Source: a bacterium (lineage in GTDB: Bacteria > Patescibacteriota > Minisyncoccia > Phycocordibacterales > UBA6899). Taken from it: a stretch of 64,000 nt of DNA. The stretch covers positions 6,576 to 70,575 of the forward strand of contig JAYTWK010000015.1 of NCBI GenBank assembly GCA_043743715.1, read 5' to 3'. Shown here in pieces: positions 1 through 64,000 of the stretch. The position numbers and the translations under genes were made by a program. Below the pieces are notes generated by a model. The model was given only the letters and a program-made list of their open reading frames with translations, made no database searches and was not told the origin of the DNA. How positions within the stretch are numbered: the stretch's first letter is position 1; each line of letters opens with the position of its first letter.

Positions 1-1096
1 GCGCATTCTCAAGGCAAAAGGCCACACCATCATTACTGCTGCGGCAAGTAACGCCCCGTCCTTACCACTCCTAAAGAAGGAGAGCTTGGAGCCGATCGAG
101 ATTCCGCACTATCCTGCATGGGATTGCCCCGACGCGATCAAGAGTATGAAGAGGCTGCTCGACTTACACAAGCCGGACTGCGTTTTGGTCGGAATCTCCG
201 ACACGAAGGCCGGCAGCGAGAAGACTGCGGTGTATGTCGCCGACACTTTGGGTATTCCGACCGTCGGACTCGTCGAAGGCTGGCCGCACATGTGGCTCGC
301 TGCGTATGGCGACAGGGACACACCCATCTATCAACCGCGTGTCGCCAAGATGTGCGTAATGGACACGCTCTCGAAGGTGAGACTCGAGGAGGAAGGGTAC
401 CGGAGTGACCAGCTGGTCGTCACCGGCAATCCGTTCAACGATATCCTCATCTCCTCACTCGCGTACCGCGACGAGGCACGAGATGAAGTGTGCATGCATT
501 TCGGCATCGACCCGCGAGCGCTCAAGTTCTTGTACGCGACTACTGCAGACCTCGACAATCCCGATGAGGAGCGCGAAGGTCACCCCGAATGGCTCGGTCA
601 CAGCGAGGAGTCGGTGCTACGCGAATTCTTGAACGCACTCCAGATTGCCAAGAAACAGTACGGAGAAAAGGAGGTCGAAGGTATTGTGCGTGTGAAACCA
701 CACAGGAAGGGTGTGCGTGTGAAGGAGCTGATCGCCGAGATCTGCCCCTCGGCCCACTTCGACAACGTCGATTATCAGGGCAAGCCGTACCCGCTCCTCT
801 ATGCCGACGTCGTCGTCGGACGCTACACGCTCATGCTCGAGCATGCTGCACTGCTCCAGATTTTGGCAATCTCGTGCCTTCCCAACCTGTTCGACAAGAA
901 GCGGCAGCCGATCGCAAATCAATTGAATGCGGTATTCGCAATCTACACCAAAGGCTACCTCGCCTACCACATGAAGAAGATCGCGAAAGGCCGCGAGCTC
1001 GCGATAGAGGCGATGAGGTCAAGTCTGTCAAAGCTCAATCCAGAAGCGGACGCGACTGGGGCAGTGGTCAGGGTGATTGAAAAATACCTCACATAG
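1..1096 (+). CDS. Hypothetical protein, 5'-partial; the reading frame is open from the window edge and the tracked start at 86 is a TTG
   Basis: Long ORF with no upstream stop in frame. It is followed by a strong rho-independent terminator. No confident family assignment from sequence alone. Confidence 0.4.
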   Translation, partial: RILKAKGHTIITAAASNAPSLPLLKKESLEPIEIPHYPAWDCPDAIKSMKRLLDLHKPDCVLVGISDTKAGSEKTAVYVADTLGIPTVGLVEGWPHMWLAAYGDRDTPIYQPRVAKMCVMDTLSKVRLEEEGYRSDQLVVTGNPFNDILISSLAYRDEARDEVCMHFGIDPRALKFLYATTADLDNPDEEREGHPEWLGHSEESVLREFLNALQIAKKQYGEKEVEGIVRVKPHRKGVRVKELIAEICPSAHFDNVDYQGKPYPLLYADVVVGRYTLMLEHAALLQILAISCLPNLFDKKRQPIANQLNAVFAIYTKGYLAYHMKKIAKGRELAIEAMRSSLSKLNPEADATGAVVRVIEKYLT

Positions 1097-1107
1097 GTGA
1101 TGAAGGT

Positions 1108-1142
1108 GCGCTCGGGAGTTTATTCTCCCGAGCGCTTTTTTT
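1108..1142 (+). terminator. Rho-independent terminator (gcgctcgggag/ctcccgagcgc followed by a T7 run)
   Basis: An 11-bp perfect stem with a 6-nt loop and a T-run, directly after the ORF stop. Confidence 0.8.
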
Positions 1143-1264
1143 ATCTCTTTTTATATCTCTTTATACCATCTTCCAATAACTCTTCGGCAACAGGCTAAGG
1201 GCGCTTCTTGGCTTTGAAAGGGGTGCCATTGGAGAAGCTGCCAGTTGGTTAATGGGGGATGGTA

Positions 1265-1810
1265 TTATATCTCGAAGATGCCTTCGAGTTTGATCACCGT
1301 CATCCCCACTCCACGCGCGAGTATCTCATCATCCGAGAGGAGCGGCATGCTTACTCCGTACCTGCGGAGAATTGCCTTCTTCAGTTCATCTGGACTCTTG
1401 ATATGCTTCATCGAGTATGTAAATGCCTCAGGGAGGAGAGCGTCATAGGGGATATGCTCTCTTTTTTTTACTACTGTGCCGACATAGACATTTTTCACAG
1501 AGAGCACAGGCAACACCTCATCTCCCTCGCCCTTATAATATCCCTGCCGAATGATACGCGGCAGTAGCACCTTCGCTCCCGGCTTATGACCACCGAACTC
1601 CATATTGAAATGCGTAAGAAAGTGGAGGTCATGGTCGATATAGGGATACTCGTCATTTAATATCCGAATGATTGTGCCAATACCGAAGTGACGAGTGAAA
1701 TCTTTTGCGTCATACTCTTCGATTGTTCCGTCTTCACCTTGAATCCGGACGACATCAGGAGCGGCGCTACGTGCAATAGCAAGCGAAGAGTGGTGGACTC
1801 CATGTTTCAT
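1265..1810 (-). CDS. Hypothetical protein (181 aa), no confident family
   Basis: Clean ORF in a compact intergenic context. Weak resemblance to small self-processing or T-fold enzymes, not assignable. Confidence 0.4.
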   Translation of the reverse strand: MKHGVHHSSLAIARSAAPDVVRIQGEDGTIEEYDAKDFTRHFGIGTIIRILNDEYPYIDHDLHFLTHFNMEFGGHKPGAKVLLPRIIRQGYYKGEGDEVLPVLSVKNVYVGTVVKKREHIPYDALLPEAFTYSMKHIKSPDELKKAILRRYGVSMPLLSDDEILARGVGMTVIKLEGIFEI

Positions 1811-1915
1811 GAATCCATGATAGCACGAGAGAGAAGTACGCAGTTCGAGACGTTTTCACAATTATCTTCAATCAGCTATACTTCGAGTAAGCTGTAAAGC
1901 GAGAAATACCCATCT

Positions 1916-3193
1916 GTGAACTACTTACTTTTTGTCATGCCAATAGGCATTATCATGCTGGTCATGTTTCTGGGAGCTACTTCAGGTCTCTACGACACGC
2001 CGCTGTTCCAGGTATTCGTACAAATCTATACCATCATGAGTGTGACGGCATTTCTGTGGGCGCCGCTCCTCTTTGGATGGCTTGCGCAGCACCTATGGCT
2101 CAAGTGGCGGCAAATGGTCTATCTGCGCAAAAGTTATTATCCGTTCATTCTGCTCGAAGTAAAGGTTCCGCGCGAGATAAACAAGACCCCACTTGCGATG
2201 GAGATTGCGATGCATGCATTCGAGCGCGGTCCGAGTGGCAACTGGTGGGAGAGATGGGTCGATGGAAAATGTAAACCGTTCTTCTCGCTTGAGATAGTGT
2301 CGCTCGAAGGCAGTGTAAAATTCTTTATCTACTCGCCGCAGAAGTTCAAGGCGGATATCGAAGCAAATCTCTTTGGGCAGTACCCGGATGTCGAGATACA
2401 TGAGGTGCAGGACTATGTGGCACTCGCGCCATACTTACATGAGCGAAAGGACTGGGAGATGGCGGGCTGCACCTTCTCCTTGAACAAACCTGATCCGTAC
2501 CCCATCAAGACCTATATCGACTATGGACTCGACTCCACACAGACGAAAGAGGAGATGAAGAGCGATCCTATTTCATCGGTCATCGAGTACATGGGCGGTA
2601 TCGGCCGAGGCGAATATATGTGGTTACAGATAGGCATCATGAAGACTGCCCCACGTTTCAAAACCCCGGGCACATGGTTCGGCAAGCACGACTGGAAAGA
2701 TGAGGGTAAGAAAATTGTGAAAGAGCTGCAAGAAAAGTACGCCGGTGAGGTAGGAACGCGCGCCACCAAACGCCAGACCGAAGTCATTCAGGCAATAGAG
2801 CGCTCACTCGGGAAGCCCGGCTTCGACTCTTCATTCCGCGCGGTGTATGTCGCTCGCAAAGAACATTTCGACCGTTCACGCACCGGAGGCATTCGCGACC
2901 TCCTCAACCCGTTCAGTACGCAGGACCTCAACGGTTTCCGCTCGCATGGGCTGTTTCCGGATTATCCTTGGGAAGATTTTAATGATATTTTTTTGAACCG
3001 GAGAAAACGGCGCTTGTTCGACGGATATGTCAGGCGGTCATTCTTTTACCCCCCCTACAAGATGCCGAAGTATGTCCTCAATACTGAAGAGCTTGCGACA
3101 CTGTTCCACTTCCCGGGCGGCGTGACTGAGACTCCGACATTTGGACGCATCGGTTCGCGCAAGGGAGAGCCTCCGTCGAACTTGCCAATTTAG
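1916..3193 (+). CDS. Hypothetical membrane-anchored protein (two N-terminal TM helices plus a large soluble domain)
   Basis: Hydrophobic N-terminus (LLFVMPIGIIMLVMFLG, VTAFLWAPLLFGWL). Its stop lies 3 nt before mltG. Confidence 0.45.
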   Translation: MNYLLFVMPIGIIMLVMFLGATSGLYDTPLFQVFVQIYTIMSVTAFLWAPLLFGWLAQHLWLKWRQMVYLRKSYYPFILLEVKVPREINKTPLAMEIAMHAFERGPSGNWWERWVDGKCKPFFSLEIVSLEGSVKFFIYSPQKFKADIEANLFGQYPDVEIHEVQDYVALAPYLHERKDWEMAGCTFSLNKPDPYPIKTYIDYGLDSTQTKEEMKSDPISSVIEYMGGIGRGEYMWLQIGIMKTAPRFKTPGTWFGKHDWKDEGKKIVKELQEKYAGEVGTRATKRQTEVIQAIERSLGKPGFDSSFRAVYVARKEHFDRSRTGGIRDLLNPFSTQDLNGFRSHGLFPDYPWEDFNDIFLNRRKRRLFDGYVRRSFFYPPYKMPKYVLNTEELATLFHFPGGVTETPTFGRIGSRKGEPPSNLPI

Positions 3194-3196
3194 CTC

Positions 3197-4222
3197 ATGG
3201 AAGATCACAATTTTCAATCTTCACTTCGTACCGATACCGGCAGAATCCTTCCTCGGACTCCACGAGCATCACCACTCCGCTGGCTACGCAATCTGTTGCT
3301 CGTACTCCTCATCCCGGCGGGCATCCTTTGCTATTTCTACATCGAAACCACTGCGCCGCCTGCATTTACTCCTGATACCTTCGTGCTCGTGCCAGATGGA
3401 GCAAGTCTTGGGGAGATAGCAAAGCTGCTTGAGAAAGACAATGTGATCCGCTCGTCGCTCCTCTTTAATATAATGGTCGCGCATCTCGGCAAAGAAAAGA
3501 GTGTCGTAAGCGGTATGTATCTCTTTAGGACGCCGAGCGACCTGTTCGCAGTTGCAGAGCGGATGGCAAACGGTGATCATGGCATCGAGACCAGAAAAAT
3601 AACTCTCCCCGAGGGTTTCACCGTGAGTGACATGTCCGAGACATTCTCGAGACAGCTTCCGAATTTCGATGCTGATGAATTCATCACCACAGCACGCACG
3701 AAAGAGGGGTATCTTTTCCCCGATACATATTTCTTTCTTTTAACTGCAACTTCAGGCCCAGTATTCGCCACACTTTCGAATAATTTCTCCAAGAAGACAG
3801 CCACGCTTTTCTCTCACGCCGCGGAGCTTCACAAGAATTGGTCAGATACAATTATCATGGCCTCAATACTTGAGGGCGAGGCCGCAACAGCGCTTGACCG
3901 AAGGATAGTTTCGCAGATACTGTGGAAGCGCATCTCCATCGGCATGCGACTCGGGGTCGACGCACCGTTTATGTACACACTCGGCAAAGGCTCGCTTCAG
4001 CTCACGCAAAGTGACCTTGCGAGCGACTCACCCTATAATACCTACAAGCATACAGGGCTTCCTCCGACACCCATCGGAAATCCAGGGCTTGATGCGATAG
4101 ACGCAGCGCTACATCCTGCGACGAGCACCTATCTCTACTATCTCTCGGACAAACAGGGGACGATGCACTACTCAAAGACCTTTGAAGAGCATAAATTGAA
4201 CAAAACCAAGTTTCTGTATTAG
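3197..4222 (+). CDS. mltG: Endolytic murein transglycosylase MltG (YceG family)
   Basis: N-terminal TM, then the YceG signature region (...PYNTYKHTGLPPTPIGNPGLDAIDAAL...). Confidence 0.8.
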   Translation: MEDHNFQSSLRTDTGRILPRTPRASPLRWLRNLLLVLLIPAGILCYFYIETTAPPAFTPDTFVLVPDGASLGEIAKLLEKDNVIRSSLLFNIMVAHLGKEKSVVSGMYLFRTPSDLFAVAERMANGDHGIETRKITLPEGFTVSDMSETFSRQLPNFDADEFITTARTKEGYLFPDTYFFLLTATSGPVFATLSNNFSKKTATLFSHAAELHKNWSDTIIMASILEGEAATALDRRIVSQILWKRISIGMRLGVDAPFMYTLGKGSLQLTQSDLASDSPYNTYKHTGLPPTPIGNPGLDAIDAALHPATSTYLYYLSDKQGTMHYSKTFEEHKLNKTKFLY

Positions 4223-4231
4223 TATGGCGAT

Positions 4232-5611
4232 ATGAGCGAGCAAAAAGACATACAAAGCATAACAAAGGCGCATTTTGTGGGACTTGGCGGCATCGGCATG
4301 TCGGCGATACTGCGGCTATTTGCTGCGCGCGGTATTTTTGTTTCCGGCTCTGACCTCAACCTGCCTCCGATTGAAACACTTCCTATCGGTGACTTTTATC
4401 CTTCGCATGACGCGGCATATGTACCAATCGACGCGAGCCTTTTGATTTATTCAGCGGCTGTACCTCCGACCAACCCGGAGCGTATGCGCGCAAAAGAACT
4501 GAATATTCCTGAAATGAGTTACCCCGAAGCACTCGCTTTCGTCACTGCACCGTACACAACCATCGCGGTCTCCGGTACTCACGGCAAATCCACTTCGACG
4601 GCGCTCTTGGGTAAACTGTTCGAAGCAGGAAATCTTCATCCGTCGGTGATTGTCGGTGCTGAGGTCCCGGGGTGGAATGATCACAACCTGCTACGCGGGG
4701 AGGGCGACGTATTCATCGTCGAAGCATGCGAATACCGAAGACACATGATGAATCTCTCTCCGCAGACGATTGTGCTTACCAATCTCGAGCTCGATCATCC
4801 CGACTATTATCGCGATCTCGAGGATATCAAATCAGCGTTTAAAGACTACATCGGAAAACTCGGCGGAGAAGGACTCCTGGTCGCCAACAATGACGATGCG
4901 AACATCCGCGATATCATGCGCGGCTTCGACGGTATCGTGGTTTCGTTCGGAGTCGGGTCCGGTGCGGATCTCGTCGCCAAGAACATCCACACAGGAGCAG
5001 ACCGCCAGACATTTGAGATGGTATGGAAAGGCGCATCGCTCGGAGAATTCACCACGCCGCTTCCAGGGCTCTACAACATCTACAACATTCTTTCTGCCTG
5101 CGCCGCATATCTCGCCTACAGTGGAAAGAGTGAGGCTATCCAGGGAGTCTTAGATGCCTTTCACGGCGTCGGCAGACGTTTCGAAGTCGTCGGTATGCTC
5201 GATAGTACCATCATCGTCTCGGACTATGCACACCATCCGACCGCGCTGCGTGCTGTGGTCGAAGCGGCACTCGCCCGCTACAAAAACAAGCGCGTCCTTA
5301 CCATCTTCCGTCCACACCAAAGAGAGCGCACACAGAAGCTATTCGATCAGTTCGTGGCAGTAATGGGAACTATTCCGGCACTCCTTCTGATAGAAATCTA
5401 TGATGTCGCAGGACGAGAGGAAGGTATGAATATCAGCTCACGCAATCTCATCGCGAGCATACAGGAAAAATTCCACAATCCACAGATCATCTATGCGAAG
5501 GACCTGATCGAAGCCGAAGAGATAGCGCGCACGCAGGCAGAGCACTTCGACGTCATGCTGGTGGTCGGTGCAGGAGATGCCGACCAACTCGCGTATCAGC
5601 TGGTAAAATAA
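4232..5611 (+). CDS. murC: UDP-N-acetylmuramate--L-alanine ligase MurC
   Basis: GLGGIGMSAI Rossmann motif, GTHGKSTSTAL P-loop, and Mur ligase middle and C-terminal domains. Confidence 0.9.
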   Translation: MSEQKDIQSITKAHFVGLGGIGMSAILRLFAARGIFVSGSDLNLPPIETLPIGDFYPSHDAAYVPIDASLLIYSAAVPPTNPERMRAKELNIPEMSYPEALAFVTAPYTTIAVSGTHGKSTSTALLGKLFEAGNLHPSVIVGAEVPGWNDHNLLRGEGDVFIVEACEYRRHMMNLSPQTIVLTNLELDHPDYYRDLEDIKSAFKDYIGKLGGEGLLVANNDDANIRDIMRGFDGIVVSFGVGSGADLVAKNIHTGADRQTFEMVWKGASLGEFTTPLPGLYNIYNILSACAAYLAYSGKSEAIQGVLDAFHGVGRRFEVVGMLDSTIIVSDYAHHPTALRAVVEAALARYKNKRVLTIFRPHQRERTQKLFDQFVAVMGTIPALLLIEIYDVAGREEGMNISSRNLIASIQEKFHNPQIIYAKDLIEAEEIARTQAEHFDVMLVVGAGDADQLAYQLVK

Positions 5612-5615
5612 ACAT

Positions 5616-6830
5616 TTGCATATGAGTAAGAGAGAAGTATATGTCGACATGTCCCCGAATGAATATCAGAATCATCTAACGGGGCAGGCCGGCGGTTCGA
5701 GAAAAATGGTGTTTGTTGGAATGTCAGGGGGAGTAGACTCTTCTGTAAGTGCGGCGCTATTAAAAGAAGCGGGATACGACGTGACCGGAGTATTCATCAA
5801 GGTCTGGCAGGCCGATTTCTTGCCGTGTGACTGGAGAGAGGAGAGGAGAGATGCTATGCGAGCTGCCGCGCACCTCTCAATCCCGTTTGTCACCCTTGAT
5901 CTGGAAAAAGAGTACAAAGAAGAGGTGGTTGACTATATGATACGCGAATACGGTGCGGGGAGAATTCCGAATCCCGACGTTATGTGTAACAAGTACGTGA
6001 AGTTCGGCGCCTTTTACGCATATGCAAAGGAATGCGGCGCGGACTATATTGCGACCGGCCACTACGCGCGAAGTGAGCCGGAAGATGCAAGTCGCAAGCC
6101 ACAAGGAAACACAGAGTCAGAAATACCGAAGGCTTCAGACTTGAAACTTGATACTTGTAACTTCAAACTACTTGCCGGTGTCGACACACAGAAGGATCAG
6201 AGTTATTTTCTCTGGACCATCGAGAAAGACATACTCGCACATACACTGTTTCCCGTTGGTCACCTAAAGAAAAAAGAGGTGCGCGTGCTCGCCGCCAAGT
6301 ACGGACTTCCAAACGCAGAAAAGAAAGACAGCCAAGGACTTTGCTTTATGGGCAAAATAGATATGGCAGAATTCTTGAAACATTATCTCAAGACAACACC
6401 TGGGAATGTCCTCGATGCTAGTGGTGCGGTCATCGGCGTCCACGAGGGAGCGATGCTCTACACTATCGGACAACGCAAAGGTTTTGAAACGCACAAATCA
6501 TCCGAGCGTGAGGAGCCCTACTACGTCATTGCAAAAGACATACAGGCGAATACGATCACCGTCGCCCACAGGTCGCCTGATAATACAACTGCCTCTGCAA
6601 AGGTTGCTATTTCAGATATTCATATTATTTGTCCGCAAACTACCACAGCTGGACTCAGCGCACGTCTCCGTTACCGCGGAGAACTTTTTCCAGTAACCGT
6701 CTCCGGGTCTTTTCGTGAGGGGGGGTCTTGCGATATAGGATTTCTCGAGGACATAGATGGCATTGCTTCGGGACAATCGCTCGTGTTCTACCGCGATGGA
6801 GTGTGCGTCGGCGGGGGAGTGCTCTCGTGA
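5616..6830 (+). CDS. mnmA: tRNA-specific 2-thiouridylase MnmA; the true start is possibly the ATG at 5706
   Basis: PP-loop motif VFVGMSGGVDSSVSA, with the MnmA catalytic and C-terminal domains. Contains a low-complexity insertion. Confidence 0.85.
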   Translation: MHMSKREVYVDMSPNEYQNHLTGQAGGSRKMVFVGMSGGVDSSVSAALLKEAGYDVTGVFIKVWQADFLPCDWREERRDAMRAAAHLSIPFVTLDLEKEYKEEVVDYMIREYGAGRIPNPDVMCNKYVKFGAFYAYAKECGADYIATGHYARSEPEDASRKPQGNTESEIPKASDLKLDTCNFKLLAGVDTQKDQSYFLWTIEKDILAHTLFPVGHLKKKEVRVLAAKYGLPNAEKKDSQGLCFMGKIDMAEFLKHYLKTTPGNVLDASGAVIGVHEGAMLYTIGQRKGFETHKSSEREEPYYVIAKDIQANTITVAHRSPDNTTASAKVAISDIHIICPQTTTAGLSARLRYRGELFPVTVSGSFREGGSCDIGFLEDIDGIASGQSLVFYRDGVCVGGGVLS

Positions 6831-6884
6831 AGTGCGAAAGACCACGACTTTGAAACGCTGGCAATATCGGGGTATACTTACGGG

Positions 6885-7361
6885 ATGGGAAAACATAGCT
6901 TACTTATAGGTGCCCTCGCGCTGTTTGTGCTCATTGGTCTTGGAGCTGCAGTTTCAGGCACTTCTATTATAAACAAGAACAACAGTGCGGCGGCAGTATC
7001 ATTAGCAGACGATTCAATAACTATGGATAACGAAAACACATCTGGACTGAAGATAGAAGTTTTACAAGAAGGGAGCGGAGCTGAGGCCAAGAACGGCGAC
7101 CACATCTCGGTCGACTACACTGGCATGCTTACAGACGGGAAGGTATTTGACACAAGCGTTGGTCGCGCACCGTTCACACTCACACTTGGTGCGGGTCAAG
7201 TGATTAAAGGCTGGGAACAGGGACTGCTTGGAATGAAAATCGGCGAAAAACGCAAACTCACCATTCCCTCTGATCTCGCATATGGAAAGAGCGGATACCC
7301 GGGGGCAATTCCGCCCGATGCGACGCTCATCTTTGATGTTGAACTCAAGTCGATAAAATAG
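6885..7361 (+). CDS. FKBP-type peptidyl-prolyl cis-trans isomerase, secreted or membrane-anchored
   Basis: N-terminal signal/TM segment. FKBP domain (VDYTGMLTDGKVFDTS...LIFDVELKSI). Confidence 0.85.
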   Translation: MGKHSLLIGALALFVLIGLGAAVSGTSIINKNNSAAAVSLADDSITMDNENTSGLKIEVLQEGSGAEAKNGDHISVDYTGMLTDGKVFDTSVGRAPFTLTLGAGQVIKGWEQGLLGMKIGEKRKLTIPSDLAYGKSGYPGAIPPDATLIFDVELKSIK

Positions 7362-7388
7362 ACGCCGACAGAACGCGCATATTCCAAC

Positions 7389-7853
7389 ATGACAAAGTGG
7401 CTCATCATCATCACGCTCGCAATCACCTTGGGGATATTTGGTTTTTTGTATTCACAATCGACTCATCAGAGCACAGCCACTGATCAGGCAGAGACGCAGA
7501 GTGGCAATGGGATTCCGGTGGTGCATTCTTTCAAAGACGGGGTTCATCATTATTCAGGCCAGCTCAAGCTTGCACATTCTTGCTATACAGTCACTGCGGA
7601 GACACAAGGCGATCCGGCGGATGCAAAGAATCAACACATTATCCTTAGCGTCGTCAACAATATGGCGCATGAGGGTTTCTGTTCTCAGATAGTGACGCGC
7701 TATCCCTTTGATGTCATCCTGGATGCACCCGAAGATGTGAACACGACCCTTATGGTCAACGGAGCACTCGTACCAATAAACATCCACGAAACGACATGGC
7801 AAAATCCTACCTCCGGCGGATATATTACTCCCTTGAATAAGACCGGTTTTTAG
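7389..7853 (+). CDS. Hypothetical secreted or membrane-anchored protein
   Basis: N-terminal TM or signal peptide. No recognisable domain. Confidence 0.4.
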   Translation: MTKWLIIITLAITLGIFGFLYSQSTHQSTATDQAETQSGNGIPVVHSFKDGVHHYSGQLKLAHSCYTVTAETQGDPADAKNQHIILSVVNNMAHEGFCSQIVTRYPFDVILDAPEDVNTTLMVNGALVPINIHETTWQNPTSGGYITPLNKTGF

Positions 7854-7854
7854 G

Positions 7855-8697
7855 ATGGATGCGAATATCACGATTATCAAGGCTTCAGGTGAAAGGGAGC
7901 CGTGGAACCGCGACAAGTTGATGAGCTCGCTCATCTCTTCACGAGCGGAGCCAGAGTTGGCAACGGAGATAGTAGACCACGTCGAGAAAGATTTACGTGA
8001 CGGCATGCGCACCACCGACATCTATGAACATGCCTTCAATTTGCTTTCAAAGTACAACCGGCCTATTGCATCGCAATACAGCCTAAAGCGCGCGATGCTC
8101 GAACTCGGACCATCAGGATTTCCGTTCGAGCGCTTTATCGCCGAGATACTTAAGGTAGAGGGGTACCGGACACAGGTCGGCGTCATGGTCGAGGGACAGT
8201 GCGTCACACATGAAGTTGACGTCATCGCAGAAGAGGGAGGCGAGCGCATCCTGGTCGAAGCCAAGTATCACAATTCTCCGGACACGAAGAGTGATGTAAA
8301 GGTCGCGCTCTATGTCCACGCGCGATTCGAAGATATCAGAAAGAAGATTGAGGAGTCACCAAAGGGCGGGGAGGTGTTCACGCGTCCGTGGCTTATCACG
8401 AATACCAGCTTCACTTCGCAGGCGATACAGTATGCACAGTGCGTCGGACTCGCACTCACCGGCTGGAATTATCCCAAGGATCGCACCTTCCAGGACCTCG
8501 TCCTTCGCACACAAACCCACCCCATCAGTGTGCTCACCACACTCTCGAAGAGTGAGAAAAATCAACTGCTACAGAAGGGGGTTGTGCTGTGCAGGGACAT
8601 CATTGATCATACCTACCACCTCGAATCGATTGGAATGAAAAAACATGACATCGATAGAGTCATCGAAGAAGGGACGATGCTTTGTCCGCCTCGATAA
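7855..8697 (+). CDS. ATP-cone domain fused to a restriction-endonuclease-like (Mrr-cat / PD-(D/E)xK) domain
   Basis: N-terminus ITIIKASGEREPWNRDKLMSSL resembles the ATP-cone (VIKRDGR.E.F..KI). Downstream ...HEVDVIAEEGGERILVEAKYH matches a D...ExK nuclease core. Confidence 0.5.
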   Translation: MDANITIIKASGEREPWNRDKLMSSLISSRAEPELATEIVDHVEKDLRDGMRTTDIYEHAFNLLSKYNRPIASQYSLKRAMLELGPSGFPFERFIAEILKVEGYRTQVGVMVEGQCVTHEVDVIAEEGGERILVEAKYHNSPDTKSDVKVALYVHARFEDIRKKIEESPKGGEVFTRPWLITNTSFTSQAIQYAQCVGLALTGWNYPKDRTFQDLVLRTQTHPISVLTTLSKSEKNQLLQKGVVLCRDIIDHTYHLESIGMKKHDIDRVIEEGTMLCPPR

Positions 8698-8765
8698 ATT
8701 TTTTTGAACAGCGGTGTGTAGTTATCTTTCCTCAATTCACGTAATTTTGTATAATAAAAACACGT

Positions 8766-9290
8766 ATGGAAGACTTTGCGGTATCGAACTTTGAACTCAT
8801 GGTGCGGCTCACGGTCGCGGTCATTCTTGGACTTATCATCGGATCGGAGCGCTCACGTGTAGGGAAGCGCGCAGGCATGCGCACCTATGCGCTCGTGTCC
8901 CTTGGCGCATGTCTTTTCATTGTCATGAGTGGCGTGGTCTCGGTGATGTATGCAGAGACGTTCACCTTTGACCCACTGCGCGTCGCCTCTCAGATAGTAG
9001 TCGGTATTGGATTCCTTGGCGCAGGAGTCATCTTTGTGCAAAAGAATGAACTCACCGGACTCACCACTGCGGCGGGACTGTGGGTAGTGGCAGCAATCGG
9101 AGCGACATGCGGGTATGGACTCTACGCCATCGCTACCTATGTCACATTCTTGACACTTTTTATTTTTGAGGCATTATGGTATTTTGAAGAACGCTTTGTA
9201 CGTATCGCGGACAAAACGCCGCAGCAAGAATTTTCAGAAGAAGTATTGAAAGCAAAGAAACCCACTCAGCATCATGAAGACGAAAGTTAA
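8766..9290 (+). CDS. MgtC/SapB family membrane protein
   Basis: MgtC signature (LGLIIGSERSRVGKRAGMRTYALVSLGACLF) with multiple TM helices. Confidence 0.8.
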   Translation: MEDFAVSNFELMVRLTVAVILGLIIGSERSRVGKRAGMRTYALVSLGACLFIVMSGVVSVMYAETFTFDPLRVASQIVVGIGFLGAGVIFVQKNELTGLTTAAGLWVVAAIGATCGYGLYAIATYVTFLTLFIFEALWYFEERFVRIADKTPQQEFSEEVLKAKKPTQHHEDES

Positions 9291-10140
9291 AAAAGCAATC
9301 ATTGCCGTCGCAGGAAGCGGAACGCGTTTTCTCCCTGCCACAAAAGCTCAGCCCAAGGAGATGCTTCCGATTATCGATAAGCCCATCATCCAGTATGTTG
9401 TTGAGGAATTAGTTGATGCAGGCATCGAAGATATTATTCTCGTTACGAAGTGGGACAAGAAGACCCTTGAAGACCATTTCGACCGCTCATTCGAGCTTGA
9501 GCACTCACTCGAGGCCGCCGGAAAGATGAAGATGCTAAGTGCTATTCAAAAAATCTCATCGATGGCGAATTTTATCTATGTCAGACAGAAAGGTCCGTAC
9601 GGCAACGGCACGCCCATACTCTCTGCCGCAAGTCTCATAAATGACGAGCCGTTCGTTTTTGCCTGGGGTGATGATCTTGTACTCTCGAAAACATCTTTCA
9701 CCAAGCAACTCATAGACAATTATCATGAGCACAACGCTCCGGTTATCGGTGTGCAGAAGGTGCCGAAAGACACCGTCGACCGCTATGGAATCGTCAAGCT
9801 CAGGCCGGGCACACGCGAGATGGAGCACGTGGTCGAGAAGCCTTCGATTGAGAAAGCGCCTTCGCAGCTCGCGCAATTTGGCCGCATGATTCTCACGCCA
9901 GAGATAGTCAATATCTTGAAAGAGACCAAGCTTGGTAAAGGTAATGAACTATGGGTCACCGACGCCATTTCCACCTATATCAAACGCGGCGGTAAATTCA
10001 TGGTGCAGGAAGTCGAGAACGGGCAGTGGCTGACTACCGGAGACCCTTTGAATTACCTGAAGGCGATGATCGAGTACGCGCTCGTGCGCGAGGACATCGG
10101 CGATGACTTTCGGAAGCATTTGCACTCGCTGAATCTGTAG
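9274..10140 (+). CDS. galU: UTP--glucose-1-phosphate uridylyltransferase GalU
   Basis: KAIIAVAGSGTRFLPATKAQPKEMLPIIDKPIIQYVVEE nucleotidyltransferase motif. Confidence 0.85.
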   Translation: MKTKVKKAIIAVAGSGTRFLPATKAQPKEMLPIIDKPIIQYVVEELVDAGIEDIILVTKWDKKTLEDHFDRSFELEHSLEAAGKMKMLSAIQKISSMANFIYVRQKGPYGNGTPILSAASLINDEPFVFAWGDDLVLSKTSFTKQLIDNYHEHNAPVIGVQKVPKDTVDRYGIVKLRPGTREMEHVVEKPSIEKAPSQLAQFGRMILTPEIVNILKETKLGKGNELWVTDAISTYIKRGGKFMVQEVENGQWLTTGDPLNYLKAMIEYALVREDIGDDFRKHLHSLNL

Positions 10141-10166
10141 ATACCGCTCTATATCGCCGTAACAAA

Positions 10167-11696
10167 ATGGCGGAGTCGTACCCATTGAGCCATTTTGCTT
10201 GTATAATTATACCAAGTGATATGGGTCGCATATTCAAAAATATTCTCAAAATAGCCGTCGGTATATACGTATTCTTTTTTGCTTACGAATGGTGGCATCC
10301 GATGCCGGATGATCTTCTGGTTGCGCCAAAGACATATCAGGTCCCTGACGCGGGTATACATTTTTTTGCTGACACAAGTTATATCGATACCAAGAAAAAT
10401 CTTCGCGTCCTTGACCAGCACATCTGGGACCAAGTAGGAAAGATCATCGCAAAGGCCAAGCACACCATCACGCTCGACATGTTCTTGTATAACGACTTCC
10501 AGGGTCCGCAGCCGGAAACCGCTCACAAACTTTCACAAGAGCTGACCGACATGCTAATCGATAAAAAAACCACCGACAAGCATATCATTATTGCGCTTAT
10601 CACCGACCCCATAAACACAGTGTACGGCGGAGTGACGTCACCGTATTTCACCAAACTGATGTTAAGCGGAATTCCGGTCATCACCACCGACCTCTCAATT
10701 CTTCCTGACAGCAATGTCCCGTGGAGCGCAGCATGGCACCCGTTCATATCCTGGATGGGTAATTCGACCACTGGAGGCTGGCTCGCGCATCCGTTCGATG
10801 CGACAGGCGGCAAGGTCACACTACGCTCTTGGATGGCGCTCCTCAATATGAAAGCCAACCATCGCAAGCTCTTAGTCGCCGATCAGCCCATCATAAGCGG
10901 CAAGAACGCCGGCAAGCAAAAGATGACTACTTTTGTTTCCTCAGCGAATCCACACGACGGCTCAAGCGGGAACGGCAACGTCGCAATGCAAGTCGACGAC
11001 AAGATATGGCAGGAGGCACTCAGTTCAGAACAAATCGTCGCACGTTTATCGAATGCGGGACTTCCGAACTATGACGCAGCAAGCACCCTTGATGCAGACG
11101 GTAATGTTTCGGTCACACTCCTGCATGAAGCATTCATCAAAGAGCGAGTGCTCGAGCGCATCGTACATGCAAAGCAAGGAGATCAGATCAATCTGGTGAT
11201 GTTCTACCTTTCCGAGCGTGATATTGTGAATGCTCTTGCGGATGCATCGAATCGCGGAGTGAAGATCCGCATCATTCTCGATCCAAACAACGAAGCATTT
11301 GGGTTTCAAAAGAACGGTATTCCAAATCAGCCGATCGCGAGAGAACTCTTACAGCGCTCAAACGACAGCATCCAGGTGCGTTGGTGCGCTACATCGGGCG
11401 AGCAGTGCCATGCAAAGCTCATGTACGGTGCGAGTGCGACGAATTCATATATGTTCATTGGCTCTGCAAATTTCACCAGACGTAACATTGACGGATTCAA
11501 CCTTGAGTCCGACCTTTATGTGGAATCTACCGGCGTGCGCTTCAGTGCTTGGAATGATGCCAATAGCTACTTCGAAAAAATGTGGTCGAACACGGGCGGT
11601 ATATATACGAGCGACTACATGCTGCATCGCGATGATACATTCTGGAAGGCATCGCTAGCCCGGGTGATGGAATTTACCGGCATGTCTTCGTTTTAG
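10167..11696 (+). CDS. Phospholipase D-like protein (two HKD motifs, cardiolipin-synthase-like), membrane-anchored; alternative start at 10221
   Basis: N-terminal TM. Two HKD motifs: HRKLLVAD.. and HAKLMYGA...GSANFTRRN. Confidence 0.7.
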   Translation: MAESYPLSHFACIIIPSDMGRIFKNILKIAVGIYVFFFAYEWWHPMPDDLLVAPKTYQVPDAGIHFFADTSYIDTKKNLRVLDQHIWDQVGKIIAKAKHTITLDMFLYNDFQGPQPETAHKLSQELTDMLIDKKTTDKHIIIALITDPINTVYGGVTSPYFTKLMLSGIPVITTDLSILPDSNVPWSAAWHPFISWMGNSTTGGWLAHPFDATGGKVTLRSWMALLNMKANHRKLLVADQPIISGKNAGKQKMTTFVSSANPHDGSSGNGNVAMQVDDKIWQEALSSEQIVARLSNAGLPNYDAASTLDADGNVSVTLLHEAFIKERVLERIVHAKQGDQINLVMFYLSERDIVNALADASNRGVKIRIILDPNNEAFGFQKNGIPNQPIARELLQRSNDSIQVRWCATSGEQCHAKLMYGASATNSYMFIGSANFTRRNIDGFNLESDLYVESTGVRFSAWNDANSYFEKMWSNTGGIYTSDYMLHRDDTFWKASLARVMEFTGMSSF

Positions 11697-11746
11697 TCTT
11701 GTCTTTTAGCCATTTTGAAGGAGCATGCTATACTCGAAACCATGAA

Positions 11747-11866
11747 TCCCGTTAGAGGTACGAACATGGTATGAATCACTTTTCTATACATATGAACAAC
11801 TTTGCCACGCACTCCAAATTTATCACTCATCTACGGAAGCGCTGCGCTTCCTACCTCTAACGGGAT
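11747..11866 (+). promoter_or_regulatory. pyrH leader. A 14-bp long-range inverted repeat (tcccgttagaggta / tacctctaacggga) encloses an internal 8-bp hairpin and its 3' arm overlaps the pyrH start codon
   Basis: Perfect complementarity between 11747-11760 and 11853-11866. TATACT -10-like hexamer at about 11728. The ATG at 11865 sits inside the 3' arm. Confidence 0.35.
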
Positions 11867-12569
11867 GAAACTCCTCATCAAACTCTCTGGCGAAAGTCTC
11901 GGCAAGGGAAAGCATGGCGCAGAGGAGCGCTACTTTGAGCCGACCTTATCGTTCATCGCGGAGCAGATACGTATCCTGCTTGAAGAGAAACACGAGGTCG
12001 CACTGGTAGTGGGCGGCGGCAATCTCTTCCGAGGTCACGAACTCACCGGTACCTTAGCCATCGAGCGGCCCACTGCAGACTATATCGGCATGCTTGCGAC
12101 CGTGCAGAACGCACTCGTCTTGAGAGACTTCTTCGAATCGAAAGGGATTGAGACACGTGTCTCATCATCCATCAGCATGCCGCAAATCTGCGAGACCTAT
12201 ATTCCGAAGCGCGTCTTGCGCCACCTCGGAAAGGGTAGGGTAGTCATCTTTGCTGCAGGCCTCGGTGCTCCGTACTTCACCACTGACTCGACCGCAGTAC
12301 AGCGTTCACTTGAACTCAAGCGCGACCTGCTTATCATGGCGAAGAATGGTGTCGACGGACTCTATACCGGCGACCCACACAAGGACGTGACGGCAAAGAA
12401 AATAAAGACCATCACTGCCGGCGAGGTACTCGAGAAAAATCTTAAAGTTGCAGACCTCTCAGCGATAGCACTCGCTAAAGAACATGGCCTCACCATCAAA
12501 GTGGTTGGCATCGAACACATTTCTGAGGCGCTCGATGAATCGATTGGGTCTGTTGTCACTCCGTCGTAA
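11865..12569 (+). CDS. pyrH: UMP kinase PyrH (the tracked ORF starts at 11802; the ATG at 11865 gives the canonical N-terminus)
   Basis: LIKLSGESL...VVGGGNLFRG amino-acid-kinase-family motifs. Confidence 0.85.
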   Translation: MKLLIKLSGESLGKGKHGAEERYFEPTLSFIAEQIRILLEEKHEVALVVGGGNLFRGHELTGTLAIERPTADYIGMLATVQNALVLRDFFESKGIETRVSSSISMPQICETYIPKRVLRHLGKGRVVIFAAGLGAPYFTTDSTAVQRSLELKRDLLIMAKNGVDGLYTGDPHKDVTAKKIKTITAGEVLEKNLKVADLSAIALAKEHGLTIKVVGIEHISEALDESIGSVVTPS

Positions 12570-12598
12570 TTCCCATATTCCTAAAAACACTACTTCGT

Positions 12599-13144
12599 AT
12601 GTACGACGAAACCGCAATTGAATTTCTCCAAGAAGGTGGTCTGGGAGTACTCCCGACCGACACCCTCTATGGACTCGTCACAACCGCGCTTGACCCTGAT
12701 GCAGTCGAGCGAGTCTATAAAATAAAGCAGCGTAATCCGAGTAAGCCGCTCATTGTACTCATTAGCGACCTGGAGCAAGTCGAGCAGTTTGGAATTGTGC
12801 TCGATGACGCACTCATTGAACAGTTGAATAGCTATTGGCCAGGCAAATACTCTATTGTGCTCCCGACTGTTGATGATCAATACGAATATCTCTCATGTGG
12901 CACCGACACCATAGCGTTCCGTCTTCCCGATAACGATGAGCTACGCGAACTTATCAGAAATGTCGGCCCGCTTGTCGCACCCTCCGCTAACCCCGAAGGC
13001 TACCCGCCCGCAACCACAGTAGACGAAGCACAAAAGTATTTCGGCTCCGATGTAGACTTCTACGTCGACGGCGGCACTCTCGATGGCAAATCCTCCACCC
13101 TCATTCGTATCGAAAACGGAGAAGTGGAGGTGCTTAGAGATTAG
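12599..13144 (+). CDS. tsaC: L-threonylcarbamoyladenylate synthase (TsaC/YrdC/Sua5 family, short form)
   Basis: YrdC domain (LPTDTLYGLV...KIKQRNPSKPLIVLISDLEQ). Confidence 0.8.
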   Translation: MYDETAIEFLQEGGLGVLPTDTLYGLVTTALDPDAVERVYKIKQRNPSKPLIVLISDLEQVEQFGIVLDDALIEQLNSYWPGKYSIVLPTVDDQYEYLSCGTDTIAFRLPDNDELRELIRNVGPLVAPSANPEGYPPATTVDEAQKYFGSDVDFYVDGGTLDGKSSTLIRIENGEVEVLRD

Positions 13145-13205
13145 ATTTAACTCAAGATCGAGGCCTTGAGCTTAGCAAAATCGCTAAAAGCATTACAATG
13201 AGCAT

Positions 13206-13628
13206 ATGAATTCAACTATCACTAGTCGCCCTTGTGTTTCTGCTGACTATGAAGCCTTACGTGAGTTATATGAAATTCCAAGAACATTCGGGAGACGATT
13301 TGATGCTGATCGAGATTCAAAAGATAGACTTGATGAACAGAGCAGAGAAGACAGACAAAGTATTTTCATTGCGGAAGAAGGAGGAGAAATTGTTGGGACA
13401 GTTTCGATCTTTGCAAACAAACACTTCGCCTGGCTTGTACGTTTTGCCATCACTGACCCCCGTTCAGTAAACCTTCTTTACGAGGTCGCATGCAAAATCC
13501 CTAAAGAGCGTGGACATAAGTAAGTGCTGGTATATGCGCCGGCATCTGATCCTTCGTTTGAGGCTCGATATAATCCCCTTGGTTTCAATAAAGGATACGA
13601 CTACACTTGCTTTTGGCGTGAGATTTAA
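13206..13628 (+). pseudogene. GNAT family N-acetyltransferase interrupted by an in-frame TAA at 13521-13523
   Basis: The N-terminal part (..FIAEEGGEIVGTVSIF..) is GNAT-like. The same frame continues past the TAA (VLVYAPASDPSFEARYNPLGFNKGYDY) with the GNAT motif-A/B region (..RG.K_V......A...Y...GF). Confidence 0.55.
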
Positions 13629-13743
13629 TTTTTAGCGTAGAGTCAAGTTGTGTCGACTAAAATTGTTCCGACTTCGTCGCACACCGCCTCACTTCTGAAA
13701 AATCTCACAGCGGAAGATTTGGCAAGTCATTGCATGTAACGTG

Positions 13744-13779
13744 ATTTGCTAATTTGTCCGATAGAACAAATTAGCAAAT
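13744..13779 (+). promoter_or_regulatory. Perfect 14-bp inverted repeat with an 8-nt spacer (atttgctaatttgt-N8-acaaattagcaaat), about 100 nt upstream of alaS; candidate operator
   Basis: Exact palindrome read directly from the sequence. Located in the alaS 5' region. Confidence 0.4.
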
Positions 13780-13878
13780 ACTGTTTTAATACGACATAGA
13801 TTTAGACTTCCCCAATATCGTGTATGGGTTATGCAGACCCTTTGTGAAAAAGGATAAAATGGTTATAATCGAAAAACC

Positions 13879-15696
13879 ATGCTTACATCATCTGAGATCC
13901 GCTCTCGATTCTTAACGTACTTTAAAGAACGCGGCCATACCATCATTCCTTCTGCTTCGCTCGTACCCTTAAACGACCCAACTGTACTTTTTAATACCGC
14001 CGGCATGCAGCCGCTTGTTCCATATCTACTCGGAGAATCGCATCCTGGTGGAGTACGGCTTGCCGACTCGCAGAAATGCGTCCGTACTCAGGACATCGAA
14101 GAAGTAGGTGACAACACCCACGACACATTCTTCGAGATGCTCGGCAACTGGTCACTTGGAGACTATTTCAAAAAGGACGCAATCAAATGGAGTTACGAAT
14201 TCCTCACTTCAAAAGAGAAGGGTTTAGGACTGGACCCAAGCAGACTCTATGTCACGGTATTCGGCGGAAATGCGGACGCACCAAAAGACGATGAGGCTCA
14301 TGCGGTATGGACGGAAATCTTTGCAAAGGCGGGCATCACCGGAGAGCATATATATTGGATGGAAGGAGAACTCGCAAAAAAGAACTGGTGGAGTGCAGGC
14401 GAGAACGGTCCATGCGGACCCGACACTGAGATGTTCTACGATGTCACCGGCAAACTAAATAGGGGAATGACCTTGGCAGAATATCTCGCAGCAGACGACA
14501 AACAGCAGGTCGTCGAGATCTGGAACGACGTGTTCATGGAATACTTGAAGGAAGGTGGGGTAGTGACCGGCAAACTGAAGAAGCAGAATGTCGACACAGG
14601 ATCGGGACTCGAGCGCGTGACCATGGTCGCCCAAGGAAAGGATAATGTGTTCGCCACCGATCTTTTCTCGGATATGATGCGTATCATCAAGGAGAGCGCC
14701 GAGACTTATGACGAACGCGCCGCACGTATTGTCGCCGACCACATCCGCACTTCGGTCTTTATAATTGCCGACGGCGTCTCTCCTTCAAATACCGACCAAG
14801 GATATATTTTGCGCAGACTCCTGCGCCGTGCAGTACGCTATTCCGACGTGCTCGGAATGAGCCGTGGATTTGATACGCTTATTGACTCTGTGTCGAAACT
14901 GTACACAGGCGTATACGAGAATATCGAAGCGAACCTTACACATATCAAGCAAGAAATTGCCGATGAAGAAGCGAGGTTCCGTATCACACTCGAGAATGGC
15001 ATGAAGCAGTTCGAGAAATTTGCCGAAGCAAAGAATATCTCGGGTGCTGACGCATCGATGCTCTATCAGACATACGGATTTCCGTTCGAGATCATACAAG
15101 AGCTCGCAAAAGAGCGGGGAATCAGCGTCGATGAAGCAGCATACAAAGAGGAAATGAAGAAACATCAGGACCTTTCGCGTTCCGGAAGCGAACAGAAGTT
15201 CAAGGGCGGGCTTGCTGACCATTCGGAGAAGACCGTGCGTCTACATACTGCGCATCACTTACTCCTGCGCGCACTTCAGATAGTGCTCGGCGATGAAGTG
15301 CATCAGAGGGGCTCCAACATCACACAGGAGCGCCTGCGCATCGACTTCGCATATCCGCAAAAGATGACCGACGAACAAAAGAAGGAAGTCGAGCGCATCG
15401 TGAACAAAAAAATTACCGAGCAGCTCCCTGTCACCCGCACTGAGATGAGTCTCGTGGAAGCAGAAAAGCTCGGTGCAGAGCATGAGTTCGGCGCAAAGTA
15501 TCCTGAGCGCGTCTCTGTCTATTCGGTCGGACCAAAAGAAGCCACACCAGAAGACCCGAGGTTTGATAAGCGCTTCTCAATCGAATTCTGCGGCGGCCCT
15601 CATGTCACGAACACAAAGGAGCTGAGTCATTTCAAAATATTGAAGGAAGAAGCAGTTGCTCAAGGAGTACGCAGAATCAAGGCAATACTTGAGTAG
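13879..15696 (+). CDS. alaS: Alanyl-tRNA synthetase, short form (catalytic and editing domains, no C-Ala/DHHA1 domain)
   Basis: N-terminal class II AlaRS core (FNTAGMQP...MLGNWSLGDYFK). Editing-domain HxxxH..CGG motifs (HTAHHLL...CGGPHV). Only 605 aa. Confidence 0.85.
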   Translation: MLTSSEIRSRFLTYFKERGHTIIPSASLVPLNDPTVLFNTAGMQPLVPYLLGESHPGGVRLADSQKCVRTQDIEEVGDNTHDTFFEMLGNWSLGDYFKKDAIKWSYEFLTSKEKGLGLDPSRLYVTVFGGNADAPKDDEAHAVWTEIFAKAGITGEHIYWMEGELAKKNWWSAGENGPCGPDTEMFYDVTGKLNRGMTLAEYLAADDKQQVVEIWNDVFMEYLKEGGVVTGKLKKQNVDTGSGLERVTMVAQGKDNVFATDLFSDMMRIIKESAETYDERAARIVADHIRTSVFIIADGVSPSNTDQGYILRRLLRRAVRYSDVLGMSRGFDTLIDSVSKLYTGVYENIEANLTHIKQEIADEEARFRITLENGMKQFEKFAEAKNISGADASMLYQTYGFPFEIIQELAKERGISVDEAAYKEEMKKHQDLSRSGSEQKFKGGLADHSEKTVRLHTAHHLLLRALQIVLGDEVHQRGSNITQERLRIDFAYPQKMTDEQKKEVERIVNKKITEQLPVTRTEMSLVEAEKLGAEHEFGAKYPERVSVYSVGPKEATPEDPRFDKRFSIEFCGGPHVTNTKELSHFKILKEEAVAQGVRRIKAILE

Positions 15697-15797
15697 ACAC
15701 CCAAAGTTAGATTTAATTTAAGGAGAGTCTGCTTTATTAAATACATGTTCCACTTGACCTCCTTGCCATCAAGGCAATCCGGGGAGATAATAGTGCT

Positions 15798-16310
15798 ATG
15801 GAAACGTCACTGTATCAGATGACCCTGCCTATCCTCACAAGAGGTCTCGAGCGACTTTCGTTGCTCCTTCGCACAGGCGAAGCGTACTCGAATGATGCAC
15901 AACATCCAAGTGGAGAGATGCTGAATGCGCGTCTCTATCCTGATATGTTCACTCTTACGCAACAGGTGCAGTATGCATATTTTTCAGCAATAGAGATTGC
16001 CGAGCATTTATCAGGGAAAGAAGCCCCGAAACTCGCTTATGATGAGACTACGTTCGGCCAGCTTCAATCGAGCCTGAAGGCTGTACTCGATTATCTGCAC
16101 GTCATTTCACCAAAAGATATAGATGGAAAAGAAAGTGCATTAGTACCCTTGTACTGGGACAAGACAACCACTCTGCCGGGGCTTGTGTATGTTCAGGAAG
16201 TCGGGCTGCCAAATTTTTTCTTTCACTATGTAACCGCCTACGATATTTTGCGCAATTTAGGAGTAAAGCTCGGAAAGTCGGACTACATTGGCGAGGTCAG
16301 TGCCGAATAA
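15798..16310 (+). CDS. DUF1993-like (DinB/YfiT-like four-helix) protein
   Basis: N-terminal LYQMTLPILTRGLERLSLLL pattern typical of DUF1993. Moderate confidence. Confidence 0.45.
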   Translation: METSLYQMTLPILTRGLERLSLLLRTGEAYSNDAQHPSGEMLNARLYPDMFTLTQQVQYAYFSAIEIAEHLSGKEAPKLAYDETTFGQLQSSLKAVLDYLHVISPKDIDGKESALVPLYWDKTTTLPGLVYVQEVGLPNFFFHYVTAYDILRNLGVKLGKSDYIGEVSAE

Positions 16311-16359
16311 TAACTGATAATATTTTTGTATATGCGGAGAATATTGCTATAATTAGACT

Positions 16360-17556
16360 ATGGCTCTGTTTCATCGCAAACGCAAAAGCGGACAGCACTT
16401 CATCATTGTGTTCGATATCGGTTCAGCCTCGATTGGAGGGGCTTTTGCAAGTGTCGAGGCAGGCAAAAATCCCGAGGTGATATTCACTACCCGACGCGAC
16501 ATACCATTCCAGGAAAAACTCAACTTTCAGCGCTTCCTCGAATCAATGATCAAAACCCTAGAGGAAATGTTTGTTGCGCTGCAAAAAGCAGGTGGTGGAG
16601 TGAAGGTCGACCAGGCATTCTGTGTGCTTGCATCTCCTTGGTATGCCTCGCAGACAAGGCTCGTCCACTACAATCAGCCACAACCCTTCACTGTCACCGA
16701 GAAGGGACTCCACAAGCTTATTCAGAAGGAGATAGAGTTGTTCCGTAACTCAAAGCTATTCTCGCGCGGAAAATCGAGTGATGCCGCTCCTGAGATCATG
16801 GAATCAAAGAACATTCAGATGAAATTGAACGGCTACGAGGTAAAAAGTCCGTTCGGCAAACGCACGAGCGAACTCGAAGTAGCACTCTATATCAGCATGA
16901 TTCCGAGTAATATCTTCACGTCGATTAACGACTCGATCAAAAAATTCTGGCGTCTTCAGAATGTACATTTCTCGTCATTCTCGTTCACCGCATTCGATAC
17001 TATCCGCGACATCTTCGCAGAGGAGACGTCATTCCTGTTTATGGATATCTCGGGTGAGGTGACGGATATCTCGCTCGCCAAGGATAATGTGCTCCTCGAG
17101 TCGATCTCATTTCCTGCCGGTAAAAACATGCTTATCCGTCAGCTGGTTGCGGGAATGAAGACCGCACCCGCCGCTGCGCAGACCGAGCTCAAGATGTATA
17201 TGGAAGGGAAGTCGACGCGCGATCACGCACAACAGATTGAAAGCATTCTGACTGATTCGAGCAAAGAATGGCTGGTATTCTTCGAGGATGCGCTGTCGCA
17301 ATTCTCTGCAGAATTCCCCATCCCGCGCACTATCTTCTTCACCGCAGACGACGACGTGACGAAGTGGTATGACACCGCTATCCGTCAGGCAAATTTTACG
17401 AAGTTCTCCCAGGACGAAGGAGTGTTCATGATCCGCTCGCTCGGAAATTCCTTCTTGAATAAATTTATCCAAGTACTCGAACCCGACTTCCAAGATCCGT
17501 TCCTCGCCATCGAGACCATTTTCGCAAATAAGATATCAGGACTCGAACGTAGGTAG
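16360..17556 (+). CDS. Actin-fold ATPase-like protein (divergent FtsA/PilM-like)
   Basis: Phosphate-1-like IVFDIGSASIGGAFA and phosphate-2-like LFMDISGEVTDISLA motifs with the spacing of the actin/Hsp70 fold. Confidence 0.45.
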   Translation: MALFHRKRKSGQHFIIVFDIGSASIGGAFASVEAGKNPEVIFTTRRDIPFQEKLNFQRFLESMIKTLEEMFVALQKAGGGVKVDQAFCVLASPWYASQTRLVHYNQPQPFTVTEKGLHKLIQKEIELFRNSKLFSRGKSSDAAPEIMESKNIQMKLNGYEVKSPFGKRTSELEVALYISMIPSNIFTSINDSIKKFWRLQNVHFSSFSFTAFDTIRDIFAEETSFLFMDISGEVTDISLAKDNVLLESISFPAGKNMLIRQLVAGMKTAPAAAQTELKMYMEGKSTRDHAQQIESILTDSSKEWLVFFEDALSQFSAEFPIPRTIFFTADDDVTKWYDTAIRQANFTKFSQDEGVFMIRSLGNSFLNKFIQVLEPDFQDPFLAIETIFANKISGLERR

Positions 17557-17609
17557 TAATCCACTCATCCACTTTCTCGTGGCTCATTAATACAGTAGAA
17601 TACACTCTA

Positions 17610-19289
17610 ATGCCAAAATACTTGATACAAGACATAGTTCCTCCAGAAAAGAGAAAGCGACCCACGGTGGGTGTGACGAGGAGTCCTGCTCCACATCGTA
17701 CTTCTTCTACACATGCCGCGTCTACATCTGCCTCGCATGAGGCACATACCTCACACATCGCACATCCCTCACACACCAAAGGAGAGGCGGTACATCATGT
17801 AAGGCACAAATTACCTGCGGAAGCGAGGCATGCCGCAGAAGTAACTCATGAGGAAGAGCACGAGACCCCCGCACCAAGCATCATGCACACCGCGGAAGTC
17901 GACACGACGCCAACTCATGTAAGCGAACCAGAAGTCAAAAGCGATCCTGTGCTGCGTGACCAATCTGTCATCCTCCAGCATCTCTACAAGGACGCTAATA
18001 TCAGCAAACAGCTCTCGACCGACACCGCTACCGGTTCTTGGCCGTACAACGATGTGGGAGCGAGCGCACAGATTGAGAGATCGAGAAATATGTCTGCCGA
18101 ATTCCCAACCAATGGAGCCGCCTCAGACTGGGGGAAACGCTGGCTTCCGTGGATACTCATCCCGACTATTCTTGCGGTAGGGTTGTTCTTTATTCTCAAT
18201 TACTTCTCGGGAGCGACGGTCATGATTATCCCTAAGCACGATACCATTCCCATCCCTGATACCCAGGTGTTCTCTGCACAGAAGAACCCGACCGACGGCT
18301 CGCTCGCATTCGCGGTTATGAAAGTGACGCTCGATGACACCAGAGAAGTGGCTGCGACCGGATCGAAGATGGTGACCTCAAAAGCGCAGGGCAAGATTGT
18401 GATTTACAACGAGCAGACCGTACCGCAACGCCTTATAAAAAACACCCGCTTCGAGTCGGCAACAGGTAAGACTTACCGCATCAACGACTCAATCACCGTT
18501 CCTAAGGCAACCACCGCAAAAACCGGCAAGCTTACGCCGGGAACAATGTCCATCACTATTTACGCCGATGAAGCGGGTCCGAGCTACAACAGTGACCCCA
18601 GCGATTTTACACTTCCCGGACTCAAGAATACTCCGCAGTACAAGAAGGTCTACGCCCGCTCAAATGGCCCCGTCGTCGGCGGTGCATCCGGCACAACAAA
18701 GAGTGTAGGCGACCAAGACATGCGCGATGCGGGAGACAATCTGCGCGTCTCGCTTGAGACCAAGCTTCGCAACAAGGCGCGTGGTGACGTCGCATCATCG
18801 CAGATCGCATTCGATAAAGGTATCGTCGTCGACCTCAGCGACCCGAAACTCCTCACCGACCAGGCGTCGAGCCAAGACAAAGCAGTCCTTGGCGCATCAG
18901 GCACACTTTATATGGTGGTGTTTGACAGAGATGCACTGACTAAAACTATCGCAAAGGGGCTCGTCCCGACTTATGCCGGCGAAAACATCGAGATGGGAAA
19001 TATCGACTCCCTCAACATTACACTTCCGCCAACGAGCGGCACTCAACTTTGGTCAGTTGAAAAGCTAGATTTCAGCCTGCATGGCACACCACAACTCACT
19101 TGGGTGGTAGATGAGGACAAAGTCAAAAAAGACCTCGTGGGGGTGGCGAAAGCCAACTTTAATGCGGTCATGGGAGGTTACACCACGATCGAGCGGGCAA
19201 AAGCAAGCCTAAGGCCGTTCTGGAAGAGCACTTTTCCAACCGATCCAAACGTCATTTCACTCAAAATCGTTTCTTCTATACCCGACTAA
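17610..19289 (+). CDS. Bitopic membrane protein with a His-rich cytoplasmic N-region, one TM helix and a roughly 360-aa extracytoplasmic domain
   Basis: His-rich low-complexity N-terminus. Single hydrophobic helix (WLPWILIPTILAVGLFFILNYF). Co-directional and adjacent to the actin-like gene. Confidence 0.45.
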   Translation: MPKYLIQDIVPPEKRKRPTVGVTRSPAPHRTSSTHAASTSASHEAHTSHIAHPSHTKGEAVHHVRHKLPAEARHAAEVTHEEEHETPAPSIMHTAEVDTTPTHVSEPEVKSDPVLRDQSVILQHLYKDANISKQLSTDTATGSWPYNDVGASAQIERSRNMSAEFPTNGAASDWGKRWLPWILIPTILAVGLFFILNYFSGATVMIIPKHDTIPIPDTQVFSAQKNPTDGSLAFAVMKVTLDDTREVAATGSKMVTSKAQGKIVIYNEQTVPQRLIKNTRFESATGKTYRINDSITVPKATTAKTGKLTPGTMSITIYADEAGPSYNSDPSDFTLPGLKNTPQYKKVYARSNGPVVGGASGTTKSVGDQDMRDAGDNLRVSLETKLRNKARGDVASSQIAFDKGIVVDLSDPKLLTDQASSQDKAVLGASGTLYMVVFDRDALTKTIAKGLVPTYAGENIEMGNIDSLNITLPPTSGTQLWSVEKLDFSLHGTPQLTWVVDEDKVKKDLVGVAKANFNAVMGGYTTIERAKASLRPFWKSTFPTDPNVISLKIVSSIPD

Positions 19290-19362
19290 ACAACTCCTAA
19301 AAACGCCCTAACTTGACCATTTTTGAACCATCTGATAGCATGCAAAGCACCCACATTGAGAA

Positions 19363-19581
19363 ATGAGTGATGAAAAAGCAAAAGAGTCTGTGATCATGGG
19401 AACGGTCATCGAGGCACTCCCTAATACATTGTTCCGCGTTGAAACGGAAGGAGGAGAGACTGTCCTTGCGTATCTTGCAGGAAAGATGCGCATTCATCGC
19501 ATCAAGGTACTTATTGGCGACAAGGTGGCTCTCGAAGACAACCCCTACGGAGGAAAGCTGCGTATTGTCAAGAGACTGTAG
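19363..19581 (+). CDS. infA: Translation initiation factor IF-1
   Basis: S1-like IF-1 sequence (GTVIEALPNTLFRVETEGGETVLAYLAGKMR...KVLIGDKV). Confidence 0.9.
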   Translation: MSDEKAKESVIMGTVIEALPNTLFRVETEGGETVLAYLAGKMRIHRIKVLIGDKVALEDNPYGGKLRIVKRL

Positions 19582-19653
19582 GCATATTATAATCAACATT
19601 CATTTCAAGCGGCAGTGTGTCGCTGTGAGTATTACTTTTATCTATTTTGAAAC

Positions 19654-19767
19654 ATGCGCGTACGAGCTTCAGTCAAAAAAATCTGTGCGAAATGTAAAAG
19701 CGTGAAGCGACGCGGTAATCTTTATGTTGTCTGCGAGAATCCTCGCCATAAACAAAAGCAAGGATAA
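19654..19767 (+). CDS. rpmJ: 50S ribosomal protein L36 (37 aa; below the ORF-track length cutoff)
   Basis: Manual translation gives [37 protein letters not shown], the canonical zinc-ribbon L36. Sits in the conserved infA-rpmJ-rpsM order. Confidence 0.85.
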
Positions 19768-19818
19768 ATTTTATGTATTTTTCTACTTACTACTTACTAC
19801 CTACTACTTACTAATATT

Positions 19819-20199
19819 ATGCGTATACTTGGTATTACAGTTCCGGAGAATAAGCAGTTGTGGGTCGGCCTCACCGTGTTTTACGGCATCGGCTTCACTA
19901 CTGCGCGCAAGATTTTAAAGGAAGCGAATGTACCCGAGACGAAGAAGCCGGGAGAAATCTCGACCGACGAAGAGACCAAAATTCGTAAGTCTATTGAAGC
20001 GATGAAGATTGAAGGAGACTTGAAGCGCGAGAAGGCGAGCAACATCAAACGCTTGAAGGATATCAAGTCGTTCCGAGGCACGCGCCACACGAAGGGACTT
20101 CCTTCACGCGGTCAACGTACCAAGACCAACTCACGCACTGTTCGAGGTAATGTGAGAAAGACGATGGGTTCAGGACGGCGCAAACTCGAAAAGAAGTAA
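19819..20199 (+). CDS. rpsM: 30S ribosomal protein S13
   Basis: MRILGITVPENKQLWVGLTVFYGIG... S13 signature. Confidence 0.9.
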   Translation: MRILGITVPENKQLWVGLTVFYGIGFTTARKILKEANVPETKKPGEISTDEETKIRKSIEAMKIEGDLKREKASNIKRLKDIKSFRGTRHTKGLPSRGQRTKTNSRTVRGNVRKTMGSGRRKLEKK

Positions 20200-20241
20200 A
20201 CTAGCGAAATAAGACTTAAATTTAATACACAAGTAATTCCT

Positions 20242-20676
20242 ATGGGTAAGAAACGAATAGTAAAGAAGGCAGGTGGGTCCGTGGACCAAGGGCTTAAGGC
20301 GCGGTCGCTTTCGCGCGTGCCAAAGAAGCGTATTATCCACGGAGTTTTAAACATCCAATCGACCTACAATAACACTATCGTCTCCTTGGCAGACGCAGAA
20401 GGAAAGGTACTGATGTGGTCCACCTCCGGATCACTTGGTTTCTCGGGTGCAAAGAAAGGTACCCCGTTTGCAGCCGCTAAAATAGGCGAGCTCCTCGCTG
20501 AAAAAGCCATGCTCATGGGACTCAAGTCAGTGGACGCTGTCGTCCGCGGAGTAGGGAGTGGTCGTGAGTCTGCCATCCGCGCATTCATCGCAAAAGGCGT
20601 CGAGATTCAATCTATAAAAGACAAGACCCCGGTTCCGCATAACGGCCCCCGTGCACGTAAGCCTCGCCGCATTTAA
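20242..20676 (+). CDS. rpsK: 30S ribosomal protein S11
   Basis: ...STYNNTIVSLADAEGKVLMWSTSG...AVVRGVGSGRESAIRA... Confidence 0.9.
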   Translation: MGKKRIVKKAGGSVDQGLKARSLSRVPKKRIIHGVLNIQSTYNNTIVSLADAEGKVLMWSTSGSLGFSGAKKGTPFAAAKIGELLAEKAMLMGLKSVDAVVRGVGSGRESAIRAFIAKGVEIQSIKDKTPVPHNGPRARKPRRI

Positions 20677-20704
20677 TCACCACTACATTTAATCTAAGAA
20701 CACT

Positions 20705-21334
20705 ATGTCCGATCCAAAATGTAAAGTATGTCGACGCGCAGGCGAAAAACTCTTCTTGAAAGCAGAGAAGTGTTTTACACCTAAGTGTATTTTTGAAAAA
20801 CGCCCCACCCCTCCGGGCAAACCCCAGAACGAGCGCAAGCATCGCAGTAACCTGACCGAGTATGGTATCCAGCTCAAAGAGAAGCAGAAGATTCGCAATG
20901 TCTACGGACTCTCTGAGAAACAATTTGCAAAGTATGTAATGGAAGCGACTGACAAAAAGGGAGGCAATCCTGTCGACTCTCTGTTTGAGAAACTTGAGCG
21001 CCGCCTTGATAACGTAGTCTACCGCCTCGGATTCGCAAGGAGCCGCACCATGGCACGCCAAATGGTCGGACACGGGCACTTCGTCGTTGGCAAGCGCAAG
21101 CTCACTATCCCTTCATATCAGGTTAGAAACGATGACATGATTACCGTTCGTGAGGGAAGCCGTGTCTCTCCGATGTTCACCGGAGCTTCCGAAAAACTGA
21201 GCAAGCATGCAACTCCTGCCTGGATGATCACCGACCCAACCAAACTGACCGCAACAGTGAAAGGAACTCCAAAGTTCGACAAGAATGAGATGGGTTTCAA
21301 CTTTCAGTCAGTCATCGAGTTCTACAGTCGCTAA
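20705..21334 (+). CDS. rpsD: 30S ribosomal protein S4
   Basis: N-terminal Cys cluster (CKVCRRAGEKLFLKAEKCFTPKC) plus an S4 domain. Confidence 0.9.
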   Translation: MSDPKCKVCRRAGEKLFLKAEKCFTPKCIFEKRPTPPGKPQNERKHRSNLTEYGIQLKEKQKIRNVYGLSEKQFAKYVMEATDKKGGNPVDSLFEKLERRLDNVVYRLGFARSRTMARQMVGHGHFVVGKRKLTIPSYQVRNDDMITVREGSRVSPMFTGASEKLSKHATPAWMITDPTKLTATVKGTPKFDKNEMGFNFQSVIEFYSR

Positions 21335-21418
21335 TATTTGAAAATTTTATTAAGTACTACTAAACGCACCGGACGAAAAATTACGCCTTGTGCACAGTAA
21401 ATAATTCTATCGCTATGC

Positions 21419-22389
21419 TTGATCACAACGTCGCCTTACCATCAAAACCGAAGCCAGTCCATGAGGAGGGTTTTATGGGCGTGTATGAAATCGAAGGACT
21501 CTATCCCGGCTACGGACACACCCTCGGAAACTCTCTCCGACGCATCATCCTTTCTTCGCTTCCCGGCGCTGCGATTACACAGCTCAAGATCGACGGAGTA
21601 CTCCACGAATTTTCTACCGTAAGCGGCGTCAAAGAAGACGTCATCACCCTCATTCTGAACCTCAAGAAAGTGCGCTTTAAGATGCTCACGGACGAACCTC
21701 AGACCGTCAAACTCTCTGTGAAGGGAGTGAAGTCTGTTTCTGCCGAGGACATCGAAGCATCAGGGCTTGTCGAGGTGCTGAACCCTGACCAGTTCCTCTG
21801 TGAGGTGACAGACAAGAACGCAACGCTCCACATCGAGCTGCGTGTCGAGATTGGACTCGGGTACCTTCCCAAAGAAGCTATCCAGAAGGAGAAGGTAGAA
21901 ATCGGCATGATTGCCGTCGACGCTGCATTCACTCCTATTCGCCGGGTGAACTACGAAGTCGAGACCATGCGTGTTGGTGATCGTACCGACTACAACCGCC
22001 TGAAAATCACCATCGAAACCGACGGAACACTTCTACCCCGCACCGCACTCGAGAACGCTATCGAAGTGATGATCCATCAACTCAAGGCCATCATCGGCTT
22101 TAAAGAGGAGGAACTCGTTCACGAAGAGATGCCGAACACAGAAGAAGGTAAGGGCGATACCGGAGAGGAGGGAAGTGAGGTAGATACCGAATTCCTTAAG
22201 ACTCGTATCGACAGCCTCGACCTTTCTGCACGCACCCAAAACGCACTCACCAGCGCGAACATTCGCACCGTAGGCGGACTGGTTCGCAAAAAGGAAGAAG
22301 ATCTTCTGGACCTCGACGGACTCGGTGAGAAGGGACTTCAGGAAATCAAACGTGCACTTTCGAACTTTGGAGTAACACTCAAGCAGTAA
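21419..22389 (+). CDS. rpoA: DNA-directed RNA polymerase alpha subunit (the tracked ORF begins at 21388)
   Basis: GHTLGNSLRRIILSS N-terminal-domain motif. C-terminal domain with RTQNALTSANIRTVGGL. Confidence 0.9.
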
Positions 22390-22481
22390 GGAGTTGCAGT
22401 ACTCCGTATATCGTATAGAGTATTGAAATCTCTGAACTGACATACTGCATACAATATACAAGATACTAAATACTGAATTAT

Positions 22482-22841
22482 ATGAGACACCACAATAAAA
22501 ACAAGAAATTCGGACGTCAGCGCGGAGAGCGCGACGCACTCATGCATGGCCTCACCGTGTCTCTCATCGAGCACGGCAAGATCACCACAACAGAGTCACG
22601 CGCGAAAGCACTTCGCCCGCGCATCGAGAAGATGATCACCAAGGCTCGCACTGCAGACATCGCAGGAGTCCGTATGCTCCGCGCACGACTCGGTAACAAT
22701 CGCGCGATCACTGAGAAGCTCGTGAAGGAGGTTGCTCCCAAGTATAAGGGCGTAGCCGGCGGATACACCCGTATCACAAAGCTAGGGGCACGCAGTCAGT
22801 CTGGCGATGCGGCTGAGATGGCAATGATTGAGCTGATCTAA
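22482..22841 (+). CDS. rplQ: 50S ribosomal protein L17
   Basis: MRHHNKNKKFGRQRGERDALMHGL... Confidence 0.9.
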   Translation: MRHHNKNKKFGRQRGERDALMHGLTVSLIEHGKITTTESRAKALRPRIEKMITKARTADIAGVRMLRARLGNNRAITEKLVKEVAPKYKGVAGGYTRITKLGARSQSGDAAEMAMIELI

Positions 22842-22892
22842 ATTTTAAGACCGCTACTTTAAGACCGCTAAGAAATATAAAGAAAAATTATT

Positions 22893-23237
22893 ATGGAACA
22901 CGTTATTGACGCAAAAGGAAAATCTCTCGGACGAGTAGCGAGTGCAGTCGCTCACATCCTCCTTGGGAAAGACACCACTACGGTGAAGAAGAACGCTGTT
23001 GCGGAAGTTTCTGTGCGCGTCATTAACGCGAGCGGCCTTTCGATACAGGACAAGAAGATGACCCAAAAAACCTACCACTCGCACAGCGGATACCCCGGCA
23101 GCGACCGCGCAACTATGCTAAAAGACATCATCGCAAAGAAGGGTCACAGTGAGGCACTCAAACGCGCGGTCAAAGGTATGCTTCCTGGCAACACTCTCCG
23201 CGACAAGCGCATGATGCATTTAACCGTCGAGGAATAA
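22893..23237 (+). CDS. rplM: 50S ribosomal protein L13
   Basis: L13 fold sequence (..DAKGKSLGRVASAVAHILLGKD..). Confidence 0.8.
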   Translation: MEHVIDAKGKSLGRVASAVAHILLGKDTTTVKKNAVAEVSVRVINASGLSIQDKKMTQKTYHSHSGYPGSDRATMLKDIIAKKGHSEALKRAVKGMLPGNTLRDKRMMHLTVEE

Positions 23238-23241
23238 TCAT

Positions 23242-23718
23242 ATGGATACAGTAACAACACTAAAACCCGCAGAAAAAGCAGTAGAAAAAGCGAAGCCGGC
23301 AAAAGCTCCCAAAGTCGCTAAGGCGAAGGAAGCGTACATCGAGGGTATCGGGCGCCGCAAGACTGCTATTGCTCGCGTACGCGCCACCGTAGCCGCAAAG
23401 AACAGCTATACCGTGAACGGTAAGACGCTTGAGGAGTACTTTAAAACCCCACTCCTGTGCGACATCGTTACTTCTCCTCTTATGCGCGAAGGTTTCGAGG
23501 GAACATACACCGTTTCAGTAAAGGTTTCCGGTAGCGGCATCCACTCACAGGCAGAGGCAATCCGCCATGGACTCTCGCGTATCTTGGTTGAAGAAAATGC
23601 TGACGACAAATCTGAACTTAAGAAGCTCGGATATCTGAAGCGCGACTCTCGCAAGAAAGAGCGCAAGCACTTCGGACTCAAGAAGGCTCGCAAGGCTTCA
23701 CAGTGGTCAAAGCGCTAA
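23242..23718 (+). CDS. rpsI: 30S ribosomal protein S9
   Basis: C-terminal ...LKRDSRKKERKHFGLKKARKASQWSKR. Confidence 0.9.
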   Translation: MDTVTTLKPAEKAVEKAKPAKAPKVAKAKEAYIEGIGRRKTAIARVRATVAAKNSYTVNGKTLEEYFKTPLLCDIVTSPLMREGFEGTYTVSVKVSGSGIHSQAEAIRHGLSRILVEENADDKSELKKLGYLKRDSRKKERKHFGLKKARKASQWSKR

Positions 23719-23827
23719 AAAGGAAGACTTATCTTTTTAAGGCGTTCACACCCCAAAAAAAAGAAGATGCCGCCTTCAGGCGGTATTTCTTTTCTCGAGG
23801 ATATTTATTCGGTATACTAAGCTAGCT

Positions 23828-24451
23828 ATGCAAGATGATATAAAAAAGGACGAGGTTCAGCCCGTGTCCCCTGAAGTAGAAACAGGCGAACTTGACGATG
23901 TAGTTATTGAATCGTATAATGATGAAGAACTGAACGGAGGAGATATGACTGACTCAGATCGCATAAAAGATTTGCGTCAAAAACTCAAAGTAGCAGTCAA
24001 AGAAAAGCAGGAATATCTAGACGGCTGGCAACGCCTGAAGGCTGATTTTGCAAACTATAAAAAGCGCGAAGAAGAGGGAAAGCTCGACTTCATGAAATTC
24101 GCCCGCGAGGGCCTGGTCGCCGACCTCCTGCCGGTCTTAGAGAGCTTCCAAATGGCATTTGCAAACAAGGATGCGTGGGAGAAAATAGATAAGTCCTGGC
24201 GTACTGGTGTCGAGTATATCAATACCCAGCTGGTGCAAGTTTTAGGAAGCCATGGACTTACTGAGATGCGTCCCCTCGGTGAAGAATTCGACCCGAAGGT
24301 ACATACTTCCATCGGCCACATCCGTACCGAAGACGCGGCAAATGAGCACAAGATTGCCGAGGTCGTGCAGCCGGGATACGAACTTTCAGGAAGAGTCATT
24401 CGCTCTCCAAAAGTGAAAATATTCACAACCGGAGCAGATGACGCAACCTAA
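23828..24451 (+). CDS. grpE: Nucleotide exchange factor GrpE
   Basis: GrpE core (KADFANYKKR...LLPVLESFQMA...). Confidence 0.85.
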   Translation: MQDDIKKDEVQPVSPEVETGELDDVVIESYNDEELNGGDMTDSDRIKDLRQKLKVAVKEKQEYLDGWQRLKADFANYKKREEEGKLDFMKFAREGLVADLLPVLESFQMAFANKDAWEKIDKSWRTGVEYINTQLVQVLGSHGLTEMRPLGEEFDPKVHTSIGHIRTEDAANEHKIAEVVQPGYELSGRVIRSPKVKIFTTGADDAT

Positions 24452-24550
24452 GAAGATATTTCGCAGTTACCAGGATATGTGACAAGAGTCAAACAAAGAA
24501 ATATTTTCTTTTCAACATTGTATTATAAGTACGCTCATAATTAAACATAT

Positions 24551-26452
24551 ATGGCAAAAATTTTAGGAATCGATTTAGGAACAACAAACTCAGCGATGGC
24601 TATCGTCGAGGGAGGCGAGCCGCGCATCATTGAGAATGCGGAAGGTGTTCGCACGACTCCGTCGATAGTCGCTATCGCAAAGACCGGCGAACGTGTCGTT
24701 GGTCTTTCTGCGAAGCGCCAGGCGGTCACCAATCCAAAGAACACCATCTATCAGATCAAGCGCTTCATCGGCCACAACTTCGAGGAAGAGATGATGCAGA
24801 AGGATAAGTCACTTGTTCCGTTTGAGATGCGTCGCTCAAGTAACGGCGGTATCGAAGTCCAGATGGGAGACAAGTGGTATCGCCCTGAGGAGATCTCAGC
24901 AATGATTCTCGGCAAGCTCAAAGCTGACGCAGAAGCAAAGCTCGGCGAGACTATCACCGAAGCGGTCATCACCGTCCCGGCATACTTCAACGACTCACAA
25001 CGCCAGGCAACCAAAGACGCTGGCAAGATTGCCGGCCTCGACGTGAAGCGCATCATCAATGAGCCGACCGCAGCCGCACTCGCATACGGCTTCAACAAGA
25101 ACAAAAATGAGAAGATTGTGGTGTTTGACTTCGGAGGCGGCACGTTCGATATTTCGGTCTTGGAAGTCGCAACGGCGGACGGCGAGAATTCAATCGAAGT
25201 GAAGGCAACCGACGGTGACTCACACCTCGGAGGCAAGGATATCGACCAGAAGATTATCAACTGGCTGGCAGAGGAATTCAAGAAAGAGTCAGGTATCGAT
25301 GTCCGCACCGACACGCTCGCAAAGCAGCGCCTCGATGAGGCCGCTGAGAAGGCAAAAATAGAACTCTCGAGTGCTGTAGAGTCTGAGATCAATCTGCCTT
25401 TCATCACCTCTGATGCAACAGGCCCGCGCCACTTCGTCATCAAGATGACCCGTGCAAAGCTCGAGGAGCTGACACAGGAGTTCATCGACCGCGCAATGGA
25501 AATCACCAAGCGCGCAATGGCTGCTTCGCCCTTCAAAATTGAAGAAATCAATGAAGTCATTCTGGTCGGCGGTCAGATTCGTATGCCCGCAATGCAGAAG
25601 GCAGTTGAGAATTACTTCAAGAAGAAGCCGAATATGAGTGTGAACCCTGACGAAGTGGTCGCTATCGGCGCCGCTATCCAGGGAGGCATTCTCCAGGGCG
25701 ATGTGAAAGATATTCTCTTGCTTGACGTGATTCCACTCTCACTGGGAATTGAAACCATGGGCGGGGTTGCGACCAAACTCATCGACCGCAATACTACCAT
25801 CCCCGCATCGCGCTCACAAATATTCTCGACCGCAGCAGATAATCAGACCTCGGTAGAGGTGCATGTGGTCCAAGGAGAACGCCCGCTTGCAAGTGACAAC
25901 AAATCGCTCGGGCGCTTCATGCTCGAAGGAATTCCCCCCGCACCGCGCGGTATGCCTCAGGTCGAGGTGACCTTCGACGTCGACTCAAACGGCATCTTGA
26001 ATGTGAAAGCCAAAGACAAGACCTCCGGCAAAGAACAATCAATCCGCATCGAAGCACGTTCATCACTTTCGAAGGAGGATATCGAGCGCATGCAGAAAGA
26101 AGCGGAACTTCACGCTGATGAAGACAAGAAGAAGCATGAAGAGATAGAAGTGAGAAACATCGCTGAGAGCATGATCTACACTGCAGAAAAAGCACTCAAG
26201 GATAATGGTGAGAAAGTCCCAGCTGATATCAAAACTGATGTCGAAGAGAAGATCGCCGAACTCAAGAAAGTGAAAGACGGCACCGACACAGAAGCTATCA
26301 CCAAGGCATCGACCGCACTTTCGGATACAATGCAAAAAATAGGCGAAGCGATGGCAAAAGAAGCCAGCACCCATGAAGGGGAGGCGCCGAAAACCGATGA
26401 ACCAAAAAAGGACGAAGGTGAAGCACCGACCGGCAAAGTCCACGACGTATAA
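24551..26452 (+). CDS. dnaK: Molecular chaperone DnaK (Hsp70)
   Basis: [18 protein letters not shown] and [11 protein letters not shown] Hsp70 signatures. Confidence 0.95.
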
Positions 26453-26458
26453 AAAGAG

Positions 26459-26482
26459 ACGCCCCTCATTGAGGGGCGTTTT
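26459..26482 (+). terminator. Rho-independent terminator after dnaK (acgcccctc/gaggggcgt followed by a T-run)
   Basis: 9-bp GC-rich stem with a 3-nt loop and TTT. Confidence 0.7.
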
Positions 26483-26499
26483 GGCGGTAGCGCGCGATA

Positions 26500-26763
26500 T
26501 CATCGAAAGCTGTAAAAACTTGCGAATCCTCCCCACACTGCAACCACGGGTGTAAGGCGCAGTAATACCTGCCGCTTCGACGAAGCCAACTTGGTGCAAA
26601 TTGCAGCGATCGAGCGGATCGGCGCGCCGGGAAGAACGTACTCAAACAAGATCGCACCAAGCCAGTACAAACTCCAGAACACCGAATAGCCGACGGACCA
26701 GTGGCAACCGATCCAAAAACCGAACAAGCAGACGACGGTCATGGCGACAAGTTCTTTGAACAT
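26500..26763 (-). CDS. Possible small two-TM membrane protein on the opposite strand between dnaK and dnaJ, in a locally GC-rich patch
   Basis: 87-aa ORF with two hydrophobic helices. No homology support, so it may be spurious. Confidence 0.25.
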   Translation of the reverse strand: MFKELVAMTVVCLFGFWIGCHWSVGYSVFWSLYWLGAILFEYVLPGAPIRSIAAICTKLASSKRQVLLRLTPVVAVWGGFASFYSFR

Positions 26764-26826
26764 ATTTTTCTCCGAATCGAAGAACGAGAATCAATAGGAG
26801 TTTTATGATAGCATTCATTAGTATAC

Positions 26827-26854
26827 TTGTCAAATTTAGATAACCTGCTATAAT
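26827..26854 (+). promoter_or_regulatory. Near-consensus sigma70-type promoter (TTGTCA, 16-nt spacer, TATAAT) upstream of dnaJ
   Basis: Hexamers read directly: TTGTCA at 26827-26832 and TATAAT at 26849-26854. Confidence 0.5.
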
Positions 26855-26912
26855 ATTTGAGTTAAGCTTAAATTTACCTAGCTACTATTTCCTAACTACT
26901 ACCCACTGACAT

Positions 26913-27989
26913 ATGGCAAAAAACTATTACGAAGTACTCGGCGTCGAAAAAAAGGCGACCAAGGATGACATCAAAAAGGCATTCCACAAGCTTGCGCACA
27001 AATTCCATCCCGATAAAAAGGGTGGAGATGAGGCGAAGTTTAAGGAAGTGAATGAAGCGTATCAGACACTCTCTGACGAAGGAAAAAGACGCGAATACGA
27101 TACATATGGACAGACGTTCAATGGTGGAGGGGCACCTCCCGGACATGGCCAAGGATTCGGCGGAGCTGGCTTTGGAGGACAAGGATTCGACGGCGTTGAC
27201 CTTGGTGATATCTTCAACGATTTTTTCGGCGGCGGATTTGCTAATCAGGGAGGACAAAGAGTCGAGCGTGGTAGCGATATATCAATTGATATCGAAATCA
27301 CTTTCGTTGAAAGTGTCTATGGTGCCGCCCGTAAAGTGGTCTTGGGAAAGACCGGTGTTTGCGATGTTTGCAGCGGCTCCGGAGCGAAGCCGGGCAGCAA
27401 AATGAAGAAGTGCGCTACCTGTAACGGTAAAGGCAAGGTGACTGAACAGCGTAGATCATTCCTTGGAACCTTCTCGACCGTCACCACTTGTAATGTCTGC
27501 AGCGGCAAAGGCGAGGAGCCGGAAGAAAAGTGTAAGACCTGTGGCGGCTTGGGTATCACCAAGAAGCAAGAAGAGATATCGATTAAAGTCCCTGCGGGTA
27601 TTCAAGACGGGGAGATGATTCGCATGTCGGGGCGCGGCGAAGCGGTTGTGCATGGCATTCCGGGTGACCTGTATGTACGCATTCATGTGAAAACTCATGA
27701 AGTGTTTCATCGCGAGGGTGACAACCTGGTGATGGACCTCGATATCAAACTCACCGACGCACTGCTTGGTGCCAGCTACATGATTAATGACCTTGACGGC
27801 AAGAAACTTGATGTGAAAATCCCCGAAGGAGTGAAGTTTGGTGACATCCTACGACTTAAAGAAAAGGGTGCCCCTACTGCGCGCGGCAGACGTGGTGACA
27901 TTCTCATCAATGTGAACATCAGTATCCCCACAAAACTCTCGAGCAAAGCAAAGAAGCTACTCGCCGAACTTAAGCAAGAAGGGATATAG
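26913..27989 (+). CDS. dnaJ: Molecular chaperone DnaJ
   Basis: J-domain with HPD (KFHPDKK). G/F-rich linker. Four CxxCxGxG zinc-finger repeats. Confidence 0.95.
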   Translation: MAKNYYEVLGVEKKATKDDIKKAFHKLAHKFHPDKKGGDEAKFKEVNEAYQTLSDEGKRREYDTYGQTFNGGGAPPGHGQGFGGAGFGGQGFDGVDLGDIFNDFFGGGFANQGGQRVERGSDISIDIEITFVESVYGAARKVVLGKTGVCDVCSGSGAKPGSKMKKCATCNGKGKVTEQRRSFLGTFSTVTTCNVCSGKGEEPEEKCKTCGGLGITKKQEEISIKVPAGIQDGEMIRMSGRGEAVVHGIPGDLYVRIHVKTHEVFHREGDNLVMDLDIKLTDALLGASYMINDLDGKKLDVKIPEGVKFGDILRLKEKGAPTARGRRGDILINVNISIPTKLSSKAKKLLAELKQEGI

Positions 27990-28026
27990 TCATAATTCAT
28001 AGTAGTCTGTATAATTACACTGACAT

Positions 28027-28425
28027 ATGAATCACAAAGATCTCATTTCAAAAGGCGTCGAGAAATCCTTGGGAACCGTTGCCTTTCACCAAAATGGACC
28101 ATTCAAAAGATATGAGCTATTGCAAATAGATGCGGTGACCGGTGATGGGGGATTCCGCGTCGTTACACATATCATAAGCGAATTGCCAAAACTAGTGCGG
28201 CCATATTGTGAAGTACACTATCACGATTTTGATGAGATCAATCTTATTCTCTCGGATGATGACACGCTCGCATATCGCATCACACTCGATGATGAAATAT
28301 TCGAAGTGCACTCTCCATCAACAGTGTATATTCCGGCAGGAGTACGACACGCTGCAGAAGTGATATCTGGTAAGGGAGTATTTGTCGCGATCACGTTCAC
28401 AAAGGATTACAAAGCGATGCAATAA
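28027..28425 (+). CDS. Cupin-domain protein (small, 132 aa)
   Basis: Cupin motif-2-like PAGVRHAAEV and motif-1-like HYHDFDE. First gene of the E1-like cluster. Confidence 0.5.
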   Translation: MNHKDLISKGVEKSLGTVAFHQNGPFKRYELLQIDAVTGDGGFRVVTHIISELPKLVRPYCEVHYHDFDEINLILSDDDTLAYRITLDDEIFEVHSPSTVYIPAGVRHAAEVISGKGVFVAITFTKDYKAMQ

Positions 28426-28426
28426 C

Positions 28427-29536
28427 ATGATAAAACCTAGATTCTATAAGAACAGATCCGCGCTTCCTCATGGAACAACATTCATCGACGCAACAGAAAG
28501 TGCGAGACGGGAGCTGTTCTTCATTGAACACCCTCATTTCAGTAAAACAGATCCAAAAGCAAAAGCTCCACTCAAGACTTTTCTTGCGCAGAAAAAAATA
28601 ACAACTTTAGTCTATTACCCGTGGCTACATACCGCTGTGGAGGTACCTTCGGAGGATATTTATTATCGTCTTCGCACCGCGCGCAACAGACATCTCATTA
28701 CCGAAAAAGAGCAGACGGTATATCGTAACACCGTCGTGGGAATTGCCGGACTTTCAGTCGGGTCCGCTGTGGTAGCGTCAATGGTCGCTACTGGTGGCCC
28801 AAAGCAGATCAAAATAGCTGATCCTGACTTCATTGAGATCACAAACCTCAACCGCATGCGTGCAACACTTCTTGATGTCGGAGCAAATAAAGCTGAGACA
28901 GTAGCAAAAGGGGTTTGGGAGCTCGATCCCTTTGCTGATATCGAAGTGTGGAACAAAGGACTACTGAAGACAGAATTGATCAAGTTTCTTATCAAAAAAC
29001 CGAAGATCGACATATTTGTCGACGAGATGGATGACATCGCAATGAAGGTGTCTGTGCGTTTTGCGGCGCGAGCAAAACGTATCCCCGTAGTGATGGCGAC
29101 TGATAATGGAGACAGCATTATCGTTGATATAGAACGCTTTGACCTCGAACCAAAGCGACCTATCTTTCATGGTAGAGTAAAACTGACACAAAAAGAAATG
29201 AAGCATATGGACAGGAGTCAGTTCATTGCACTTTCAACTAAGATCATCGACCCGACATATTTCACCGGCAAACAGCAGCAGTCGATTCTTGCTATAGGAA
29301 AAGAGCTTTCGGGTATCGCACAAATAGGGACCGCAGCGACCATCGCAGGAGCAGCACTGGCGTTCGTTGTACGACGCATCGCAAACGGAGACGAAATGCC
29401 TTCGGGAAGATATGTTATGGGTTGTGAATCAACGTTCATTCCAAACTACAACAGCGCAGGCGAGAAGAATAAGCGCAAACGCGACACAGTAAACTTTCTT
29501 AAGGCAATGACTGCACCGAAAAAGCGAGCGAAATGA
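28427..29536 (+). CDS. E1-like (ThiF/MoeB/HesA/MccB family) adenylyltransferase with a roughly 110-aa N-terminal extension
   Basis: Rossmann VVGIAGLSVGSAVVASMVATG, then ADPDFIEITNLNRM (the DxDxVExSNLNRQ motif). The N-terminal extension (YYPWLHTAVEVPSEDIYYRL...) is not part of the E1 fold, so it may be a peptide-clamp or RRE-like domain. Confidence 0.7.
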   Translation: MIKPRFYKNRSALPHGTTFIDATESARRELFFIEHPHFSKTDPKAKAPLKTFLAQKKITTLVYYPWLHTAVEVPSEDIYYRLRTARNRHLITEKEQTVYRNTVVGIAGLSVGSAVVASMVATGGPKQIKIADPDFIEITNLNRMRATLLDVGANKAETVAKGVWELDPFADIEVWNKGLLKTELIKFLIKKPKIDIFVDEMDDIAMKVSVRFAARAKRIPVVMATDNGDSIIVDIERFDLEPKRPIFHGRVKLTQKEMKHMDRSQFIALSTKIIDPTYFTGKQQQSILAIGKELSGIAQIGTAATIAGAALAFVVRRIANGDEMPSGRYVMGCESTFIPNYNSAGEKNKRKRDTVNFLKAMTAPKKRAK

Positions 29537-31006
29537 TCAGGAACGTTTAACCCAACGATGTTTCCTTCCCGGAACGGTATCTATCAAGCCGTGTACAACC
29601 AGTGAAATACGAGGGAGCGCTCGATCACCTAGGACAGAGTGGAGTTTCGCGTACTCGCTGTTGACGTGCGCTATGTTCTCGGCAATCTCTCTCGAAAGCT
29701 CGTCGACAAGCGCCTCGGAAGGCTTCTTGCTTTTTGCCAACTCAATAGTGACATCGAATTGCTGATCCATTTTCCCCGTATACGAAACGCTCATAGTGAA
29801 AAGTCCCGAGAGACGCGTCGCATACTTCGAATGTTCGAGCGCATACTTCAGGTTTTCATTATAGATGATTAACGCATAGAACGAGATAGCGAGGTCTTTG
29901 CGTCCAAACAAATAGATGAATGGCAATTGCCATTCATCGAGCGCGACACTTTTATCTTTGGCGAGCGATATGAGTGAAGTGTTACCGAGAATTTCGGCTG
30001 GCAAAATTCCGCCGTTGTCGCGAGTATTATAGCGAATCAAAGGAAGTCCTGCGTTTGCCGTGAGAACAATGGAATCTCCGGACACTACTTCAAAGTAGCG
30101 GGCCATGGGGTTGTATTGATAAAGCCCGGTTGCGCGGGTAAGGTCAGAGAAGTAGGGAGCATCGCCAGCGCATGCCTTAAGGTGACGACGCAAGAGTATG
30201 GACGCAGGGGTTTCGTGCGCAACAATTCCGGATTCAGCCATACCGTAAATATTTACCGAGCGGGAGAGCGGATCACTGTGTATCCCTGCAAGAGCAAAGA
30301 CACTATCTCTCCATGCTTCGCTTACCGCCTCGCCTGCAAAAAATAAACGCACATCCATATCTTTCCAGTTGATACCGTTCTCAGAGCCGTGATCAAGAAT
30401 ATCTTTGATGAATGGGGGGTAACCCGCGAGCACGACCCGCGAATACAGCGGCGCTAGTTTTTTAACCATATTGATTGTCTCGACTTTGTCGATACTCGGA
30501 GTGACGACGGTAATAGCGGTACCGTGCTCTGCTGCGAAGCGCACTGAGTTAAAGAATTCCATTCCGGCTATCCATGTCCCGAGCGAGAACGAATTCACAA
30601 AAAGTGTAGTGCCTTCATGTGCGCCAAAGATCTTTTCGTAGATAGGCTGGGTAATCTCGCCGATGATGAGATCCTGCGCTTCGCCACGTGGCCAAAAAAA
30701 AGGGACTCCCGTCGACCCTGAACTTTTTGAAACATAGGTTGCGCGAGTGAGTGTTCCGTCCCAGCTCAGCTCCTTGAGATCATATTGCGAAAAATAATTG
30801 ACCTTGTCAGTGAGTGGAACGCTGAGGAAATCCGATTCATTGCGGATGTCTTGATGTTTTATTCCTGCCTTTGTGAGGAAGTCTTTGTATGCAATTACGC
30901 GCTCTGCAGCCTCATGAAAGAGATGGAGTGCATTTGCAAATGCGGATTTTTCCGGTTGCCCGGTTGATTGTGTCATGCGGAGTTCTCTCTTTGGTGGGAA
31001 TTCCAT
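29537..31006 (-). CDS. PaaK / coenzyme-F390-synthetase-like adenylate-forming enzyme (ANL/GH3 superfamily); alternative start at 30976
   Basis: SKSSGSTGVPFFWPRG P-loop-like AMP-binding motif (compare the PaaK SSGTTGKP motif). Length and domain layout fit the PaaK/F390 synthetase family. Confidence 0.65.
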   Translation of the reverse strand: MEFPPKRELRMTQSTGQPEKSAFANALHLFHEAAERVIAYKDFLTKAGIKHQDIRNESDFLSVPLTDKVNYFSQYDLKELSWDGTLTRATYVSKSSGSTGVPFFWPRGEAQDLIIGEITQPIYEKIFGAHEGTTLFVNSFSLGTWIAGMEFFNSVRFAAEHGTAITVVTPSIDKVETINMVKKLAPLYSRVVLAGYPPFIKDILDHGSENGINWKDMDVRLFFAGEAVSEAWRDSVFALAGIHSDPLSRSVNIYGMAESGIVAHETPASILLRRHLKACAGDAPYFSDLTRATGLYQYNPMARYFEVVSGDSIVLTANAGLPLIRYNTRDNGGILPAEILGNTSLISLAKDKSVALDEWQLPFIYLFGRKDLAISFYALIIYNENLKYALEHSKYATRLSGLFTMSVSYTGKMDQQFDVTIELAKSKKPSEALVDELSREIAENIAHVNSEYAKLHSVLGDRALPRISLVVHGLIDTVPGRKHRWVKRS

Positions 31007-31054
31007 AGTGTTTTGTATAGAAAGCATTATACTAAATATACTTTCTCTATACCA

Positions 31055-32146
31055 ATGGTTATGTCCGATACGAGCAACACACAACCCCTTTCACAAACTT
31101 TTGTAAAAGAATTGATAGCCCGGGCGATACATGCACCGTCGGGTGATAATTCTCAACCGTGGCAGTTCTCTTTCGACGGCAATGCGGTAATTTTATCGAA
31201 TCTGCCCAACGCGGATGAAACACTCTACAATTTTCGTCAACGCGGATCATATGTCGCGCATGGTGCGGTGATAGAGAACTTGTCCCTCGTCGCGGGGGAG
31301 TCAGGCTATGACCTTGATATCCAGCTCTTTCCTCACATTCCCGGGGCAACTGCGAAGATATCATTTGTTCCAGGAACAAAAAGGGCCTCTGCGCTTACCC
31401 AAAAAATCGAGGAACGTGCGACGAACCGCAAGTCATATAAACAGACACCGTTTGAAAGCGGACACCGCAAGATCCTCGAGGATACGTTTGCTGGCAACAC
31501 CGGTGTACAGCTGAGATTCATTGAACAAAGAGAAGACATCGACACACTTGCAAAGACCGTAAGTCTCAACGAACAACTCCTGATGGAGAATCGTCCGCTG
31601 CATGATTTCCTCTTTAGTATCATCAGGTGGAATGCGGGAGAAGAGCGAAAGTTACCCGGACTATATCTCAAGACCATGGAGCTGCCTCCTCCGGTACAGA
31701 TCATGTTCCGTTTTGTACTCCGTCACTGGGGAGCTGTAGAAGCTCTGAATCACATCGGACTTTCCCGTTTTATTCCTAAACAAAGTGCACTGGTATACGC
31801 CGCCTCATCTGCGTTCGGCGCAATCATCTTGAGTGGAGATGCGAATGAAGACTTCGTTGCTGCTGGCAGGGCATTCCAGCGCATGTGGCTCACCGCGACT
31901 GGGGAGGGGATGAGCATACAGCCGACGACCGCACTGCCGTATCTCATGCAGCGGGTCACTGCGAATGAGGCTTCGGCATTCACACCCGAACACCGAGCGC
32001 TCATCAGTAAAGCTTACGGCAATATTTCGCGTACGTTCCATCTAGAGGGAAGAGAACATATCGCCATGCTGTTCCGCATTGGCTATGGAGATAAACCCAC
32101 CGCCGTTTCACTGAAGACCCGGCCGCCGTTCGCCGACTTCTCATAA
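31055..32146 (+). CDS. Nitroreductase-superfamily flavin dehydrogenase with a split or duplicated fold (SagB/McbC-like)
   Basis: APSGDNSQPWQF matches the nitroreductase signature (APS..N.QPW.F). A C-terminal second lobe (..QRMWLTATGEGMSIQP..) is present. At 363 aa it is larger than simple nitroreductases. Confidence 0.6.
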   Translation: MVMSDTSNTQPLSQTFVKELIARAIHAPSGDNSQPWQFSFDGNAVILSNLPNADETLYNFRQRGSYVAHGAVIENLSLVAGESGYDLDIQLFPHIPGATAKISFVPGTKRASALTQKIEERATNRKSYKQTPFESGHRKILEDTFAGNTGVQLRFIEQREDIDTLAKTVSLNEQLLMENRPLHDFLFSIIRWNAGEERKLPGLYLKTMELPPPVQIMFRFVLRHWGAVEALNHIGLSRFIPKQSALVYAASSAFGAIILSGDANEDFVAAGRAFQRMWLTATGEGMSIQPTTALPYLMQRVTANEASAFTPEHRALISKAYGNISRTFHLEGREHIAMLFRIGYGDKPTAVSLKTRPPFADFS

Positions 32147-32149
32147 GAC

Positions 32150-33838
32150 ATGAATGTACTCATTTCTCAATTGCATAGTTCTTCACTCGATCTGATTATT
32201 CTTTTGATTGCACTTGCGATCGATATATTCCTTGCATTCATCGTCTATCTCAGCAATACAAAAAGCGCCACCAACAAGGTGTTCTCACTCCTCACTCTCT
32301 TCATGATGTTCTGGCTCGTGACGACCTATGCGCCGAGGATACCTGAATTACTGCCATACTCACTCCTCCTGCACCGGCTAGGAATATTCTTTGCCGCAGC
32401 AATGAGTGCGCTTTTTTTCCTGCTTGCGCACACAATGCCGGAAGAAAAGATTCAGCTGAAGAAACCCTGGTCCATCGCGTTCTGGATGTCGACGCTCCTG
32501 ATGATGACCCTGAACCTCTCACCATATGCATTCGTCAGCAGCACTATGGTAGACGGAGTGAGCCAGCCTCAGCCGGGCATAGGATTCATTCCATTTGCAT
32601 TTTTTTCGACATTATTCAGCATCCTTACGGTGTATGTCCTAGTTCATAAATATCGGCACTCCTCGGGGCATATCAAGCGCCAGATATGGTTGGTACTTTC
32701 GGGAATAGTCATCATGCTTGCCCTGGTCATTGCGACCATTCTTATTCCAATCATGTTCTTTGACTCACTCCAGTTCCTCTCCTTTGCGCCGCTCTATACA
32801 CTAGTATTCCTCGGCATGACCGCCTATGCCATCACCAAGTACCAACTGTTTGATATCAAAGTACTTGTCACTCAGGCGCTGACGCTCATCCTCTGTCTGA
32901 TACTTTTTGCAAAATTCTTAGGCGAAGGAAACGTCAGCGGCCGCGCTGTCGACGGTCTTCTCCTGTTTGTTGTTTCTATTTTGGGTTTCTTTCTCGTAAA
33001 AAGTGTGCGGAAGGAAGTCGAAGCACGCATTGAGATTCGTTCACTCGCAGACGAGCTCGCAGCAACCAACGTACAGCTTGAAGTCTCAAACGAGCGACTG
33101 CGCATCCTTGATCAGCGCAAGAGTGAATTCGTTTCGATTGCGTCTCATCAGCTGCGTACGCCGGTGACCGCGATGAAAGGATATTCATCACTGTTGCTTG
33201 AAAACGCGTATGGAGCACTGCCGGAGAAGATGAAAGATCCGGTAGAAAAGATATTCCGTTCGTCGGACCGCCTGGCGCTCATGATCAACGACTTCCTGAA
33301 CGTATCGAAGATCGAGCAGGGGTCGATGACCTACGCCTTTGTACCTCTTGATCTTAAGAAGATGGTCATAGACCTCGTGCAAGACTTCCACATCGTGGCT
33401 GGAGAGAAGAAGCTTGATCTTGAAACCGACATTCCTGATGGCGAGAAATTCAATGTAGTCGCGGATGAAGGAAAGATCAGGCAGATTATCTCAAACCTCA
33501 TTGATAACTCTATCAAATACACTCCAAAGGGTAGCGTACGCCTTATCCTTGCGAAAGAGCCGACACACGGCGAGGACGGTATGATACTGCTCCAGATCAA
33601 AGACACCGGTATCGGACTCTCTCAAGATGACATCCACCATCTGTTCGGCAAATTTACCCGCGGGGCAGAGGGCTCGAAAGTGAATACTTCAGGCTCCGGC
33701 CTCGGCCTGTATGTGGCGAAGAAAATGATGGAAGAGCACAAGGGAAATATTTGGGTGGATTCAGAGGGGAAAGGGAAAGGCTCGGTGTTTTGCATAGAAC
33801 TACCTGAGTTTCACAACGAGCTACCGAAGACTCCGTAA
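32150..33838 (+). CDS. Sensor histidine kinase (7-TM N-terminal sensor, coiled coil, HisKA, HATPase_c)
   Basis: H-box SHQLRTPVTAMKGY. G-boxes GSGLGLYVAKKMMEEHKGNIWVDSEGKGKGSVF. Multiple N-terminal TM helices. No response regulator in the window. Confidence 0.85.
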   Translation: MNVLISQLHSSSLDLIILLIALAIDIFLAFIVYLSNTKSATNKVFSLLTLFMMFWLVTTYAPRIPELLPYSLLLHRLGIFFAAAMSALFFLLAHTMPEEKIQLKKPWSIAFWMSTLLMMTLNLSPYAFVSSTMVDGVSQPQPGIGFIPFAFFSTLFSILTVYVLVHKYRHSSGHIKRQIWLVLSGIVIMLALVIATILIPIMFFDSLQFLSFAPLYTLVFLGMTAYAITKYQLFDIKVLVTQALTLILCLILFAKFLGEGNVSGRAVDGLLLFVVSILGFFLVKSVRKEVEARIEIRSLADELAATNVQLEVSNERLRILDQRKSEFVSIASHQLRTPVTAMKGYSSLLLENAYGALPEKMKDPVEKIFRSSDRLALMINDFLNVSKIEQGSMTYAFVPLDLKKMVIDLVQDFHIVAGEKKLDLETDIPDGEKFNVVADEGKIRQIISNLIDNSIKYTPKGSVRLILAKEPTHGEDGMILLQIKDTGIGLSQDDIHHLFGKFTRGAEGSKVNTSGSGLGLYVAKKMMEEHKGNIWVDSEGKGKGSVFCIELPEFHNELPKTP

Positions 33839-33861
33839 CTCTGCTAAAATCGCTCTATTAT
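33833..33861 (+). repeat. Left copy of a 29-nt direct repeat (CCGTAACTCTGCTAAAATCGCTCTATTAT) flanking the AT-rich island
   Basis: 27 of 29 positions identical to 35968-35996. Confidence 0.7.
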
Positions 33862-33882
33862 CAAATATGCCCAAAAAAGAAT

Positions 33883-34308
33883 ATGGATCTCACCATTCAA
33901 CTTGAAGGAATAAAACTAAATATACGGGTTGCGATACTTATTAAAACAGCAAAGGGGTACCTCTTTGAGAAGGGAAACAAAGGTTATTTATTTACGCTTG
34001 GAGGAAGAGTAAAGATAGGTGAAACTTCATTTGAGGCAGCAAAAAGAGAGGTGTTCGAAGAAATTGCCTATGATATTAAGAACATCAAACTTATGGCGAT
34101 TGTTGAAAATTTTTTTGGTCCTCTTGATGCACGGGTACAGGAGATCTGTTTTGTGTATAGCCATGAGGGAACAGTCGATATCAAATTGCCAGCAGAATTT
34201 GTCGAATTAAAAACATCTGAACTTGCCGACCAGGATATCAGGCCTGAGGTTATGAAAAAGATCATCGCTGAATCAAAAGATGGGATCAATCACTACATTA
34301 TTAAATAA
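33883..34308 (+). CDS. NUDIX hydrolase
   Basis: Nudix box GGRVKIGETSFEAAKREVFEEIAY (Gx5Ex7REUxEExGU). Confidence 0.75.
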   Translation: MDLTIQLEGIKLNIRVAILIKTAKGYLFEKGNKGYLFTLGGRVKIGETSFEAAKREVFEEIAYDIKNIKLMAIVENFFGPLDARVQEICFVYSHEGTVDIKLPAEFVELKTSELADQDIRPEVMKKIIAESKDGINHYIIK

Positions 34309-34356
34309 CATGGTGATTCGTTTATAATTTCCCTACAACGTAAAATTTGAATTATA

Positions 34357-35235
34357 ATGGAAAATGCGAATGAAATGTTGTTTTCTAGGCACCTTGATGA
34401 AGTCGATGACCTGAAAACATACGGGCGAGACGCACCACTCGAAAGATCACCAGAAAATCACGAAAAATTAGAGAAGGCAACTGAAGCGATATATCAAAAA
34501 ATAGTTACTTCGGGTAAAAAAGCGGTACTCTTTATTACTTCTCCAAGAGTGAGGGCAACCGAAACCGCTGAACTGATCGCAATGGGATTAACGCAGAGAG
34601 ACCCTTCTCTCAAAATAAGATTTTCTTCAAATGAGGATTTGAAAGCGACTGAACAGGGAGAATTCGTGCTGCCTGATGATTACGAGCAAAATAATTTTTT
34701 TGTGGGCCTTGATATCGCATCTAAGATATTCACAAAAGAAGCTCACCTGTCGGATGAGCAAGGAATGGAGGATAATATCTCTTATCGATTTGGGGATCCA
34801 ATACAATTACCTGATGGTAGCTACAAATATCCCGAGCTAGTCGAACACTTCACTAAAACAGGCGAATCATATGCTGAGACTCTCTCACGCATTTTCAATT
34901 CTGTTCTTGAAATGAGTGGGAAGTACGACAAGCTTATGGAAGCAACGGAAGTCGTGATCGTTGCACATGGTCAAATTTATCACGTACTAAGAGGGCTGTC
35001 AGAGATTCATCGAATGATCAAAGATGGTGAGATCGAATTCAAAAAAGGCGACTCAATGAAACTTATATGGAAAATCTATAATGATTGTGATCCAAGTCAA
35101 AAAGTAACAGGAATATGTATGCCATTAGATTTTAATGCACTAAATGACCCTGCTGCCATGTCTTTGCTTGAGGGAGAAAGAGAGATATTACAAGGAGCCA
35201 CTGATTCTGATAGCCATGGACATCGAAAAACTTAG
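34357..35235 (+). CDS. Histidine-phosphatase (phosphoglycerate-mutase-like) superfamily protein, tentative
   Basis: ...ITSPRVRATETAE... and ...VVIVAHGQI... resemble the SixA/PGM branch motifs. The N-terminal RHG motif is degenerate (SRHLDE). Confidence 0.35.
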   Translation: MENANEMLFSRHLDEVDDLKTYGRDAPLERSPENHEKLEKATEAIYQKIVTSGKKAVLFITSPRVRATETAELIAMGLTQRDPSLKIRFSSNEDLKATEQGEFVLPDDYEQNNFFVGLDIASKIFTKEAHLSDEQGMEDNISYRFGDPIQLPDGSYKYPELVEHFTKTGESYAETLSRIFNSVLEMSGKYDKLMEATEVVIVAHGQIYHVLRGLSEIHRMIKDGEIEFKKGDSMKLIWKIYNDCDPSQKVTGICMPLDFNALNDPAAMSLLEGEREILQGATDSDSHGHRKT

Positions 35236-35908
35236 CCGCGAGATACCACTCTTAGGCTGCAGCGAAAATATAAAGTGCTTTTTATTATATGGTTCTTTGC
35301 TTAATAAAAACCTAGGTGACAAAAAAGACTCTGACATCATAGTTGTACTCAAAGACATGGGGGCAGATCAAAAGGAATTGGCTGATTTTATTTATAATAA
35401 TCTTCCAAATCCTGATCTTCATGTGTATTCCTCAGAAGAAGTTGAGAGTGATCTTGCATTTTATACCAGAGAATATATCCTCGAATACCTTTCAAAAGGA
35501 TATGTTTTGTATGGCGAGAACGTATTCAAGAAAAAATTCAGTCAGGTGGCAAAAAAACAATACTGTGAAAGTATTCTTATCAGATCATTTGCGCATGTAC
35601 AAATGGTCAGAAAGACATATTTTAATACCAATCACAATCTTGAATATAAATCATCTTATACTAAAAAATACATCATTAGATTATCGAAGAATATACTTCT
35701 TTTTAAGGGCCTCGAGACTTACGATAAGCTGGACATCTTGTCAGATGAACAGGTGGTGGAAATCATCCAAAAAAATGATTTACTCGATGCGGGGTATCGC
35801 TTTAATGATAATACTCAGCCACTTGAATATTTCTTTAGATTATTTTGCGATCTTGGGCATAACTTGATAGATTTTCAAAATGAATTCGCTAAAGAACAAA
35901 AAGCCTGA
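35216..35908 (+). CDS. Nucleotidyltransferase-domain protein (KNTase-like: N-terminal minimal NTase plus a C-terminal helical domain)
   Basis: LLYGSLLNKNLGDKKDSDIIVVL matches the GS...D.D NTase motif. The start was reassigned to the ATG at 35216. Confidence 0.5.
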   Translation: MDIEKLSREIPLLGCSENIKCFLLYGSLLNKNLGDKKDSDIIVVLKDMGADQKELADFIYNNLPNPDLHVYSSEEVESDLAFYTREYILEYLSKGYVLYGENVFKKKFSQVAKKQYCESILIRSFAHVQMVRKTYFNTNHNLEYKSSYTKKYIIRLSKNILLFKGLETYDKLDILSDEQVVEIIQKNDLLDAGYRFNDNTQPLEYFFRLFCDLGHNLIDFQNEFAKEQKA

Positions 35909-35967
35909 TTTTTCGTGTCTGCCCGATATGACATACGTTTGTAATTGCTGCGTCCTACCAAATACCC

Positions 35968-37055
<1,088 letters not shown>

Positions 37056-37071
37056 TGTCACTCCCACAACC

Positions 37072-38013
37072 ATGCACCCGATATCTGTGAAAGGACTGCT
37101 GTCGGTGTATCTATTTCTGCCTCTCGTCCTACTGTTCATATTCTGCGACCACTTCTTCTTCCATGGTGCAGGAAAGCATATCCTACCGCGTCACCCGGAG
37201 ACACTGCTTTGGTACACACTCCTATTTAATCTGCCGCATATCTTCACCAGCTTCTTCAGCTTCGCCGACAGGGAATATCTCGCATTCTATAAATGGCAGC
37301 TTCTCATCGGGCTTCCGCTCATCACGCTCCTTGCATTTCTTCTTCCGTCATTTGACCTCATCTCGACCGTATTCATGCTCGTCCTCTACACGCTGTACCA
37401 CAATGTGTCGCAGCAGACCGGCGTCACAATGTCGCTGATGCGTTATAAGAGTCTCGCAGTAGAGGCATGGCGATGGGTGAATATTGTCCTTGGGCTCTAT
37501 TTATATTTTCTTATCTATCCTCCCGTCGCAATACCGATACTGCAGATATATGCGACACCTATACTTCTCATGCTGTTTACGGCATCACTCTTCCTCACGC
37601 TTTCATTTCTGCGCCACAGCAAGACAATGGAAGGAAAACTCTATGCGCTCGGGACCGCCGGCATTGCAGGCATCGGCATCATCTCATTCTTCACCGGCTA
37701 TCCGTTCTTCATCGCGACGTCACTGCGCGTCGTTCACGACATCACTGCATTCATCTTCTATATCACTCATGACATGAACCGCAATCGCGAGCGCATGTAT
37801 AATTTTATTTACGCTGCGCTCCTTCCGAGCACAAAGCTCTTTATTGTCGGCATCCCACTGTATGCGATATTTTTTACATTCATCGCACAACAGGGCGGCC
37901 CTAGCCTGGTACTTCAGGCATTCTTTCTCATCTCGGTGACACATTTCTATATCGAGGGTTTCATGTGGAAAAACGGCTCTATCCATAGGCGTGAAATAGC
38001 TTTTCAGTTCTGA
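37072..38013 (+). CDS. Polytopic integral membrane protein, hypothetical
   Basis: Roughly 8 hydrophobic helices. No family assignment. Confidence 0.45.
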   Translation: MHPISVKGLLSVYLFLPLVLLFIFCDHFFFHGAGKHILPRHPETLLWYTLLFNLPHIFTSFFSFADREYLAFYKWQLLIGLPLITLLAFLLPSFDLISTVFMLVLYTLYHNVSQQTGVTMSLMRYKSLAVEAWRWVNIVLGLYLYFLIYPPVAIPILQIYATPILLMLFTASLFLTLSFLRHSKTMEGKLYALGTAGIAGIGIISFFTGYPFFIATSLRVVHDITAFIFYITHDMNRNRERMYNFIYAALLPSTKLFIVGIPLYAIFFTFIAQQGGPSLVLQAFFLISVTHFYIEGFMWKNGSIHRREIAFQF

Positions 38014-38049
38014 CTTTGAGGTATTCTTGTATTTTTTTACGTCTTCGCT

Positions 38050-38530
38050 ATACTCATAAGACCTAGGGATTTGGATGAAATACGAGGCAGGGAGAAAGCG
38101 ACGAGGAAGACATATTCCTATATGTTGACCGAGTTGCAGAGGCTCCCTAACAAAGTAGTTCGCCAAATACGTAGGTCTTACGCCTATGACCCGGCAAACA
38201 CCGGAGAGGGTGAGGGAAGAACACCTGATACGTTTCGGGTTAGTAGAGCTCTCCGGAACTGCTCCGACAAGCAGATAATCAAGTTAGCATGCTCTTTAAA
38301 AAACCTATACCCATCTAATCCAAAAATTTCGACTACGACTTTTTGAAAAATGTTCGACATATCTTGATAAGACTCACATTTTTCAATTCGTCTCGTCAGA
38401 AATTTTAGAATTATCTAGGTAAGAGTTTTTTAAGAACATACTTAAACCAGGGTGGCACCGCGACGAAGGAATATTTCCTAGACGCCCCTGCGAATTTATT
38501 CACATGAATGAATTTGGAGGGGCGTTTTTG
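38050..38530 (+). promoter_or_regulatory. T-box riboswitch leader for aspS: stem-I-like hairpin with a GAC (Asp) specifier, a canonical T-box sequence and a terminator
   Basis: AACCAGGGTGGCACCGCG at 38445-38462 matches the T-box consensus AAUUAGGGUGGNACCGCG. The variable N is C, which fits discriminator G73 of tRNA-Asp. Terminator hairpin gacgcccct...aggggcg plus a T-run at 38481-38530. Upstream extended hairpin at 38050-38167 has a GAC in an internal loop. Confidence 0.75.
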
Positions 38531-38560
38531 TTACCCAAATACAAGTTAAATATAAAAGAT

Positions 38561-39952
38561 ATGACAAGAACACACATTAAAGATCTGAAGGCGCATATCG
38601 GCGAAGAAGTAACTCTCAAGGGTTGGGTCGATATCCGCCGCGACCAGGGTAAACTCATCTTCATCGACTTCCGTGACATGACAGGCAAGGTGCAGATGGT
38701 CGCGCTACCAATGCACAAAGAGGCCATAGAAGCGGCGAATACCGTACGCCCCGAGTGGGTACTCGAAGTGCAGGGCAAAGTGAATGCTCGCCCAGAGAAG
38801 AATGTGAAAGCGGACGAAGAGAACGGCTCACTCGAAATAGAAGTGCTCGGAATTTCCGTACTTAGCAAAGCGGAGACGCCGCCCCTTGATGTGCGCAGCG
38901 ACGGTATGGAAATAGGTGAAGACGTACGCCTCAAGTACCGCTACCTCGACCTGCGTCGTCCGCGTATGCAGAAGAATATTCGCATGCGACACGACATCGA
39001 ACTCTTCGTACGCAACTTCCTCTCAAATGAAATGTTCACCGAGATAGAGACTCCGCTCTTGTCGAAGTCGACACCTGAAGGATCACGTGATTACTTGGTA
39101 CCAAGCCGTCTTGAGCAAGGCAAGTTCTATGCGCTGCCACAGTCTCCGCAGCAGTATAAGCAGCTGCTGATGGTCGCGGGGTTCGAGCGTTACTTCCAGT
39201 TTGCTCGCTGCATGCGCGACGAGGACACTCGCGGTGATCGTCAACCGGAATTCACCCAACTTGATATGGAAATGAGTTTTGTGGAGAGGGAAGATGTCAT
39301 GGCGCAGAATGAGAAACTGCTGATAGAGCTGGTTCAGAAAGTCGCTCCACATAAAAAGATCCAGCAGATTCCTTTCCCGCGCATGACCTACGCCGAGGCG
39401 ATGGAGAAACACGGAAACGACAAACCCGATATTCGCACCGACAAGAATGATTCTGACCTCTTGGCATTCTGCTGGGTAATTGATTTTCCGTTTTTCGAGA
39501 AAACCGATAAGGGCGGCTGGACCTTTACCCACAATCCTTTTTCTGCCGCAAAACCCGAGCACACTGACATGCTGATGAACAAAGAAAAGATTGGTGATAT
39601 TCTCACTACTCAGTACGATGTAGCGCTGAACGGTTTCGAAATTGGTGGCGGAAGCATCCGCAACCACACACCAGAGGGACTCACCAAGGTATTCGAGATT
39701 ATGGGTCACACTTCTGAAAGTATTAGTGCAAACTTCGGGCACATGCTCGAAGCATTCTCATATGGAGCGCCTCCGCACGGCGGTATTGCCTGGGGACTCG
39801 ACCGCTTGATTGCCATACTACAGAATGAGCCGAATATCCGCGAGGTCATCGCATTTGCCAAGACCGGCGAAGGCAAGGACCTGATGATGGCCGCCCCTTC
39901 GGAAGCATCAGCAGAGCAATTGGTTGAACTCGGCCTGCGAATCGTAAAATAA
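38561..39952 (+). CDS. aspS: Aspartyl-tRNA synthetase (short, archaeal/eukaryal-type). The tracked ORF start at 38504 lies inside the T-box terminator, so the start was reassigned to the ATG at 38561
   Basis: OB-fold N-domain. Class II motifs (FYALPQSPQQYKQLLMV..FERYFQFARCMRDED...QLDMEMSF; GGGSIRNH). Confidence 0.85.
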   Translation: MTRTHIKDLKAHIGEEVTLKGWVDIRRDQGKLIFIDFRDMTGKVQMVALPMHKEAIEAANTVRPEWVLEVQGKVNARPEKNVKADEENGSLEIEVLGISVLSKAETPPLDVRSDGMEIGEDVRLKYRYLDLRRPRMQKNIRMRHDIELFVRNFLSNEMFTEIETPLLSKSTPEGSRDYLVPSRLEQGKFYALPQSPQQYKQLLMVAGFERYFQFARCMRDEDTRGDRQPEFTQLDMEMSFVEREDVMAQNEKLLIELVQKVAPHKKIQQIPFPRMTYAEAMEKHGNDKPDIRTDKNDSDLLAFCWVIDFPFFEKTDKGGWTFTHNPFSAAKPEHTDMLMNKEKIGDILTTQYDVALNGFEIGGGSIRNHTPEGLTKVFEIMGHTSESISANFGHMLEAFSYGAPPHGGIAWGLDRLIAILQNEPNIREVIAFAKTGEGKDLMMAAPSEASAEQLVELGLRIVK

Positions 39953-40112
39953 GAGTTGAATTTCATTCAACTCTTGCAACGCCATCGCTCGGCTAAAGAG
40001 CAATAGAACATTGTTCTTTTCCTCGCTTGACGTAGTAACCTTTATTTTCAAGTTATCCACAAAAACCGCTCTAGAGAACGGTTTTTGGGTTTTTCCGTGA
40101 TAGAATTGACTC

Positions 40113-40913
40113 ATGGACGACACCGCAGTTTTAGACTCGCCCGAAGTATTGGGAGAAACAAAAGTAAATTATCACATCAAACACGAACAGTTTGAAGGGC
40201 CACTTGATCTTTTGCTCAATCTTATCGAAAAACGAAAGCTGTTCATCAGCGACTTTTCGCTCTCGAAAGTTGCCGACGACTACATCGAACATATTCGTCG
40301 TTTCGAAGAGTATCCAATGAACGACGTAGCGAATTTTCTTCTTGTCGCATCAACCCTGGTACTTATCAAATCAAAGACCATCCTTCCACAGCTCACACTC
40401 ACACACGAAGAAGAAGGAGATATCGATGACCTCAAGAAACGCCTCGCTATGTACGAACTCTTTCGCAATCTCGCAGGCGAGATAAAAAATGTCTACGGCA
40501 AAACCCTCATCTATGAGCGCAGCGGACGCCCGGAGCTTGTACCGGTATTTGCTCCTGATGCAAGGACAAGCATTGCGGGAGCGCACGAAGGAGTACTGCG
40601 CGTAATAGCCGCACTTCCGAAGAAAATTTCTCTACCGAAAGCTGTAGTGAAGAAAGTCATTTCACTCGAAGAGATGATGACCCGACTTGCGACACGTGTG
40701 ACGGCTGCACTTAAGACCAGCTTCTCGCAATTCTCTCGCTATACGAAAGGTAAACAGCTACAGAAGGAAGAGAAGGTCGAGGTGATCATCTCATTCCTCG
40801 CGATGCTCGAGCTGGTGAAGCAGGGGATTGTGCATGTCACGCAGCACGAGGACTATGGCGATATCGATATCGAAACTCATCAGTTCGGAATACCGAATTA
40901 TGGCAGTACGTAG
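40113..40913 (+). CDS. scpA: Segregation and condensation protein A (kleisin ScpA)
   Basis: FEGPLDLLLNLIEKRKLFISDFSLSKVADDYIEHI. Confidence 0.8.
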   Translation: MDDTAVLDSPEVLGETKVNYHIKHEQFEGPLDLLLNLIEKRKLFISDFSLSKVADDYIEHIRRFEEYPMNDVANFLLVASTLVLIKSKTILPQLTLTHEEEGDIDDLKKRLAMYELFRNLAGEIKNVYGKTLIYERSGRPELVPVFAPDARTSIAGAHEGVLRVIAALPKKISLPKAVVKKVISLEEMMTRLATRVTAALKTSFSQFSRYTKGKQLQKEEKVEVIISFLAMLELVKQGIVHVTQHEDYGDIDIETHQFGIPNYGST

Positions 40914-40995
40914 ATCATAGTACGTAGTTCGTAGTCTACGTATTGCATCTCACTATAGTCTACGGTCTACGTACTACGAACTAACACGCGTACTT
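40905..40995 (+). repeat. Cluster of short direct and inverted repeats of TACGTAG/GTCTACG units between scpA and scpB
   Basis: agtacgtag occurs twice, (g/a)tagtctacg twice, and gtagttcgtag with its reverse complement ctacgaacta(a)c. It overlaps the scpA stop codon. Confidence 0.6.
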
Positions 40996-41055
40996 CAACA
41001 AACGACTGATTTACGCTAGACTCTAAAAGACAGAATTAAGCCCCAAATCATAACC

Positions 41056-41802
41056 ATGGAATTAGCAAATCTCATCGAAGCCATACTGTTCTACCAAGCC
41101 GAACCGCTTTCCGCGAAACGACTTGCCACGCTTACCAAGAAAAGTGAGGGGGAAGTTTGTGATGCGCTCAAGATACTTGAAGAGAAGCTTTTGAATACCG
41201 GACTGCGACTACTGACAAACGGTGATGAGGTTGCACTCGGCACTTCACCCCTCGCAGGAGCTACTATTGAAGCAATTACCAAAGAAGAGCTTTCGAAGGA
41301 GCTTTCCAAAGCCTCGCTCGAAACGCTTGCTATCGTGCTCTATAAAGGACCCCTCACGCGCGCCGAAATAGACTACGTGAGAGGCGTGAACTCAACATTC
41401 ATTCTGAGAAATCTCCTCATTCGCGGACTGGTCGAGAAGATAGATAATCCGGGAGACCAGCGAAGCTTCCTGTACAAGCCGACATTTGCACTCCTTGAGC
41501 ACATGGGCATAACACGAATAGAAGACCTGCCCGGTTACAGCCAGACTCAATCTGCGCTTCTGGAATTCCTTGCCACACATGCAGAAGAAACAAAAGCTGA
41601 TGATGTATCGACTGAGAGTGAGGAGGCAAGCGCGCTACCCGAGACAGAGCCCGATGCTCCGGATGAAACAAGTGAATCAGGTGACGCTATGGACCCTATG
41701 AACGAGGTCATAGCGGATATCACTGAAGAAGATGAGGCGGGAGGGAATTTCGATGACCAAGCGCTCCAGGATCACCGCAAGACTGACGAAATGAGTGTCT
41801 AA
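41056..41802 (+). CDS. scpB: Segregation and condensation protein B (ScpB) with an acidic C-terminal tail
   Basis: Tandem winged-helix ScpB pattern (LIEAILFYQAEPLS...LETLAIVLYKGPLTRAEIDYVRGV). Confidence 0.8.
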   Translation: MELANLIEAILFYQAEPLSAKRLATLTKKSEGEVCDALKILEEKLLNTGLRLLTNGDEVALGTSPLAGATIEAITKEELSKELSKASLETLAIVLYKGPLTRAEIDYVRGVNSTFILRNLLIRGLVEKIDNPGDQRSFLYKPTFALLEHMGITRIEDLPGYSQTQSALLEFLATHAEETKADDVSTESEEASALPETEPDAPDETSESGDAMDPMNEVIADITEEDEAGGNFDDQALQDHRKTDEMSV

Positions 41803-41807
41803 ACATT

Positions 41808-42848
41808 ATGTCGAGAATCCAATTACAATTTCTTTTAGTGGTGATGATACTGGGGTTCCTTACCGGACCCCGTGTGTTAACCGCACTTGAAAAAATCGTT
41901 CCAAATAACGGACTCTCAAATACCGAACAAGCATCAGGGATTGTCGCACTAGGAGGGCAGCCTATATCCGGCAGTGGCAGAGCGAGCGATGACCCGTATG
42001 AACGCCTCCATCTCGATGCGCGCAGCGTTTACGTATGGGACAGTCAGACCGGCAAAAAATTGTACGGCAAGAACGAACACGAAGTGCTGCCACTCGCGTC
42101 GGTGACCAAGATGATGATGGCACTTGTGGCGGTCGAACTCTTGCCGCAGAGTACCGAAGTGAGCATCGCACCGATTGACCTCCTCGAAGAAGGCGACACA
42201 GGCCTGTTGGTAGGTGAGAAGTGGGCGCTCTCGGACCTCCTTAAATTCACACTGGTCGCATCATCAAACGATGGCGCAAGCGCAATAGCAAGTGTGGGAG
42301 GAGCATCGCTCATGCGTGAAGCATCATCGACCGATCCGTTCACAAACAAGAGATTGTTCATTAAGCGCATGAATGAGAAAGCCGACTCTATTGGATTATT
42401 GAACACCAGGTTCGCGAACGAAAGCGGCCTCGATATCGACAGTGTGACCGCTGGTGCATATGGCTCGGCGCGCGACATGGCGAGACTATTTGAGTATATT
42501 GCCCGTAAGTATCCTGAACTCTTCGCTGCGACTACTTACTCGAAGATAGACGTGCGCTCCGACTCAAATGTCATCCACCATGTCGCAAACACAAACGCAG
42601 GCGTCGAAGAGGTGACCGGACTCATAGGCTCGAAGACCGGCTACACCGATCTCGCGGGCGGCAATCTTGTCGTGGTGGTCGATATTGGTGTGAGTCATCC
42701 TGTGGTCATCGCAGTACTCGGCTCAACTAAGGGCGGCCGCTTCACTGATGTGAACAAGCTCGTCAATGCGACGGTCGAGAAGATTACCGGCGGCTACGGC
42801 ACAGCGAGCACCACACCAACAACTGCCACTAGCAGTACTGCTGGGTAA
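41808..42848 (+). CDS. Serine-type D-Ala-D-Ala carboxypeptidase (low-MW PBP, DacA-like) with a Thr-rich C-terminus
   Basis: SxxK motif ASVTKMMMALVAV. SxN (SSND) and KTG (KTGYT) motifs. Confidence 0.8.
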   Translation: MSRIQLQFLLVVMILGFLTGPRVLTALEKIVPNNGLSNTEQASGIVALGGQPISGSGRASDDPYERLHLDARSVYVWDSQTGKKLYGKNEHEVLPLASVTKMMMALVAVELLPQSTEVSIAPIDLLEEGDTGLLVGEKWALSDLLKFTLVASSNDGASAIASVGGASLMREASSTDPFTNKRLFIKRMNEKADSIGLLNTRFANESGLDIDSVTAGAYGSARDMARLFEYIARKYPELFAATTYSKIDVRSDSNVIHHVANTNAGVEEVTGLIGSKTGYTDLAGGNLVVVVDIGVSHPVVIAVLGSTKGGRFTDVNKLVNATVEKITGGYGTASTTPTTATSSTAG

Positions 42849-42926
42849 GTATTACAATAAATGTAGGGTCGTGCGGTGATTTTGCATTCACTACCTACTA
42901 CTTACTACCTACTAACTACTAACCTC

Positions 42927-43982
42927 ATGATCACCGATGTACTCAAGATACTCATCCCGTCAGCGGTGGCATTCTTCATCGGCATCCTCATCACTCCGAC
43001 CGTTACAGACTTTCTCTACAAACATAAGATGTGGAAGAAATCGAGTGTGAAGCTGGCGATGGATGGACAAGCGGCAACTATTTCCTCGAAACTGCATAAC
43101 GATGAAGAGCGCAAGACCCCGCGCATGGGCGGCATCATCGTCTGGGGGAGTATCGCTCTTACGACAACGCTCTTTTGGGTGATAGCGCATCTGTTTCCGA
43201 CCACTGAAACAGCAAAACTGAATTTCTTTTCGCGCAATCAGACATGGCTACCGTTTTTCATACTTCTCGCAGGAGCCACATGCGGACTCATCGACGACTA
43301 TCTCGTCTGCAACGACAAGGGCACATACAAAGGCGGAGGCCTTTCGCTCAAGACACGCATACTATTTGTCTCTCTCCTTGGTGCGCTCGGTGCATGGTGG
43401 TTCTACGGGAAACTCGGTGTTGACTACGTGCACATACCGTTCTGGGGTGATCTGCATCTTAGACTCCTCTTTATTCCCGTGTTCATCGTCTTTGTCATCG
43501 GCATCTACTCGGGCGGTATTATCGACGGCGTCGACGGACTTTCAGGCGGCGTATTCGCGATCATTTATGCCGCATACGCGGTCATCGCATTCGCCGGCGG
43601 ACAGATCGATCTTGCGGCGTACTCGGCGGTAGTCGTCGGCGGACTCTTGGCGTTCTTGTGGTTCAACATTCCGCCTGCGCGCTTCTTTAATTCCGAGACC
43701 GGTACCATGGCGCTCACCACCTCACTCGTCATTGTCGCATTCCTTACCAAGGCTGTGGTGCCGCTTCTTATCATCGGATTTCTTCTCATTGCGACCAGCG
43801 CATCGAGCATCATCCAGATACTCTCGAAGAAATATCGAGGAGGGAAGAAAGTCTTTATTGTCGCCCCCTTACACAATCACTTCCAAGCGCTCGGCTGGCC
43901 AAGCTATAAAGTGACTATGCGCTACTGGGTCATCGGCATGATGTTTGCGGTAATTGGCGTCATCGTCGCACTAATCGGGTAA
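42927..43982 (+). CDS. mraY: Phospho-N-acetylmuramoyl-pentapeptide transferase MraY (the tracked start at 42876 would translate the upstream TACTAC repeat)
   Basis: MraY motifs (..MGGIIVWGS.., GIIDGVDGLSGG, ..LIIGFLLI..). Confidence 0.85.
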   Translation: MITDVLKILIPSAVAFFIGILITPTVTDFLYKHKMWKKSSVKLAMDGQAATISSKLHNDEERKTPRMGGIIVWGSIALTTTLFWVIAHLFPTTETAKLNFFSRNQTWLPFFILLAGATCGLIDDYLVCNDKGTYKGGGLSLKTRILFVSLLGALGAWWFYGKLGVDYVHIPFWGDLHLRLLFIPVFIVFVIGIYSGGIIDGVDGLSGGVFAIIYAAYAVIAFAGGQIDLAAYSAVVVGGLLAFLWFNIPPARFFNSETGTMALTTSLVIVAFLTKAVVPLLIIGFLLIATSASSIIQILSKKYRGGKKVFIVAPLHNHFQALGWPSYKVTMRYWVIGMMFAVIGVIVALIG

Positions 43983-44232
43983 CGAGTAATTTTAGCGATC
44001 TGCTTCGTCGCGCGCGCCGAAAACCCCTCCAAAATATATGAATACTCCTCAGGGGTATTCCGACTTCGCTTCTCGCATCTCATCTAAAATAACTTGTTAC
44101 CACCCGGTACAACCCAAAAAGTACTGCTTCGGCATCGCCTCAAATTTGCCTCAAAGCTAGCGCGCTTGCATTCGTCTGAACATTGGGCTCAGGAGCTTCC
44201 ATAAATCAGAAAGTTCGCTATAGTGAATCAAC

Positions 44233-47200
44233 ATGAAGCCCGAAGGAGCGATTGATATATACCTGCAAAAAGTGGCTTCCGGGCTTGCAACGGGTCATGC
44301 GCGTGAACATGCGCATCGACCCGCATTTCAGGAGCTCATCCAATCATTCGAGAAAGAACTCCAGATCGTGAACGACCCAAAACGCAGTGAGTATGGAGCT
44401 CCAGATTTTATTTTTCTGCGTAAGGACCTTACGGTCGGATATGCCGAGACAAAGGATGTCGGCGTGAGTTTGGACAAGACCGAAAAATCTGAGCAGATGG
44501 CTCGTTATCTAGGATACTCAAATCTTATCCTGTCGGACTATCTCGAATTTCGCTTCTTCCGCAATGGCGAACGCTATGCAGAACCAATCATGATTGCGGA
44601 AATGAAGAACGGCACTCTGCTCATGAAGCCCGAGAACTTCAGACTCCTCTCGGATACGATCGCGGACTTCCTCAAGGCAGCGCCAGAGAACATACGCAGC
44701 GGTACTCGCCTCGCGAAGATCATGGGCGGCAAGGCAAGGCGCATCAGGGAGAACGTCGCAAAGTTCATCGAGGATGAATCAGAACGAGGGAGCGAACTAC
44801 GCGCGATCTACGCGATTATCAAGAAGCTTCTCGTTCACGATCTTTCCGCCGAGGCATTCGCAGATATGTACGCACAGACCCTCGTCTATGGGCTTTTCGT
44901 AGCCCGCTATCACGACGAAACACCCGAGAACTTCACAAGGCAGGAAGCGCGCGACCTCGTACCTCCGTCCAATCCTTTTCTTCAGCATTTCTTCGACCAC
45001 ATTGTCGGTCCAAATTTCGACAAGCGTCTCTCGTATATCGTCGACGAGCTTTGTGCGGTCTTCTCAGTCGCAGATGTAAAGAAATTGATGGGAGACTATT
45101 TCAAGCTCGGTGAGAAGGAGAAAGACGCACCCGACCCTGTCATCCATTTCTATGAAGATTTCCTTAAAGAATATGATCCCGCACAGCGACTCAAACTCGG
45201 TGCATTCTACACACCGCTTCCGGTCGTGCGCTTCATCGTCCGCGCGATTGACGACATCCTCATCCGCGACTTCGGGCTCACAGAAGGTCTCGCCGATACC
45301 TCGAAGATCGAGCGCGACGTCGTCATGCAGGGGAGGAAGGGGAAAGAGTCGCTTCATCGCGTGCAGTTCCTTGACCCTGCGGTCGGGACGGGCACATTCT
45401 TGAATGAAGTAGTAAAGGAGATCGCGGAAAAGTTTAAAGGGCAAGAGGGAAGATGGAAGAGCTACGTCGATGCTGAGCTTTTGCCACGCCTCCACGGCTT
45501 CGAGCTGATGATGGCACCGTACACCATCGCACACCTCAAGCTCGCAATGACGCTGCGTGACAGCGGCTATGAAAAGTTCAGTAGGCGACTTGGTATCTAC
45601 CTCACCAATTCGCTTGAAGAAGCGCACGAGGATGACAATTCGCTCTTTGGCCCAGGCGTGACGGGCTCAATAGCACAAGAAGCACTCGACGCATCGGACA
45701 TCAAGAACAACAAGCCAATCATGGTGGTCATGGGGAATCCGCCTTACAGTGGCGTCTCTTCAAATAATGGTGAATTTGCGCAAAATCTTGTAGCGAGATA
45801 CAAAGTCGAACCAGGTGGTCTCAATAAACTCAAAGAACGTAATTCGAAATGGATTAATGATGATTATGTAAAATTTATCGCATTTGCTGAGAGCATGATT
45901 GAAAAGAATGGTGACGGTATTCTTGGCTTCATTACGAATAATGGCTATATCGACAATCCCACATTTCGAGGAATGCGGTGGCATCTCGCAAAGACTTTTG
46001 ACAAAATTTATATAGTCGACCTTCATGGAAATGCAAAGAAAAAAGAAACAGATGCCAGTGGAGGAAAGGATGAGAATGTATTTGACATTCAACAGGGCGT
46101 TGGCATCTTGCTTGCAGTAAAAACAGGGCAGAAGAAAAAAGGTGAACTCGCTCAAGTTTTTCACGAAGAACTTCTCGGTATGCGTAGTAGAAAATTTGAC
46201 ACGCTGAGCAATCATGCAGTTTCATGGAGAGAGGTTGTACTCGATGCAACAACGATGGCTTTTTTGCCAGAAGAAAATCCAGAACTCAAAACAAACTACA
46301 AAAAGTTTATTTCTGTGCGTGAATTATTTCACGAGAACGTACTGGGATTTCAAACACATAGAGACGAATTTGCGATATGCGATAGTCGCGAGGAGGTTGT
46401 TCGACGTTTGGATGTACTTTTATCTGATGTGGATGATAAATTTATCTCAGAGAAGCATAAAGTAAACAACAATAGGGACTGGAACTTAAAAGAAGCGCGC
46501 ATACGATTGCGTACGCAATCTGAAAAAGAACGTAGTAATTTAAATTCGACTTGTTCCTACCGACCTTTTGATACAAAGTGGACCTATTTAGATGAAGTTT
46601 TTTCAGATTATCCTCGAACCACTTTTAAGAAACATTTATTAAATCGAGAAAACTACGTACTTGGCATTGGTCGTCAAGGATTGGCGGTTGGTGGGATTGA
46701 ATGGTGTCTCGTTTTTGTTTCTAAAGATGCAATTGATGCGAACATGTTTCGTCGCGGTGGCATAAACGCATTTCCCCTCTATCTTTACGCCGACGATGGC
46801 TCAAAAGTCTCGAATCTTGATACAAAAATAGTTGAGAAGATTACAAAGAGATTTAAAGAGAATGTTCTTCCTGAAGATATCCTTGATTATGTTTACGCGG
46901 TGCTTCACTCGCCGAGCTATCGTGAAAGGTATAAAGAGTTCCTCAAGATCGATTTTCCGCGTGTGCCGTATCCGAAGGACGAAGCAACGTTCTGGAAACT
47001 CGTTGATAGGGGACGCGAGCTGCGCAAGCTCCACCTCATGGAGTCTCCCATACTCGCGAAGCTCATCACCACATTTCCCGAAGCAGGGGAGAACGTGGTC
47101 GAGAAAATATCATACTCGAACGGAAAAGTATTCATTAACAAAACCCAATATTTCGGCAGCGTCCCCGAGGTAGCATGGAGCTTCTATATCGGCGGCTACC

Positions 47201-47340
47201 AGCCCGCACAGAAGTGGCTCAAGGATCGGAAGGGAAGAGCGCTCACAAACGACGACCTCGTACACTATCAGAAGATCATTGTGGTACTCGTCGAGACTGA
47301 CCGGATCATGAAGGAAATAGGCGGAATCGATTTTCTTTGA
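44233..47340 (+). CDS. Type IIG/IIL restriction-modification enzyme (MmeI/Eco57I-like): N-terminal PD-ExK nuclease, gamma-class N6-adenine MTase and C-terminal TRD
   Basis: N-terminal ..PDFIFLRKDLTVGYAETKD.. (D...ExK). NPPY motif in VMGNPPYSG. FxGxG-like AdoMet region (LDPAVGTGTF). 1035 aa single polypeptide. Confidence 0.75.
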   Translation: MKPEGAIDIYLQKVASGLATGHAREHAHRPAFQELIQSFEKELQIVNDPKRSEYGAPDFIFLRKDLTVGYAETKDVGVSLDKTEKSEQMARYLGYSNLILSDYLEFRFFRNGERYAEPIMIAEMKNGTLLMKPENFRLLSDTIADFLKAAPENIRSGTRLAKIMGGKARRIRENVAKFIEDESERGSELRAIYAIIKKLLVHDLSAEAFADMYAQTLVYGLFVARYHDETPENFTRQEARDLVPPSNPFLQHFFDHIVGPNFDKRLSYIVDELCAVFSVADVKKLMGDYFKLGEKEKDAPDPVIHFYEDFLKEYDPAQRLKLGAFYTPLPVVRFIVRAIDDILIRDFGLTEGLADTSKIERDVVMQGRKGKESLHRVQFLDPAVGTGTFLNEVVKEIAEKFKGQEGRWKSYVDAELLPRLHGFELMMAPYTIAHLKLAMTLRDSGYEKFSRRLGIYLTNSLEEAHEDDNSLFGPGVTGSIAQEALDASDIKNNKPIMVVMGNPPYSGVSSNNGEFAQNLVARYKVEPGGLNKLKERNSKWINDDYVKFIAFAESMIEKNGDGILGFITNNGYIDNPTFRGMRWHLAKTFDKIYIVDLHGNAKKKETDASGGKDENVFDIQQGVGILLAVKTGQKKKGELAQVFHEELLGMRSRKFDTLSNHAVSWREVVLDATTMAFLPEENPELKTNYKKFISVRELFHENVLGFQTHRDEFAICDSREEVVRRLDVLLSDVDDKFISEKHKVNNNRDWNLKEARIRLRTQSEKERSNLNSTCSYRPFDTKWTYLDEVFSDYPRTTFKKHLLNRENYVLGIGRQGLAVGGIEWCLVFVSKDAIDANMFRRGGINAFPLYLYADDGSKVSNLDTKIVEKITKRFKENVLPEDILDYVYAVLHSPSYRERYKEFLKIDFPRVPYPKDEATFWKLVDRGRELRKLHLMESPILAKLITTFPEAGENVVEKISYSNGKVFINKTQYFGSVPEVAWSFYIGGYQPAQKWLKDRKGRALTNDDLVHYQKIIVVLVETDRIMKEIGGIDFL

Positions 47341-47356
47341 TCGCGTGATATACTGA

Positions 47357-48382
47357 GTGGAATCAATGAAATTTACTCGGACAAAAAAACTAGCATTTGT
47401 CAATAATAAGGGTGGGGTTGGAAAAACAACACTTGCTTTTAATTGTGCTGTTTCTTTTGCTAAAGAGGGATATAAAACAGTGCTCATCGATCTCGATCCG
47501 CAATGCAATCTTTCACGGCTCGCAATGGGCGAGAGCTATTATATCGACCATTTATTTTCTCCGCTTGAAAAAACTATTTACGATGTACTGCGCGGGGTGA
47601 TCGAGGGAGGGAGCGACATTGATCTCAGCACAGCTTTTTTGCCGGTACAAGCGCATACAAACCTCTCACTCCTCAAGGGTGACATTAATCTGTCGATGTA
47701 CGAGAGTTTACTTGCGACTGCGTATGGATCAGCGGCTGCGGGTCAACCCCTTGGATACTTTCAGACCAGTGCCATCGATAGGTTTTTGCGTGAAAAGGGA
47801 CTGAAAGAGGAAGTGGACATTTTCATCATCGACACTTCTCCGAGTTTAGGCATTCTCAATCAAACCATACTTCTCGGGACAGACTACTTCGTAGTACCAA
47901 TGATGCCCGATGCGTTTAGTGTGCAAGGTATAGAAAATCTGGGGACTATCTATGAAAGATGGAAGAATCAGTGGCGGGTTACCGCAAAAGCACTTTCTGG
48001 GAATACTGAAACAAAAAATGTACTCCCCGGTGATCCATTGTTTATTGGTTATATCGTCAACTCATACAATGTGTACGGCAAACAGCCGATCGCGGATCAC
48101 CGCTCATGGATGAAAAAAATCCCTGATCACGTGCGGAGATATTTATCAGAAAAGCATTGCCGAAATGGGCTCGTAGAAAAAAGTTGGAAGGAGCCACTGC
48201 AGATAGTCCAAGACTACGGTAGGATACCTGCAAAATGCCAAGAATTGGGCGTCGCGGTATTTGAACTCGACCCAACACTCGTTGAAGATCATCATCAGGG
48301 GACAAAAGATAACATCGACAAATCAAAAGAGGAATTCAAAAATCTTTCCGACCGCATCTTGCAGATCCTTGCCGCTTATTGA
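47357..48382 (+). CDS. ParA/MinD-family P-loop ATPase with a roughly 90-aa C-terminal extension
   Basis: Deviant Walker A KGGVGKTT, and DLDPQCNLS. Immediately downstream of and co-directional with the RM enzyme. Confidence 0.7.
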   Translation: MESMKFTRTKKLAFVNNKGGVGKTTLAFNCAVSFAKEGYKTVLIDLDPQCNLSRLAMGESYYIDHLFSPLEKTIYDVLRGVIEGGSDIDLSTAFLPVQAHTNLSLLKGDINLSMYESLLATAYGSAAAGQPLGYFQTSAIDRFLREKGLKEEVDIFIIDTSPSLGILNQTILLGTDYFVVPMMPDAFSVQGIENLGTIYERWKNQWRVTAKALSGNTETKNVLPGDPLFIGYIVNSYNVYGKQPIADHRSWMKKIPDHVRRYLSEKHCRNGLVEKSWKEPLQIVQDYGRIPAKCQELGVAVFELDPTLVEDHHQGTKDNIDKSKEEFKNLSDRILQILAAY

Positions 48383-48428
48383 TACTGCATAGGTCGAGAA
48401 ATCCAGCATAAAAGCCTATCACACGCTA

Positions 48429-49568
48429 TTGGGGACAGCGAAAGCTCGATTCTGGGCTATAATACAGACCATGCACAGTCGCGGCGGAGTCGACAGAGTT
48501 TTCTTGGCTATCATCGTTACTCTTATCTCTCTAGGAGTATTGGTGTTTATTTCCGCATCACTCGGCACGCTCTCAAGTAATACCTCGAAATTCACCAACC
48601 TCCTCATCAGCCAGCTCGGCTTCGGGCTTGTGCTTGGAAGCATAGCGATGTACGGTGCATCGCGTCTCAAATATCAGTTCTGGCGCAAGCACGCGTTCTG
48701 GATTTTCCTTATCTCAATTATTCTCTCGGTGCTAGTATTCATTCCTGGAATCGGCATGGAGCACGGGGGAGCACGGCGCTGGATAGACCTGCGAATCACT
48801 ACACTCCAGCCCGGAGAGTTCCTTAAGTTCGGAGTCATCGTCTATCTCGCCGCATGGTTCACCTTTATCAAGAAGCGAATTCACTCGCCGCTGTTTGGTA
48901 TCTATCCACTCATGGGCATGCTCGGTATCGCAGGAGGACTCCTCCTGGCGCAACCTGATACCGGAACTTTCCTCATCGCGGTCGCAGCCGGAGCGGCAAT
49001 GTATATTGCAGCCGGAGCACGCTGGCGCGATATATTTATATTATTTCTACTCGGAATAGTCGTCGTCGGCGCTGTCGCGGTATGGAAACCGTATGTGCGG
49101 GCGCGCATTGTCACACTCATCCATCACAGCGACTTTCAAGGATCGGGCTACCAGCTCAAGCAGTCACTTATCGCCATTGGTAACGGCGGAGTATTCGGAA
49201 AGGGGTTAGGGCAGAGCGTACAAAAATTTAATTATCTTCCGGAAGCACAGGGAGATTCTATCTTCGCAGTCTTAGGCGAAGAATTCGGCTTCGTCGGCTG
49301 CACGGTCATCGTCATGCTCTACGTGCTTTTTGCCCTACGTGGCCTATGGATAGCATCGAAAGCGCCCGATAAGTTCGGTGGACTACTCGCAGTAGGGCTT
49401 GTTATACTTATCACGGCACAGTCATTCATCAATATCGCCTCAATGCTTGCTATCGCCCCACTTACGGGCGTGCCACTCATCTTCATTAGTCAGGGTGGGA
49501 CCGCGTTATTACTTGCTATGGCTGAGGTAGGCATTTTACTTAATATATCCAGGTTTAGAAACACTTAA
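48429..49568 (+). CDS. ftsW: SEDS-family peptidoglycan glycosyltransferase FtsW/RodA (possible start at 48471)
   Basis: 10-TM SEDS topology. Sits in an ftsW-murG context. Confidence 0.8.
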   Translation: MGTAKARFWAIIQTMHSRGGVDRVFLAIIVTLISLGVLVFISASLGTLSSNTSKFTNLLISQLGFGLVLGSIAMYGASRLKYQFWRKHAFWIFLISIILSVLVFIPGIGMEHGGARRWIDLRITTLQPGEFLKFGVIVYLAAWFTFIKKRIHSPLFGIYPLMGMLGIAGGLLLAQPDTGTFLIAVAAGAAMYIAAGARWRDIFILFLLGIVVVGAVAVWKPYVRARIVTLIHHSDFQGSGYQLKQSLIAIGNGGVFGKGLGQSVQKFNYLPEAQGDSIFAVLGEEFGFVGCTVIVMLYVLFALRGLWIASKAPDKFGGLLAVGLVILITAQSFINIASMLAIAPLTGVPLIFISQGGTALLLAMAEVGILLNISRFRNT

Positions 49569-49758
49569 ACCACAACATGAACTTTGACCACACACATTAC
49601 CAGACTCACACGCGCAATGATGGAATTTTGGATGCAATGCGGCTTTGTTTTTCGAAGAATGTCGCAGGGGCTGTAGTCGGCTACTGTCACGCGACTTCGC
49701 AGGAAAACAAAGATGCAGTGCGCCGAAATTACGCATTGCGCAGCTAAACAATTACCAC

Positions 49759-50898
49759 ATGAAGATATTATTTGCAGGAGGCGGTACAGGCGGGCACTTC
49801 TATCCGATAATCGCTATCGCAGAAGAAGTGAATAAGCTGATAGACACGACACACCTCGTGGGTATCGATATGTATTTCATGTCGGACTCTCCGATTGACC
49901 TCGAACTCCTCAAAAAAACCGGCATCACCTATATCGAGGTGCCGGCAGGGAAGCGTCGCACCTATGCTTCGATACAGAACTATCTCGATATCTTTAAGAC
50001 GCTTTACGGCTGCGTCGTTGCGACGTGGAAGATATTCTTCCTCTATCCCGACGTGGTCTTCGGCAAGGGCGGCTATGCCAGCTTCCCGGCGATGTTCGCT
50101 GCAAAGCTCCTGCGTGTGCCTGTGGTCATTCACGAATCCGACACCGTGCCAGGGAAGGTCAATAAATATATCTCACAGCATGCACAGAAGATAGCCATCT
50201 CATACCCTGAAGCCACGCAGTTCTTCCCGAAAGGAAAAGGTATGCAGGAGAAGATGGCGCTCACAGGCCAGCCGGTGAGGAAAACATTGCTTGAGATGCC
50301 GCCCGAAGATCCGTATGAAATATTCCACCTTGAAGCGAATATTCCTATCATTTTAGTGCTCGGTGGCTCACAAGGCTCGGAAAACATCAACGAGAACTTA
50401 ATCGACATCATGCCTCGACTGGTACAGAAGTATCAGGTCATTCATCAGACTGGCGAAAGCAACTACGAGTGGATGAAGAAACGCGCAGCAGGAGCACTCG
50501 CAGGGATAACGCATAACGAGCGTTATCATCCCTTCGGTTTTCTTGAGGTCAAGCAATTGCGCATTGCCGCGAAAGGCGCATCGCTCGTCGTTTCGCGTGC
50601 GGGCTCGACTATTTTTGAGATATCACTCTGGGAGAAACCGTCTGTTCTCATCCCGCTCGCCATCGCGCGCGATGACCATCAGCGCAAGAATGCCTATAGC
50701 TATGCGCGCAGCGGGGCAGCACTTGTGGTCGAGGAGCAGAATCTTAAACCCGAACTATTTTACAATGCGGTCGAAGGAATTATGGATGATCCTGCGCGTC
50801 AGCAGGTGATGATCGAAGGAACCAAGCAGTTCGCGAAAGTTGATGCAGCAGAAAAAATTGCACAGTTACTACTCTCGATATCAACGCATCACGAATAG
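49759..50898 (+). CDS. murG: UDP-N-acetylglucosamine--N-acetylmuramyl-(pentapeptide) pyrophosphoryl-undecaprenol N-acetylglucosamine transferase MurG
   Basis: MKILFAGGGTGGHFYPIIAIAEE. GT28 N- and C-terminal domains. Confidence 0.85.
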   Translation: MKILFAGGGTGGHFYPIIAIAEEVNKLIDTTHLVGIDMYFMSDSPIDLELLKKTGITYIEVPAGKRRTYASIQNYLDIFKTLYGCVVATWKIFFLYPDVVFGKGGYASFPAMFAAKLLRVPVVIHESDTVPGKVNKYISQHAQKIAISYPEATQFFPKGKGMQEKMALTGQPVRKTLLEMPPEDPYEIFHLEANIPIILVLGGSQGSENINENLIDIMPRLVQKYQVIHQTGESNYEWMKKRAAGALAGITHNERYHPFGFLEVKQLRIAAKGASLVVSRAGSTIFEISLWEKPSVLIPLAIARDDHQRKNAYSYARSGAALVVEEQNLKPELFYNAVEGIMDDPARQQVMIEGTKQFAKVDAAEKIAQLLLSISTHHE

Positions 50899-51037
50899 GT
50901 GGCACTGCAGTAGATGGGGGTGAGTACATACTAGGTAGCAGATGCAATTCTTCGTATTTCCCTGCCTACTGTCTACTAACTACTATTTTTAGCTTTCCCA
51001 TGGAAATGTCCGAGAAAATAGGGCATAATCGATAGAT

Positions 51038-52405
51038 ATGCCCGAAGCAGAGCCACAAAAAGTTGTCACCAGATTTGCACCCAGCCCGACGGGCTTTCTT
51101 CATGCCGGAGCTTACCGCACGGCGATTTTCTCATATCTCTATGCACGCAAGAACGGCGGTCGCTTTGTCCTGCGCATCGAAGACACCGATAGGGACCGCT
51201 CAAAGAAAGAGTATGAAGATAATATTCTCGAAAGTCTTGCCTGGCTCGGACTCTCACATGACACGTTTGTACGCCAATCGGAGAATGTCGCGCGCCACAA
51301 AGTCGTGCTCGAAAAAATGATTGTCGATGGCCACGCATATGTGTCAAAAGAACCGGCAAAGGACGGCTCGGGTATCATCAAAGAGATAGTGCGTTTCAAA
51401 AATCCAAACATCGAGGTCACATTTCATGATGCAATCAAGGGTGAAGTGATGATGCATACGGAAGACCTTGGTGATTTTGTCATCGCAAAAAGTATTGAGC
51501 AACCTTTGTTTCATCTCGCCGTAGTTGTCGACGACTGGGATGAAGGCGTCACCCATGTGATCCGTGGCGAAGATCATGTATCGAACACCCCAAGGCAAAT
51601 GCTCATTCAGCGAGCTATCGGTGCGCCGACTCCAACATACGCGCATCTGCCGCTCGTTCTCGGAGTCGATAAACAAAAGCTCTCCAAACGTCGTGGGGCT
51701 CTTGCACTCACCGAATACCGCGTACGTGGATATCTCCCCGAAGCGATACTGAATATGGTCGCAATGATTGGATGGAATCCCGGCACCGACCAAGAAGTAT
51801 TCACCCGCGAAGAACTCACGACCGCATTCTCGCTTCTGCGTATTCAGAAAAGTTCCGGAGTATTCAATCCCGAAAAGCTCGAATGGATGAACAAAGAGCA
51901 TATCGGCAGACTCACAAATGACGAACGTTTTGATTTGGTCAGAGGATACCTTAGCGAGTCTATCGTAACTCTTCCGAATTTCAGCGACGAGAGACTGCGC
52001 GCAATACTTCCGATAGTCATTGAACACATCACCAACTTTGGTCAGGTGCGCACCATGTGCGAAGGCGGTGAGCTTTCGTTCTACTTCACCGCACCAACCT
52101 ATCCCAAAGAAAAACTGCTGTGGAAAGACGAGACCGATGTCACAAAACTTACTACTCGACTCTTAACTATTCAGGCGCTCTTGGAAGGCGTCCCGGAAGT
52201 TGATTTCAACGCACTAAACGTCAAAAACGCCCTTTGGAGCTACGCGGAAGAGGAGGGGAGGGGTCAGGTGCTTTGGCCACTACGCTACGCCCTTTCTGGG
52301 CGTGATAAGTCCCCTGACCCGTTCCAAATAGCCAGCATCATCGGCAAAACTGAATCTGTACACCGTGTCGAATCGGCCATCGCTTTATATCATGCGGACA
52401 AGTAA
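51038..52405 (+). CDS. gltX: Glutamyl-tRNA synthetase
   Basis: RFAPSPTGFLHAGAYRTAIFSY (HIGH region) and KLSKRRG (KMSKS). Confidence 0.9.
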   Translation: MPEAEPQKVVTRFAPSPTGFLHAGAYRTAIFSYLYARKNGGRFVLRIEDTDRDRSKKEYEDNILESLAWLGLSHDTFVRQSENVARHKVVLEKMIVDGHAYVSKEPAKDGSGIIKEIVRFKNPNIEVTFHDAIKGEVMMHTEDLGDFVIAKSIEQPLFHLAVVVDDWDEGVTHVIRGEDHVSNTPRQMLIQRAIGAPTPTYAHLPLVLGVDKQKLSKRRGALALTEYRVRGYLPEAILNMVAMIGWNPGTDQEVFTREELTTAFSLLRIQKSSGVFNPEKLEWMNKEHIGRLTNDERFDLVRGYLSESIVTLPNFSDERLRAILPIVIEHITNFGQVRTMCEGGELSFYFTAPTYPKEKLLWKDETDVTKLTTRLLTIQALLEGVPEVDFNALNVKNALWSYAEEEGRGQVLWPLRYALSGRDKSPDPFQIASIIGKTESVHRVESAIALYHADK

Positions 52406-52415
52406 GCATACATTC

Positions 52416-53732
52416 ATGTTGACAATTAGTAGTGCAGTTCTTGCCATGCTTTTTTTTGCATTATTTTTTCTCTCTACATCGACTGTTGCTGAAGCACAGG
52501 ATGCTTCGTCGACTGCCGGGTTACCAAGTGCCGTCTCCTCTCGCATCGATGAACTTAAGCAAAACATCTCCGGCCACACCGGTCAGATTAAGCAGCTCGA
52601 AGCAGAAATAGCGGAATATAAAAACAAGCTTGTGGATGTCGGTAATCAGAAGAAGTCTCTACAGGGTGCCGTACAGTCGCTCGACCTGACGCGAGCGAAG
52701 CTCGTTGCTGATACCAAGCTCACGCAGGTGAAGATATTGCGCGCGACTGACTCTATCACCTCACTCTCGACCAACATTGTCAGCAAGCAAGACCATATCG
52801 ATCAGGACAAGAGACTTATCGGCGACATCATACACAAAATTGATCAGGCAGACAACAACACCATGTTCGAGCGCATGCTCGGCTCTGAGAGCATCTCAGT
52901 CTTCATTCAAGACTCGGAAGACCTTGGGAGGCTGCAGACAAGCATTCGCAACGGCATCACCAGCCTCGAACGCTTGAAGAGTGAGCTCGGCAATCAACGC
53001 TCGGACGCACAGAAACAGCAGAAACAACTCCTCGGACTCAAGACACAGCTTGCTGACCAGAAGCAACTCGCAGATGAGCAGCGTAGAGAACAGGCGCAGC
53101 TTTTGGTCGATACCAAGAATCAAGAATCGAATTACACAAAGCTACTGGCGGATAAGCAGAGACGAAAAAAGCAATTCGTGAAAGAGGTCGACGACTTTGA
53201 AGCCCAGCTACGCGCGGTCATAGACCCGAACACATTTCCTAAACCTGGCACCAAGGTGCTCATCTATCCCTTAGATGACGTACGCATCACGCAGAAATTC
53301 GGCAAGACCGCCGACTCAGTGAGACTGTATGCGGCAGGCACACACAACGGAATGGACTTCGCCGCGTCTCCCGGTACTCCTATCAAAGCTTCCGCCGACG
53401 GTACTGTTGCAGGTACCGGCAACACCGACGATGCATGTCGAGGCGCGTCATATGGACGCTGGGTCATGATCAGGCACCCAAACGGCCTTGCAACTTTGTA
53501 TGGACACCTGCAGCTCATTAAAGTTGGCAAAGGTCAGCAAGTGAACGCCGGTGATATCATCGGCTACAGCGGGGCTACAGGCTATGCAACCGGGCCGCAT
53601 CTGCACCTCACCGTACTCGTTTCGAGCGTCGCACAGATAGTAGATTTGCCGAGCAAGACTTGTCCGGGAGCAATATTCCATATTCCTGTTTCTCCTGCCA
53701 ATGGATATCTTGATCCTCAGTCTTACTTATAA
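52416..53732 (+). CDS. M23-family peptidoglycan metalloendopeptidase with an N-terminal coiled-coil (EnvC/NlpD-like)
   Basis: Signal/TM segment, a long Q/K-rich coiled coil, and the M23 catalytic region (HNGMDFAASPGTPIKA...GATGYATGPHLHL). Confidence 0.8.
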   Translation: MLTISSAVLAMLFFALFFLSTSTVAEAQDASSTAGLPSAVSSRIDELKQNISGHTGQIKQLEAEIAEYKNKLVDVGNQKKSLQGAVQSLDLTRAKLVADTKLTQVKILRATDSITSLSTNIVSKQDHIDQDKRLIGDIIHKIDQADNNTMFERMLGSESISVFIQDSEDLGRLQTSIRNGITSLERLKSELGNQRSDAQKQQKQLLGLKTQLADQKQLADEQRREQAQLLVDTKNQESNYTKLLADKQRRKKQFVKEVDDFEAQLRAVIDPNTFPKPGTKVLIYPLDDVRITQKFGKTADSVRLYAAGTHNGMDFAASPGTPIKASADGTVAGTGNTDDACRGASYGRWVMIRHPNGLATLYGHLQLIKVGKGQQVNAGDIIGYSGATGYATGPHLHLTVLVSSVAQIVDLPSKTCPGAIFHIPVSPANGYLDPQSYL

Positions 53733-53768
53733 AAGTGTTTTTATGAACTTACTCATCCTCAATAATTT

Positions 53769-53948
53769 ATGATTATCCGTATCCTCATCGCCTTCGTCAT
53801 CTTTGCAGGACTCGCATACTATTTTAATATCGACGTGCGTACTGTGGTCGATAAGAGTGGCGTCCCTGCCTGGCTTGCCGAACACGGCGTGAGGACCAGT
53901 GCCACGAGCTCAGGCGTATCAGCAACAAACGCATCGCAAGGCCTATGA
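53769..53948 (+). CDS. Possible small membrane protein (59 aa), overlapping the NUDIX start by 4 nt (ATGA)
   Basis: Manual ORF MIIRILIAFVIFAGLAYYFN... with one TM helix. The ATGA overlap suggests translational coupling. Confidence 0.3.
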   Translation: MIIRILIAFVIFAGLAYYFNIDVRTVVDKSGVPAWLAEHGVRTSATSSGVSATNASQGL

Positions 53949-54400
53949 TCTGGCAACTGCTCTACGAACTCGCGCACACTCTACGACGTATCTATTGGTT
54001 TATCGTCCATCCAAACACACGCGGGGTGAAAGTGGTCATCTTGCATGAAGGCAAATACCTGTTCATAAAACACGGCTATGGAGTAAAACGCTGGACACTT
54101 CCGGGCGGCGGCATCAAGAAGAGCGAGACACCCGAAGCAGCTGCCAAGCGCGAAGTATGGGAAGAGGTCAGACTTGATCTCCATGCACTGCGTCCGATAG
54201 GAAGTTTTGTCACCACACTCGAATATAAGCACGATACGGTGCACTGCTTCTTCGCGACCACATTGCGCGAGAAGCCAATACTCCATCGCGGTGAAGTCAT
54301 TGCATACGGCTGGTTCCCCAAGAACGATCTGCCAAGTGATATCTCTATGAACTCAAGGAAGACGTTTGAACTACTTGAAGCGTACTCACACAAGAACTGA
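53945..54400 (+). CDS. NUDIX hydrolase
   Basis: Nudix box GGGIKKSETPEAAAKREVWEEVRL. Confidence 0.75.
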   Translation: MIWQLLYELAHTLRRIYWFIVHPNTRGVKVVILHEGKYLFIKHGYGVKRWTLPGGGIKKSETPEAAAKREVWEEVRLDLHALRPIGSFVTTLEYKHDTVHCFFATTLREKPILHRGEVIAYGWFPKNDLPSDISMNSRKTFELLEAYSHKN

Positions 54401-54488
54401 TTTCGCTTTCTGAACAAAGAATCTCACATGAAACGCGTAGTCCATACAGTGCCTTGTGCGACATAAATCTACCTGTTAAGATTGCTCT

Positions 54489-55124
54489 ATGGGGGCAAAC
54501 ATTAACTGGACTGAGGAAAAAATCGCAAACGGTTTTGCGCGATTTATCGAAGAGCATGGTCATGCTCCCACCTCACGCGAAATCGATACCTATCCGCACT
54601 TGCCGTCATCACGACAGATTCAACGGCGTTATGAGGGAGGGTTGCCAGCACTGCGTAAACGCTTACAGCTCGCGGGGCCGGAAGACTTCACAAAAGGCGC
54701 TTATAGTTCAGAGCGCGCACGTACTATTAATAAACGCGCTCACCATCTTGAAAAAGAAGTGTGTGACTATCTGGTGGGAAGATTCGGAAAGCCCTATGTC
54801 CATAGGGAATACTTTTTTATCGACGATCGACGAACAAGAACGGACTTTTTCATATATTGTAAGAACGGTAATTTTTGTGTTGATGTATTTTATCCCAAAG
54901 ATCGACATAATCTGATCAATTGCCTCAACAGCAAAATGCGCACATATGGATATGCAGCTATGCTCGAATTCCCGGTCATATTTTTAATGATGAACCATGA
55001 AATCAGTGGGGCGGAGGTCACGCAAATAATCGAGCAAAAGAAGAAGAAACTACACTTGAAGCAACATGTCATGACGTATGAAAGATTCAGGAAGTATGTG
55101 GAGACAAAAATGCCGCTTGATTAG
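54489..55124 (+). CDS. Hypothetical protein in an AT-rich stretch; the N-terminus resembles the small DNA-binding module seen at homing-endonuclease and phage-protein N-termini
   Basis: WTEEKIANGFARFIEEHGHAPTSREIDTYPHLPSSRQIQRRYEGGLPALRKRL pattern. AT-rich coding sequence. Confidence 0.35.
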   Translation: MGANINWTEEKIANGFARFIEEHGHAPTSREIDTYPHLPSSRQIQRRYEGGLPALRKRLQLAGPEDFTKGAYSSERARTINKRAHHLEKEVCDYLVGRFGKPYVHREYFFIDDRRTRTDFFIYCKNGNFCVDVFYPKDRHNLINCLNSKMRTYGYAAMLEFPVIFLMMNHEISGAEVTQIIEQKKKKLHLKQHVMTYERFRKYVETKMPLD

Positions 55125-55275
55125 TAGGTGTGAGTAAAACGTTATGTAGTATACTTATTATAAGCAAATGTCGTATAACGTATCTGATAAAAAGATATAT
55201 TGTGCGACGCATTGGCAAAGAGAAGCTGCAAGCCCGTAAGCTTGCTTTGCTTCTATTCCCTACATTGCCGTGTAC

Positions 55276-55908
55276 TTATTCCGGTACTGTTTTTTGTCTT
55301 TCGAGTTTGTCGTAACGAGCCATAAGTTCTGCGGTCTCTAAAATGTGTCCGGTCATTTTTGCTTCAACATCGGCTTTTGATGCCCCTGCCGGAATATCTA
55401 ATTTTCGGTCCAAGGCATAGAGTTTGAAGAAATACCGGTGCTCACGGTCCGGCGGACACGGACCGATGTATCCGGGCTTGCCGGCGCCATTTAACCCCTG
55501 AATGCCTACTAACGTCGATGAGGCTGATACTCCAGAGACCTTCGGGTCGATGTTGTAGACTACCCAATGCACGAACATGCCGTCGGGTTTGATCGATGTC
55601 GGAACATCAGGGTCATCTACAATGAGCGCAAGTGTGACCGTACCAGCCGGGACATTAGACCAAGCGAGGTCGGGATTGGCATTAGCCGCATCACATGTGT
55701 AGAGGCTTGGTATCATCTGATTCTGTCCGAATGCGCTGCTGGTGATGTTCATGGTTGTTGTTTGTGCGGATGGTTGTACTTGTTGTTGCGCCGGCGTACG
55801 ATTTTGCGACTCATGCATGTTCTCCGCCTTATTATTATACAACGTTAGTACATATAGAGTCAAGAGTACTATACATGCGATTCCAACAATTATATATGTA
55901 TTTTTCAT
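55276..55908 (-). CDS. PEBP / YbhB-YbcL family (Raf-kinase-inhibitor-like) protein, secreted or anchored
   Basis: GPCPPDREHRYFFKLYALD signature. N-terminal TM or signal peptide. Confidence 0.75.
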   Translation of the reverse strand: MKNTYIIVGIACIVLLTLYVLTLYNNKAENMHESQNRTPAQQQVQPSAQTTTMNITSSAFGQNQMIPSLYTCDAANANPDLAWSNVPAGTVTLALIVDDPDVPTSIKPDGMFVHWVVYNIDPKVSGVSASSTLVGIQGLNGAGKPGYIGPCPPDREHRYFFKLYALDRKLDIPAGASKADVEAKMTGHILETAELMARYDKLERQKTVPE

Positions 55909-55971
55909 ATAAAGTTTGTTTTACTATCCTTCTCCACAATTACCGATATAAGCGACAACAAAAATTGGTTC

Positions 55972-56721
55972 TCATTCTTTCGGCCAGCTCAACTGTTCGT
56001 CGGCACGGGGCTTGGTCTTAAGGACCAAGGTGCGATTCTCGGCGTCATATTCATCGTACCTCGCTTCTGCCTCTCCCCTTTCCCTGCCGCCTTCCACGTG
56101 ACGCTTCACGGTGTGTGCGCGCAGCGACGCGGCATCATCGTCGAGAAAATAACTATGGTCATAAAGTGCCGGCAAATCCTTCCACCCAGTCCCGCCATAC
56201 AAGAGCCACAGACCCTCTATCAGCATAAGTGCAGGTCCCTCGGGTACCTTTATCACTCCCTGCATCGGCTCGTGCAGTTTACGCGAATAGACCGGCAGTC
56301 TTAAACTGGTACCGTTCTTAAAGTCTTCAAGATCTCGCAGAAGTGCGGGTACATCATAGGTATCGTAGCGGCCCTTCACATCTTTCAAAGTCTCTTCCTC
56401 TTCCCCTGCTTTTGTCTGCGAGAGATACTCATTCGGAAAATGATAAGCGTCGATAGAGACAGGAACGATGCGCACACTCTCGTCTATCTGCTTACCGATA
56501 GTTTCTGCAAGTATTGAGAGATATGACTTCCCGCTCCCTGAAGGGCCGACGATGGAGACAATCTGTCTGCGCTGTTCACCATCGCCAGTACTCTCCTTCT
56601 TATAATTCGAAATGAGTCTTTCGGTAAAACGAATGACAAATTCTTTCCTCTCCACACTTAAATGTGTGCAGTCGATTTCCTGCTCGGTAACGATGATGTG
56701 GTCGGGAAATTCGATGTTCAT
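55972..56721 (-). CDS. P-loop kinase of the PRK/uridine-kinase/pantothenate-kinase (CoaA-like) family
   Basis: Walker A GPSGSGKS. ..VSIDAYHFPN.. and ..PVYSRKLHEP....LMLIEGLWLL.. parallel CoaA/UK motifs. Confidence 0.5.
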   Translation of the reverse strand: MNIEFPDHIIVTEQEIDCTHLSVERKEFVIRFTERLISNYKKESTGDGEQRRQIVSIVGPSGSGKSYLSILAETIGKQIDESVRIVPVSIDAYHFPNEYLSQTKAGEEEETLKDVKGRYDTYDVPALLRDLEDFKNGTSLRLPVYSRKLHEPMQGVIKVPEGPALMLIEGLWLLYGGTGWKDLPALYDHSYFLDDDAASLRAHTVKRHVEGGRERGEAEARYDEYDAENRTLVLKTKPRADEQLSWPKE

Positions 56722-56798
56722 ATGTATATTCTATCAGTTCTTTAAAATTCTGAGTTAGGCTAGCGGATTCCTCCTTTTTTGTTATACTCGAATCTACT

Positions 56799-56869
56799 CG
56801 GGCTATCGGATAGTGGTAGTCTACATGCATGGGGTGCATGTGGCGGCAGTTCGATTCTGCCTAGCCCGA
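56799..56869 (+). tRNA. tRNA-Pro (anticodon GGG), no encoded CCA
   Basis: Manual cloverleaf: acceptor cgggcta/tagcccg (C1:G72, A73). D-stem with two G.U pairs and an AGTGGTA loop. Anticodon stem catgc/gcatg with loop aTGGGgt. T-arm ggcag-TTCGATT-ctgcc. Confidence 0.7.
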
Positions 56870-56905
56870 CAAGTCAACAGTCGCCAAACAAGCAGTTCTA
56901 GCATG

Positions 56906-56960
56906 CAATGGGGTGTCTATATTCATTACTGGGACGGCAGTTCGATTCTGCCTAGCCCGA
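56906..56960 (+). repeat. Duplicated tRNA-Pro 3' portion (anticodon-arm-like segment plus exact T-arm and 3' acceptor strand) with no 5' acceptor strand
   Basis: ggcagttcgattctgcctagcccgac is repeated exactly at 56845-56870 and 56935-56960. Upstream catgcaatggggtg mimics the anticodon arm. No cgggcta 5' partner occurs within 90 nt. Confidence 0.6.
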
Positions 56961-57144
56961 CTGGAAGGAGGTGCTAAGAAAGCGTAGCTTTCGCGGCAGA
57001 ATCGAAAAGCGCAGTCATGTTGAGGCTTTGCGAAACGAACGAGCTGGGGTCGAGAGTACTTAGGATTTTTCCGTGCAAGTAACGGAAAAAGACTTAGTAA
57101 CTCGTGACCGATCTGCTTAATGCCGAAGTTTTGCCAGTATAAAA

Positions 57145-57561
57145 TCACTGCATTTCTTTGCAGGCAGCAGCAGGATGATAGCCTTTCGCGATCGCTTCCT
57201 CGACGCTTGCGAACCAAACTTTATTTGCATCTTTGATGCGTTTTACCCCGCCGCAGGTCGGGAGGTAGTAGGAACGACCCGAGCGAGAACCTACATACAT
57301 TGCTTTCTCTCCCGTCGTCTCCCCTGCCCCAGCCGGGTTATTAGGAGTACTCCTGGCATTTGAAACTGTGGCTGTAGCTTGAGTTATTTTGATGCTTGGG
57401 AGTTTATTTTGCCCTGAATCGCCCTTAGCAATATGATACGCGAGGAAGCCGGAGACTGAAATCAGGCCTATAAATATGAATATAAAGATATCCCGAGGCA
57501 TGTCAGGCAAAGTCTTGACCCCGTTAGAGATCGCGTGCACATAATCTTTACTTTTATTCAT
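57145..57561 (-). CDS. Membrane-anchored protein with a C-terminal Ada-like zinc-binding domain
   Basis: C-terminus YYLPTCGGVKRIKDANKVWFASVEEAIAKGYHPAAACKE matches the Ada metal-binding pattern (..C...KR......F.S..EA...G.RPC..C). N-terminal TM helix. Confidence 0.5.
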   Translation of the reverse strand: MNKSKDYVHAISNGVKTLPDMPRDIFIFIFIGLISVSGFLAYHIAKGDSGQNKLPSIKITQATATVSNARSTPNNPAGAGETTGEKAMYVGSRSGRSYYLPTCGGVKRIKDANKVWFASVEEAIAKGYHPAAACKEMQ

Positions 57562-57683
57562 ATTTTACGCCTTATTTTCAGGTTTTCAGACCAATACCAT
57601 TTGTTTTCCACATTTGCATGCGCACTATCTCTAACGGGGTTGATTTTATCGCTCATATCTGTTACTCTCATGTGACGCTTCTT

Positions 57684-57810
57684 CAGAGAACCTGAGGAAA
57701 CGAATGAAATACGAGGCATGGAGAAAATGATGAGGAAAGCATATTCCTATATGTTGACCGAATCATAGAGGCTCCATAACGAAGTAGTTCGTCGTTTGCG
57801 CAGGTTCTCT
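57684..57810 (+). ncRNA. Second copy of the aspS-leader stem-I-like structured RNA core, upstream of rpmA, with no T-box antiterminator or terminator
   Basis: About 86-nt core that is roughly 85% identical to 38065-38150. Three helices covary between the two copies (see findings). Confidence 0.5.
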
Positions 57811-57838
57811 ACGGGTATACTACGAGTAATATAACAAT

Positions 57839-58114
57839 ATGGCAACAAAAAAATCAGGAGGTTCAACAAAAAATAACCGAGACTCACAACCAAAGTATCT
57901 TGGCACCAAGCTTCATGACGGCCAGAAAGTATTTGTCGGCAACGTCATCGTGCGCCAGCGTGGCACCAAAGTCACCGCAGGTGCACATGTGAAAGTCGGA
58001 AAGGATCACACACTTTACGCACACAAGGCAGGCAAGATTGTCTTCAAGACCATCCGCAAGACCCGCTTCGACGGCAAAGTCGTCATCCGTAAGCAAGTCT
58101 CTGTCGCTCTGTAA
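57839..58114 (+). CDS. rpmA: 50S ribosomal protein L27
   Basis: ...[38 protein letters not shown]... Confidence 0.9.
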
Positions 58115-58158
58115 ATACAACAGACAAAAGTCACTAATACGAGCAGACCATATAAAAA

Positions 58159-58191
58159 ATACCCACAGACACTAGTCTGTGGGTATTTTTT
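58159..58191. terminator. Palindromic rho-independent terminator after rpmA (acccacagac-ACTAGT-gtctgtgggt), flanked by A- and T-runs, potentially bidirectional
   Basis: 10-bp stem read directly, with a downstream T7 run and an upstream A-run. Confidence 0.75.
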
Positions 58192-58221
58192 TACACTTGA
58201 ATAAGTGAGAGCAGTCGCTCT

Positions 58222-58380
58222 TCAACTTCTTCCCACGCCAATAATGAGCGCGTCGCCTTCCTGTGAGATGAGTACCTCCCCTCCCTCATGTAGCGAGAGC
58301 CCGGAGGCGAGTGACTTCGGCAATCGTACTGCCAAACTATTTCCCCACTTTTGTACCCTCTTTTGTACCCTGGTTGTCAT
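58222..58380 (-). CDS. AbrB/MazE/SpoVT-family DNA-binding protein (antitoxin-like), about 52 aa. The tracked ORF extends to 58503 through a tandem repeat; the start was reassigned to MTTRVQK
   Basis: VQKWGNSLAVRLPKSLASGLSLHEGGEVLISQEGDALII matches the swapped-hairpin AbrB/MazE fold. No partner toxin gene was found. Confidence 0.5.
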   Translation of the reverse strand: MTTRVQKRVQKWGNSLAVRLPKSLASGLSLHEGGEVLISQEGDALIIGVGRS

Positions 58381-58943
58381 ATGTATATACATGTATATAC
58401 ATCGAATTTGTCTGGCAATCACAAATCCAATATGACATTTCTCAACGAGAAAGACTGTTGTGATTACGAAACCCAACCATTTACTAACTCCGCTGATAGG
58501 CAAAGTTAGTAAATATCACCCCACTGTCTTAACAAACCTCCAAGTCCACTCTGTTCCATATCCAAGCACAGCCCTTGGATATGCTTGATTAAGATTACTA
58601 TTTATTGAGCACTCCCCCCTCGCTAAAACCCTGTGCCAAAGAATCCTAGCAATGGTAAATTGACTGCTTCGATTACAACACGAAAATCTGTTTTTTGGAG
58701 GGTCTGACCCCTATTCCTCAGTTCTACGGCTTAACCACAAGCTGGAATGGTCAAATTAAGCCACGATTTTTGTATATTATGCCCCAAAATAAGACCACTC
58801 ACATCAATGAGTGGTCTTATAAAAACTTTCAGATTTAGATGCAATGCGAAGTCCTGGACGGAGGCTGTATTTGAGAAGCTGCACTAGAGTACTGCTTCCA
58901 AACCCGTCGAAGGAAGGACAAGCAGAGCGCCAAATGTGGAAGT

Positions 58944-59387
58944 TTACTCAGCTTCGATGATGACTTTGAACTTCGCAGTCTTCTCTCCCACCTTCGCATC
59001 AACCTCAAATTCTCCGAGCTGTTTGAGTGGCTTCTCAAGATCGATGTGTGCCGACTCGATTGCTGCGCCGATGGCCTTGCCGAGCGCCTCCGCGAGATCG
59101 TGCTGGGTGACGCCTGCATAGAGGTGACCCTCTTCGTTGGCTGCACGCTTGACGATGACAATCGTGTCAGAAACGCCGTCGAGCGCCTTCTGGAGCACAT
59201 CGTGCTGCTTCTTTGCCTCACTCTCACGCTTCTTGGCGAGCTCTGCGACGCGTCGAGCTGACGACTTGGTGACCATCTCTCCTAAGCTCCTGGCAATAAT
59301 GAAATTACGCGCATAGCCCGGAGCGACATCGACGATTTCATACTTCTTGCCGACGTTCTTCACATCGGAAGTTAAAATAACCTGCAT
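58944..59387 (-). CDS. rplI: 50S ribosomal protein L9
   Basis: MQVILTSDVKNVGKKYEIVDVAPGYARNFII... Confidence 0.9.
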   Translation of the reverse strand: MQVILTSDVKNVGKKYEIVDVAPGYARNFIIARSLGEMVTKSSARRVAELAKKRESEAKKQHDVLQKALDGVSDTIVIVKRAANEEGHLYAGVTQHDLAEALGKAIGAAIESAHIDLEKPLKQLGEFEVDAKVGEKTAKFKVIIEAE

Positions 59388-59805
59388 AACGTAATACGTA
59401 TTTAGTTCGTATAAGACATCCTTCGAAACACGAAAGTCGATATTCGGCGCATTGCTTCGTTATCGATTTCACAAGGTCTCGGAGCAGTAGTTTTATCTAC
59501 AGCCCACTTCGACACTTGCTCATCGATGCCTCGCACTGCATCCAAATCTCGACTTTCTTGAGACTTTCTTAGGTAAATGAGTATGACGAGTACCCAACTG
59601 CGTGAGGCCTAGTATACCTATATTATAGAAAATGGCAATACAATGCTGTTGAAAGCTAAGAAAAAGGGGCTCCTTTCGGGCCCCTGTGGTTGACTGTTGG
59701 ACTGACTTTTCCGTGCGTACCGATACGCCCCTCTTTCAAGGTGGCGACGGCAATAAATATACTAAGAAAAAGACCGCCTTGAGTCAAGCTGCCTTTTCTT
59801 TTGGT

Positions 59806-61212
59806 TTACTTAACAGGAGTGACTGCCGGACTCGTCGTCGCGGTGTCCTGCTTCGGGATGATACCGGTTTTAAGTATCTTTATTGCCGCCTCGAGCTGAG
59901 GGTCGCGACCGGCCTCGACATCTTCCTTAGTGATATCAATCTTCACATCCGGGTCGATGCCGCCTGCCGAAAGATTGGTGCCGTTTGGAGTGATCCAGCG
60001 TGCGATGGTGACCTTCAGCGATGTGTCTTTGGTGATAGGCACGAGTTCCTGAACTGATCCCTTGCCGAAACTCTTGGTGCCAACCAGTGTCGCAACTCCT
60101 TGTTGCGAAAGCGCACCAGCTAAAATTTCCGCAGCGGACGCAGAGCCTCCGTCAATCAGCATCACCACATCGAGTTTCCCAAGTTTCTGATTGAGCACGT
60201 CGACGTAGCCCTTGGAACGGAAGACCTCTCCGATGCCAGTCTTCTCTTCTTCGCTCACAATGACTTTGCCTGATGGGAGGAACCAGCTTGCGATATCGAC
60301 CGCAACTTCGAGATATCCGCCAGGATTGCCGCGCACATCGATAACGAGTTTGTGATCTCCAGAATCGACGAATTCTTTGAGAGCGTTTCTGAAGAGATCA
60401 GCACCGGTTGCAGGGAATCCGTACAAGTGAATAACAAACACGTCACCCTTCTTCTCGGTGTCGATAGTAGGTACCTGTATGACTTCGCGAATAACTGTGA
60501 ATTCAAGCGGCACCTTCGAGCCTTCGCGTATCATGGTGAGGTGCACAGGCTTGCCTATCTCGCCGCGGATGAGGTAGAGCGCCTTGTCGACGTCCATATT
60601 GGTCGTTGTTGCATTGTCTATTTTGTATATCCGATCGCCCTTCTTGATGCCGGCCTTCTCAGAGGGTGAACCCTTAAGTGGAGCGATGACCGTGATGACC
60701 CCATCTTTGACTCCTATCTGCATGCCGACACCACCGAAGCTGCCGGTGACGTTCTGCTCGAAGATAGATTTCTCTTCGGGGGGCATGAAATAGGTGTATG
60801 GGTCGCCAAGCGAATTGGCCAGACCTCCGATAGCGCCCCAGAGCTTCTCCTGATTCGAGACAGCTTTGTGCTTGGTTGGGACATATTTCTCATTGATGAC
60901 ATTCCAAGCTTTCCAGAACTGCTCGAAGTCCGCGTCGCTTAAGCCCTTGTCAGTGATGCCGTCGCGACTTAAGATACACGGCACTTCTGCGCCCTTCGCA
61001 TCCATACAAGTACCAAGGTCTGAAGATGAAGATGTAGCGGTGGAGGCAGGCTGTGCGGTATGAATGGCACCAACCACCTTGTCGACTTCTTTGCCGCTCC
61101 TGTTTCCCACCATAACTCCGCCTAAGAAGAGGAGTGCGCCGACGATCACAAGAAAGATGATATGTGAAGAATTCTTGCCGGAGATCTTTTCGAGAAATTG
61201 CATGAGACCCAT
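59806..61212 (-). CDS. ctpA: Carboxyl-terminal processing protease (S41 family, PDZ-containing); the tracked ORF extends to 61383
   Basis: N-terminal TM helix. PDZ domain. S41 motifs (..LIDGGSASAAEILAGAL.., ..GTKSFGKGSVQ..). Confidence 0.8.
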   Translation of the reverse strand: MGLMQFLEKISGKNSSHIIFLVIVGALLFLGGVMVGNRSGKEVDKVVGAIHTAQPASTATSSSSDLGTCMDAKGAEVPCILSRDGITDKGLSDADFEQFWKAWNVINEKYVPTKHKAVSNQEKLWGAIGGLANSLGDPYTYFMPPEEKSIFEQNVTGSFGGVGMQIGVKDGVITVIAPLKGSPSEKAGIKKGDRIYKIDNATTTNMDVDKALYLIRGEIGKPVHLTMIREGSKVPLEFTVIREVIQVPTIDTEKKGDVFVIHLYGFPATGADLFRNALKEFVDSGDHKLVIDVRGNPGGYLEVAVDIASWFLPSGKVIVSEEEKTGIGEVFRSKGYVDVLNQKLGKLDVVMLIDGGSASAAEILAGALSQQGVATLVGTKSFGKGSVQELVPITKDTSLKVTIARWITPNGTNLSAGGIDPDVKIDITKEDVEAGRDPQLEAAIKILKTGIIPKQDTATTSPAVTPVK

Positions 61213-61313
61213 TATCGCAGATAACCAGGAAGCAGACAAATAAGATTCGCAAAATTCATAAAAAATGACCGCACCCACAGAAAGTGAGTGCGGCCTTTGA
61301 CCGACGGAGAACT

Positions 61314-61835
61314 TCAGCCTTGCCAGCGCGGAAGATAGAGCTGCGGCACATCCTTGCGCTCGCCTATTGCGTACGCGTAGCATGCGGCTGCGTCATCGAC
61401 AAAGACATTGCGCTGGTTTTCGGGAAAACGGCGCACCATCGCGATTGCGACAGCGGTCCGCTTGAAACCATAACCGCGGTAGTCACTCGCGCGGTTCATG
61501 TGTCGCAGAGTAGCTTCGATGGCTGCGAAGTCAAGCTTGAGGTCGGCATTGTTGTGCAGAAACGTTTCGCGCCAACGCTTTGAAGCCCGACGTGACCGAT
61601 AGTAGAAGGACTCAAACACAGCAGCCACCACAAGTACGAGGCAGACAGCGAGTCCAGAGTACAGCCACTCGCGGTGAATGATCCACACTTGGGGGCTTGT
61701 GAGCGCGCTGACGATACAGATGAGTACGACGAACCACAGAGCATACACCACCTCCTCGAGCTTGCTTGGCTTGTTTGAGGGATAGTTGATGTATTGCGGT
61801 TCTCCTACATGTGCGGTATGTGCGGACATGGACAT
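61314..61835 (-). CDS. Hypothetical membrane protein
   Basis: Two hydrophobic helices followed by a basic soluble region. No family assignment. Confidence 0.4.
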   Translation of the reverse strand: MSMSAHTAHVGEPQYINYPSNKPSKLEEVVYALWFVVLICIVSALTSPQVWIIHREWLYSGLAVCLVLVVAAVFESFYYRSRRASKRWRETFLHNNADLKLDFAAIEATLRHMNRASDYRGYGFKRTAVAIAMVRRFPENQRNVFVDDAAACYAYAIGERKDVPQLYLPRWQG

Positions 61836-61962
61836 GATGTATTTCCCTAAATCAGTTAAACAACAAAAAACCAGACTTTATAATACCTATTTCATATAAA
61901 TTGTCAAATTATATGTGGTAATTCATAGCCAAATAGAGTCAGAATTCGTATAATAGTTAGGT

Positions 61963-62874
61963 ATGATCTCTCGAAATAAGTATCGCGACCTGTTGTGGAT
62001 CGACGCCGAGCGCCCGACCCATGAAGAGATACGCGCGCTGATGGATGAATTCGATATTCACCCGATAGTGGCGGACGAGCTCCTCACTCCCTCACTGCGT
62101 CCCAAGGTAGACCATTACGAAAATTTCATCTACCTCATACTCCACTTCCCTGCTATCCGCCACTCACATTCAAATGTCAGCCAGGAGGTCGACTTCATCA
62201 TCGGCAAGAAGTTCATCATCACCGTGCGCTATGAGCTCCTCGACCCGCTCCACAAATTCTCGAAGGTGTTCGAGGTGAATTCAATACTCGACAAGTCAGA
62301 CATCGGCGAGCATGCCGGATTTTTGTTCTTCTATATGATCAGGAAGATCTACTCGTCGCTGCAGCATGAGCTCTCTATCATCGGCGAGCGCCTAAAGGAT
62401 GTGGAAGATCGCATCTTCAGCGGACAAGAAAGAGCAATGGTGCAGAGTCTCTCAAACACGCACCGTGACCTCCTTGCCTTCCATCGTGCGATGCGCCTGC
62501 ATAAGCCGGTACTCTCCTCGCTCGGCGTCGCATGTGAAGAATTCTTCGGCAAGGATTTCCGCCACTATACCGACAACATCATCGGCGAATATTATAAAGT
62601 AGATGAGCTTCTTGAGGATCAGAAAGAAGTCCTGAACGACCTGCGCTCAACCAATGACTCACTCCTCTCGACCAAGACCAATGAAATCATGAAGGCCTTG
62701 ACCGCCACCACATTCCTGATGCTTCCTGCCACCCTGATTGCCCAGATATTCAGTATGCAGACACAGGATATTCCCATCGTTCACCAAGCAAACAGCTTCT
62801 ATATCATTATCGGCATCATGCTTTCGGTCGCCTTTTGTACGTTCATCTTCTTCCGCAGTAAGAAGTGGTTGTGA
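61963..62874 (+). CDS. corA: CorA-family divalent cation transporter with a degenerate GMN motif (SMQ)
   Basis: C-terminal two-TM region ...LPATLIAQIFSMQTQ...YIIIGIMLSVAFCTFIFF parallels the CorA pore region (YGMNF). Confidence 0.55.
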   Translation: MISRNKYRDLLWIDAERPTHEEIRALMDEFDIHPIVADELLTPSLRPKVDHYENFIYLILHFPAIRHSHSNVSQEVDFIIGKKFIITVRYELLDPLHKFSKVFEVNSILDKSDIGEHAGFLFFYMIRKIYSSLQHELSIIGERLKDVEDRIFSGQERAMVQSLSNTHRDLLAFHRAMRLHKPVLSSLGVACEEFFGKDFRHYTDNIIGEYYKVDELLEDQKEVLNDLRSTNDSLLSTKTNEIMKALTATTFLMLPATLIAQIFSMQTQDIPIVHQANSFYIIIGIMLSVAFCTFIFFRSKKWL

Positions 62875-62885
62875 TATAATAGGTC

Positions 62886-64000
62886 ATGGCGCTCAAGCTC
62901 TACAACACTGCCTCGCGCAGCCTTGAAGTATTTACTCCACTTTCAGGTGATGCGGTCGCGCATGCCCCGTATACGGTGACGATGTATAACTGCGGGCCGA
63001 CGGTATATAACTACGTGCACATCGGCAACCTGCGCGCATATGTGTTCGCCGATATCCTGCGGCGCGCACTCGAACGCGACGGATATGACGTGAAGCAGAT
63101 AGTGAACATCACCGACGTCGGACACTTGGTCTCGGACGGTGATGAAGGCGAGGACAAGATGACGGTAGGCGCTACCCGCGAAGGCAAGAGTGTTGAAGAA
63201 ATCATCGCACTCTATTCTGACGCGTTCCATGCCGACATAAAGTCGCTGAATGTGCACATGGCGCAGAAATTCCCACGTGCAACGGCATATATAAAAGAGC
63301 AGAAAGAAATGATTGAAGTGCTCGCACAGAAAGGATTCGCGTACATCACCTCCGACGGGATTTATTTTGATACTGAAAAATTTCCCGCTTATCCTGACTT
63401 CGCCAAGCTCGATGTCTCAGGTATGCAGCCAGGCTTGCGTATCGACATGGGCGAAAAGAAAAGCAGCACCGATTTTGCATTGTGGAAATTCTCTCCCGAG
63501 GATGGCAAGCATCGCGAGCAGGAATGGGATTCCCCTCTTGATATCACGAGGAAAGGTTTCCCCGGCTGGCATATCGAATGTTCGGCCATCATTAAGACAG
63601 AGCTCGGCGATACTATTGATATCCATACCGGCGGCATCGATCATATCCCGGTCCATCACACCAATGAGATAGCGCAGAGTACTTGTGCCAACGGCGTAGA
63701 GCTCGCGCGCTTCTGGATGCACAGCGCATTCATGAATGTCGAGGGAGAGAAGATGTCGAAGTCACTCGGCAATACATATCGGCTCATCGATCTGCGTGAG
63801 CGCGGTATTCCCCCCTTAGCATTCCGCTACTGGCTCCTCACCGCGCACTATCGCACGCAAGTGAACTTCACATGGGAGGCGCTCGCCGCCGCGCAGTCCG
63901 GATACAACAAACTGACCAGTGCTGTGTACGAACTTCCGCGCGCGACCGATGCATCACCGATAAAAGAGTACATGGATGAATTCGTCGCCACCCTTGAAGA
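62886..64000 (+). CDS. cysS: Cysteinyl-tRNA synthetase, 3'-partial; runs off the window end
   Basis: MYNCGPTVYNYVHIGNLRAYV (HIGH). KMSKSLGN is in frame at 63753. Confidence 0.9.
   Translation, partial: MALKLYNTASRSLEVFTPLSGDAVAHAPYTVTMYNCGPTVYNYVHIGNLRAYVFADILRRALERDGYDVKQIVNITDVGHLVSDGDEGEDKMTVGATREGKSVEEIIALYSDAFHADIKSLNVHMAQKFPRATAYIKEQKEMIEVLAQKGFAYITSDGIYFDTEKFPAYPDFAKLDVSGMQPGLRIDMGEKKSSTDFALWKFSPEDGKHREQEWDSPLDITRKGFPGWHIECSAIIKTELGDTIDIHTGGIDHIPVHHTNEIAQSTCANGVELARFWMHSAFMNVEGEKMSKSLGNTYRLIDLRERGIPPLAFRYWLLTAHYRTQVNFTWEALAAAQSGYNKLTSAVYELPRATDASPIKEYMDEFVATLE

Follow-up and report, generated by a model that had tools for sequence, protein, structure and literature searches.

Organization of the locus

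The 64-kb stretch of DNA that was analysed (hereafter, the window) carries five open reading frames downstream of dnaJ, encoding a cupin, an E1-like protein, a ligase, a nitroreductase-fold protein and a sensor kinase, all of them lying where the initial annotation had placed them. The short intergenic stretch 3' of dnaJ (27987..28026, forward strand) contains a promoter-like TAGTCA-17-TATAAT found by consensus scan before the cupin-E1 pair, the scan being pattern matching only, with a count of such sites in the region not above shuffled expectation. The cupin gene (28027..28425, forward strand; 132 aa) ends with a TAA at 28425, and the ATG of the gene for the ThiF/E1-like cyclase (28427..29536, forward strand; 369 aa) follows at 28427. 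The latter gene ends at 29536 and directly abuts, from 29537, the stop codon of the gene encoding a PaaK-family (ANL superfamily) adenylate-forming enzyme, here called the ligase (29537..31006, reverse strand; 489 aa). The ligase start implied earlier (30976, 479 aa) had to be moved most likely to 31006, from which the N-terminus reads MEFPPKREL, resembling the MAFPxIKNL of homologues.

Because of this new start, the AT-rich region from which ligase and oxidase genes diverge is reduced to 48 nt (31007..31054). It holds -10-like elements in both directions, with a promoter-like TTGGTA-18-TATAAT found by the consensus scan on the minus strand (ligase side), and these elements can be provisionally assigned to the ligase and to the oxidase-kinase operon. 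A TATAATA/TATACTA -10-like element recurs in all 11 divergent-type loci and TATTATACTA in about half of them; no conserved operator was seen in their divergent promoter regions. The operon comprises the genes for a flavin-dependent oxidase of the nitroreductase superfamily, Acg/TyzC type (31055..32146, forward strand; 363 aa), and for a 7TM sensor histidine kinase without receiver domain (32150..33838, forward strand; 562 aa). The two are tightly spaced, with 3 nt between them and the kinase ATG starting 4 nt past the end of the oxidase stop codon. The gene junctions and the domain assignments initially proposed were confirmed, the latter by Pfam (ThiF, Nitroreductase, HisKA_7TM+HisKA+HATPase_c) and, for the ligase, by its PaaK fold.

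The E1-like protein and the oxidase

The ThiF domain (PF00899) spans residues 86-322 of the E1-like protein, which carries an N-terminal extension of 85 residues. The protein matches the N half of the Rv1355c/TrzS family model NF005901 (E 8e-80, 269 bits, against 59 bits for the next-best ThiF family), while the oxidase matches the C half of the same model (2.7e-54, 185 bits, profile positions 367-711 of 722), both scores lying below an NCBIfam equivalog cut-off (476 bits) that applies to the whole fused protein. The oxidase was also matched by NF011424 (5e-61, profile 318-664 of 679), the Acg family (1.6e-39), PF00881 and the Acg structure 2ymv of the PDB. It groups with the Acg/TyzC-type flavin oxidases, so that its former SagB/McbC label had to be abandoned, and it keeps the family-invariant APSGxNxQPW, R121/N124/R125, W192, W278 and R341/G343. 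Sequence comparison found the catalytic motifs of the E1-like protein intact, and no conserved Cys is present in its alignment.

Both run colinear with one fusion protein, P0386, to whose C half the oxidase is 37% identical and whose gene order is ligase > fusion > 7TM kinase. In a relative (L173) they form one fused protein, with a ligase and a 7TM kinase on either side. The N-terminal extension is itself homologous to that of fused TrzS-type enzymes, which act on small molecules. Judged by homology, an oxazolone synthetase would here be divided into a TrzS/TyzB/OxzB-type cyclase half, the E1-like protein, and a desaturase half, the oxidase. Identity with the fused relatives reaches just 35-37%, so that substrates and even product class may differ from theirs.

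The ligase and its alternatives

No Pfam match was obtained for the ligase, and TIGR02155 (PaaK) matched weakly (2.6e-8, 32.8 bits versus an equivalog cut-off of 646). However, the motifs SSGSTGxP, YGMAE, RYxTRD and GRKD and the C-terminal Lys472 are conserved, and Foldseek searches with an AF2 model (pLDDT 88.5) gave E values of about 1e-23 to BT_0428 and PaaK1/2, with NatL2, ClxA, HCL and McbA also among the matches. NatL2, ClxA and McbA carry out condensations without CoA. The fold and adenylation motifs are those of NatL2 and ClxA (benzoxazole pathways) and of phenylacetate-CoA ligase PaaK, but identity is only about 17%. A weak resemblance to FlxY was also noted.

The ligase gene accompanies the E1 gene in most loci. 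In 10 of the 89 sequences compared (the window plus 88 fetched loci, including a few duplicates) its place is taken by p359, an alternative protein of 359 aa for which similarity searches gave nothing detectable and which is expected to be an acyltransferase; ligase and p359 are mutually exclusive. The OxzA/TyzA/TrzA-type acyltransferase, the defining third partner of the known systems, is absent here, and the ligase would seem to fill the slot that the N-acyl-amino-acid synthase occupies in known oxazolone clusters. An amide-forming role for it is purely conjectural; it could simply supply acyl-CoA or acyl-AMP for something else. A tyrosine-ammonia-lyase-like gene, whose closest relative is the flexirubin enzyme FlxA (618 bits), occurs in 30/89 sequences, always with the ligase and never without it, and is missing from most clusters, including the one in the window. 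The methyltransferase-like p314, which relatives have as a fusion with the oxidase, either of the two coming first, is also absent from the window.

Conservation of the cluster and linkage to the kinase

In most of the 88 loci the genes for E1, ligase (or p359), oxidase and kinase occur as a cluster, and the clustering recurs in more than 60 loci with differing flanks, an arrangement far beyond chance. The order ligase > E1 > oxidase > kinase was found in 19 of the 89 sequences, the same set headed by the lyase-like gene (lyase > E1 > ligase > oxidase > kinase) in 13, and the order with an inverted ligase between E1 and oxidase in 12, the window among them. The module is common to many ultra-small bacteria (Patescibacteria), and relatives from Streptomyces possess the three enzymes but no kinase. 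Related loci support the original proposal that the enzymes work together as a functional unit.

The same cannot be said of the cupin, first regarded as a cluster component. Pfam and NCBIfam searches gave no match, although the protein weakly matches the solved small cupins 7eqk and 6j4b and retains the metal ligands HxH...E...H. Its 53 homologues are about 132 aa long; in one locus (L089) the cupin adjoins E1 with the synteny of the window, and in three others (L090-L092) homologues lie in unrelated contexts. The gene was not found at the 88 related cluster loci or at any of the 80 genome loci, nor at the two close relatives examined (L086 and L088), which have an E1 with 70-71% identity. Lying outside the conserved core, the cupin is a facultative, lineage-specific and presumably metal-binding neighbour or accessory.

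The 7TM kinase follows the oxidase in 69/89 sequences, mostly from Patescibacteria. A reverse search from the 7TM domain recovered, at loci with at least 38% identity, E1 plus ligase or p359 in 21/22 (a count that took in close kinase relatives having enough flank) and the oxidase in 20/22, versus an oxidase in 0/15 loci below 30% identity. The kinase clade occurs with the enzyme cluster exclusively, and linkage is two-way, which upholds the suspected functional tie but fits equally well a kinase controlling the pathway, or its target process, instead of sensing the product. Alignment of the 63 cluster-linked kinases showed invariant H333 and N/G1/G2 boxes, conserved polar residues in the 7TM region (T41, R76, T224, Y226 and K237) and no invariant Cys in that region; a domain search found no PAS or PYP domain. 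One third of relatives have, beside the kinase, small single-domain receiver proteins whose 130-160 aa would apparently leave no room for a DNA-binding output domain. No response regulator was found in the 64-kb window.

Relation to known systems

CqsA/CqsS, AgrBD/AgrC and ComQX/ComP are quorum-sensing synthase-receptor pairs with multi-pass membrane kinases. As in these pairs, genes resembling those for signal synthesis adjoin, and are inherited with, a polytopic kinase, product secretion and sensing being here putative; however, there is no sequence relationship, and such linked receivers as occur are short and single-domain, with no evident output domain.

Reports of the oxazolone chemistry itself date from 2021 to 2025. 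In TrzS, an ATP-dependent cyclase of the ThiF-like type is joined to an O2-dependent flavin oxidase, and the protein was shown biochemically to convert N-acyl-tryptophan into an oxazolone by cyclisation and desaturation; TrzAS (Rv1356c-Rv1355c, Mycobacterium tuberculosis / M. smegmatis) makes N-acyl-tryptazolone, and its authors point to signalling genes nearby and to a possible signalling role (PMC12856293). The same chemistry has been demonstrated for TyzB/TyzC (PMC10404671) and OxzB (bioRxiv 10.1101/2020.06.11.147165). The cyclase and the Acg-like oxidase of the window are homologous to TrzS over their full length, N-terminal extension of the ThiF part included, with the ATP-binding Asp motif and the Arg/Gln-rich FMN region of the oxidase conserved. 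Unlike the fused TrzS, they are encoded by separate genes with the ligase between them on the opposite strand, and the acyl-CoA-dependent N-acyltransferase TrzA has no counterpart, a PaaK-fold adenylating enzyme being present instead. The hosts also differ, Actinomycetota for TrzAS and Patescibacteria, with a dedicated 7TM kinase attached, for the present cluster. The known oxidases use O2, yet many Patescibacteria live without oxygen, an observation that goes against the pathway set out below.

TyzACB (Rv2336-Rv2338c) has its ThiF cyclase (TyzB) apart from its NTR-superfamily oxidase (TyzC), as in the window. TyzACB and OxzAB (Pseudoalteromonas rubra) share the logic leading from N-acyl amino acid to oxazolone, but they use fatty acyl-CoA and an acyltransferase of AHL-synthase/FeeM fold, and they have no ligase, ammonia-lyase or linked histidine kinase. 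The Stieleria cluster for N-acyl-dehydrotyrosines combines NAS, methyltransferase, ThiF and nitroreductase genes, and the parts list of the clusters for stieleriacine, for thalassotalic acid and for kyonggic acid is that of the Patescibacteria clusters adding p314 (PMC12479983). Their end products are N-acyl-dehydrotyrosines and not isolated oxazolones, an outcome equally possible for the window cluster; they differ from it in using a NasY-type acyltransferase in place of the ligase and in having no linked kinase.

Proposed pathway and alternative readings

Taken together, the cluster probably encodes a form of the oxazolone (azlactone)/N-acyl-dehydroamino-acid pathway of OxzAB, TyzACB and TrzAS that is split and depends on a ligase, with a dedicated 7TM kinase. 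In this model, the PaaK-fold enzyme would adenylate a carboxylic acid and couple it to an amino acid through the amine, so that an N-acyl amino acid results, as suggested by its pathway position, its mutual exclusivity with p359 and the CoA-independent PaaK-family condensers among its fold matches. The acid is most likely 4-coumarate in relatives with the lyase-like gene and probably an aryl acid in the genome of the window, the window itself having no such gene. Based on homology to TrzS, TyzB and OxzB, the ThiF-like enzyme would then adenylate the alpha-carboxylate, allowing the amide oxygen to close a 5(4H)-oxazolone ring, which the Acg-type oxidase, again by homology, would desaturate at C-alpha/C-beta. 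The resulting unsaturated oxazolone could hydrolyse to an N-acyl-dehydroamino acid, so that an aryl/acyl-oxazolone or an N-acyl-dehydroamino acid is the most likely product. Finally, as the two-way gene linkage suggests, the co-inherited kinase may read the product or a derivative, or share the process that the product serves; product sensing is possible. The core chemistry is accordingly not undescribed, as had been claimed, the E1-like protein and the oxidase being two halves of the Rv1355c/TrzS family. Of the earlier idea of a small molecule or peptide made in a new way, the small molecule is favoured over the peptide; what is new is the context, that is, the replacement of the usual N-acyl-amino-acid synthase by a PaaK-fold ligase, the lyase-like gene added in 30/89 sequences and the linked kinase. 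The conservation of the module across many Patescibacteria makes the role of oxazolones testable.

TOMM systems pair nitroreductase-fold dehydrogenases with E1-like proteins, and the 85-residue extension, together with MccB and PaaA among the E1 structural matches, could indicate ribosomal-peptide or protein modification, in which the E1 would adenylate a C-terminus (as MccB, PaaA or a TOMM C-protein), the oxidase act on a heterocycle and the ligase acyl-cap. This is very improbable: the extension is shared with small-molecule enzymes, the oxidase is not of the SagB/McbC type, no YcaO was found, and the only small protein, the cupin, is not conserved with the cluster. The lack of a precursor-peptide gene was confirmed, every ORF of 20-60 aa lying inside a larger gene with about 90 nt of intergenic sequence in total, and the cluster indeed differs from TOMM, microcin C and thiamin/Moco layouts. 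That sulfur-carrier activation of the MoeB/ThiF type and an ordinary nitroreductase are neighbours by chance is hardly credible, in spite of public annotations of relatives as 'molybdopterin/thiamine biosynthesis adenylyltransferase' or 'tRNA threonylcarbamoyladenosine dehydratase'. ThiF, MoeB and TcdA equivalog models score 30-52 bits versus cut-offs of 152-376, the cluster contains no ThiS/MoaD-like gene, and the lack of a conserved Cys in E1 points the same way; profile scores and conserved clustering effectively refute this origin. Profiles and neighbourhoods thus contradict the outcome named initially as weighing against the proposal (MoeB/ThiF clade, NfsA/NfsB, no conserved neighbourhood), because the proteins belong neither to MoeB/ThiF primary metabolism nor to NfsA/NfsB nitroreductases.

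Tyrosine ammonia-lyase and a coumarate-activating ligase form the route to the photoactive-yellow-protein chromophore, and a tyrosine-derived aryl-acyl cofactor, chromophore or covalent modifier for the 7TM kinase or another envelope protein, with no diffusible signal, has been considered. Oxazolones, as activated acyl donors, can acylate amines. They readily hydrolyse and alcoholyse (PMC12856293), every locus with the lyase-like gene also has the ligase, and the oxidase-kinase spacing and exclusive kinase clade would suit such a role. Nevertheless it appears improbable, given a kinase with neither PAS or PYP domain nor invariant 7TM Cys, the lack of the lyase-like gene in most clusters and the Streptomyces enzymes without kinase. 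Somewhat less doubtful, but still unlikely, is an antimicrobial, membrane lipid or stress metabolite, in line with proposals for stieleriacines and tyrazolones, with the kinase as a mere transcriptional or post-translational regulator answering an unrelated external cue. Antimicrobial and stress roles have been suggested for known N-acyl-dehydrotyrosines and oxazolones. Kinases commonly regulate neighbouring operons; however, the associated receivers are single-domain, the divergent promoter regions show no conserved operator, and the sensor clade tracks the cluster strictly over phylum-level diversity, a pattern seen more typically in synthase-receptor pairs.

Gene organization of the cluster

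In the ORF list the five genes of the cluster occupy the positions assigned to them by the initial annotation, and the gene junctions described there match the sequence. The forward strand carries the genes of a cupin (132 aa, 28027-28425), of an E1-like protein with a ThiF domain (369 aa, ATG at 28427; Pfam ThiF at residues 86-322), of an oxidase of nitroreductase fold (363 aa, 31055-32146; Pfam Nitroreductase) and of a 7TM histidine kinase (562 aa, 32150-33838; Pfam HisKA_7TM, HisKA and HATPase_c). The ligase gene lies on the reverse strand, with its stop side at 29537. Since the ligase homologues are 488-492 aa long and begin with MAFPxIKNL, the ATG at 31006 (MEFPPKREL) is the likelier start, and the spacer between the divergent ligase and oxidase genes is therefore 48 nt. 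The search for a conserved operator in this divergent spacer turned up nothing beyond a -10-like element common to the loci. Co-transcription of the cupin and E1 genes is likely because they are separated by 1 nt and preceded by a promoter-like site at 27987-28015. The Pfam scan gave no match for the cupin or the ligase. The organism belongs to the Patescibacteria, and every protein of the cluster has its nearest relatives in metagenome bins of Patescibacteria or Parcubacteria.

Relationship of the E1-like protein and the oxidase to oxazolone synthetases

Since their discovery in 2021, oxazolone synthetases have been investigated in Proteobacteria and Actinomycetota. [quoted passage not shown] In M. 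tuberculosis this chemistry also falls to two separate proteins, TyzB and TyzC (PMC10404671); in Pseudoalteromonas rubra it is performed by OxzB, again a fusion (bioRxiv 10.1101/2020.06.11.147165; review PMC12596934).

The E1-like protein matched the NCBIfam model NF005901, "Rv1355c family protein", with 269 bits (E 8e-80), its residues 17-343 aligning with positions 36-341 of the 722 in the profile, versus 59 bits for the next-best ThiF-type model. The oxidase matched positions 367-711 of the same profile (2.7e-54, 184.6 bits), in addition to NF011424 (5e-61, positions 318-664 of a 679-aa model) and the Acg family of FMN oxidoreductases (1.6e-39); in the PDB, the Acg structure 2ymv was its only sequence match. 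Because the two proteins match separate halves of NF005901, their genes correspond to the two halves of the known fusion protein. The equivalog cut-off of 476 bits is missed by each protein, and also by the sum of their scores (about 454 bits).

The elements of an oxazolone pathway that these two proteins could supply are present. The E1-like protein is a predicted ThiF-like, ATP-dependent cyclase homologous to TrzS, TyzB and OxzB, with an intact nucleotide-binding site and the conserved motifs GxAGLSVGS, NLNR, K155 and D199-E-M-D202. The oxidase is a single-chain, two-lobe flavin enzyme of the Acg/TyzC type in which the family-invariant residues are retained (conserved motifs APSGxNxQPW, R121/N124/R125, W192, W278 and R341/G343); the SagB/McbC affiliation suggested for it initially has to be replaced by this NCBIfam assignment. 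Cyclase and oxidase genes, with a single gene between them in the window, are adjacent in at least 19 related loci and fused in the proteins P0386 (locus L173) and P0438. P0386 (732 aa) shares 35% identity with E1 residues 20-361 and 37% with oxidase residues 16-357, and its gene stands between those of a ligase and a 7TM kinase (ligase, fusion, kinase); it is a Rosetta-stone fusion belonging to this type of cluster. With the oxidase as query, an exhaustive HMMER search returned 635 representatives at E<=1e-30, mostly stand-alone proteins of ~350 aa and a few fusions. One large protein, P0319 (1593 aa), combines two Acg/TyzC-type oxidase domains with glycosyltransferase domains (EryCIII-like, Glyco_tran_28_C, UDPGT). 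The closest solved structure to the E1-like protein is AclA (9egb), on whose function the literature searches found nothing.

The cyclase/oxidase chemistry is thus already known from TrzS, TyzB/TyzC and OxzB, and for this reason the description of the cluster as an undescribed modification system was too strong.

The ligase and its replacements

The known OxzAB, TyzACB and TrzAS pathways begin with an acyltransferase acting on acyl-CoA or acyl-ACP. In contrast, no N-acyl-amino-acid synthase of the OxzA/TyzA/TrzA type (AHL-synthase/FeeM fold) was found by Pfam or NCBIfam in 28010-33838, and the clusters described here carry a PaaK-fold ligase or, in 10 loci, the alternative protein p359. The ligase model (pLDDT 88.5) has the PaaK-family fold, with Foldseek E values of about 1e-23 to BT_0428 and PaaK1/2 and further matches to NatL2, ClxA, 2-hydroxyisobutyryl-CoA ligase and the amide synthetase McbA. 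The ANL adenylation motifs accompany this fold: SSGSTGxP, YGMAE, RYxTRD and GRKD plus the C-terminal lysine (A3, A5, A8 and A10-Lys) are kept in 30 ligase homologues. Against the PaaK equivalog model TIGR02155 the ligase scored 32.8 bits, the cut-off being 646, and its neighbours are the E1, oxidase and kinase genes, not paaABCDE.

Ligase and p359 are mutually exclusive and use the same slot in the 89 sequences compared. The latter, 326-370 aa long, stands in place of the ligase in some 10 clusters (e.g., locus L003, 9110-10189, and seven other loci). No similarity of p359 was detected by Pfam scan, NCBIfam scan, PDB profile search or hhalign comparison with the ligase. It has an invariant R152-M-C154 within "SSSRMCGIHPY", a stretch that may recall N-acyl-amino-acid synthases. 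Thirty loci, all of them with the ligase, also have a gene for an aromatic ammonia-lyase whose best match is the flexirubin tyrosine ammonia-lyase FlxA (618 bits). Three features of the ligase underlie its proposed role in N-acylation: it stands where the known pathways have their acyltransferase, it never shares a cluster with p359, and the lyase-like gene has no other partner.

Conservation across genomes

A scan of species-representative genomes gave 257 stretches encoding E1 relatives, with 80 loci returned. The homologues of the E1-like protein whose gene context was inspected (49-71% identity) are accompanied by the same gene set in unrelated surroundings (pilM, IF3, dnaJ, a DHQ-synthase-like gene, CTP synthase). 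Architectures were counted by tblastn with the window proteins in 89 sequences, that is, 88 fetched loci (including a few duplicates) and the window. The most frequent order was ligase, E1, oxidase and kinase (19/89), followed by lyase-like gene, E1, ligase, oxidase and kinase (13/89) and by the arrangement of the window with its reversed ligase (12, window counted); E1, p359, oxidase and kinase with variants made up another 10, the remaining sequences being minor permutations. In some loci a 314-aa protein with weak methyltransferase signals (p314) is encoded between oxidase and kinase, as at 11682-12626 of locus L005, and fusions with the oxidase exist in which it is either the N-terminal or the C-terminal partner (P0301, P0346, P0353, P0316 and P0436). 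The p314-bearing clusters resemble in their parts list the stieleriacine clusters of Planctomycetota, where an NAS, a methyltransferase, a ThiF protein and a nitroreductase lead to N-acyl-dehydrotyrosines (PMC12479983).

Co-occurrence of the five genes, as envisaged initially, holds in most related loci for E1, ligase (or p359), oxidase and kinase, and fails for the cupin, which tblastn did not find in any of the 88 related cluster loci, close relatives among them. The cupin has the metal ligands HxH...E...H, weak similarity to small solved cupins and 53 homologues of the same size. The whole synteny of the window (DnaK-DnaJ ... cupin-E1-ligase-oxidase-kinase-TrpRS) is repeated in locus L089, and about ten further contigs, going by their coinciding lengths, seem to carry both cupin and E1 genes; other cupin genes stand among metal-homeostasis or glycosyltransferase genes. 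Given its absence from the related loci and its frequent occurrence in unrelated contexts, a role as substrate or core enzyme was rejected, and the cupin is treated here as a facultative neighbour.

Ligase, E1 and oxidase genes are also found in Streptomyces, without the 7TM kinase. In Streptomyces sp. NPDC018045 (locus L070, 6169-10072), as in L065, L068 and L082, the stop and start codons of the trio overlap and a PIN-domain ORF comes next.

The 7TM sensor kinase and receiver proteins

The kinase has the H-box histidine and the N, G1 and G2 boxes of a sensor kinase (HisKA, HATPase_c). Among 63 cluster-linked orthologues, the phospho-acceptor H333 and residues N449, N453, D485, G487, G489, G517 and G519 are at least 97% conserved; the 7TM region has F45, W55, R76, G143, G185, T224, Y226 and K237 as conserved residues and no invariant Cys. 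In the reverse test, metagenomes were scanned with the 7TM domain alone, taking 14 closer kinase sensors as queries. Of the relatives with at least 38% identity and at least 4 kb upstream, 21/22 were linked to E1 and ligase or p359, and 20/22 to the oxidase. Around half of those with 30-37% identity had cluster enzymes, and below 30% the oxidase was found in 0/15. This fall of enzyme linkage with 7TM identity (for the oxidase, from 20/22 to 0/15 loci) indicates a sensor clade specific to the enzyme cluster.

The 64-kb window yielded no receiver-domain ORF, and hence no nearby response regulator. Of the 88 related loci, 32 encode small single-domain receivers (130-160 aa) right next to the cluster, on its E1 side just upstream of E1 or the lyase-like gene, or else downstream of the kinase; examples are L009 7498-7989, L051 7513-7983, L013 14959-15405 and L015 13225-13623. 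Locus L003 encodes, a few genes downstream, one receiver on its own and another fused to a T2SSE/PilB-type ATPase, and in L001 the cluster adjoins pilM.

Alternative readings of the cluster

The initial annotation likened the E1-like protein to MccB and PaaA on account of its N-terminal extension, and the presence of a nitroreductase-fold enzyme would also suit a TOMM or microcin pathway. Enzymes acting on small molecules have this extension too, and neither an N-terminal peptide-clamp (RRE-like) domain nor a cognate short precursor peptide was found. As already recognized in that annotation, Pfam places no YcaO domain in any cluster protein, and the search for free-standing small ORFs in the cluster yielded no precursor-peptide gene; a TOMM/microcin reading was rejected on these grounds. 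Primary metabolism would make the protein a MoeB or ThiF. The MoeB, ThiF and TcdA models do match, with 30-52 bits versus equivalog cut-offs of 152-376, and the protein has no invariant Cys and no ThiS/MoaD partner or other ubiquitin-like small gene in the cluster. Scores and context thus led to rejection of this reading, in line with the initial view that the layout is not that of thiamin or Moco synthesis. A defence E1-E2 system (CBASS Cap2, Bil or 6A-MBL) was likewise rejected: PADLOC gave generic Rossmann-core matches of <=40 bits for the E1-like protein, and the other four proteins had no hits apart from a match of the kinase to a generic ATPase domain.

Proposed pathway and possible signalling role

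By homology to the characterised enzymes, the ThiF-like protein would act on an N-acyl amino acid, adenylating its carboxylate and closing the oxazolone ring, after which the flavin oxidase would introduce the C-alpha/C-beta double bond. The ligase would make the N-acyl amino acid, probably from 4-coumarate in the lyase-bearing loci. The proposed product is an N-acyl 4-arylidene-oxazol-5-one or an N-acyl-dehydroamino acid. More tentatively than the ligase step, the kinase may read this product. Counted against the mechanism are the similarity below equivalog level, the absence of a regulator in the window and the O2 dependence of the known oxidases.

A more far-reaching reading, which we consider less likely than not, is that the cluster constitutes a self-contained signalling module of Patescibacteria. 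Ligase, cyclase and oxidase would build an aryl-acyl oxazolone or N-acyl-dehydroamino acid (in lyase-bearing clusters, out of coumarate derived from tyrosine), the 7TM kinase that co-evolves with them would be its receptor, and the signal would pass to single-domain receivers acting on cell-surface or attachment machinery, not on transcription. If true, these reduced, mostly host-attached bacteria would gain their first autoinducer-like synthase-receptor system, and bacterial oxazolones their first receptor and first physiological role. The primary papers on oxazolone synthetases describe the physiological role as unknown and offer signalling as speculation; the kinase, as a concrete candidate receptor, makes a signalling role testable for these compounds.

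Literature searches combining oxazolone and Patescibacteria returned nothing relevant, and no description was found of oxazolone-type clusters across this group or of their dedicated 7TM kinase, nor of a ligase-dependent (sometimes lyase-fed) entry or a split divergent gene order. The cluster points to a substrate-making route other than those described, in which an ATP-dependent ligase, supplied in some clusters by a tyrosine-ammonia-lyase-like enzyme, would take the place of an acyl-CoA transferase. The compact cyclase/oxidase module with its own sensor kinase is conserved in Patescibacteria, whose genomes are tiny and hold very little secondary metabolism. The assignments also correct the database labels "molybdopterin/thiamine adenylyltransferase", "phenylacetate-CoA ligase" and "hypothetical protein".

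Flanking regions

DnaK and DnaJ genes (24551-27989) lie upstream of the cluster in the window, and GrpE-DnaK-DnaJ upstream of it in L005 (2801-6374) and L089 (1443-5137). In L005, a tyrosine-ammonia-lyase-like gene is located between DnaJ and E1, directly upstream of the latter, that is, in the place of the cupin in the window. On the other side, the stretch 33883-35908, between kinase and TrpRS (35994-37055), has 37% GC versus about 48-50% elsewhere; it encodes a NUDIX hydrolase, a histidine-phosphatase-like protein and a Pol-beta-type nucleotidyltransferase, the ORFs of the last two overlapping by 92 nt. Because TrpRS directly follows the kinase in L089 and two other genes separate them in L005, this low-GC stretch looks like an insertion.

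Follow-up and report, generated by a model that had tools for sequence, protein, structure and literature searches.

The leader of the aspS gene in the stretch of DNA analysed here (64,000 nucleotides, referred to below as the window) very likely contains, at positions 38183–38529 (+), a transcription-attenuating T-box riboswitch of truncated architecture that controls this gene, its parts and its competing folds being supported by sequence and covariation. It joins an ultrashort Stem I of the actinobacterial type to the transcription terminator of class I T-boxes and is thus a new architectural variant of this known type of switch, found in bacteria of the Candidate Phyla Radiation (CPR), here one with a tiny genome. 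The initial annotation of this DNA had likewise placed a T-box in control of aspS, which is supported by the exclusive antiterminator and terminator folds given below. It had also assigned an Asp (GAC) specifier to 38050–38167, and this was not borne out, the decoding module having been located at 38183–38283, where it reads AAC (Asn).

T-box sequence, antiterminator and terminator

The intergenic region between a membrane-protein gene and aspS (38014–38560) has a minimum free energy of −177.8 kcal/mol, with a z-score of −8.0 against shuffled sequences. The features identified in its downstream part, and the gene that follows, were:

38448–38490 (+), antiterminator; helix A1 38448–38452 with 38486–38490, helix A2 38460–38462 with 38483–38485
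38453–38459 (+), antiterminator bulge of 7 nt, UGGCACC, of the UGGN-ACC type
38467–38479 (+), antiterminator inner hairpin
38482–38529 (+), intrinsic terminator; stem 38482–38501 with 38506–38525, loop 38502–38505, UUUUU 38525–38529
38561–39952 (+), aspS, start ATG 38561, encoding a bacterial-type AspRS of 463 aa without the insertion (GAD) domain

As previously annotated, an exact T-box 14-mer, AGGGUGGCACCGCG, is present at 38449–38462 (+), with 0.00 matches expected from shuffled sequences. It matches the canonical 14-mer AGGGUGGNACCGCG (in the wording of PMC11297988) with N = C, and the longer sequence AACCAGGGTGGCACCGCG occupies 38445–38462. The 14-mer alone is not proof of a T-box, since a second exact copy at 49492–49505 is a coding coincidence, lying inside ftsW (TIGR02614, 340 bits) and encoding S-Q-G-G-T-A. 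A reading of that copy as a His T-box, for which UGGG would fit C73, was ruled out given its position inside ftsW, the identity of the next gene (murG) and the lack of a family-model match.

The antiterminator was aligned both by the Rfam T-box model, with high posterior probability, and by the family model, and its helix A2 covaries in relatives. It folds at −12.8 kcal/mol, compared with −38.0 kcal/mol for the terminator (segment 38444–38531). The segment 38482–38490 (ACGCCCCUG) is common to the terminator and to the 3′ strand of the antiterminator, and the two structures are mutually exclusive in the classical T-box style. The earlier proposal of a terminator following the T-box therefore stands, its stem overlapping the antiterminator 3′ strand and ending in UUUUU, as does the suggestion that the two alternatives be folded against each other. 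In relatives, double changes occur in 7 of 17 pairs of the terminator stem. A consensus scan had missed this terminator because its stem is long. The pair of A2 that adjoins A1 is G-C (G38460–C38485), at a position where a conserved G-U pair has been described as a steric sensor (review PMC7583486); the metagenome search pattern fixed CGCCCC, so the G-C closing pair is not generalised to the family.

The terminator ends 32 nt upstream of ATG 38561. This ATG, which had been suggested as the real start in place of 38504, is taken as the true start of aspS because ATG 38504 falls in the terminator loop and because 80 of 80 AspRS relatives align from residues 1–3 of the protein beginning at 38561. 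No Shine-Dalgarno-like sequence is visible before 38561 on reading the sequence.

Architecture of the decoding module

The region upstream of the T-box was resolved into the following predicted elements:

38183–38209 (+), K-turn and ultrashort Stem I, CC-UAU-GA-C...A-GA-GG
38183–38184 with 38208–38209 (+), K-turn C-stem (C38183-C38184 with G38208-G38209); bulge UAU 38185–38187, tandem GA 38188–38189 with 38206–38207
38191–38194 with 38201–38204 (+), Stem I helix of 4 bp; terminal specifier loop CAAACA 38195–38200
38197–38199 (+), specifier triplet AAC (Asn), followed by the conserved purine A38200
38212–38253 (+), Stem II; lower helix 38212–38216 with 38249–38253, variable apical hairpin
38217–38221 and 38242–38248 (+), Stem II S-turn/purine string, AAGAA and AGUAGAG; GAAGAA and AGUAGA conserved
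38254–38274 (+), Stem IIA/B pseudoknot of 21 nt, with covariation
38254–38257 with 38263–38266 (+), helix IIA, CGGA with UCCG; F-box-like CCGACA 38264–38269
38259–38262 with 38271–38274 (+), helix IIB, CUGC with GCAG; 4/4 pairs covary
38275–38283 (+), linker AUAAUCAAG, ending in a conserved R-A-G; family consensus AAUNAAG
38284–38446 (+), expanded Stem III of ~160 nt, an AT-rich imperfect hairpin, inserted relative to the closest relative L001

The K-turn and Stem I follow the family pattern CC-NNN-GA-N-[4 bp]-loop-[4 bp]-N-GA-GG, the kink itself being predicted from sequence. The C-stem (CG, UA, GC, AU) and all four Stem I pairs covary, and one Stem I pair occurs as GC in 22, AU in 18 and CG in 1 of the leaders in a MAFFT alignment of 46. 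The distal Stem I platform, composed of the AG bulge and the distal loop and used for binding of the tRNA elbow, is absent, Stem I consisting of 4 bp and a 6-nt loop. Because the Rfam alignment deletes distal Stem I, it was concluded that the stem is truncated just above the K-turn helix, leaving the specifier in a terminal loop. Double changes were found in 5 of 5 pairs of the Stem II lower helix.

Helix IIA of the pseudoknot pairs a CGN directly after Stem II with the NCG of an F-box-like CCGAYA, and two CAG variants are matched by CUG. In a register-fixed test the variable IIA position was paired in 35 of 39 leaders (G:C 20, U:A 9, C:G 3, U.G 3), compared with 18.7 ± 3.0 under permutation, with none of 5000 permutations reaching 35 of 39; a looser earlier test was too permissive, its cross-control already standing at 59%. 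The K-turn, the Stem II S-turn/purine string, the 21-nt IIA/B pseudoknot with F-box and the RAG linker are all known from other T-boxes (PMC7583486, PMC11297988), and the same sources describe the RAG, or RRRxG-Stem III-AA, motif.

In the mechanism that we propose, the leader folds so as to form the K-turn, the 4-bp Stem I presenting AAC and the following A, the S-turn Stem II and the 21-nt IIA/B pseudoknot, all of them supported by sequence and covariation. By homology to the actinobacterial ileS T-boxes, the anticodon GUU of tRNA-Asn would pair with AAC and the Stem II purines would clamp the duplex. Beyond the long Stem III, the bulge sequence UGGC would then pair with the free 3′ GCCA of an uncharged tRNA carrying G73, and the weak antiterminator would in this way be stabilised, allowing RNA polymerase to read into aspS. 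An aminoacylated tRNA, by the same homology, would be unable to dock, and the stronger terminator with its U5 would be expected to form and to stop transcription at 38525–38529.

Homologous leaders and covariation

More than 120 homologous leaders precede aspS in genomes and metagenomes of Paceibacteria, with strong covariation of their helices. An identical core, GGGUGGCACCGCG, was identified upstream of aspS in 12 of 80 related genomes, and a metagenome scan with the pattern GGTGGCACCGCG-N(3-33)-CGCCCCTGCRRA matched at least 120 loci. Nearly all of the metagenome loci listed share one architecture, which starts a few bases after a −10-like box. Its 5′ part reads CC-NNN-GA-N-[4-bp stem]-C-N-(G/A)AC-A-[stem]-N-GA-GG and is followed by Stem II (N-[5-bp helix]-AAGAA-[variable hairpin]-AGUAGAN-[5-bp helix]), by the pseudoknot and linker (CGN-..-[helix]-NCG-A..-[helix], AAUNAAG, with an optional hairpin) and by the 3′ end, AAA(C/G)(C/U)AG-GGUGGCACCGCG.

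A covariance model (R2) built from 36 related leaders matched a single locus in the 64-kb window. The decoding module was matched at 38180–38291 with 58.3 bits (E = 3e-12) and the discriminator part, ending at 38490, with 29.5 bits (E = 1.6e-5), the match being split in two by the insertion of ~160 nt. In the MAFFT alignment of 46 leaders, 95.5% of cells in the helices were paired, compared with 88.1% after shuffling (0 of 500 shuffles as high) and 35–56% when the partners were slid. A second alignment, of 92 distinct sequences, was made with the model and is therefore biased in favour of the structure; there, 93.0% of cells were paired (78.5% shuffled, slid controls at most 50%), with double changes in 22 of 28 pairs.

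The scan with Rfam RF00230 that had been proposed as a check on the T-box gave no match at the gathering threshold in the window, and none reaching it in 17 related loci. At an E-value threshold, the window scored 17.7 bits (E = 0.15) compared with a gathering score of 93, with only the T-box/antiterminator part confidently aligned. On L015, a relative free of the insertion, the match was full-length and scored 34.5 bits (E = 2.4e-6), below the gathering score, with 74 distal Stem I positions deleted and with the K-turn, Stem II (GAAa/AAGUA), F-box (CCGUUA to CCGAAA) and T-box mapped onto the same elements as described above, which supports these assignments independently.

Within the clade an aspS T-box was found in 25 of 80 species-representative genomes. 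Its distribution is patchy among close relatives, L002–L008 being without the leader while L002, L004 and L006 share the upstream neighbour gene. The initial annotation had suggested that the presence of a T-box, classically a feature of Firmicutes, would inform phylogeny; this inference is weak given the limited occurrence within the clade and the fact that T-boxes are already known beyond the Firmicutes, having been tabulated for Firmicutes, Actinobacteria, Chloroflexi, Deinococcus-Thermus and two Proteobacteria (PMC2494555).

Specifier and amino acid identity

The register in which the specifier loop is read was taken from the family as a whole. Among the 125 unique leaders listed, almost all of which have aspS within 1.5 kb downstream, a strict parse of loop positions 3–5 gives GAC in 74 and AAC in 18, the rest being mostly length or register variants still with GAC or AAC, together with a few mis-parses. 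Among the 25 species-representative genomes with the element, AAC is the commoner of the two triplets. There are near-identical leaders that differ only in the triplet, such as those with the loops CUGACA (L015) and CCAACA (L025). A T-box with a UGGA bulge and the loop UCACCAA was also identified before thrS (TIGR00418, 665 bits; L094), with ACC in the same register (two bases, codon, A), and the contigs concerned carry an aspS box as well.

The window and L001, its 95%-identical relative, share the loop CAAACA, which, read in the family register, gives AAC followed by A38200 as the specifier. This triplet is followed by a purine, and it would match aspS by way of tRNA-Asn. The loop CAAACA also holds AAA (Lys), one position out of register. 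In bacteria, position 73 is G in tRNA-Asn and tRNA-Asp and A in tRNA-Lys. The variable bulge base C38456 would pair with G73, so the complementarity claimed for it earlier holds for a G73 tRNA. No tRNA-Asp or tRNA-Asn gene was found by ARAGORN in the window or in any of the 200 related loci.

AspRS of the window

The product of aspS matched TIGR00459 with 573.8 bits and PDB 1efw with 480 bits, in two stretches in each case. At 95% to 68% identity, its closest relatives are encoded in metagenome-assembled genomes that bear labels such as Candidatus Lloydbacteria and Paceibacterota. The 64-kb window contains neither an AsnRS nor a LysRS paralogue. The other aminoacyl-tRNA synthetase genes recognised there are alaS, trpS, gltX and cysS (by their N-terminal sequences, and trpS also by NCBIfam), none of which was found in the window to be preceded by a T-box, including in searches with the family model.

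Since the sensed tRNA would be tRNA-Asn, this AspRS is probably non-discriminating, also charging tRNA-Asn, with GatCAB completing the formation of Asn-tRNA-Asn; from the PDB comparison, discriminating and non-discriminating enzymes cannot be told apart. A T-box is blind to the difference between Asp-tRNA-Asn and Asn-tRNA-Asn, and therefore an Asn specifier before aspS would be sensible if the enzyme is non-discriminating. The alternation of the specifier between Asp and Asn among relatives provides a sequence-level clue that AspRS serves tRNA-Asn in these organisms.

Upstream repeated module and Stem III insert

The hairpin in which the initial annotation had seen an extended Stem I does exist and contains GAC triplets. 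It is not Stem I of the T-box, however, and belongs to a separate repeated module at 38045–38187, copies of which were sought using BLAST and a model (R1) built from four of them and are given here together with a promoter-like sequence:

38027–38054 (+), promoter-like TTGTAT 38027–38032, 16-nt spacer and TATACT 38049–38054; putative start of the leader transcript
38045–38187 (+), multi-copy structured module of ~143 nt, R1 155 bits
57674–57816 (+), module copy, 151 bits, 23 nt before the rpmA start
59424–59570 (−), module copy, 47.9 bits, before rplI
43971–44113 (−), module copy, 42.2 bits
58811–58951 (+), module copy, 25.3 bits

Further copies are present in L001, L005 (between scpA and scpB) and L157. 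The hairpin at ~38060–38178 folds at −54.2 kcal/mol, and a comparison of the four strongest copies showed compensatory changes in 22 of 44 pairs. Before rpmA and rplI, and before scpB in a relative, the module has no T-box attached; it was not found in the other related T-box leaders and has no counterpart among Rfam families. The sequence TATACTCAT also precedes the module in L001 and L005. The promoter assignment, with which a transcription start near 38060 is predicted, is putative, since a consensus scan found no sigma-70 site.

At the other end of the decoding module, the Stem III insert folds end-to-end into a closed hairpin of −35.9 kcal/mol. L001 lacks it, and long insertions occur at the same site in L116, L085 and L185. 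A BLAST search of the insert against the window and all loci matched only itself and its own reverse complement, giving no indication of a mobile element shared between loci. The insert is probably tolerated. An insert of this kind could also impair function.

Alternative explanations

It could be argued that the upstream hairpin (38050–38167) is a canonical long Stem I that rests on a K-turn and presents GAC (Asp) in an internal loop, in which case tRNA-Asp would be sensed. In favour of this, the hairpin exists and is stable, a GAUGA-like box is present in it, it belongs to the same leader as the T-box, its GAC triplets are conserved in L001 and most relatives of the aspS T-box among the leaders listed do use GAC. 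However, the hairpin occurs as a stand-alone module before rpmA, rplI and scpB, where there is no T-box, and it is absent from at least 120 related leaders, which start at the short K-turn/Stem I. It also lacks the AG bulge and distal loop and is separated from the T-box by ~280 nt that include a complete decoding module, and we consider this explanation highly improbable. The overlap of AAA and AAC in CAAACA raises the further possibility of a real T-box that reads AAA (Lys), or AAA and AAC ambiguously, so that its effector would be tRNA-Lys, or tRNA-Lys as well as tRNA-Asn. A UGGU bulge, which would suit A73, accompanies the ..AAACA loop in some relatives, and T-boxes with ambiguous or dual codons have been described in passages of PMC4574755, where a lysK AAA box of B. 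cereus that responds to tRNA-Asn and a two-codon box of C. acetobutylicum are cited. Against this, when the loop is read in the register fixed by CUGACA (Asp) and UCACCAA (Thr), its positions 3–5 form the codon AAC, with the purine A next, and the loops CCAACA and CUAACA contain no AAA. The regulated gene is aspS and not lysS. The bulge C pairs with G73, while tRNA-Lys generally has A73. A lysine reading is therefore unlikely.

The leader might instead be the decaying, non-functional remnant of a T-box, disabled by the 160-nt insert, with aspS expressed constitutively or from another promoter. This would be in keeping with the absence of the insert from the 95%-identical L001, with the loss, or original lack, of the leader in the closest other relatives (L002–L008) and with its patchy occurrence in 25 of 80 genomes. 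On the other hand, the K-turn, specifier loop, S-turn, pseudoknot, RAG linker, 14-mer and terminator are all intact, the insert is a closed hairpin at the variable Stem III site where other members also have long inserts, and, with the terminator intact but no functioning antiterminator, expression of an essential gene would be switched off. A remnant is judged to be about as unlikely as the lysine reading. A functional T-box with a truncated Stem I and an AAC specifier is thus retained as the best explanation of the leader.

Significance

The findings at this locus correct both the start codon of aspS and the specifier. They extend tRNA-sensing riboswitches to the Candidate Phyla Radiation, in which gene regulation is almost unstudied, and indicate that decoding by a truncated Stem I is tied neither to translational control nor to Actinobacteria. 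A blind spot in Rfam RF00230 is also exposed. No paper linking T-boxes with CPR/Patescibacteria was found in the literature searched, an absence that is not in itself proof of novelty.

We put forward more tentatively, as a plausible generalisation, that Paceibacteria carry an uncatalogued class of T-box missed by models of the Rfam and TBDB kind. Its members would combine an ultrashort Stem I with an intrinsic terminator and occur almost only before aspS. Their specifiers would flip between GAC and AAC by single transitions among close relatives, and in these reduced genomes a non-discriminating AspRS would be tuned to the charging of tRNA-Asn; some members apparently also lack Stem II and the pseudoknot. 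If this is true, the members without these two elements would rank as the smallest T-boxes in nature and would be at odds with the idea that Stem II becomes indispensable when Stem I is shortened.

Comparison with known T-box systems

T-boxes with an ultrashort Stem I are known from the ileS leaders of Actinobacteria such as M. tuberculosis and N. farcinica, which form class II of TBDB (Sherwood et al. 2015, as cited in PMC7778990; PMC7583486; PMC11297988). They are described as translational, and TBDB sought them in Actinobacteria only (PMC7778990, PMC7583486). The aspS leader resembles them in having Stem I truncated above the specifier, with the tRNA-elbow platform missing and a K-turn at the base, in its S-turn/purine-string Stem II and 21-nt IIA/B pseudoknot with an F-box-like CCGNNA, and in its RAG linker, Stem III and UGGN bulge. 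As in class II T-boxes, the specifier is located at the tip of the truncated Stem I, and a dependence on Stem II would be expected from what is described for that class (PMC7583486). Unlike the ileS T-boxes, the expression platform of the aspS leader is an intrinsic terminator and not the sequestration of a Shine-Dalgarno sequence, the specifier is Asn/Asp and not Ile, and the gene and host are aspS and CPR/Patescibacteria. Stem III is often absent in the aspS relatives and is ~160 nt here, and the closing pair of A2 in the window is G-C and not G-U.

With the canonical transcriptional class I T-boxes of Firmicutes (B. subtilis tyrS, glyQS; RF00230), the leader shares the 14-nt T-box, an antiterminator with a 7-nt bulge competing with a terminator and U-tract, the K-turn, a specifier followed by a purine with C preferred at the third codon position, Stem II and the pseudoknot (as in tyrS) and the control of an aminoacyl-tRNA synthetase gene. 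It differs from them in that ~74 distal Stem I consensus positions, including the AG bulge and distal loop, are missing and the specifier lies in a terminal and not an internal loop, with scores of 17.7 to 34.5 bits against the gathering score of 93.

With regard to the amino acid sensed, the nearest parallel considered here is the Asn T-box of C. acetobutylicum, a member of the Firmicutes (Saad et al. 2012 and 2013, among the references of PMC4574755). That T-box reportedly controls tRNA-dependent asparagine formation, has a long canonical Stem I and belongs to an operon with gatCAB and asnB. Unlike it, the leader in the window has a truncated Stem I and precedes a single aspS, the product of which is probably non-discriminating. 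In both systems an AAC (Asn) specifier would govern an AspRS that must charge tRNA-Asn.

Repeated Module Upstream of the aspS T-Box

The hairpin preceding the aspS T-box, which the initial annotation had taken as its Stem I, is a separate structured RNA/DNA module of ~143 nt, of which five copies were found within the 64-kb window. Copies were also identified at related loci from other genomes and metagenomes (L-numbers).

Copies of the ~143-nt module
Window 38045-38187, + strand
Window 57674-57816, + strand
Window 59424-59570, - strand
Window 43971-44113, - strand
Window 58811-58951, + strand
L001 1-140
L005 5325-5467
L157 7648-7789, - strand

The conserved core consists, in order, of GGAUGAnAUnCGAGGC, GAGGAAGACAUAUUCCUAUAUGUUGACCGA and AACnAAGnAGnnCGCC, and comparison of four copies showed compensatory changes in 22 of the 44 pairs. 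Strong copies have a TATACTCAT-like box immediately 5' and are followed immediately 3' by rpmA, rplI, scpB or the aspS T-box. The genes flanking two weaker copies run antisense to them. No Rfam family was found for the module, which, as far as seen, occurs only in Lloydbacteria-like relatives. It may be either a novel leader RNA or a repeat resembling REP/MITE elements.

Gain, Loss and Variation of the aspS Leader

The product of aspS (38561-39952) is a bacterial-type AspRS whose profile match is split into two stretches; it lacks the insertion (GAD) domain of ~120 residues and is 463 aa in length as opposed to ~590 aa. The same upstream membrane-protein gene as in the window (37072-38560 compared), with the C-terminal motif ..FMWKNGS.., directly adjoins aspS in the close relatives L002, L004, and L006, where the gap is only ~25-110 nt and no leader is present. 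Therefore, the leader of ~550 nt (module and T-box) is gained or lost between close lineages. In L003, L005, L007, and L008, aspS likewise has no leader and the upstream genes differ. There are also relatives (L052, L060, L067, L070, L075) in which a small extra ORF separates an Asn-type T-box from aspS, one example encoding a ~200-aa protein starting MKIIEHFPNLIQTLHYDCGATALL and another a protein starting M..SIIIY.DKK(T/S)GIKLETHLENE (88 aa in L060, 328 aa in L070).

Some otherwise conserved T-box leaders are interrupted by long AT-rich, hairpin-forming insertions, placed where length variation is tolerated. BLAST between the three listed here detected no sequence similarity.

Insertions within T-box leaders
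Window 38284-38446, AT-rich hairpin-forming insert (expanded Stem III)
L116, insert of ~150 nt at the same site as in the window
L033, insert of ~200 nt in the terminator loop (comparison with L025)

In minimal relatives of this T-box, only ~50 nt separate the K-turn from the T-box sequence upstream of aspS in L031, L037, L083, L092, L102, L115, L117, L121, L147, L150, L158, L177, and L179. If functional, these would be very small T-boxes having neither tRNA-elbow contact nor Stem II.

The T-box 14-mer alone can mislead, as its second exact match in the window (AGGGTGGGACCGCG, 49492-49505) lies within ftsW, followed by murG, and encodes the S-Q-G-G-T-A motif; it was rejected as a coding coincidence.

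T-Box Leaders of Long-Form AspRS and thrS

In a second group of T-box leaders (L097, L100, L113, L135, L154, L160, L162, L165, L167, L183), the short hairpin bearing the specifier, either GAC or AAC, is again present, here upstream of a long-form AspRS. This protein measures ~584-589 aa, and L113, L135, and L167 contain it in full. Several of these leaders have a tRNA-like sequence just upstream. No obvious terminator hairpin or U-tract was seen 5' of the start codon in this group, and control may therefore be translational.

At three loci, thrS is preceded by a T-box whose bulge is UGGA and whose hairpin loop is UCACCAA (ACC).

thrS T-box loci
L094, - strand (thrS at L094:1519-3258)
L108
L172

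Contigs bearing it also carry an aspS T-box, and thus the short-hairpin specifier architecture extends beyond aspS in these organisms.

Follow-up and report, generated by a model that had tools for sequence, protein, structure and literature searches.

DrdV, a 1029-residue Type IIL enzyme from Deinococcus wulumuqiensis (PDB 7lo5/7lvv), places a nuclease, a helical connector, a gamma-class N6-adenine methyltransferase (MTase) and a target recognition domain (TRD) on one chain. The MmeI family, also of Type IIL (PDB 5hr4), likewise has its MTase and TRD on the same chain as an N-terminal PD-ExK nuclease and methylates one strand. Type ISP enzymes carry an MTase and TRD of the same class as those described below but are longer (~1570 residues) and interpose an SF2 helicase-like ATPase and a coupler between nuclease and MTase. 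Restriction-linked ORFs may lie within Type I restriction-modification (RM) operons, with prrC of EcoprrI and the Campylobacter rlo genes as examples; there an extra ATPase-type gene stands between hsdS and hsdR, and the products PrrC and RloC are anticodon nucleases of the ABC type. Base contacts in DrdV are made by K486 and K488, in an MTase loop, and by D803 and K807, in the TRD (bioRxiv 10.1101/2021.01.06.425610). Specificity is readily altered within the MmeI family (PMC4833311, PMC2731914), and recognition domains move among alleles of Type I hsdS, Type III mod and Type IIG genes, a process termed 'domain movement' (PMC3983042).

In the window (the whole 64,000-nucleotide stretch that was analysed, part of a metagenome-assembled contig), a gene for a single-chain RM enzyme and one for a ParA-like ATPase lie together between mraY and ftsW (Table 1). 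We consider it likely that the first encodes a DrdV-like enzyme with a swapped specificity cassette, that the two genes constitute a joint insertion, and that the ParA-like protein is not paired with the RM enzyme.

Table 1. Positions of the predicted features within the window.
Feature	Position	Strand	Remarks
mraY, left flank of insertion	42876..43982	+	TIGR00445, Glycos_transf_4
250-nt non-coding stretch, left edge of insertion	43983..44232	.	ORFs all <=53 aa
ORF, predicted DrdV-like Type IIL/IIG RM enzyme, one chain	44233..47340	+	1035 aa
PD-(D/E)xK endonuclease domain (N-terminal) and helical connector	44233..45114	+	aa 1-294
Catalytic D58 / E72 / K74	44404-44406 / 44446-44448 / 44452-44454	+	PD...ExK of RM enzyme
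Gamma-class N6-adenine methyltransferase domain	45115..46320	+	aa ~295-696; Pfam N6_Mtase, Eco57I
MTase motif I, DPAVGTGTF	45373-45399	+	
MTase motif IV, NPPY	45736-45747	+	residues 502-505
Putative replaced specificity cassette, AT-rich, lineage differs from rest of gene	45757..46893	+	codons 509-887
Target recognition domain, Type-ISP-class	46321..47316	+	aa 697-1028; Pfam PF18135 profile positions 1-342 of 342
Orphan ParA/Soj-family deviant-Walker-A ATPase, DIP2308-like	47366..48382	+	338 aa
Walker A KGGVGKTT of ParA-like gene	47408-47431	+	
ftsW, right flank of insertion	48429..49568	+	TIGR02614 E = 1e-101, above cut-off

The 1035-aa ORF matches the PADLOC model REase_MTase_IIG (E = 7e-281) and, in Pfam, Type_ISP_C (E = 6e-85), with N6_Mtase and Eco57I also matched; no helicase family is present among its Pfam matches. 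Sequence comparison with the PDB returns DrdV (7lo5), LlaBIII and LlaGI; over its full length the closest solved relative of the protein is DrdV, which has the same domain order. The sequence match to DrdV is confined to the MTase and TRD (profile E = 3e-75), with the MTase domain aligning to DrdV residues 285-635 and the TRD aligning with those of DrdV, LlaBIII and LlaGI, whereas the N-terminus is recognisable by fold and motif alone. An AF2 model of the N-terminal ~300 residues (pLDDT 87.5) finds DrdV chains as its best fold matches (E = 8e-8 over 298 columns) at 15-18% identity in the fold alignments, and the 146-residue chain 7lvv_D superposes on it with a TM of 0.67 and an rmsd of 3.5 Å. 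The PD...ExK and NPPY motifs, which the first-pass annotation had read in this ORF, align with those of DrdV and are confirmed by conservation: D58, E72 and K74 do not vary among 39 homologues, and MTase motif I and NPPY are invariant across the RM homologues (PD...ExK and NPPY were checked in 33-39).

That annotation had also called the enzyme MmeI-like. The union of nuclease, MTase and TRD in one chain stands, but the protein does not belong to the strict MmeI family, because the MmeI_Mtase model scores 24.4 bits, under its cut-off of 27, the TRD is of the Type_ISP_C class, and the best solved relative is DrdV; no other MmeI-named family appears among its Pfam matches and no MmeI chain among its PDB sequence matches. 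Several close homologues have been named 'type ISP restriction/modification enzyme' by NCBI annotators, and the MTase and TRD are indeed of that class, with Type_ISP_C matched end to end and profile E-values to Type ISP enzymes of 4e-67 and 3e-59. The protein nevertheless has neither the helicase-like ATPase nor the coupler, and it is far shorter. Without a helicase motor, a translocation-collision mechanism cannot apply, and to call this family ISP is a misnomer. Judged by its sequence, the ORF encodes a Type IIL (Type IIG) RM enzyme that is intact, stands alone and resembles DrdV in build; it is predicted to be active. By homology, its recognition site should be asymmetric, host DNA would be methylated at one adenine of one strand, and foreign DNA lacking the methylation would be cleaved a fixed distance away once several bound sites have been brought together.

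The composition of the gene changes abruptly within the coding sequence. GC content over 45760-46900 is 0.386 versus a window mean of 0.486 (z = -3.3), the second lowest of any stretch of this size within the window, and third-codon GC (GC3) is 0.32 in codons 509-887 versus 0.63 in the rest of the gene; GC1 and GC2 shift little. The limits of the cassette were located by a two-breakpoint likelihood fit on third codon positions, with 200 shuffles as control. None of the 200 shuffles matched the observed fit (2ΔlnL = 93), and the change-point support ranges span codons 501-512 on the left and 882-901 on the right. The AT-rich stretch noticed on first pass is therefore real and sharp, and far outside noise. 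Its reported extent, over the end of the MTase and the TRD, needs adjustment: the cassette begins just after NPPY and spans the MTase's C-terminal half together with ~190 residues at the start of the TRD, but the last ~150 (nt ~46894 onward) are part of the conserved backbone.

Comparison with homologues places the same boundaries. The closest relatives of the RM enzyme, P0002 and P0003, are 85-93% identical to it before the cassette and 82-83% after, versus 48-51% and then 32-35% within it. The best matches inside the cassette are P0017, P0007, P0006 and P0004 at 56-61%; over aa 697-890, P0004-7 and P0017 are nearest (53-61% identity), although their N-termini are only 52-66% identical to the RM enzyme. 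No donor closer than ~60% identity is present among the homologues found. Sliding identity to P0002 and P0003 switches at aa ~506-511 and ~885-900, so that the breakpoints in composition coincide with those of the mosaic, which supports the earlier proposal of module replacement by recombination. GNPPYS bounds the cassette on its left side and PEDxxDYxYA on its right; both motifs are invariant or nearly so. Across 119 homologues, N-terminal identity correlates with that of the C-terminal segment (r ~0.4) and inversely with that of the middle segments (r -0.29 to -0.45, negative values that are inflated because matches were chosen on total score). The base-contact positions of DrdV align to residues ~537-540 and ~840-844, both within the cassette, and the residues found there are not the same as in DrdV. 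A weaker GC3 dip is also present in the middle modules of P0002 and P0003, so AT-richness may partly be a general trait of circulating cassettes and not the mark of one recent event.

Read from these sequences, the cassette is a specificity-module swap through recombination, a phenomenon already known. As in domain movement, a variable recognition block recombines between stretches of conserved sequence, and alleles have conserved ends and unrelated middles. The present case differs in that the exchanged block includes half of the MTase catalytic domain, and in that the event is seen as a sharp GC3 step within a Patescibacteria gene. The exchange probably proceeded by homologous recombination within the GNPPYS and PEDxxDYxYAxLHSP motifs, and the incoming allele would derive from a lineage of lower GC. 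Such an exchange would have left the nuclease and connector, the SAM-binding/catalytic half of the MTase and the C-terminal scaffold of the TRD unaffected, and would probably have altered the recognition sequence.

Together, the RM and ParA-like genes form an insertion of ~4.4 kb at the mraY-ftsW junction of the dcw cluster. The order scpB-dac-mraY-ftsW-murG is kept in relatives, and mraY abuts ftsW directly (gap <300 bp) in 59 of the 62 related loci with both genes; neither an RM nor a ParA-like gene occurs at any of the 80 ftsW-anchored related loci retrieved. No repeats, tRNA or integrase remnant could be recognised in the non-coding stretch at the left edge, and no repeats lie on either side of the insertion. 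The first-pass annotation had rightly placed ftsW after the ParA-like gene; it had foreseen neither the insertion nor the recurrence of the ParA-like family beside Type I RM genes. Of the two outcomes that it had named as refuting its reading, a ParA-like gene kept beside ftsW in relatives without the RM gene and GC variation no larger than noise, neither was seen.

The ParA/MinD-type ORF with a KGGVGKTT motif is present as first described, but the 17-nt gap that had been given is not: 16 nt separate the RM ORF from the listed GTG start at 47357, and 25 nt separate it from the ATG at 47366, most likely the true start because the homologues all begin MKFTRTKK. The two genes are probably co-transcribed. 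The product matches AAA_31 (E = 2e-31) and CbiA in Pfam, and falls far under the curated cut-offs of all NCBIfam ParA, MinD, RepA and MipZ models. By both sequence and fold its best match is DIP2308 of Corynebacterium diphtheriae (PDB 3pg5, E = 2e-26), a large ParA-like ATPase of similar size (361 aa); the AF2 model matches 3pg5 best, at 22-28% identity in fold alignments, and then Soj/ParA, over its entire length. As neither protein has an assigned function, this likeness assigns a subfamily without indicating a role. Homologues across Patescibacteria are 77-88% identical, the GC3 of the gene follows the GC of each host, and synonymous codons are saturated (35-47% identical codons); the host-tracking GC3 and the saturation indicate a long-term resident under strong purifying selection.

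The idea that this ATPase is a standard or dedicated partner of the RM enzyme fails on co-occurrence, since none of 41 ParA-anchored loci carries a Type IIG homologue and none of six neighbourhoods of RM homologues, close or distant, carries a ParA gene; the adjacency seen here is not a conserved pairing. A looser relationship, which we regard as unlikely, would make the protein a genuine RM accessory in Patescibacteria, a 'restriction-linked' gene that regulates or positions the RM enzyme on the nucleoid or acts as a separate defence/maintenance module travelling with RM genes, the pair having entered the dcw cluster as one unit. Both genes indeed share one insertion and one strand, and no terminator-like site is present on the + strand from mraY to ftsW. 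In three species with unrelated flanking genes (L013, L020, L026), one conserved, mobile Type I cassette, whose hsdM-hsdS slot holds different defence cargo in each, carries ParA between its hsdS and hsdR genes, an arrangement like that of prrC and the rlo genes, although the ParA-like protein has a ParA/Soj fold without a nuclease domain and most of its copies are not RM-linked. Elsewhere the order is hsdS-hsdR-ParA (L040), hsdM and hsdS lie 2 kb downstream (L016), hsdM fragments lie directly upstream of an intact ParA (L024, L025), or an EcoRI-type methylase, RhuM and GmrSD lie 2-5 kb upstream (L132). Of 38 other species, ~7 have a member of the family within or next to Type I RM loci (three inside the cassette, four beside hsd genes or remnants), so that a purely coincidental adjacency is not certain, and distant full-length homologues are located in accessory regions of prophages and plasmids. 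The same probes gave no match in 80 ftsW-anchored control loci (939 kb), a contrast that overstates the RM enrichment because the probes came from the ParA-anchored set and the controls from a conserved operon. Against an accessory role, ~80% of ParA loci lack an RM gene within 10 kb, and the contexts of the gene vary, with housekeeping genes such as gyrB, dnaX, uvrA and ruvA among its neighbours. The GC3 of the gene is 0.44 versus 0.62-0.65 for the RM backbone, and it evolves far more slowly than is usual for defence genes, outlasting decayed hsd genes; IS elements inserted right beside ParA in some strains suggest that its flanks may simply tolerate insertions.

Were the ParA-like gene instead an ordinary partition or division ATPase of the dcw cluster, with the RM gene alone foreign, its ParA/Soj/MinD fold and motifs, its place directly upstream of ftsW, its high conservation and its host-like composition would all be accounted for. 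We judge this very improbable given its absence from the ftsW-anchored relatives, and neither ftsW nor mraY lies within 10 kb of any ParA locus. The poor scores against the curated ParA and MinD models also weigh against it, as do the neighbours, among which no parB-like partner stands out (no neighbour cluster occurs at more than six loci, and no ParB family is among the 25 most frequent Pfam families within ±2 genes). Still less credible is that the composition switch arose as an assembly chimera of RM alleles from two co-occurring populations, joined at conserved motifs. In its favour, the source is a metagenome-assembled contig (NCBI lists its proteins P0001 and P0121 each on a single contig, of 96.8 kb), the breakpoints lie at the family's two most conserved motifs, and an identical full-length protein was not found on any other contig. 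A chimera would, however, require two precise in-frame switches in an ORF that is uninterrupted, and backbone relatives are ~70-80% identical in nucleotide sequence near the junctions, which makes long exact k-mer overlaps between alleles unlikely. Conserved ends with unrelated middles also recur in many independently assembled homologues, so natural mosaics exist.

We therefore favour a DrdV-like RM enzyme with a swapped cassette, beside a slowly evolving orphan ATPase that would keep an RM-independent function. Cassette swapping is a known route to a new target for one-protein RM enzymes, and the locus as a whole represents ordinary RM biology together with one modest lead, the recurrence of this ParA family beside Type I RM genes.

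The RM gene encodes a single 1035-residue polypeptide that matches the PADLOC profile REase_MTase_IIG, one of the REBASE-derived Type IIG models, with E = 7e-281, and a second Type IIG model in the same collection spans residues 17–1000 (E = 4e-110). In Pfam, Type_ISP_C (PF18135) covers residues 697–1028 over its full profile length (E = 6e-85), and N6_Mtase and Eco57I are also matched. The closest solved structure is DrdV (7lo5; profile E = 3e-75), followed by LlaBIII and LlaGI, and these PDB profile matches are confined to the methyltransferase (MTase) and the TRD. The N-terminal domain was undetected by the PDB profile search and was found through structure prediction and a fold search: a model of the first 300 residues, built from a 39-homologue alignment (pLDDT 87.5), has DrdV chains as its top fold matches, with 298 aligned columns at E = 8e-8; DrdV chain 7lvv_D, of 146 residues, superposes with a TM score of 0.67 and an rmsd of 3.5 Å. 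The nuclease residues Asp58, Glu72 and Lys74 (PD...ExK), MTase motif I (D381–F389) and motif IV NPPY (N502–Y505) are all present and invariant in 33–39 homologues. The single-polypeptide Type IIG enzyme proposed in the first-pass annotation is thus borne out by PADLOC, by Pfam and by both the sequence and the fold of DrdV. Given the domain matches, the fold match and the invariant motifs, the enzyme is a DrdV-like Type IIL protein composed of a nuclease, a helical connector, a gamma N6A MTase and a TRD. By homology with DrdV (bioRxiv 10.1101/2021.01.06.425610), it is predicted to hemi-methylate an asymmetric site, with cleavage at a fixed distance upon assembly of several unmethylated sites.

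[quoted passage not shown] It is not a Type ISP enzyme, because Pfam gives no ResIII, Helicase_C or SNF2 match and the alignments to LlaBIII and LlaGI start at their residues 833 and 669, past the motor domains. The NCBI name 'type ISP', carried by several close homologues, is wrong for these ~1030-residue Patescibacteria proteins, since they have no motor. The label 'MmeI-like' in the first-pass annotation does not hold in the sense of strict family membership, as MmeI_Mtase reaches 24.4 bits, slightly under its cut-off of 27, no other MmeI-named Pfam family is matched, and the TRD is of the Type_ISP_C kind; the description is accordingly refined to DrdV-like Type IIL. BREX PglX and MADS Mad2 were also considered and rejected: the Mad2 model yields 19.6 bits where its cut-off is 720 (PADLOC mad2, E = 2e-9), PglX is absent among the PADLOC matches listed for the enzyme, and the neighbouring genes are mraY, ParA (the ParA-like ATPase gene directly downstream) and ftsW. 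Six neighbourhoods of RM homologues have no conserved common neighbour, as expected of a stand-alone gene.

The coordinates of the features discussed are collected in the table.

Coordinates of features in the window and in comparison loci from other genomes or metagenomes (L-numbers)
Feature	Locus	Position	Strand
dcw segment, scpA-scpB-dac-mraY-ftsW-murG	window	40113-50898	
Insertion between mraY and ftsW	window	43983-48428	
RM gene	window	44233-47340	+
AT-rich stretch	window	45760-46900	
Low-GC3 block (codons 509-887)	window	45757-46893	
ParA, from the most likely start	window	47366-48382	+
ftsW, start	window	48429	
Histidine kinase gene	window	32150-33838	
Second low-GC islet	window	33600-35900	
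Islet ORFs	window	34357-35235; 35144-35908	
Insertion at the mraY|ftsW junction	L125	3056-10000	
Type I cassette with ParA	L013	3973-13636	
Type I cassette with ParA	L020	5185-13422	
Type I cassette with ParA	L026	5106-13422	
hsdM fragment	L024	443-637	
hsdM fragment	L025	1536-1688	
RM homologue P0007 with Gabija-like pair	L148	787-6519	
Prophage ParA homologue	L146	8998-10074	

The AT-rich stretch that the first-pass annotation described inside the RM gene is real. Its GC content is 0.386, compared with 0.486 on average for the window (z = -3.3), and the shift is almost wholly confined to third codon positions: GC1 and GC2 are nearly constant along the gene, while GC3 is 0.62 in codons 1–500, 0.33 in codons 501–890 and 0.65 in codons 891–1035. 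When two breakpoints are fitted by likelihood, the low-GC3 block comes out as codons 509–887, with GC3 of 0.32 inside and 0.63 outside and support intervals of codons 501–512 and 882–901 for the two breakpoints; the improvement in likelihood (2ΔlnL = 93) was reached by none of 200 shuffles.

Comparison with homologues reveals that the same block has a different history from the rest of the gene. The two closest relatives, P0002 and P0003, are 85–86% identical to the window protein over residues 1–300, 90–93% over residues 301–500 and 82–83% over residues 891–1035, and identity drops to 48–51% at residues 501–696 and to 32–35% at residues 697–890. Over the latter segment the best matches are instead P0017 (61%), P0007 (59%), P0006 (57%) and P0004 (56%), homologues that are merely 52–64% identical to the window protein in the N-terminal 300 residues. 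Sliding identity switches at residues ~506–511 and ~885–900, in coincidence with the GC3 breakpoints, which supports the proposal in the first-pass annotation of module replacement by recombination. Among 119 homologues, identity in the N-terminal segments rises with C-terminal identity (r ~0.4) and is negatively correlated with identity in the middle of the protein (r -0.29 to -0.45), the negative values being inflated because the homologues were picked by total score. The left junction lies directly after an invariant GNPPYS and the right junction at a nearly invariant PEDxxDYxYAxLHSP, a placement that fits homologous recombination in conserved flanks; a metagenome assembly chimera as the source of the mosaic is very improbable.

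The base-specific contacts of DrdV are made by Lys486 and Lys488 in an MTase loop and by Asp803 and Lys807 in the TRD (bioRxiv 10.1101/2021.01.06.425610), and these positions align with window residues ~537–540 and ~840–844, both within the replaced block. Therefore, 'specificity cassette' is the best description of the block, which takes in the MTase's C-terminal half together with the variable half of the TRD; the final ~150 TRD residues belong to the backbone. Database searches yielded no donor closer than ~60% identity. A search with residues 501–890 alone returned only proteins of at most 683 residues and at most 52% identity, and the best cassette matches remain those of the first search, P0004–P0007 and P0017 (53–61% over residues 697–890). 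AT-rich cassettes may be general in this enzyme family, as P0002 and P0003 carry cassettes of their own with a weaker GC3 dip.

The RM gene and ParA lie within a segment of the dcw cluster in which dac encodes a D-Ala-D-Ala carboxypeptidase; murD is absent between mraY and ftsW in the window lineage. Among 80 metagenome loci retrieved with the window FtsW as query, the order scpB-dac-mraY-ftsW-murG is kept in dozens, and the gap between mraY and ftsW is below 300 bp in 59 of the 62 loci that contain both genes, ~600–700 bp in two and 6.9 kb in one. No RM or ParA homologue occurs in any of the 80. From this close spacing elsewhere and the absence of both genes, the ~4.4 kb that hold RM and ParA in the window are recognized as an insertion. 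No direct or inverted repeats, integrase or tRNA was found at its edges, its 250-nt left spacer contains no recognizable gene, and no terminator-like site was found on the + strand within it; promoter-like and terminator-like sites occur around it no more often than in shuffled DNA. Transcription probably continues across the insertion into ftsW and murG.

Of the 62 loci, L125 alone, with the 6.9 kb gap, likewise has a large interruption at this junction; the inserted DNA encodes a 1321-residue surface protein with bacterial Ig-like domains and Peptidase_S74 (endosialidase chaperone), together with two unannotated ORFs. The idea that the mraY|ftsW junction is a defence hotspot was discarded, as this sole other large insertion has no defence genes. 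Elsewhere in the window, a second low-GC islet (GC 0.36–0.40, the window minimum) is situated just past a histidine kinase gene; its two overlapping ORFs have GC3 of 0.34 and 0.37 versus 0.55 ± 0.07 for other genes and give only weak Pfam matches (His_Phos_1; Polbeta nucleotidyltransferase). It is probably another acquired segment.

Because every ParA homologue begins with MKFTRTKK, translation most likely starts at the ATG at 47366, giving 338 residues and a 25-nt gap to the RM gene, and not at the GTG at 47357. The protein contains a deviant Walker A motif (KGGVGKTT), matches Pfam AAA_31 and CbiA, and has a fold that matches Soj and ParA with a Foldseek probability of 1.0. All curated ParA, MinD and RepA cut-offs are missed by far (ParA_partition 63.7 versus 180, RepA 52 versus 348, minD 27 versus 213), and among solved structures the nearest is that of DIP2308 (3pg5), an uncharacterised protein. 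The neighbours in the window are the RM gene and ftsW, with no adjacent parB/centromere partner and no minC or minE. A ParB family is missing from the 25 Pfam families met most often within two genes on either side of ParA loci, and no neighbour cluster recurs in more than six of ~40 loci, the largest ones scanned being UvrA, HsdM, HsdS, histidine kinase and HsdR. The C-terminal extension noted in the first-pass annotation could not be sustained as a separate known domain: the AF2 model (pLDDT 68.5, moderate; pTM 0.79) matches 3pg5, followed by Soj/ParA, over ~320–335 columns, its whole length, and the extension is therefore modelled as an elaboration of an enlarged ParA fold. Two PADLOC candidate families matched by ParA (E = 1e-5 and 2e-3) cover the P-loop region only and were set aside as uninformative; PHROGs returns only a generic 'ParA-like partition protein' family, and no relative was found in viral contigs.

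ParA is remarkably conserved across Patescibacteria lineages, with 77–88% identity among the 120 best database clusters, against ~50% for FtsW and MraY from related organisms. Recent horizontal transfer, considered on account of this contrast, was rejected: synonymous codons are saturated, only 35–47% of the codons for unchanged residues being the same, and GC3 tracks the GC content of each host. The conservation is a result of constraint. Distant full-length homologues (~28–30% identity), which carry the annotation 'ParA family protein' or 'AAA family ATPase', are located in accessory regions (L144, L145, L146). One is beside an XRE/cI-like repressor in a lambdoid prophage of the E. coli IHE3034 chromosome, a prophage present in 109 of 5426 E. 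coli genomes; a second comes after a PRTRC system on a plasmid of B. pseudomallei, and a third has an Abi gene and transposases nearby on a plasmid of Pantoea.

The pairing of ParA with the RM enzyme is not conserved. The ParA side comprised 41 loci from species-representative genomes, nearly all Patescibacteria, with proteins 51–83% identical; none has a IIG homologue, ftsW or mraY within 10 kb, and no neighbour is common to all. In five more ParA neighbourhoods the genes seen were for peptidase S24, RuvA (beside a Mur ligase gene), an ABC transporter and ribosomal proteins, along with IS elements. On the RM side, ParA is absent from all six homologue neighbourhoods, and the homologues stand alone amid variable genes that are often of defence type (Fic, SocA, HEPN, HicA and a Gabija-like pair). 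The two-gene RM and ParA defence system envisaged in the first-pass annotation thus fails on co-occurrence from both directions. The Gabija-like pair (OLD-TOPRIM ATPase and UvrD-family helicase) is immediately 3' of P0007, which has the same cassette type as the window enzyme, and two other RM homologues adjoin DUF2779 and SNF2-helicase genes.

ParA does recur beside Type I RM genes. In three species with unrelated flanks (L013, L020 and L026) it lies between hsdS and hsdR in one conserved Type I cassette, with HsdM 73–83% and HsdR 67–73% identical to the L020 proteins, and its position is fixed while the defence-type cargo of the hsdM–hsdS slot differs at each locus (Shedu SduA_C; AAA_14/DUF4143 with HEPN; HATPase_c_3). 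The order is hsdS-hsdR-ParA in L040, hsdM and hsdS lie 2 kb downstream in L016, and an EcoRI-type methylase, RhuM and GmrSD lie 2–5 kb upstream in L132. In L024 and L025, short fragments corresponding to residues 415–483 and 385–435 of an HsdM directly precede an intact ParA, which suggests decayed Type I systems that have retained ParA. Altogether, an hsd or Type IIG RM link is seen in about 8 of 39 species, the window included, versus none of 80 ftsW-anchored loci searched with the same probes, a biased control. Among loci with an identical ParA protein, an IS (DDE_Tnp_1 and HTH_38) is downstream in some and rpsT follows directly in another (L137/L138 versus L139); in a locus from another lineage, an IS1595-family element comes after ParA (L140–L142).

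This recurrence could mean that RM cassettes in Patescibacteria have the DIP2308-like ParA as a conserved accessory, in a fixed slot after the specificity-bearing gene, and that RM and ParA entered the essential dcw operon as a pair. The ATPase would then either control RM activity on the nucleoid or make up a defence or maintenance module of its own that moves along with RM genes. The arrangement hsdS–ParA–hsdR in the mobile Type I cassette and IIL enzyme–ParA in the window would be such a slot, but most ParA copies have no RM gene nearby, ParA outlasts the decay of adjoining RM genes, and IS elements lie beside it in some strains and not in others; insertions may simply be tolerated at its flanks. 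We consider the accessory reading unlikely and a functional link between ParA and RM similarly doubtful, and the recurrence of this ParA clade in RM loci remains a lead, not a finding. If such a link were true, a ParA-type ATPase would join the list of restriction-linked genes.

A restriction gene within a conserved junction of the cell-wall and division operon of a reduced genome is unusual. Recognition-domain exchange among RM alleles is well documented (PMC3983042; PMC4833311; PMC2731914), and the cassette swap in the window is a new example and no new principle: a clean natural replacement of the specificity cassette in a DrdV-like Type IIL enzyme, whose value is mainly descriptive. It marks a natural module boundary, with junctions at invariant motifs and a block that holds the regions aligning with the base-reading parts of DrdV, and this boundary could help to engineer new specificities in the DrdV-like Type IIL family.
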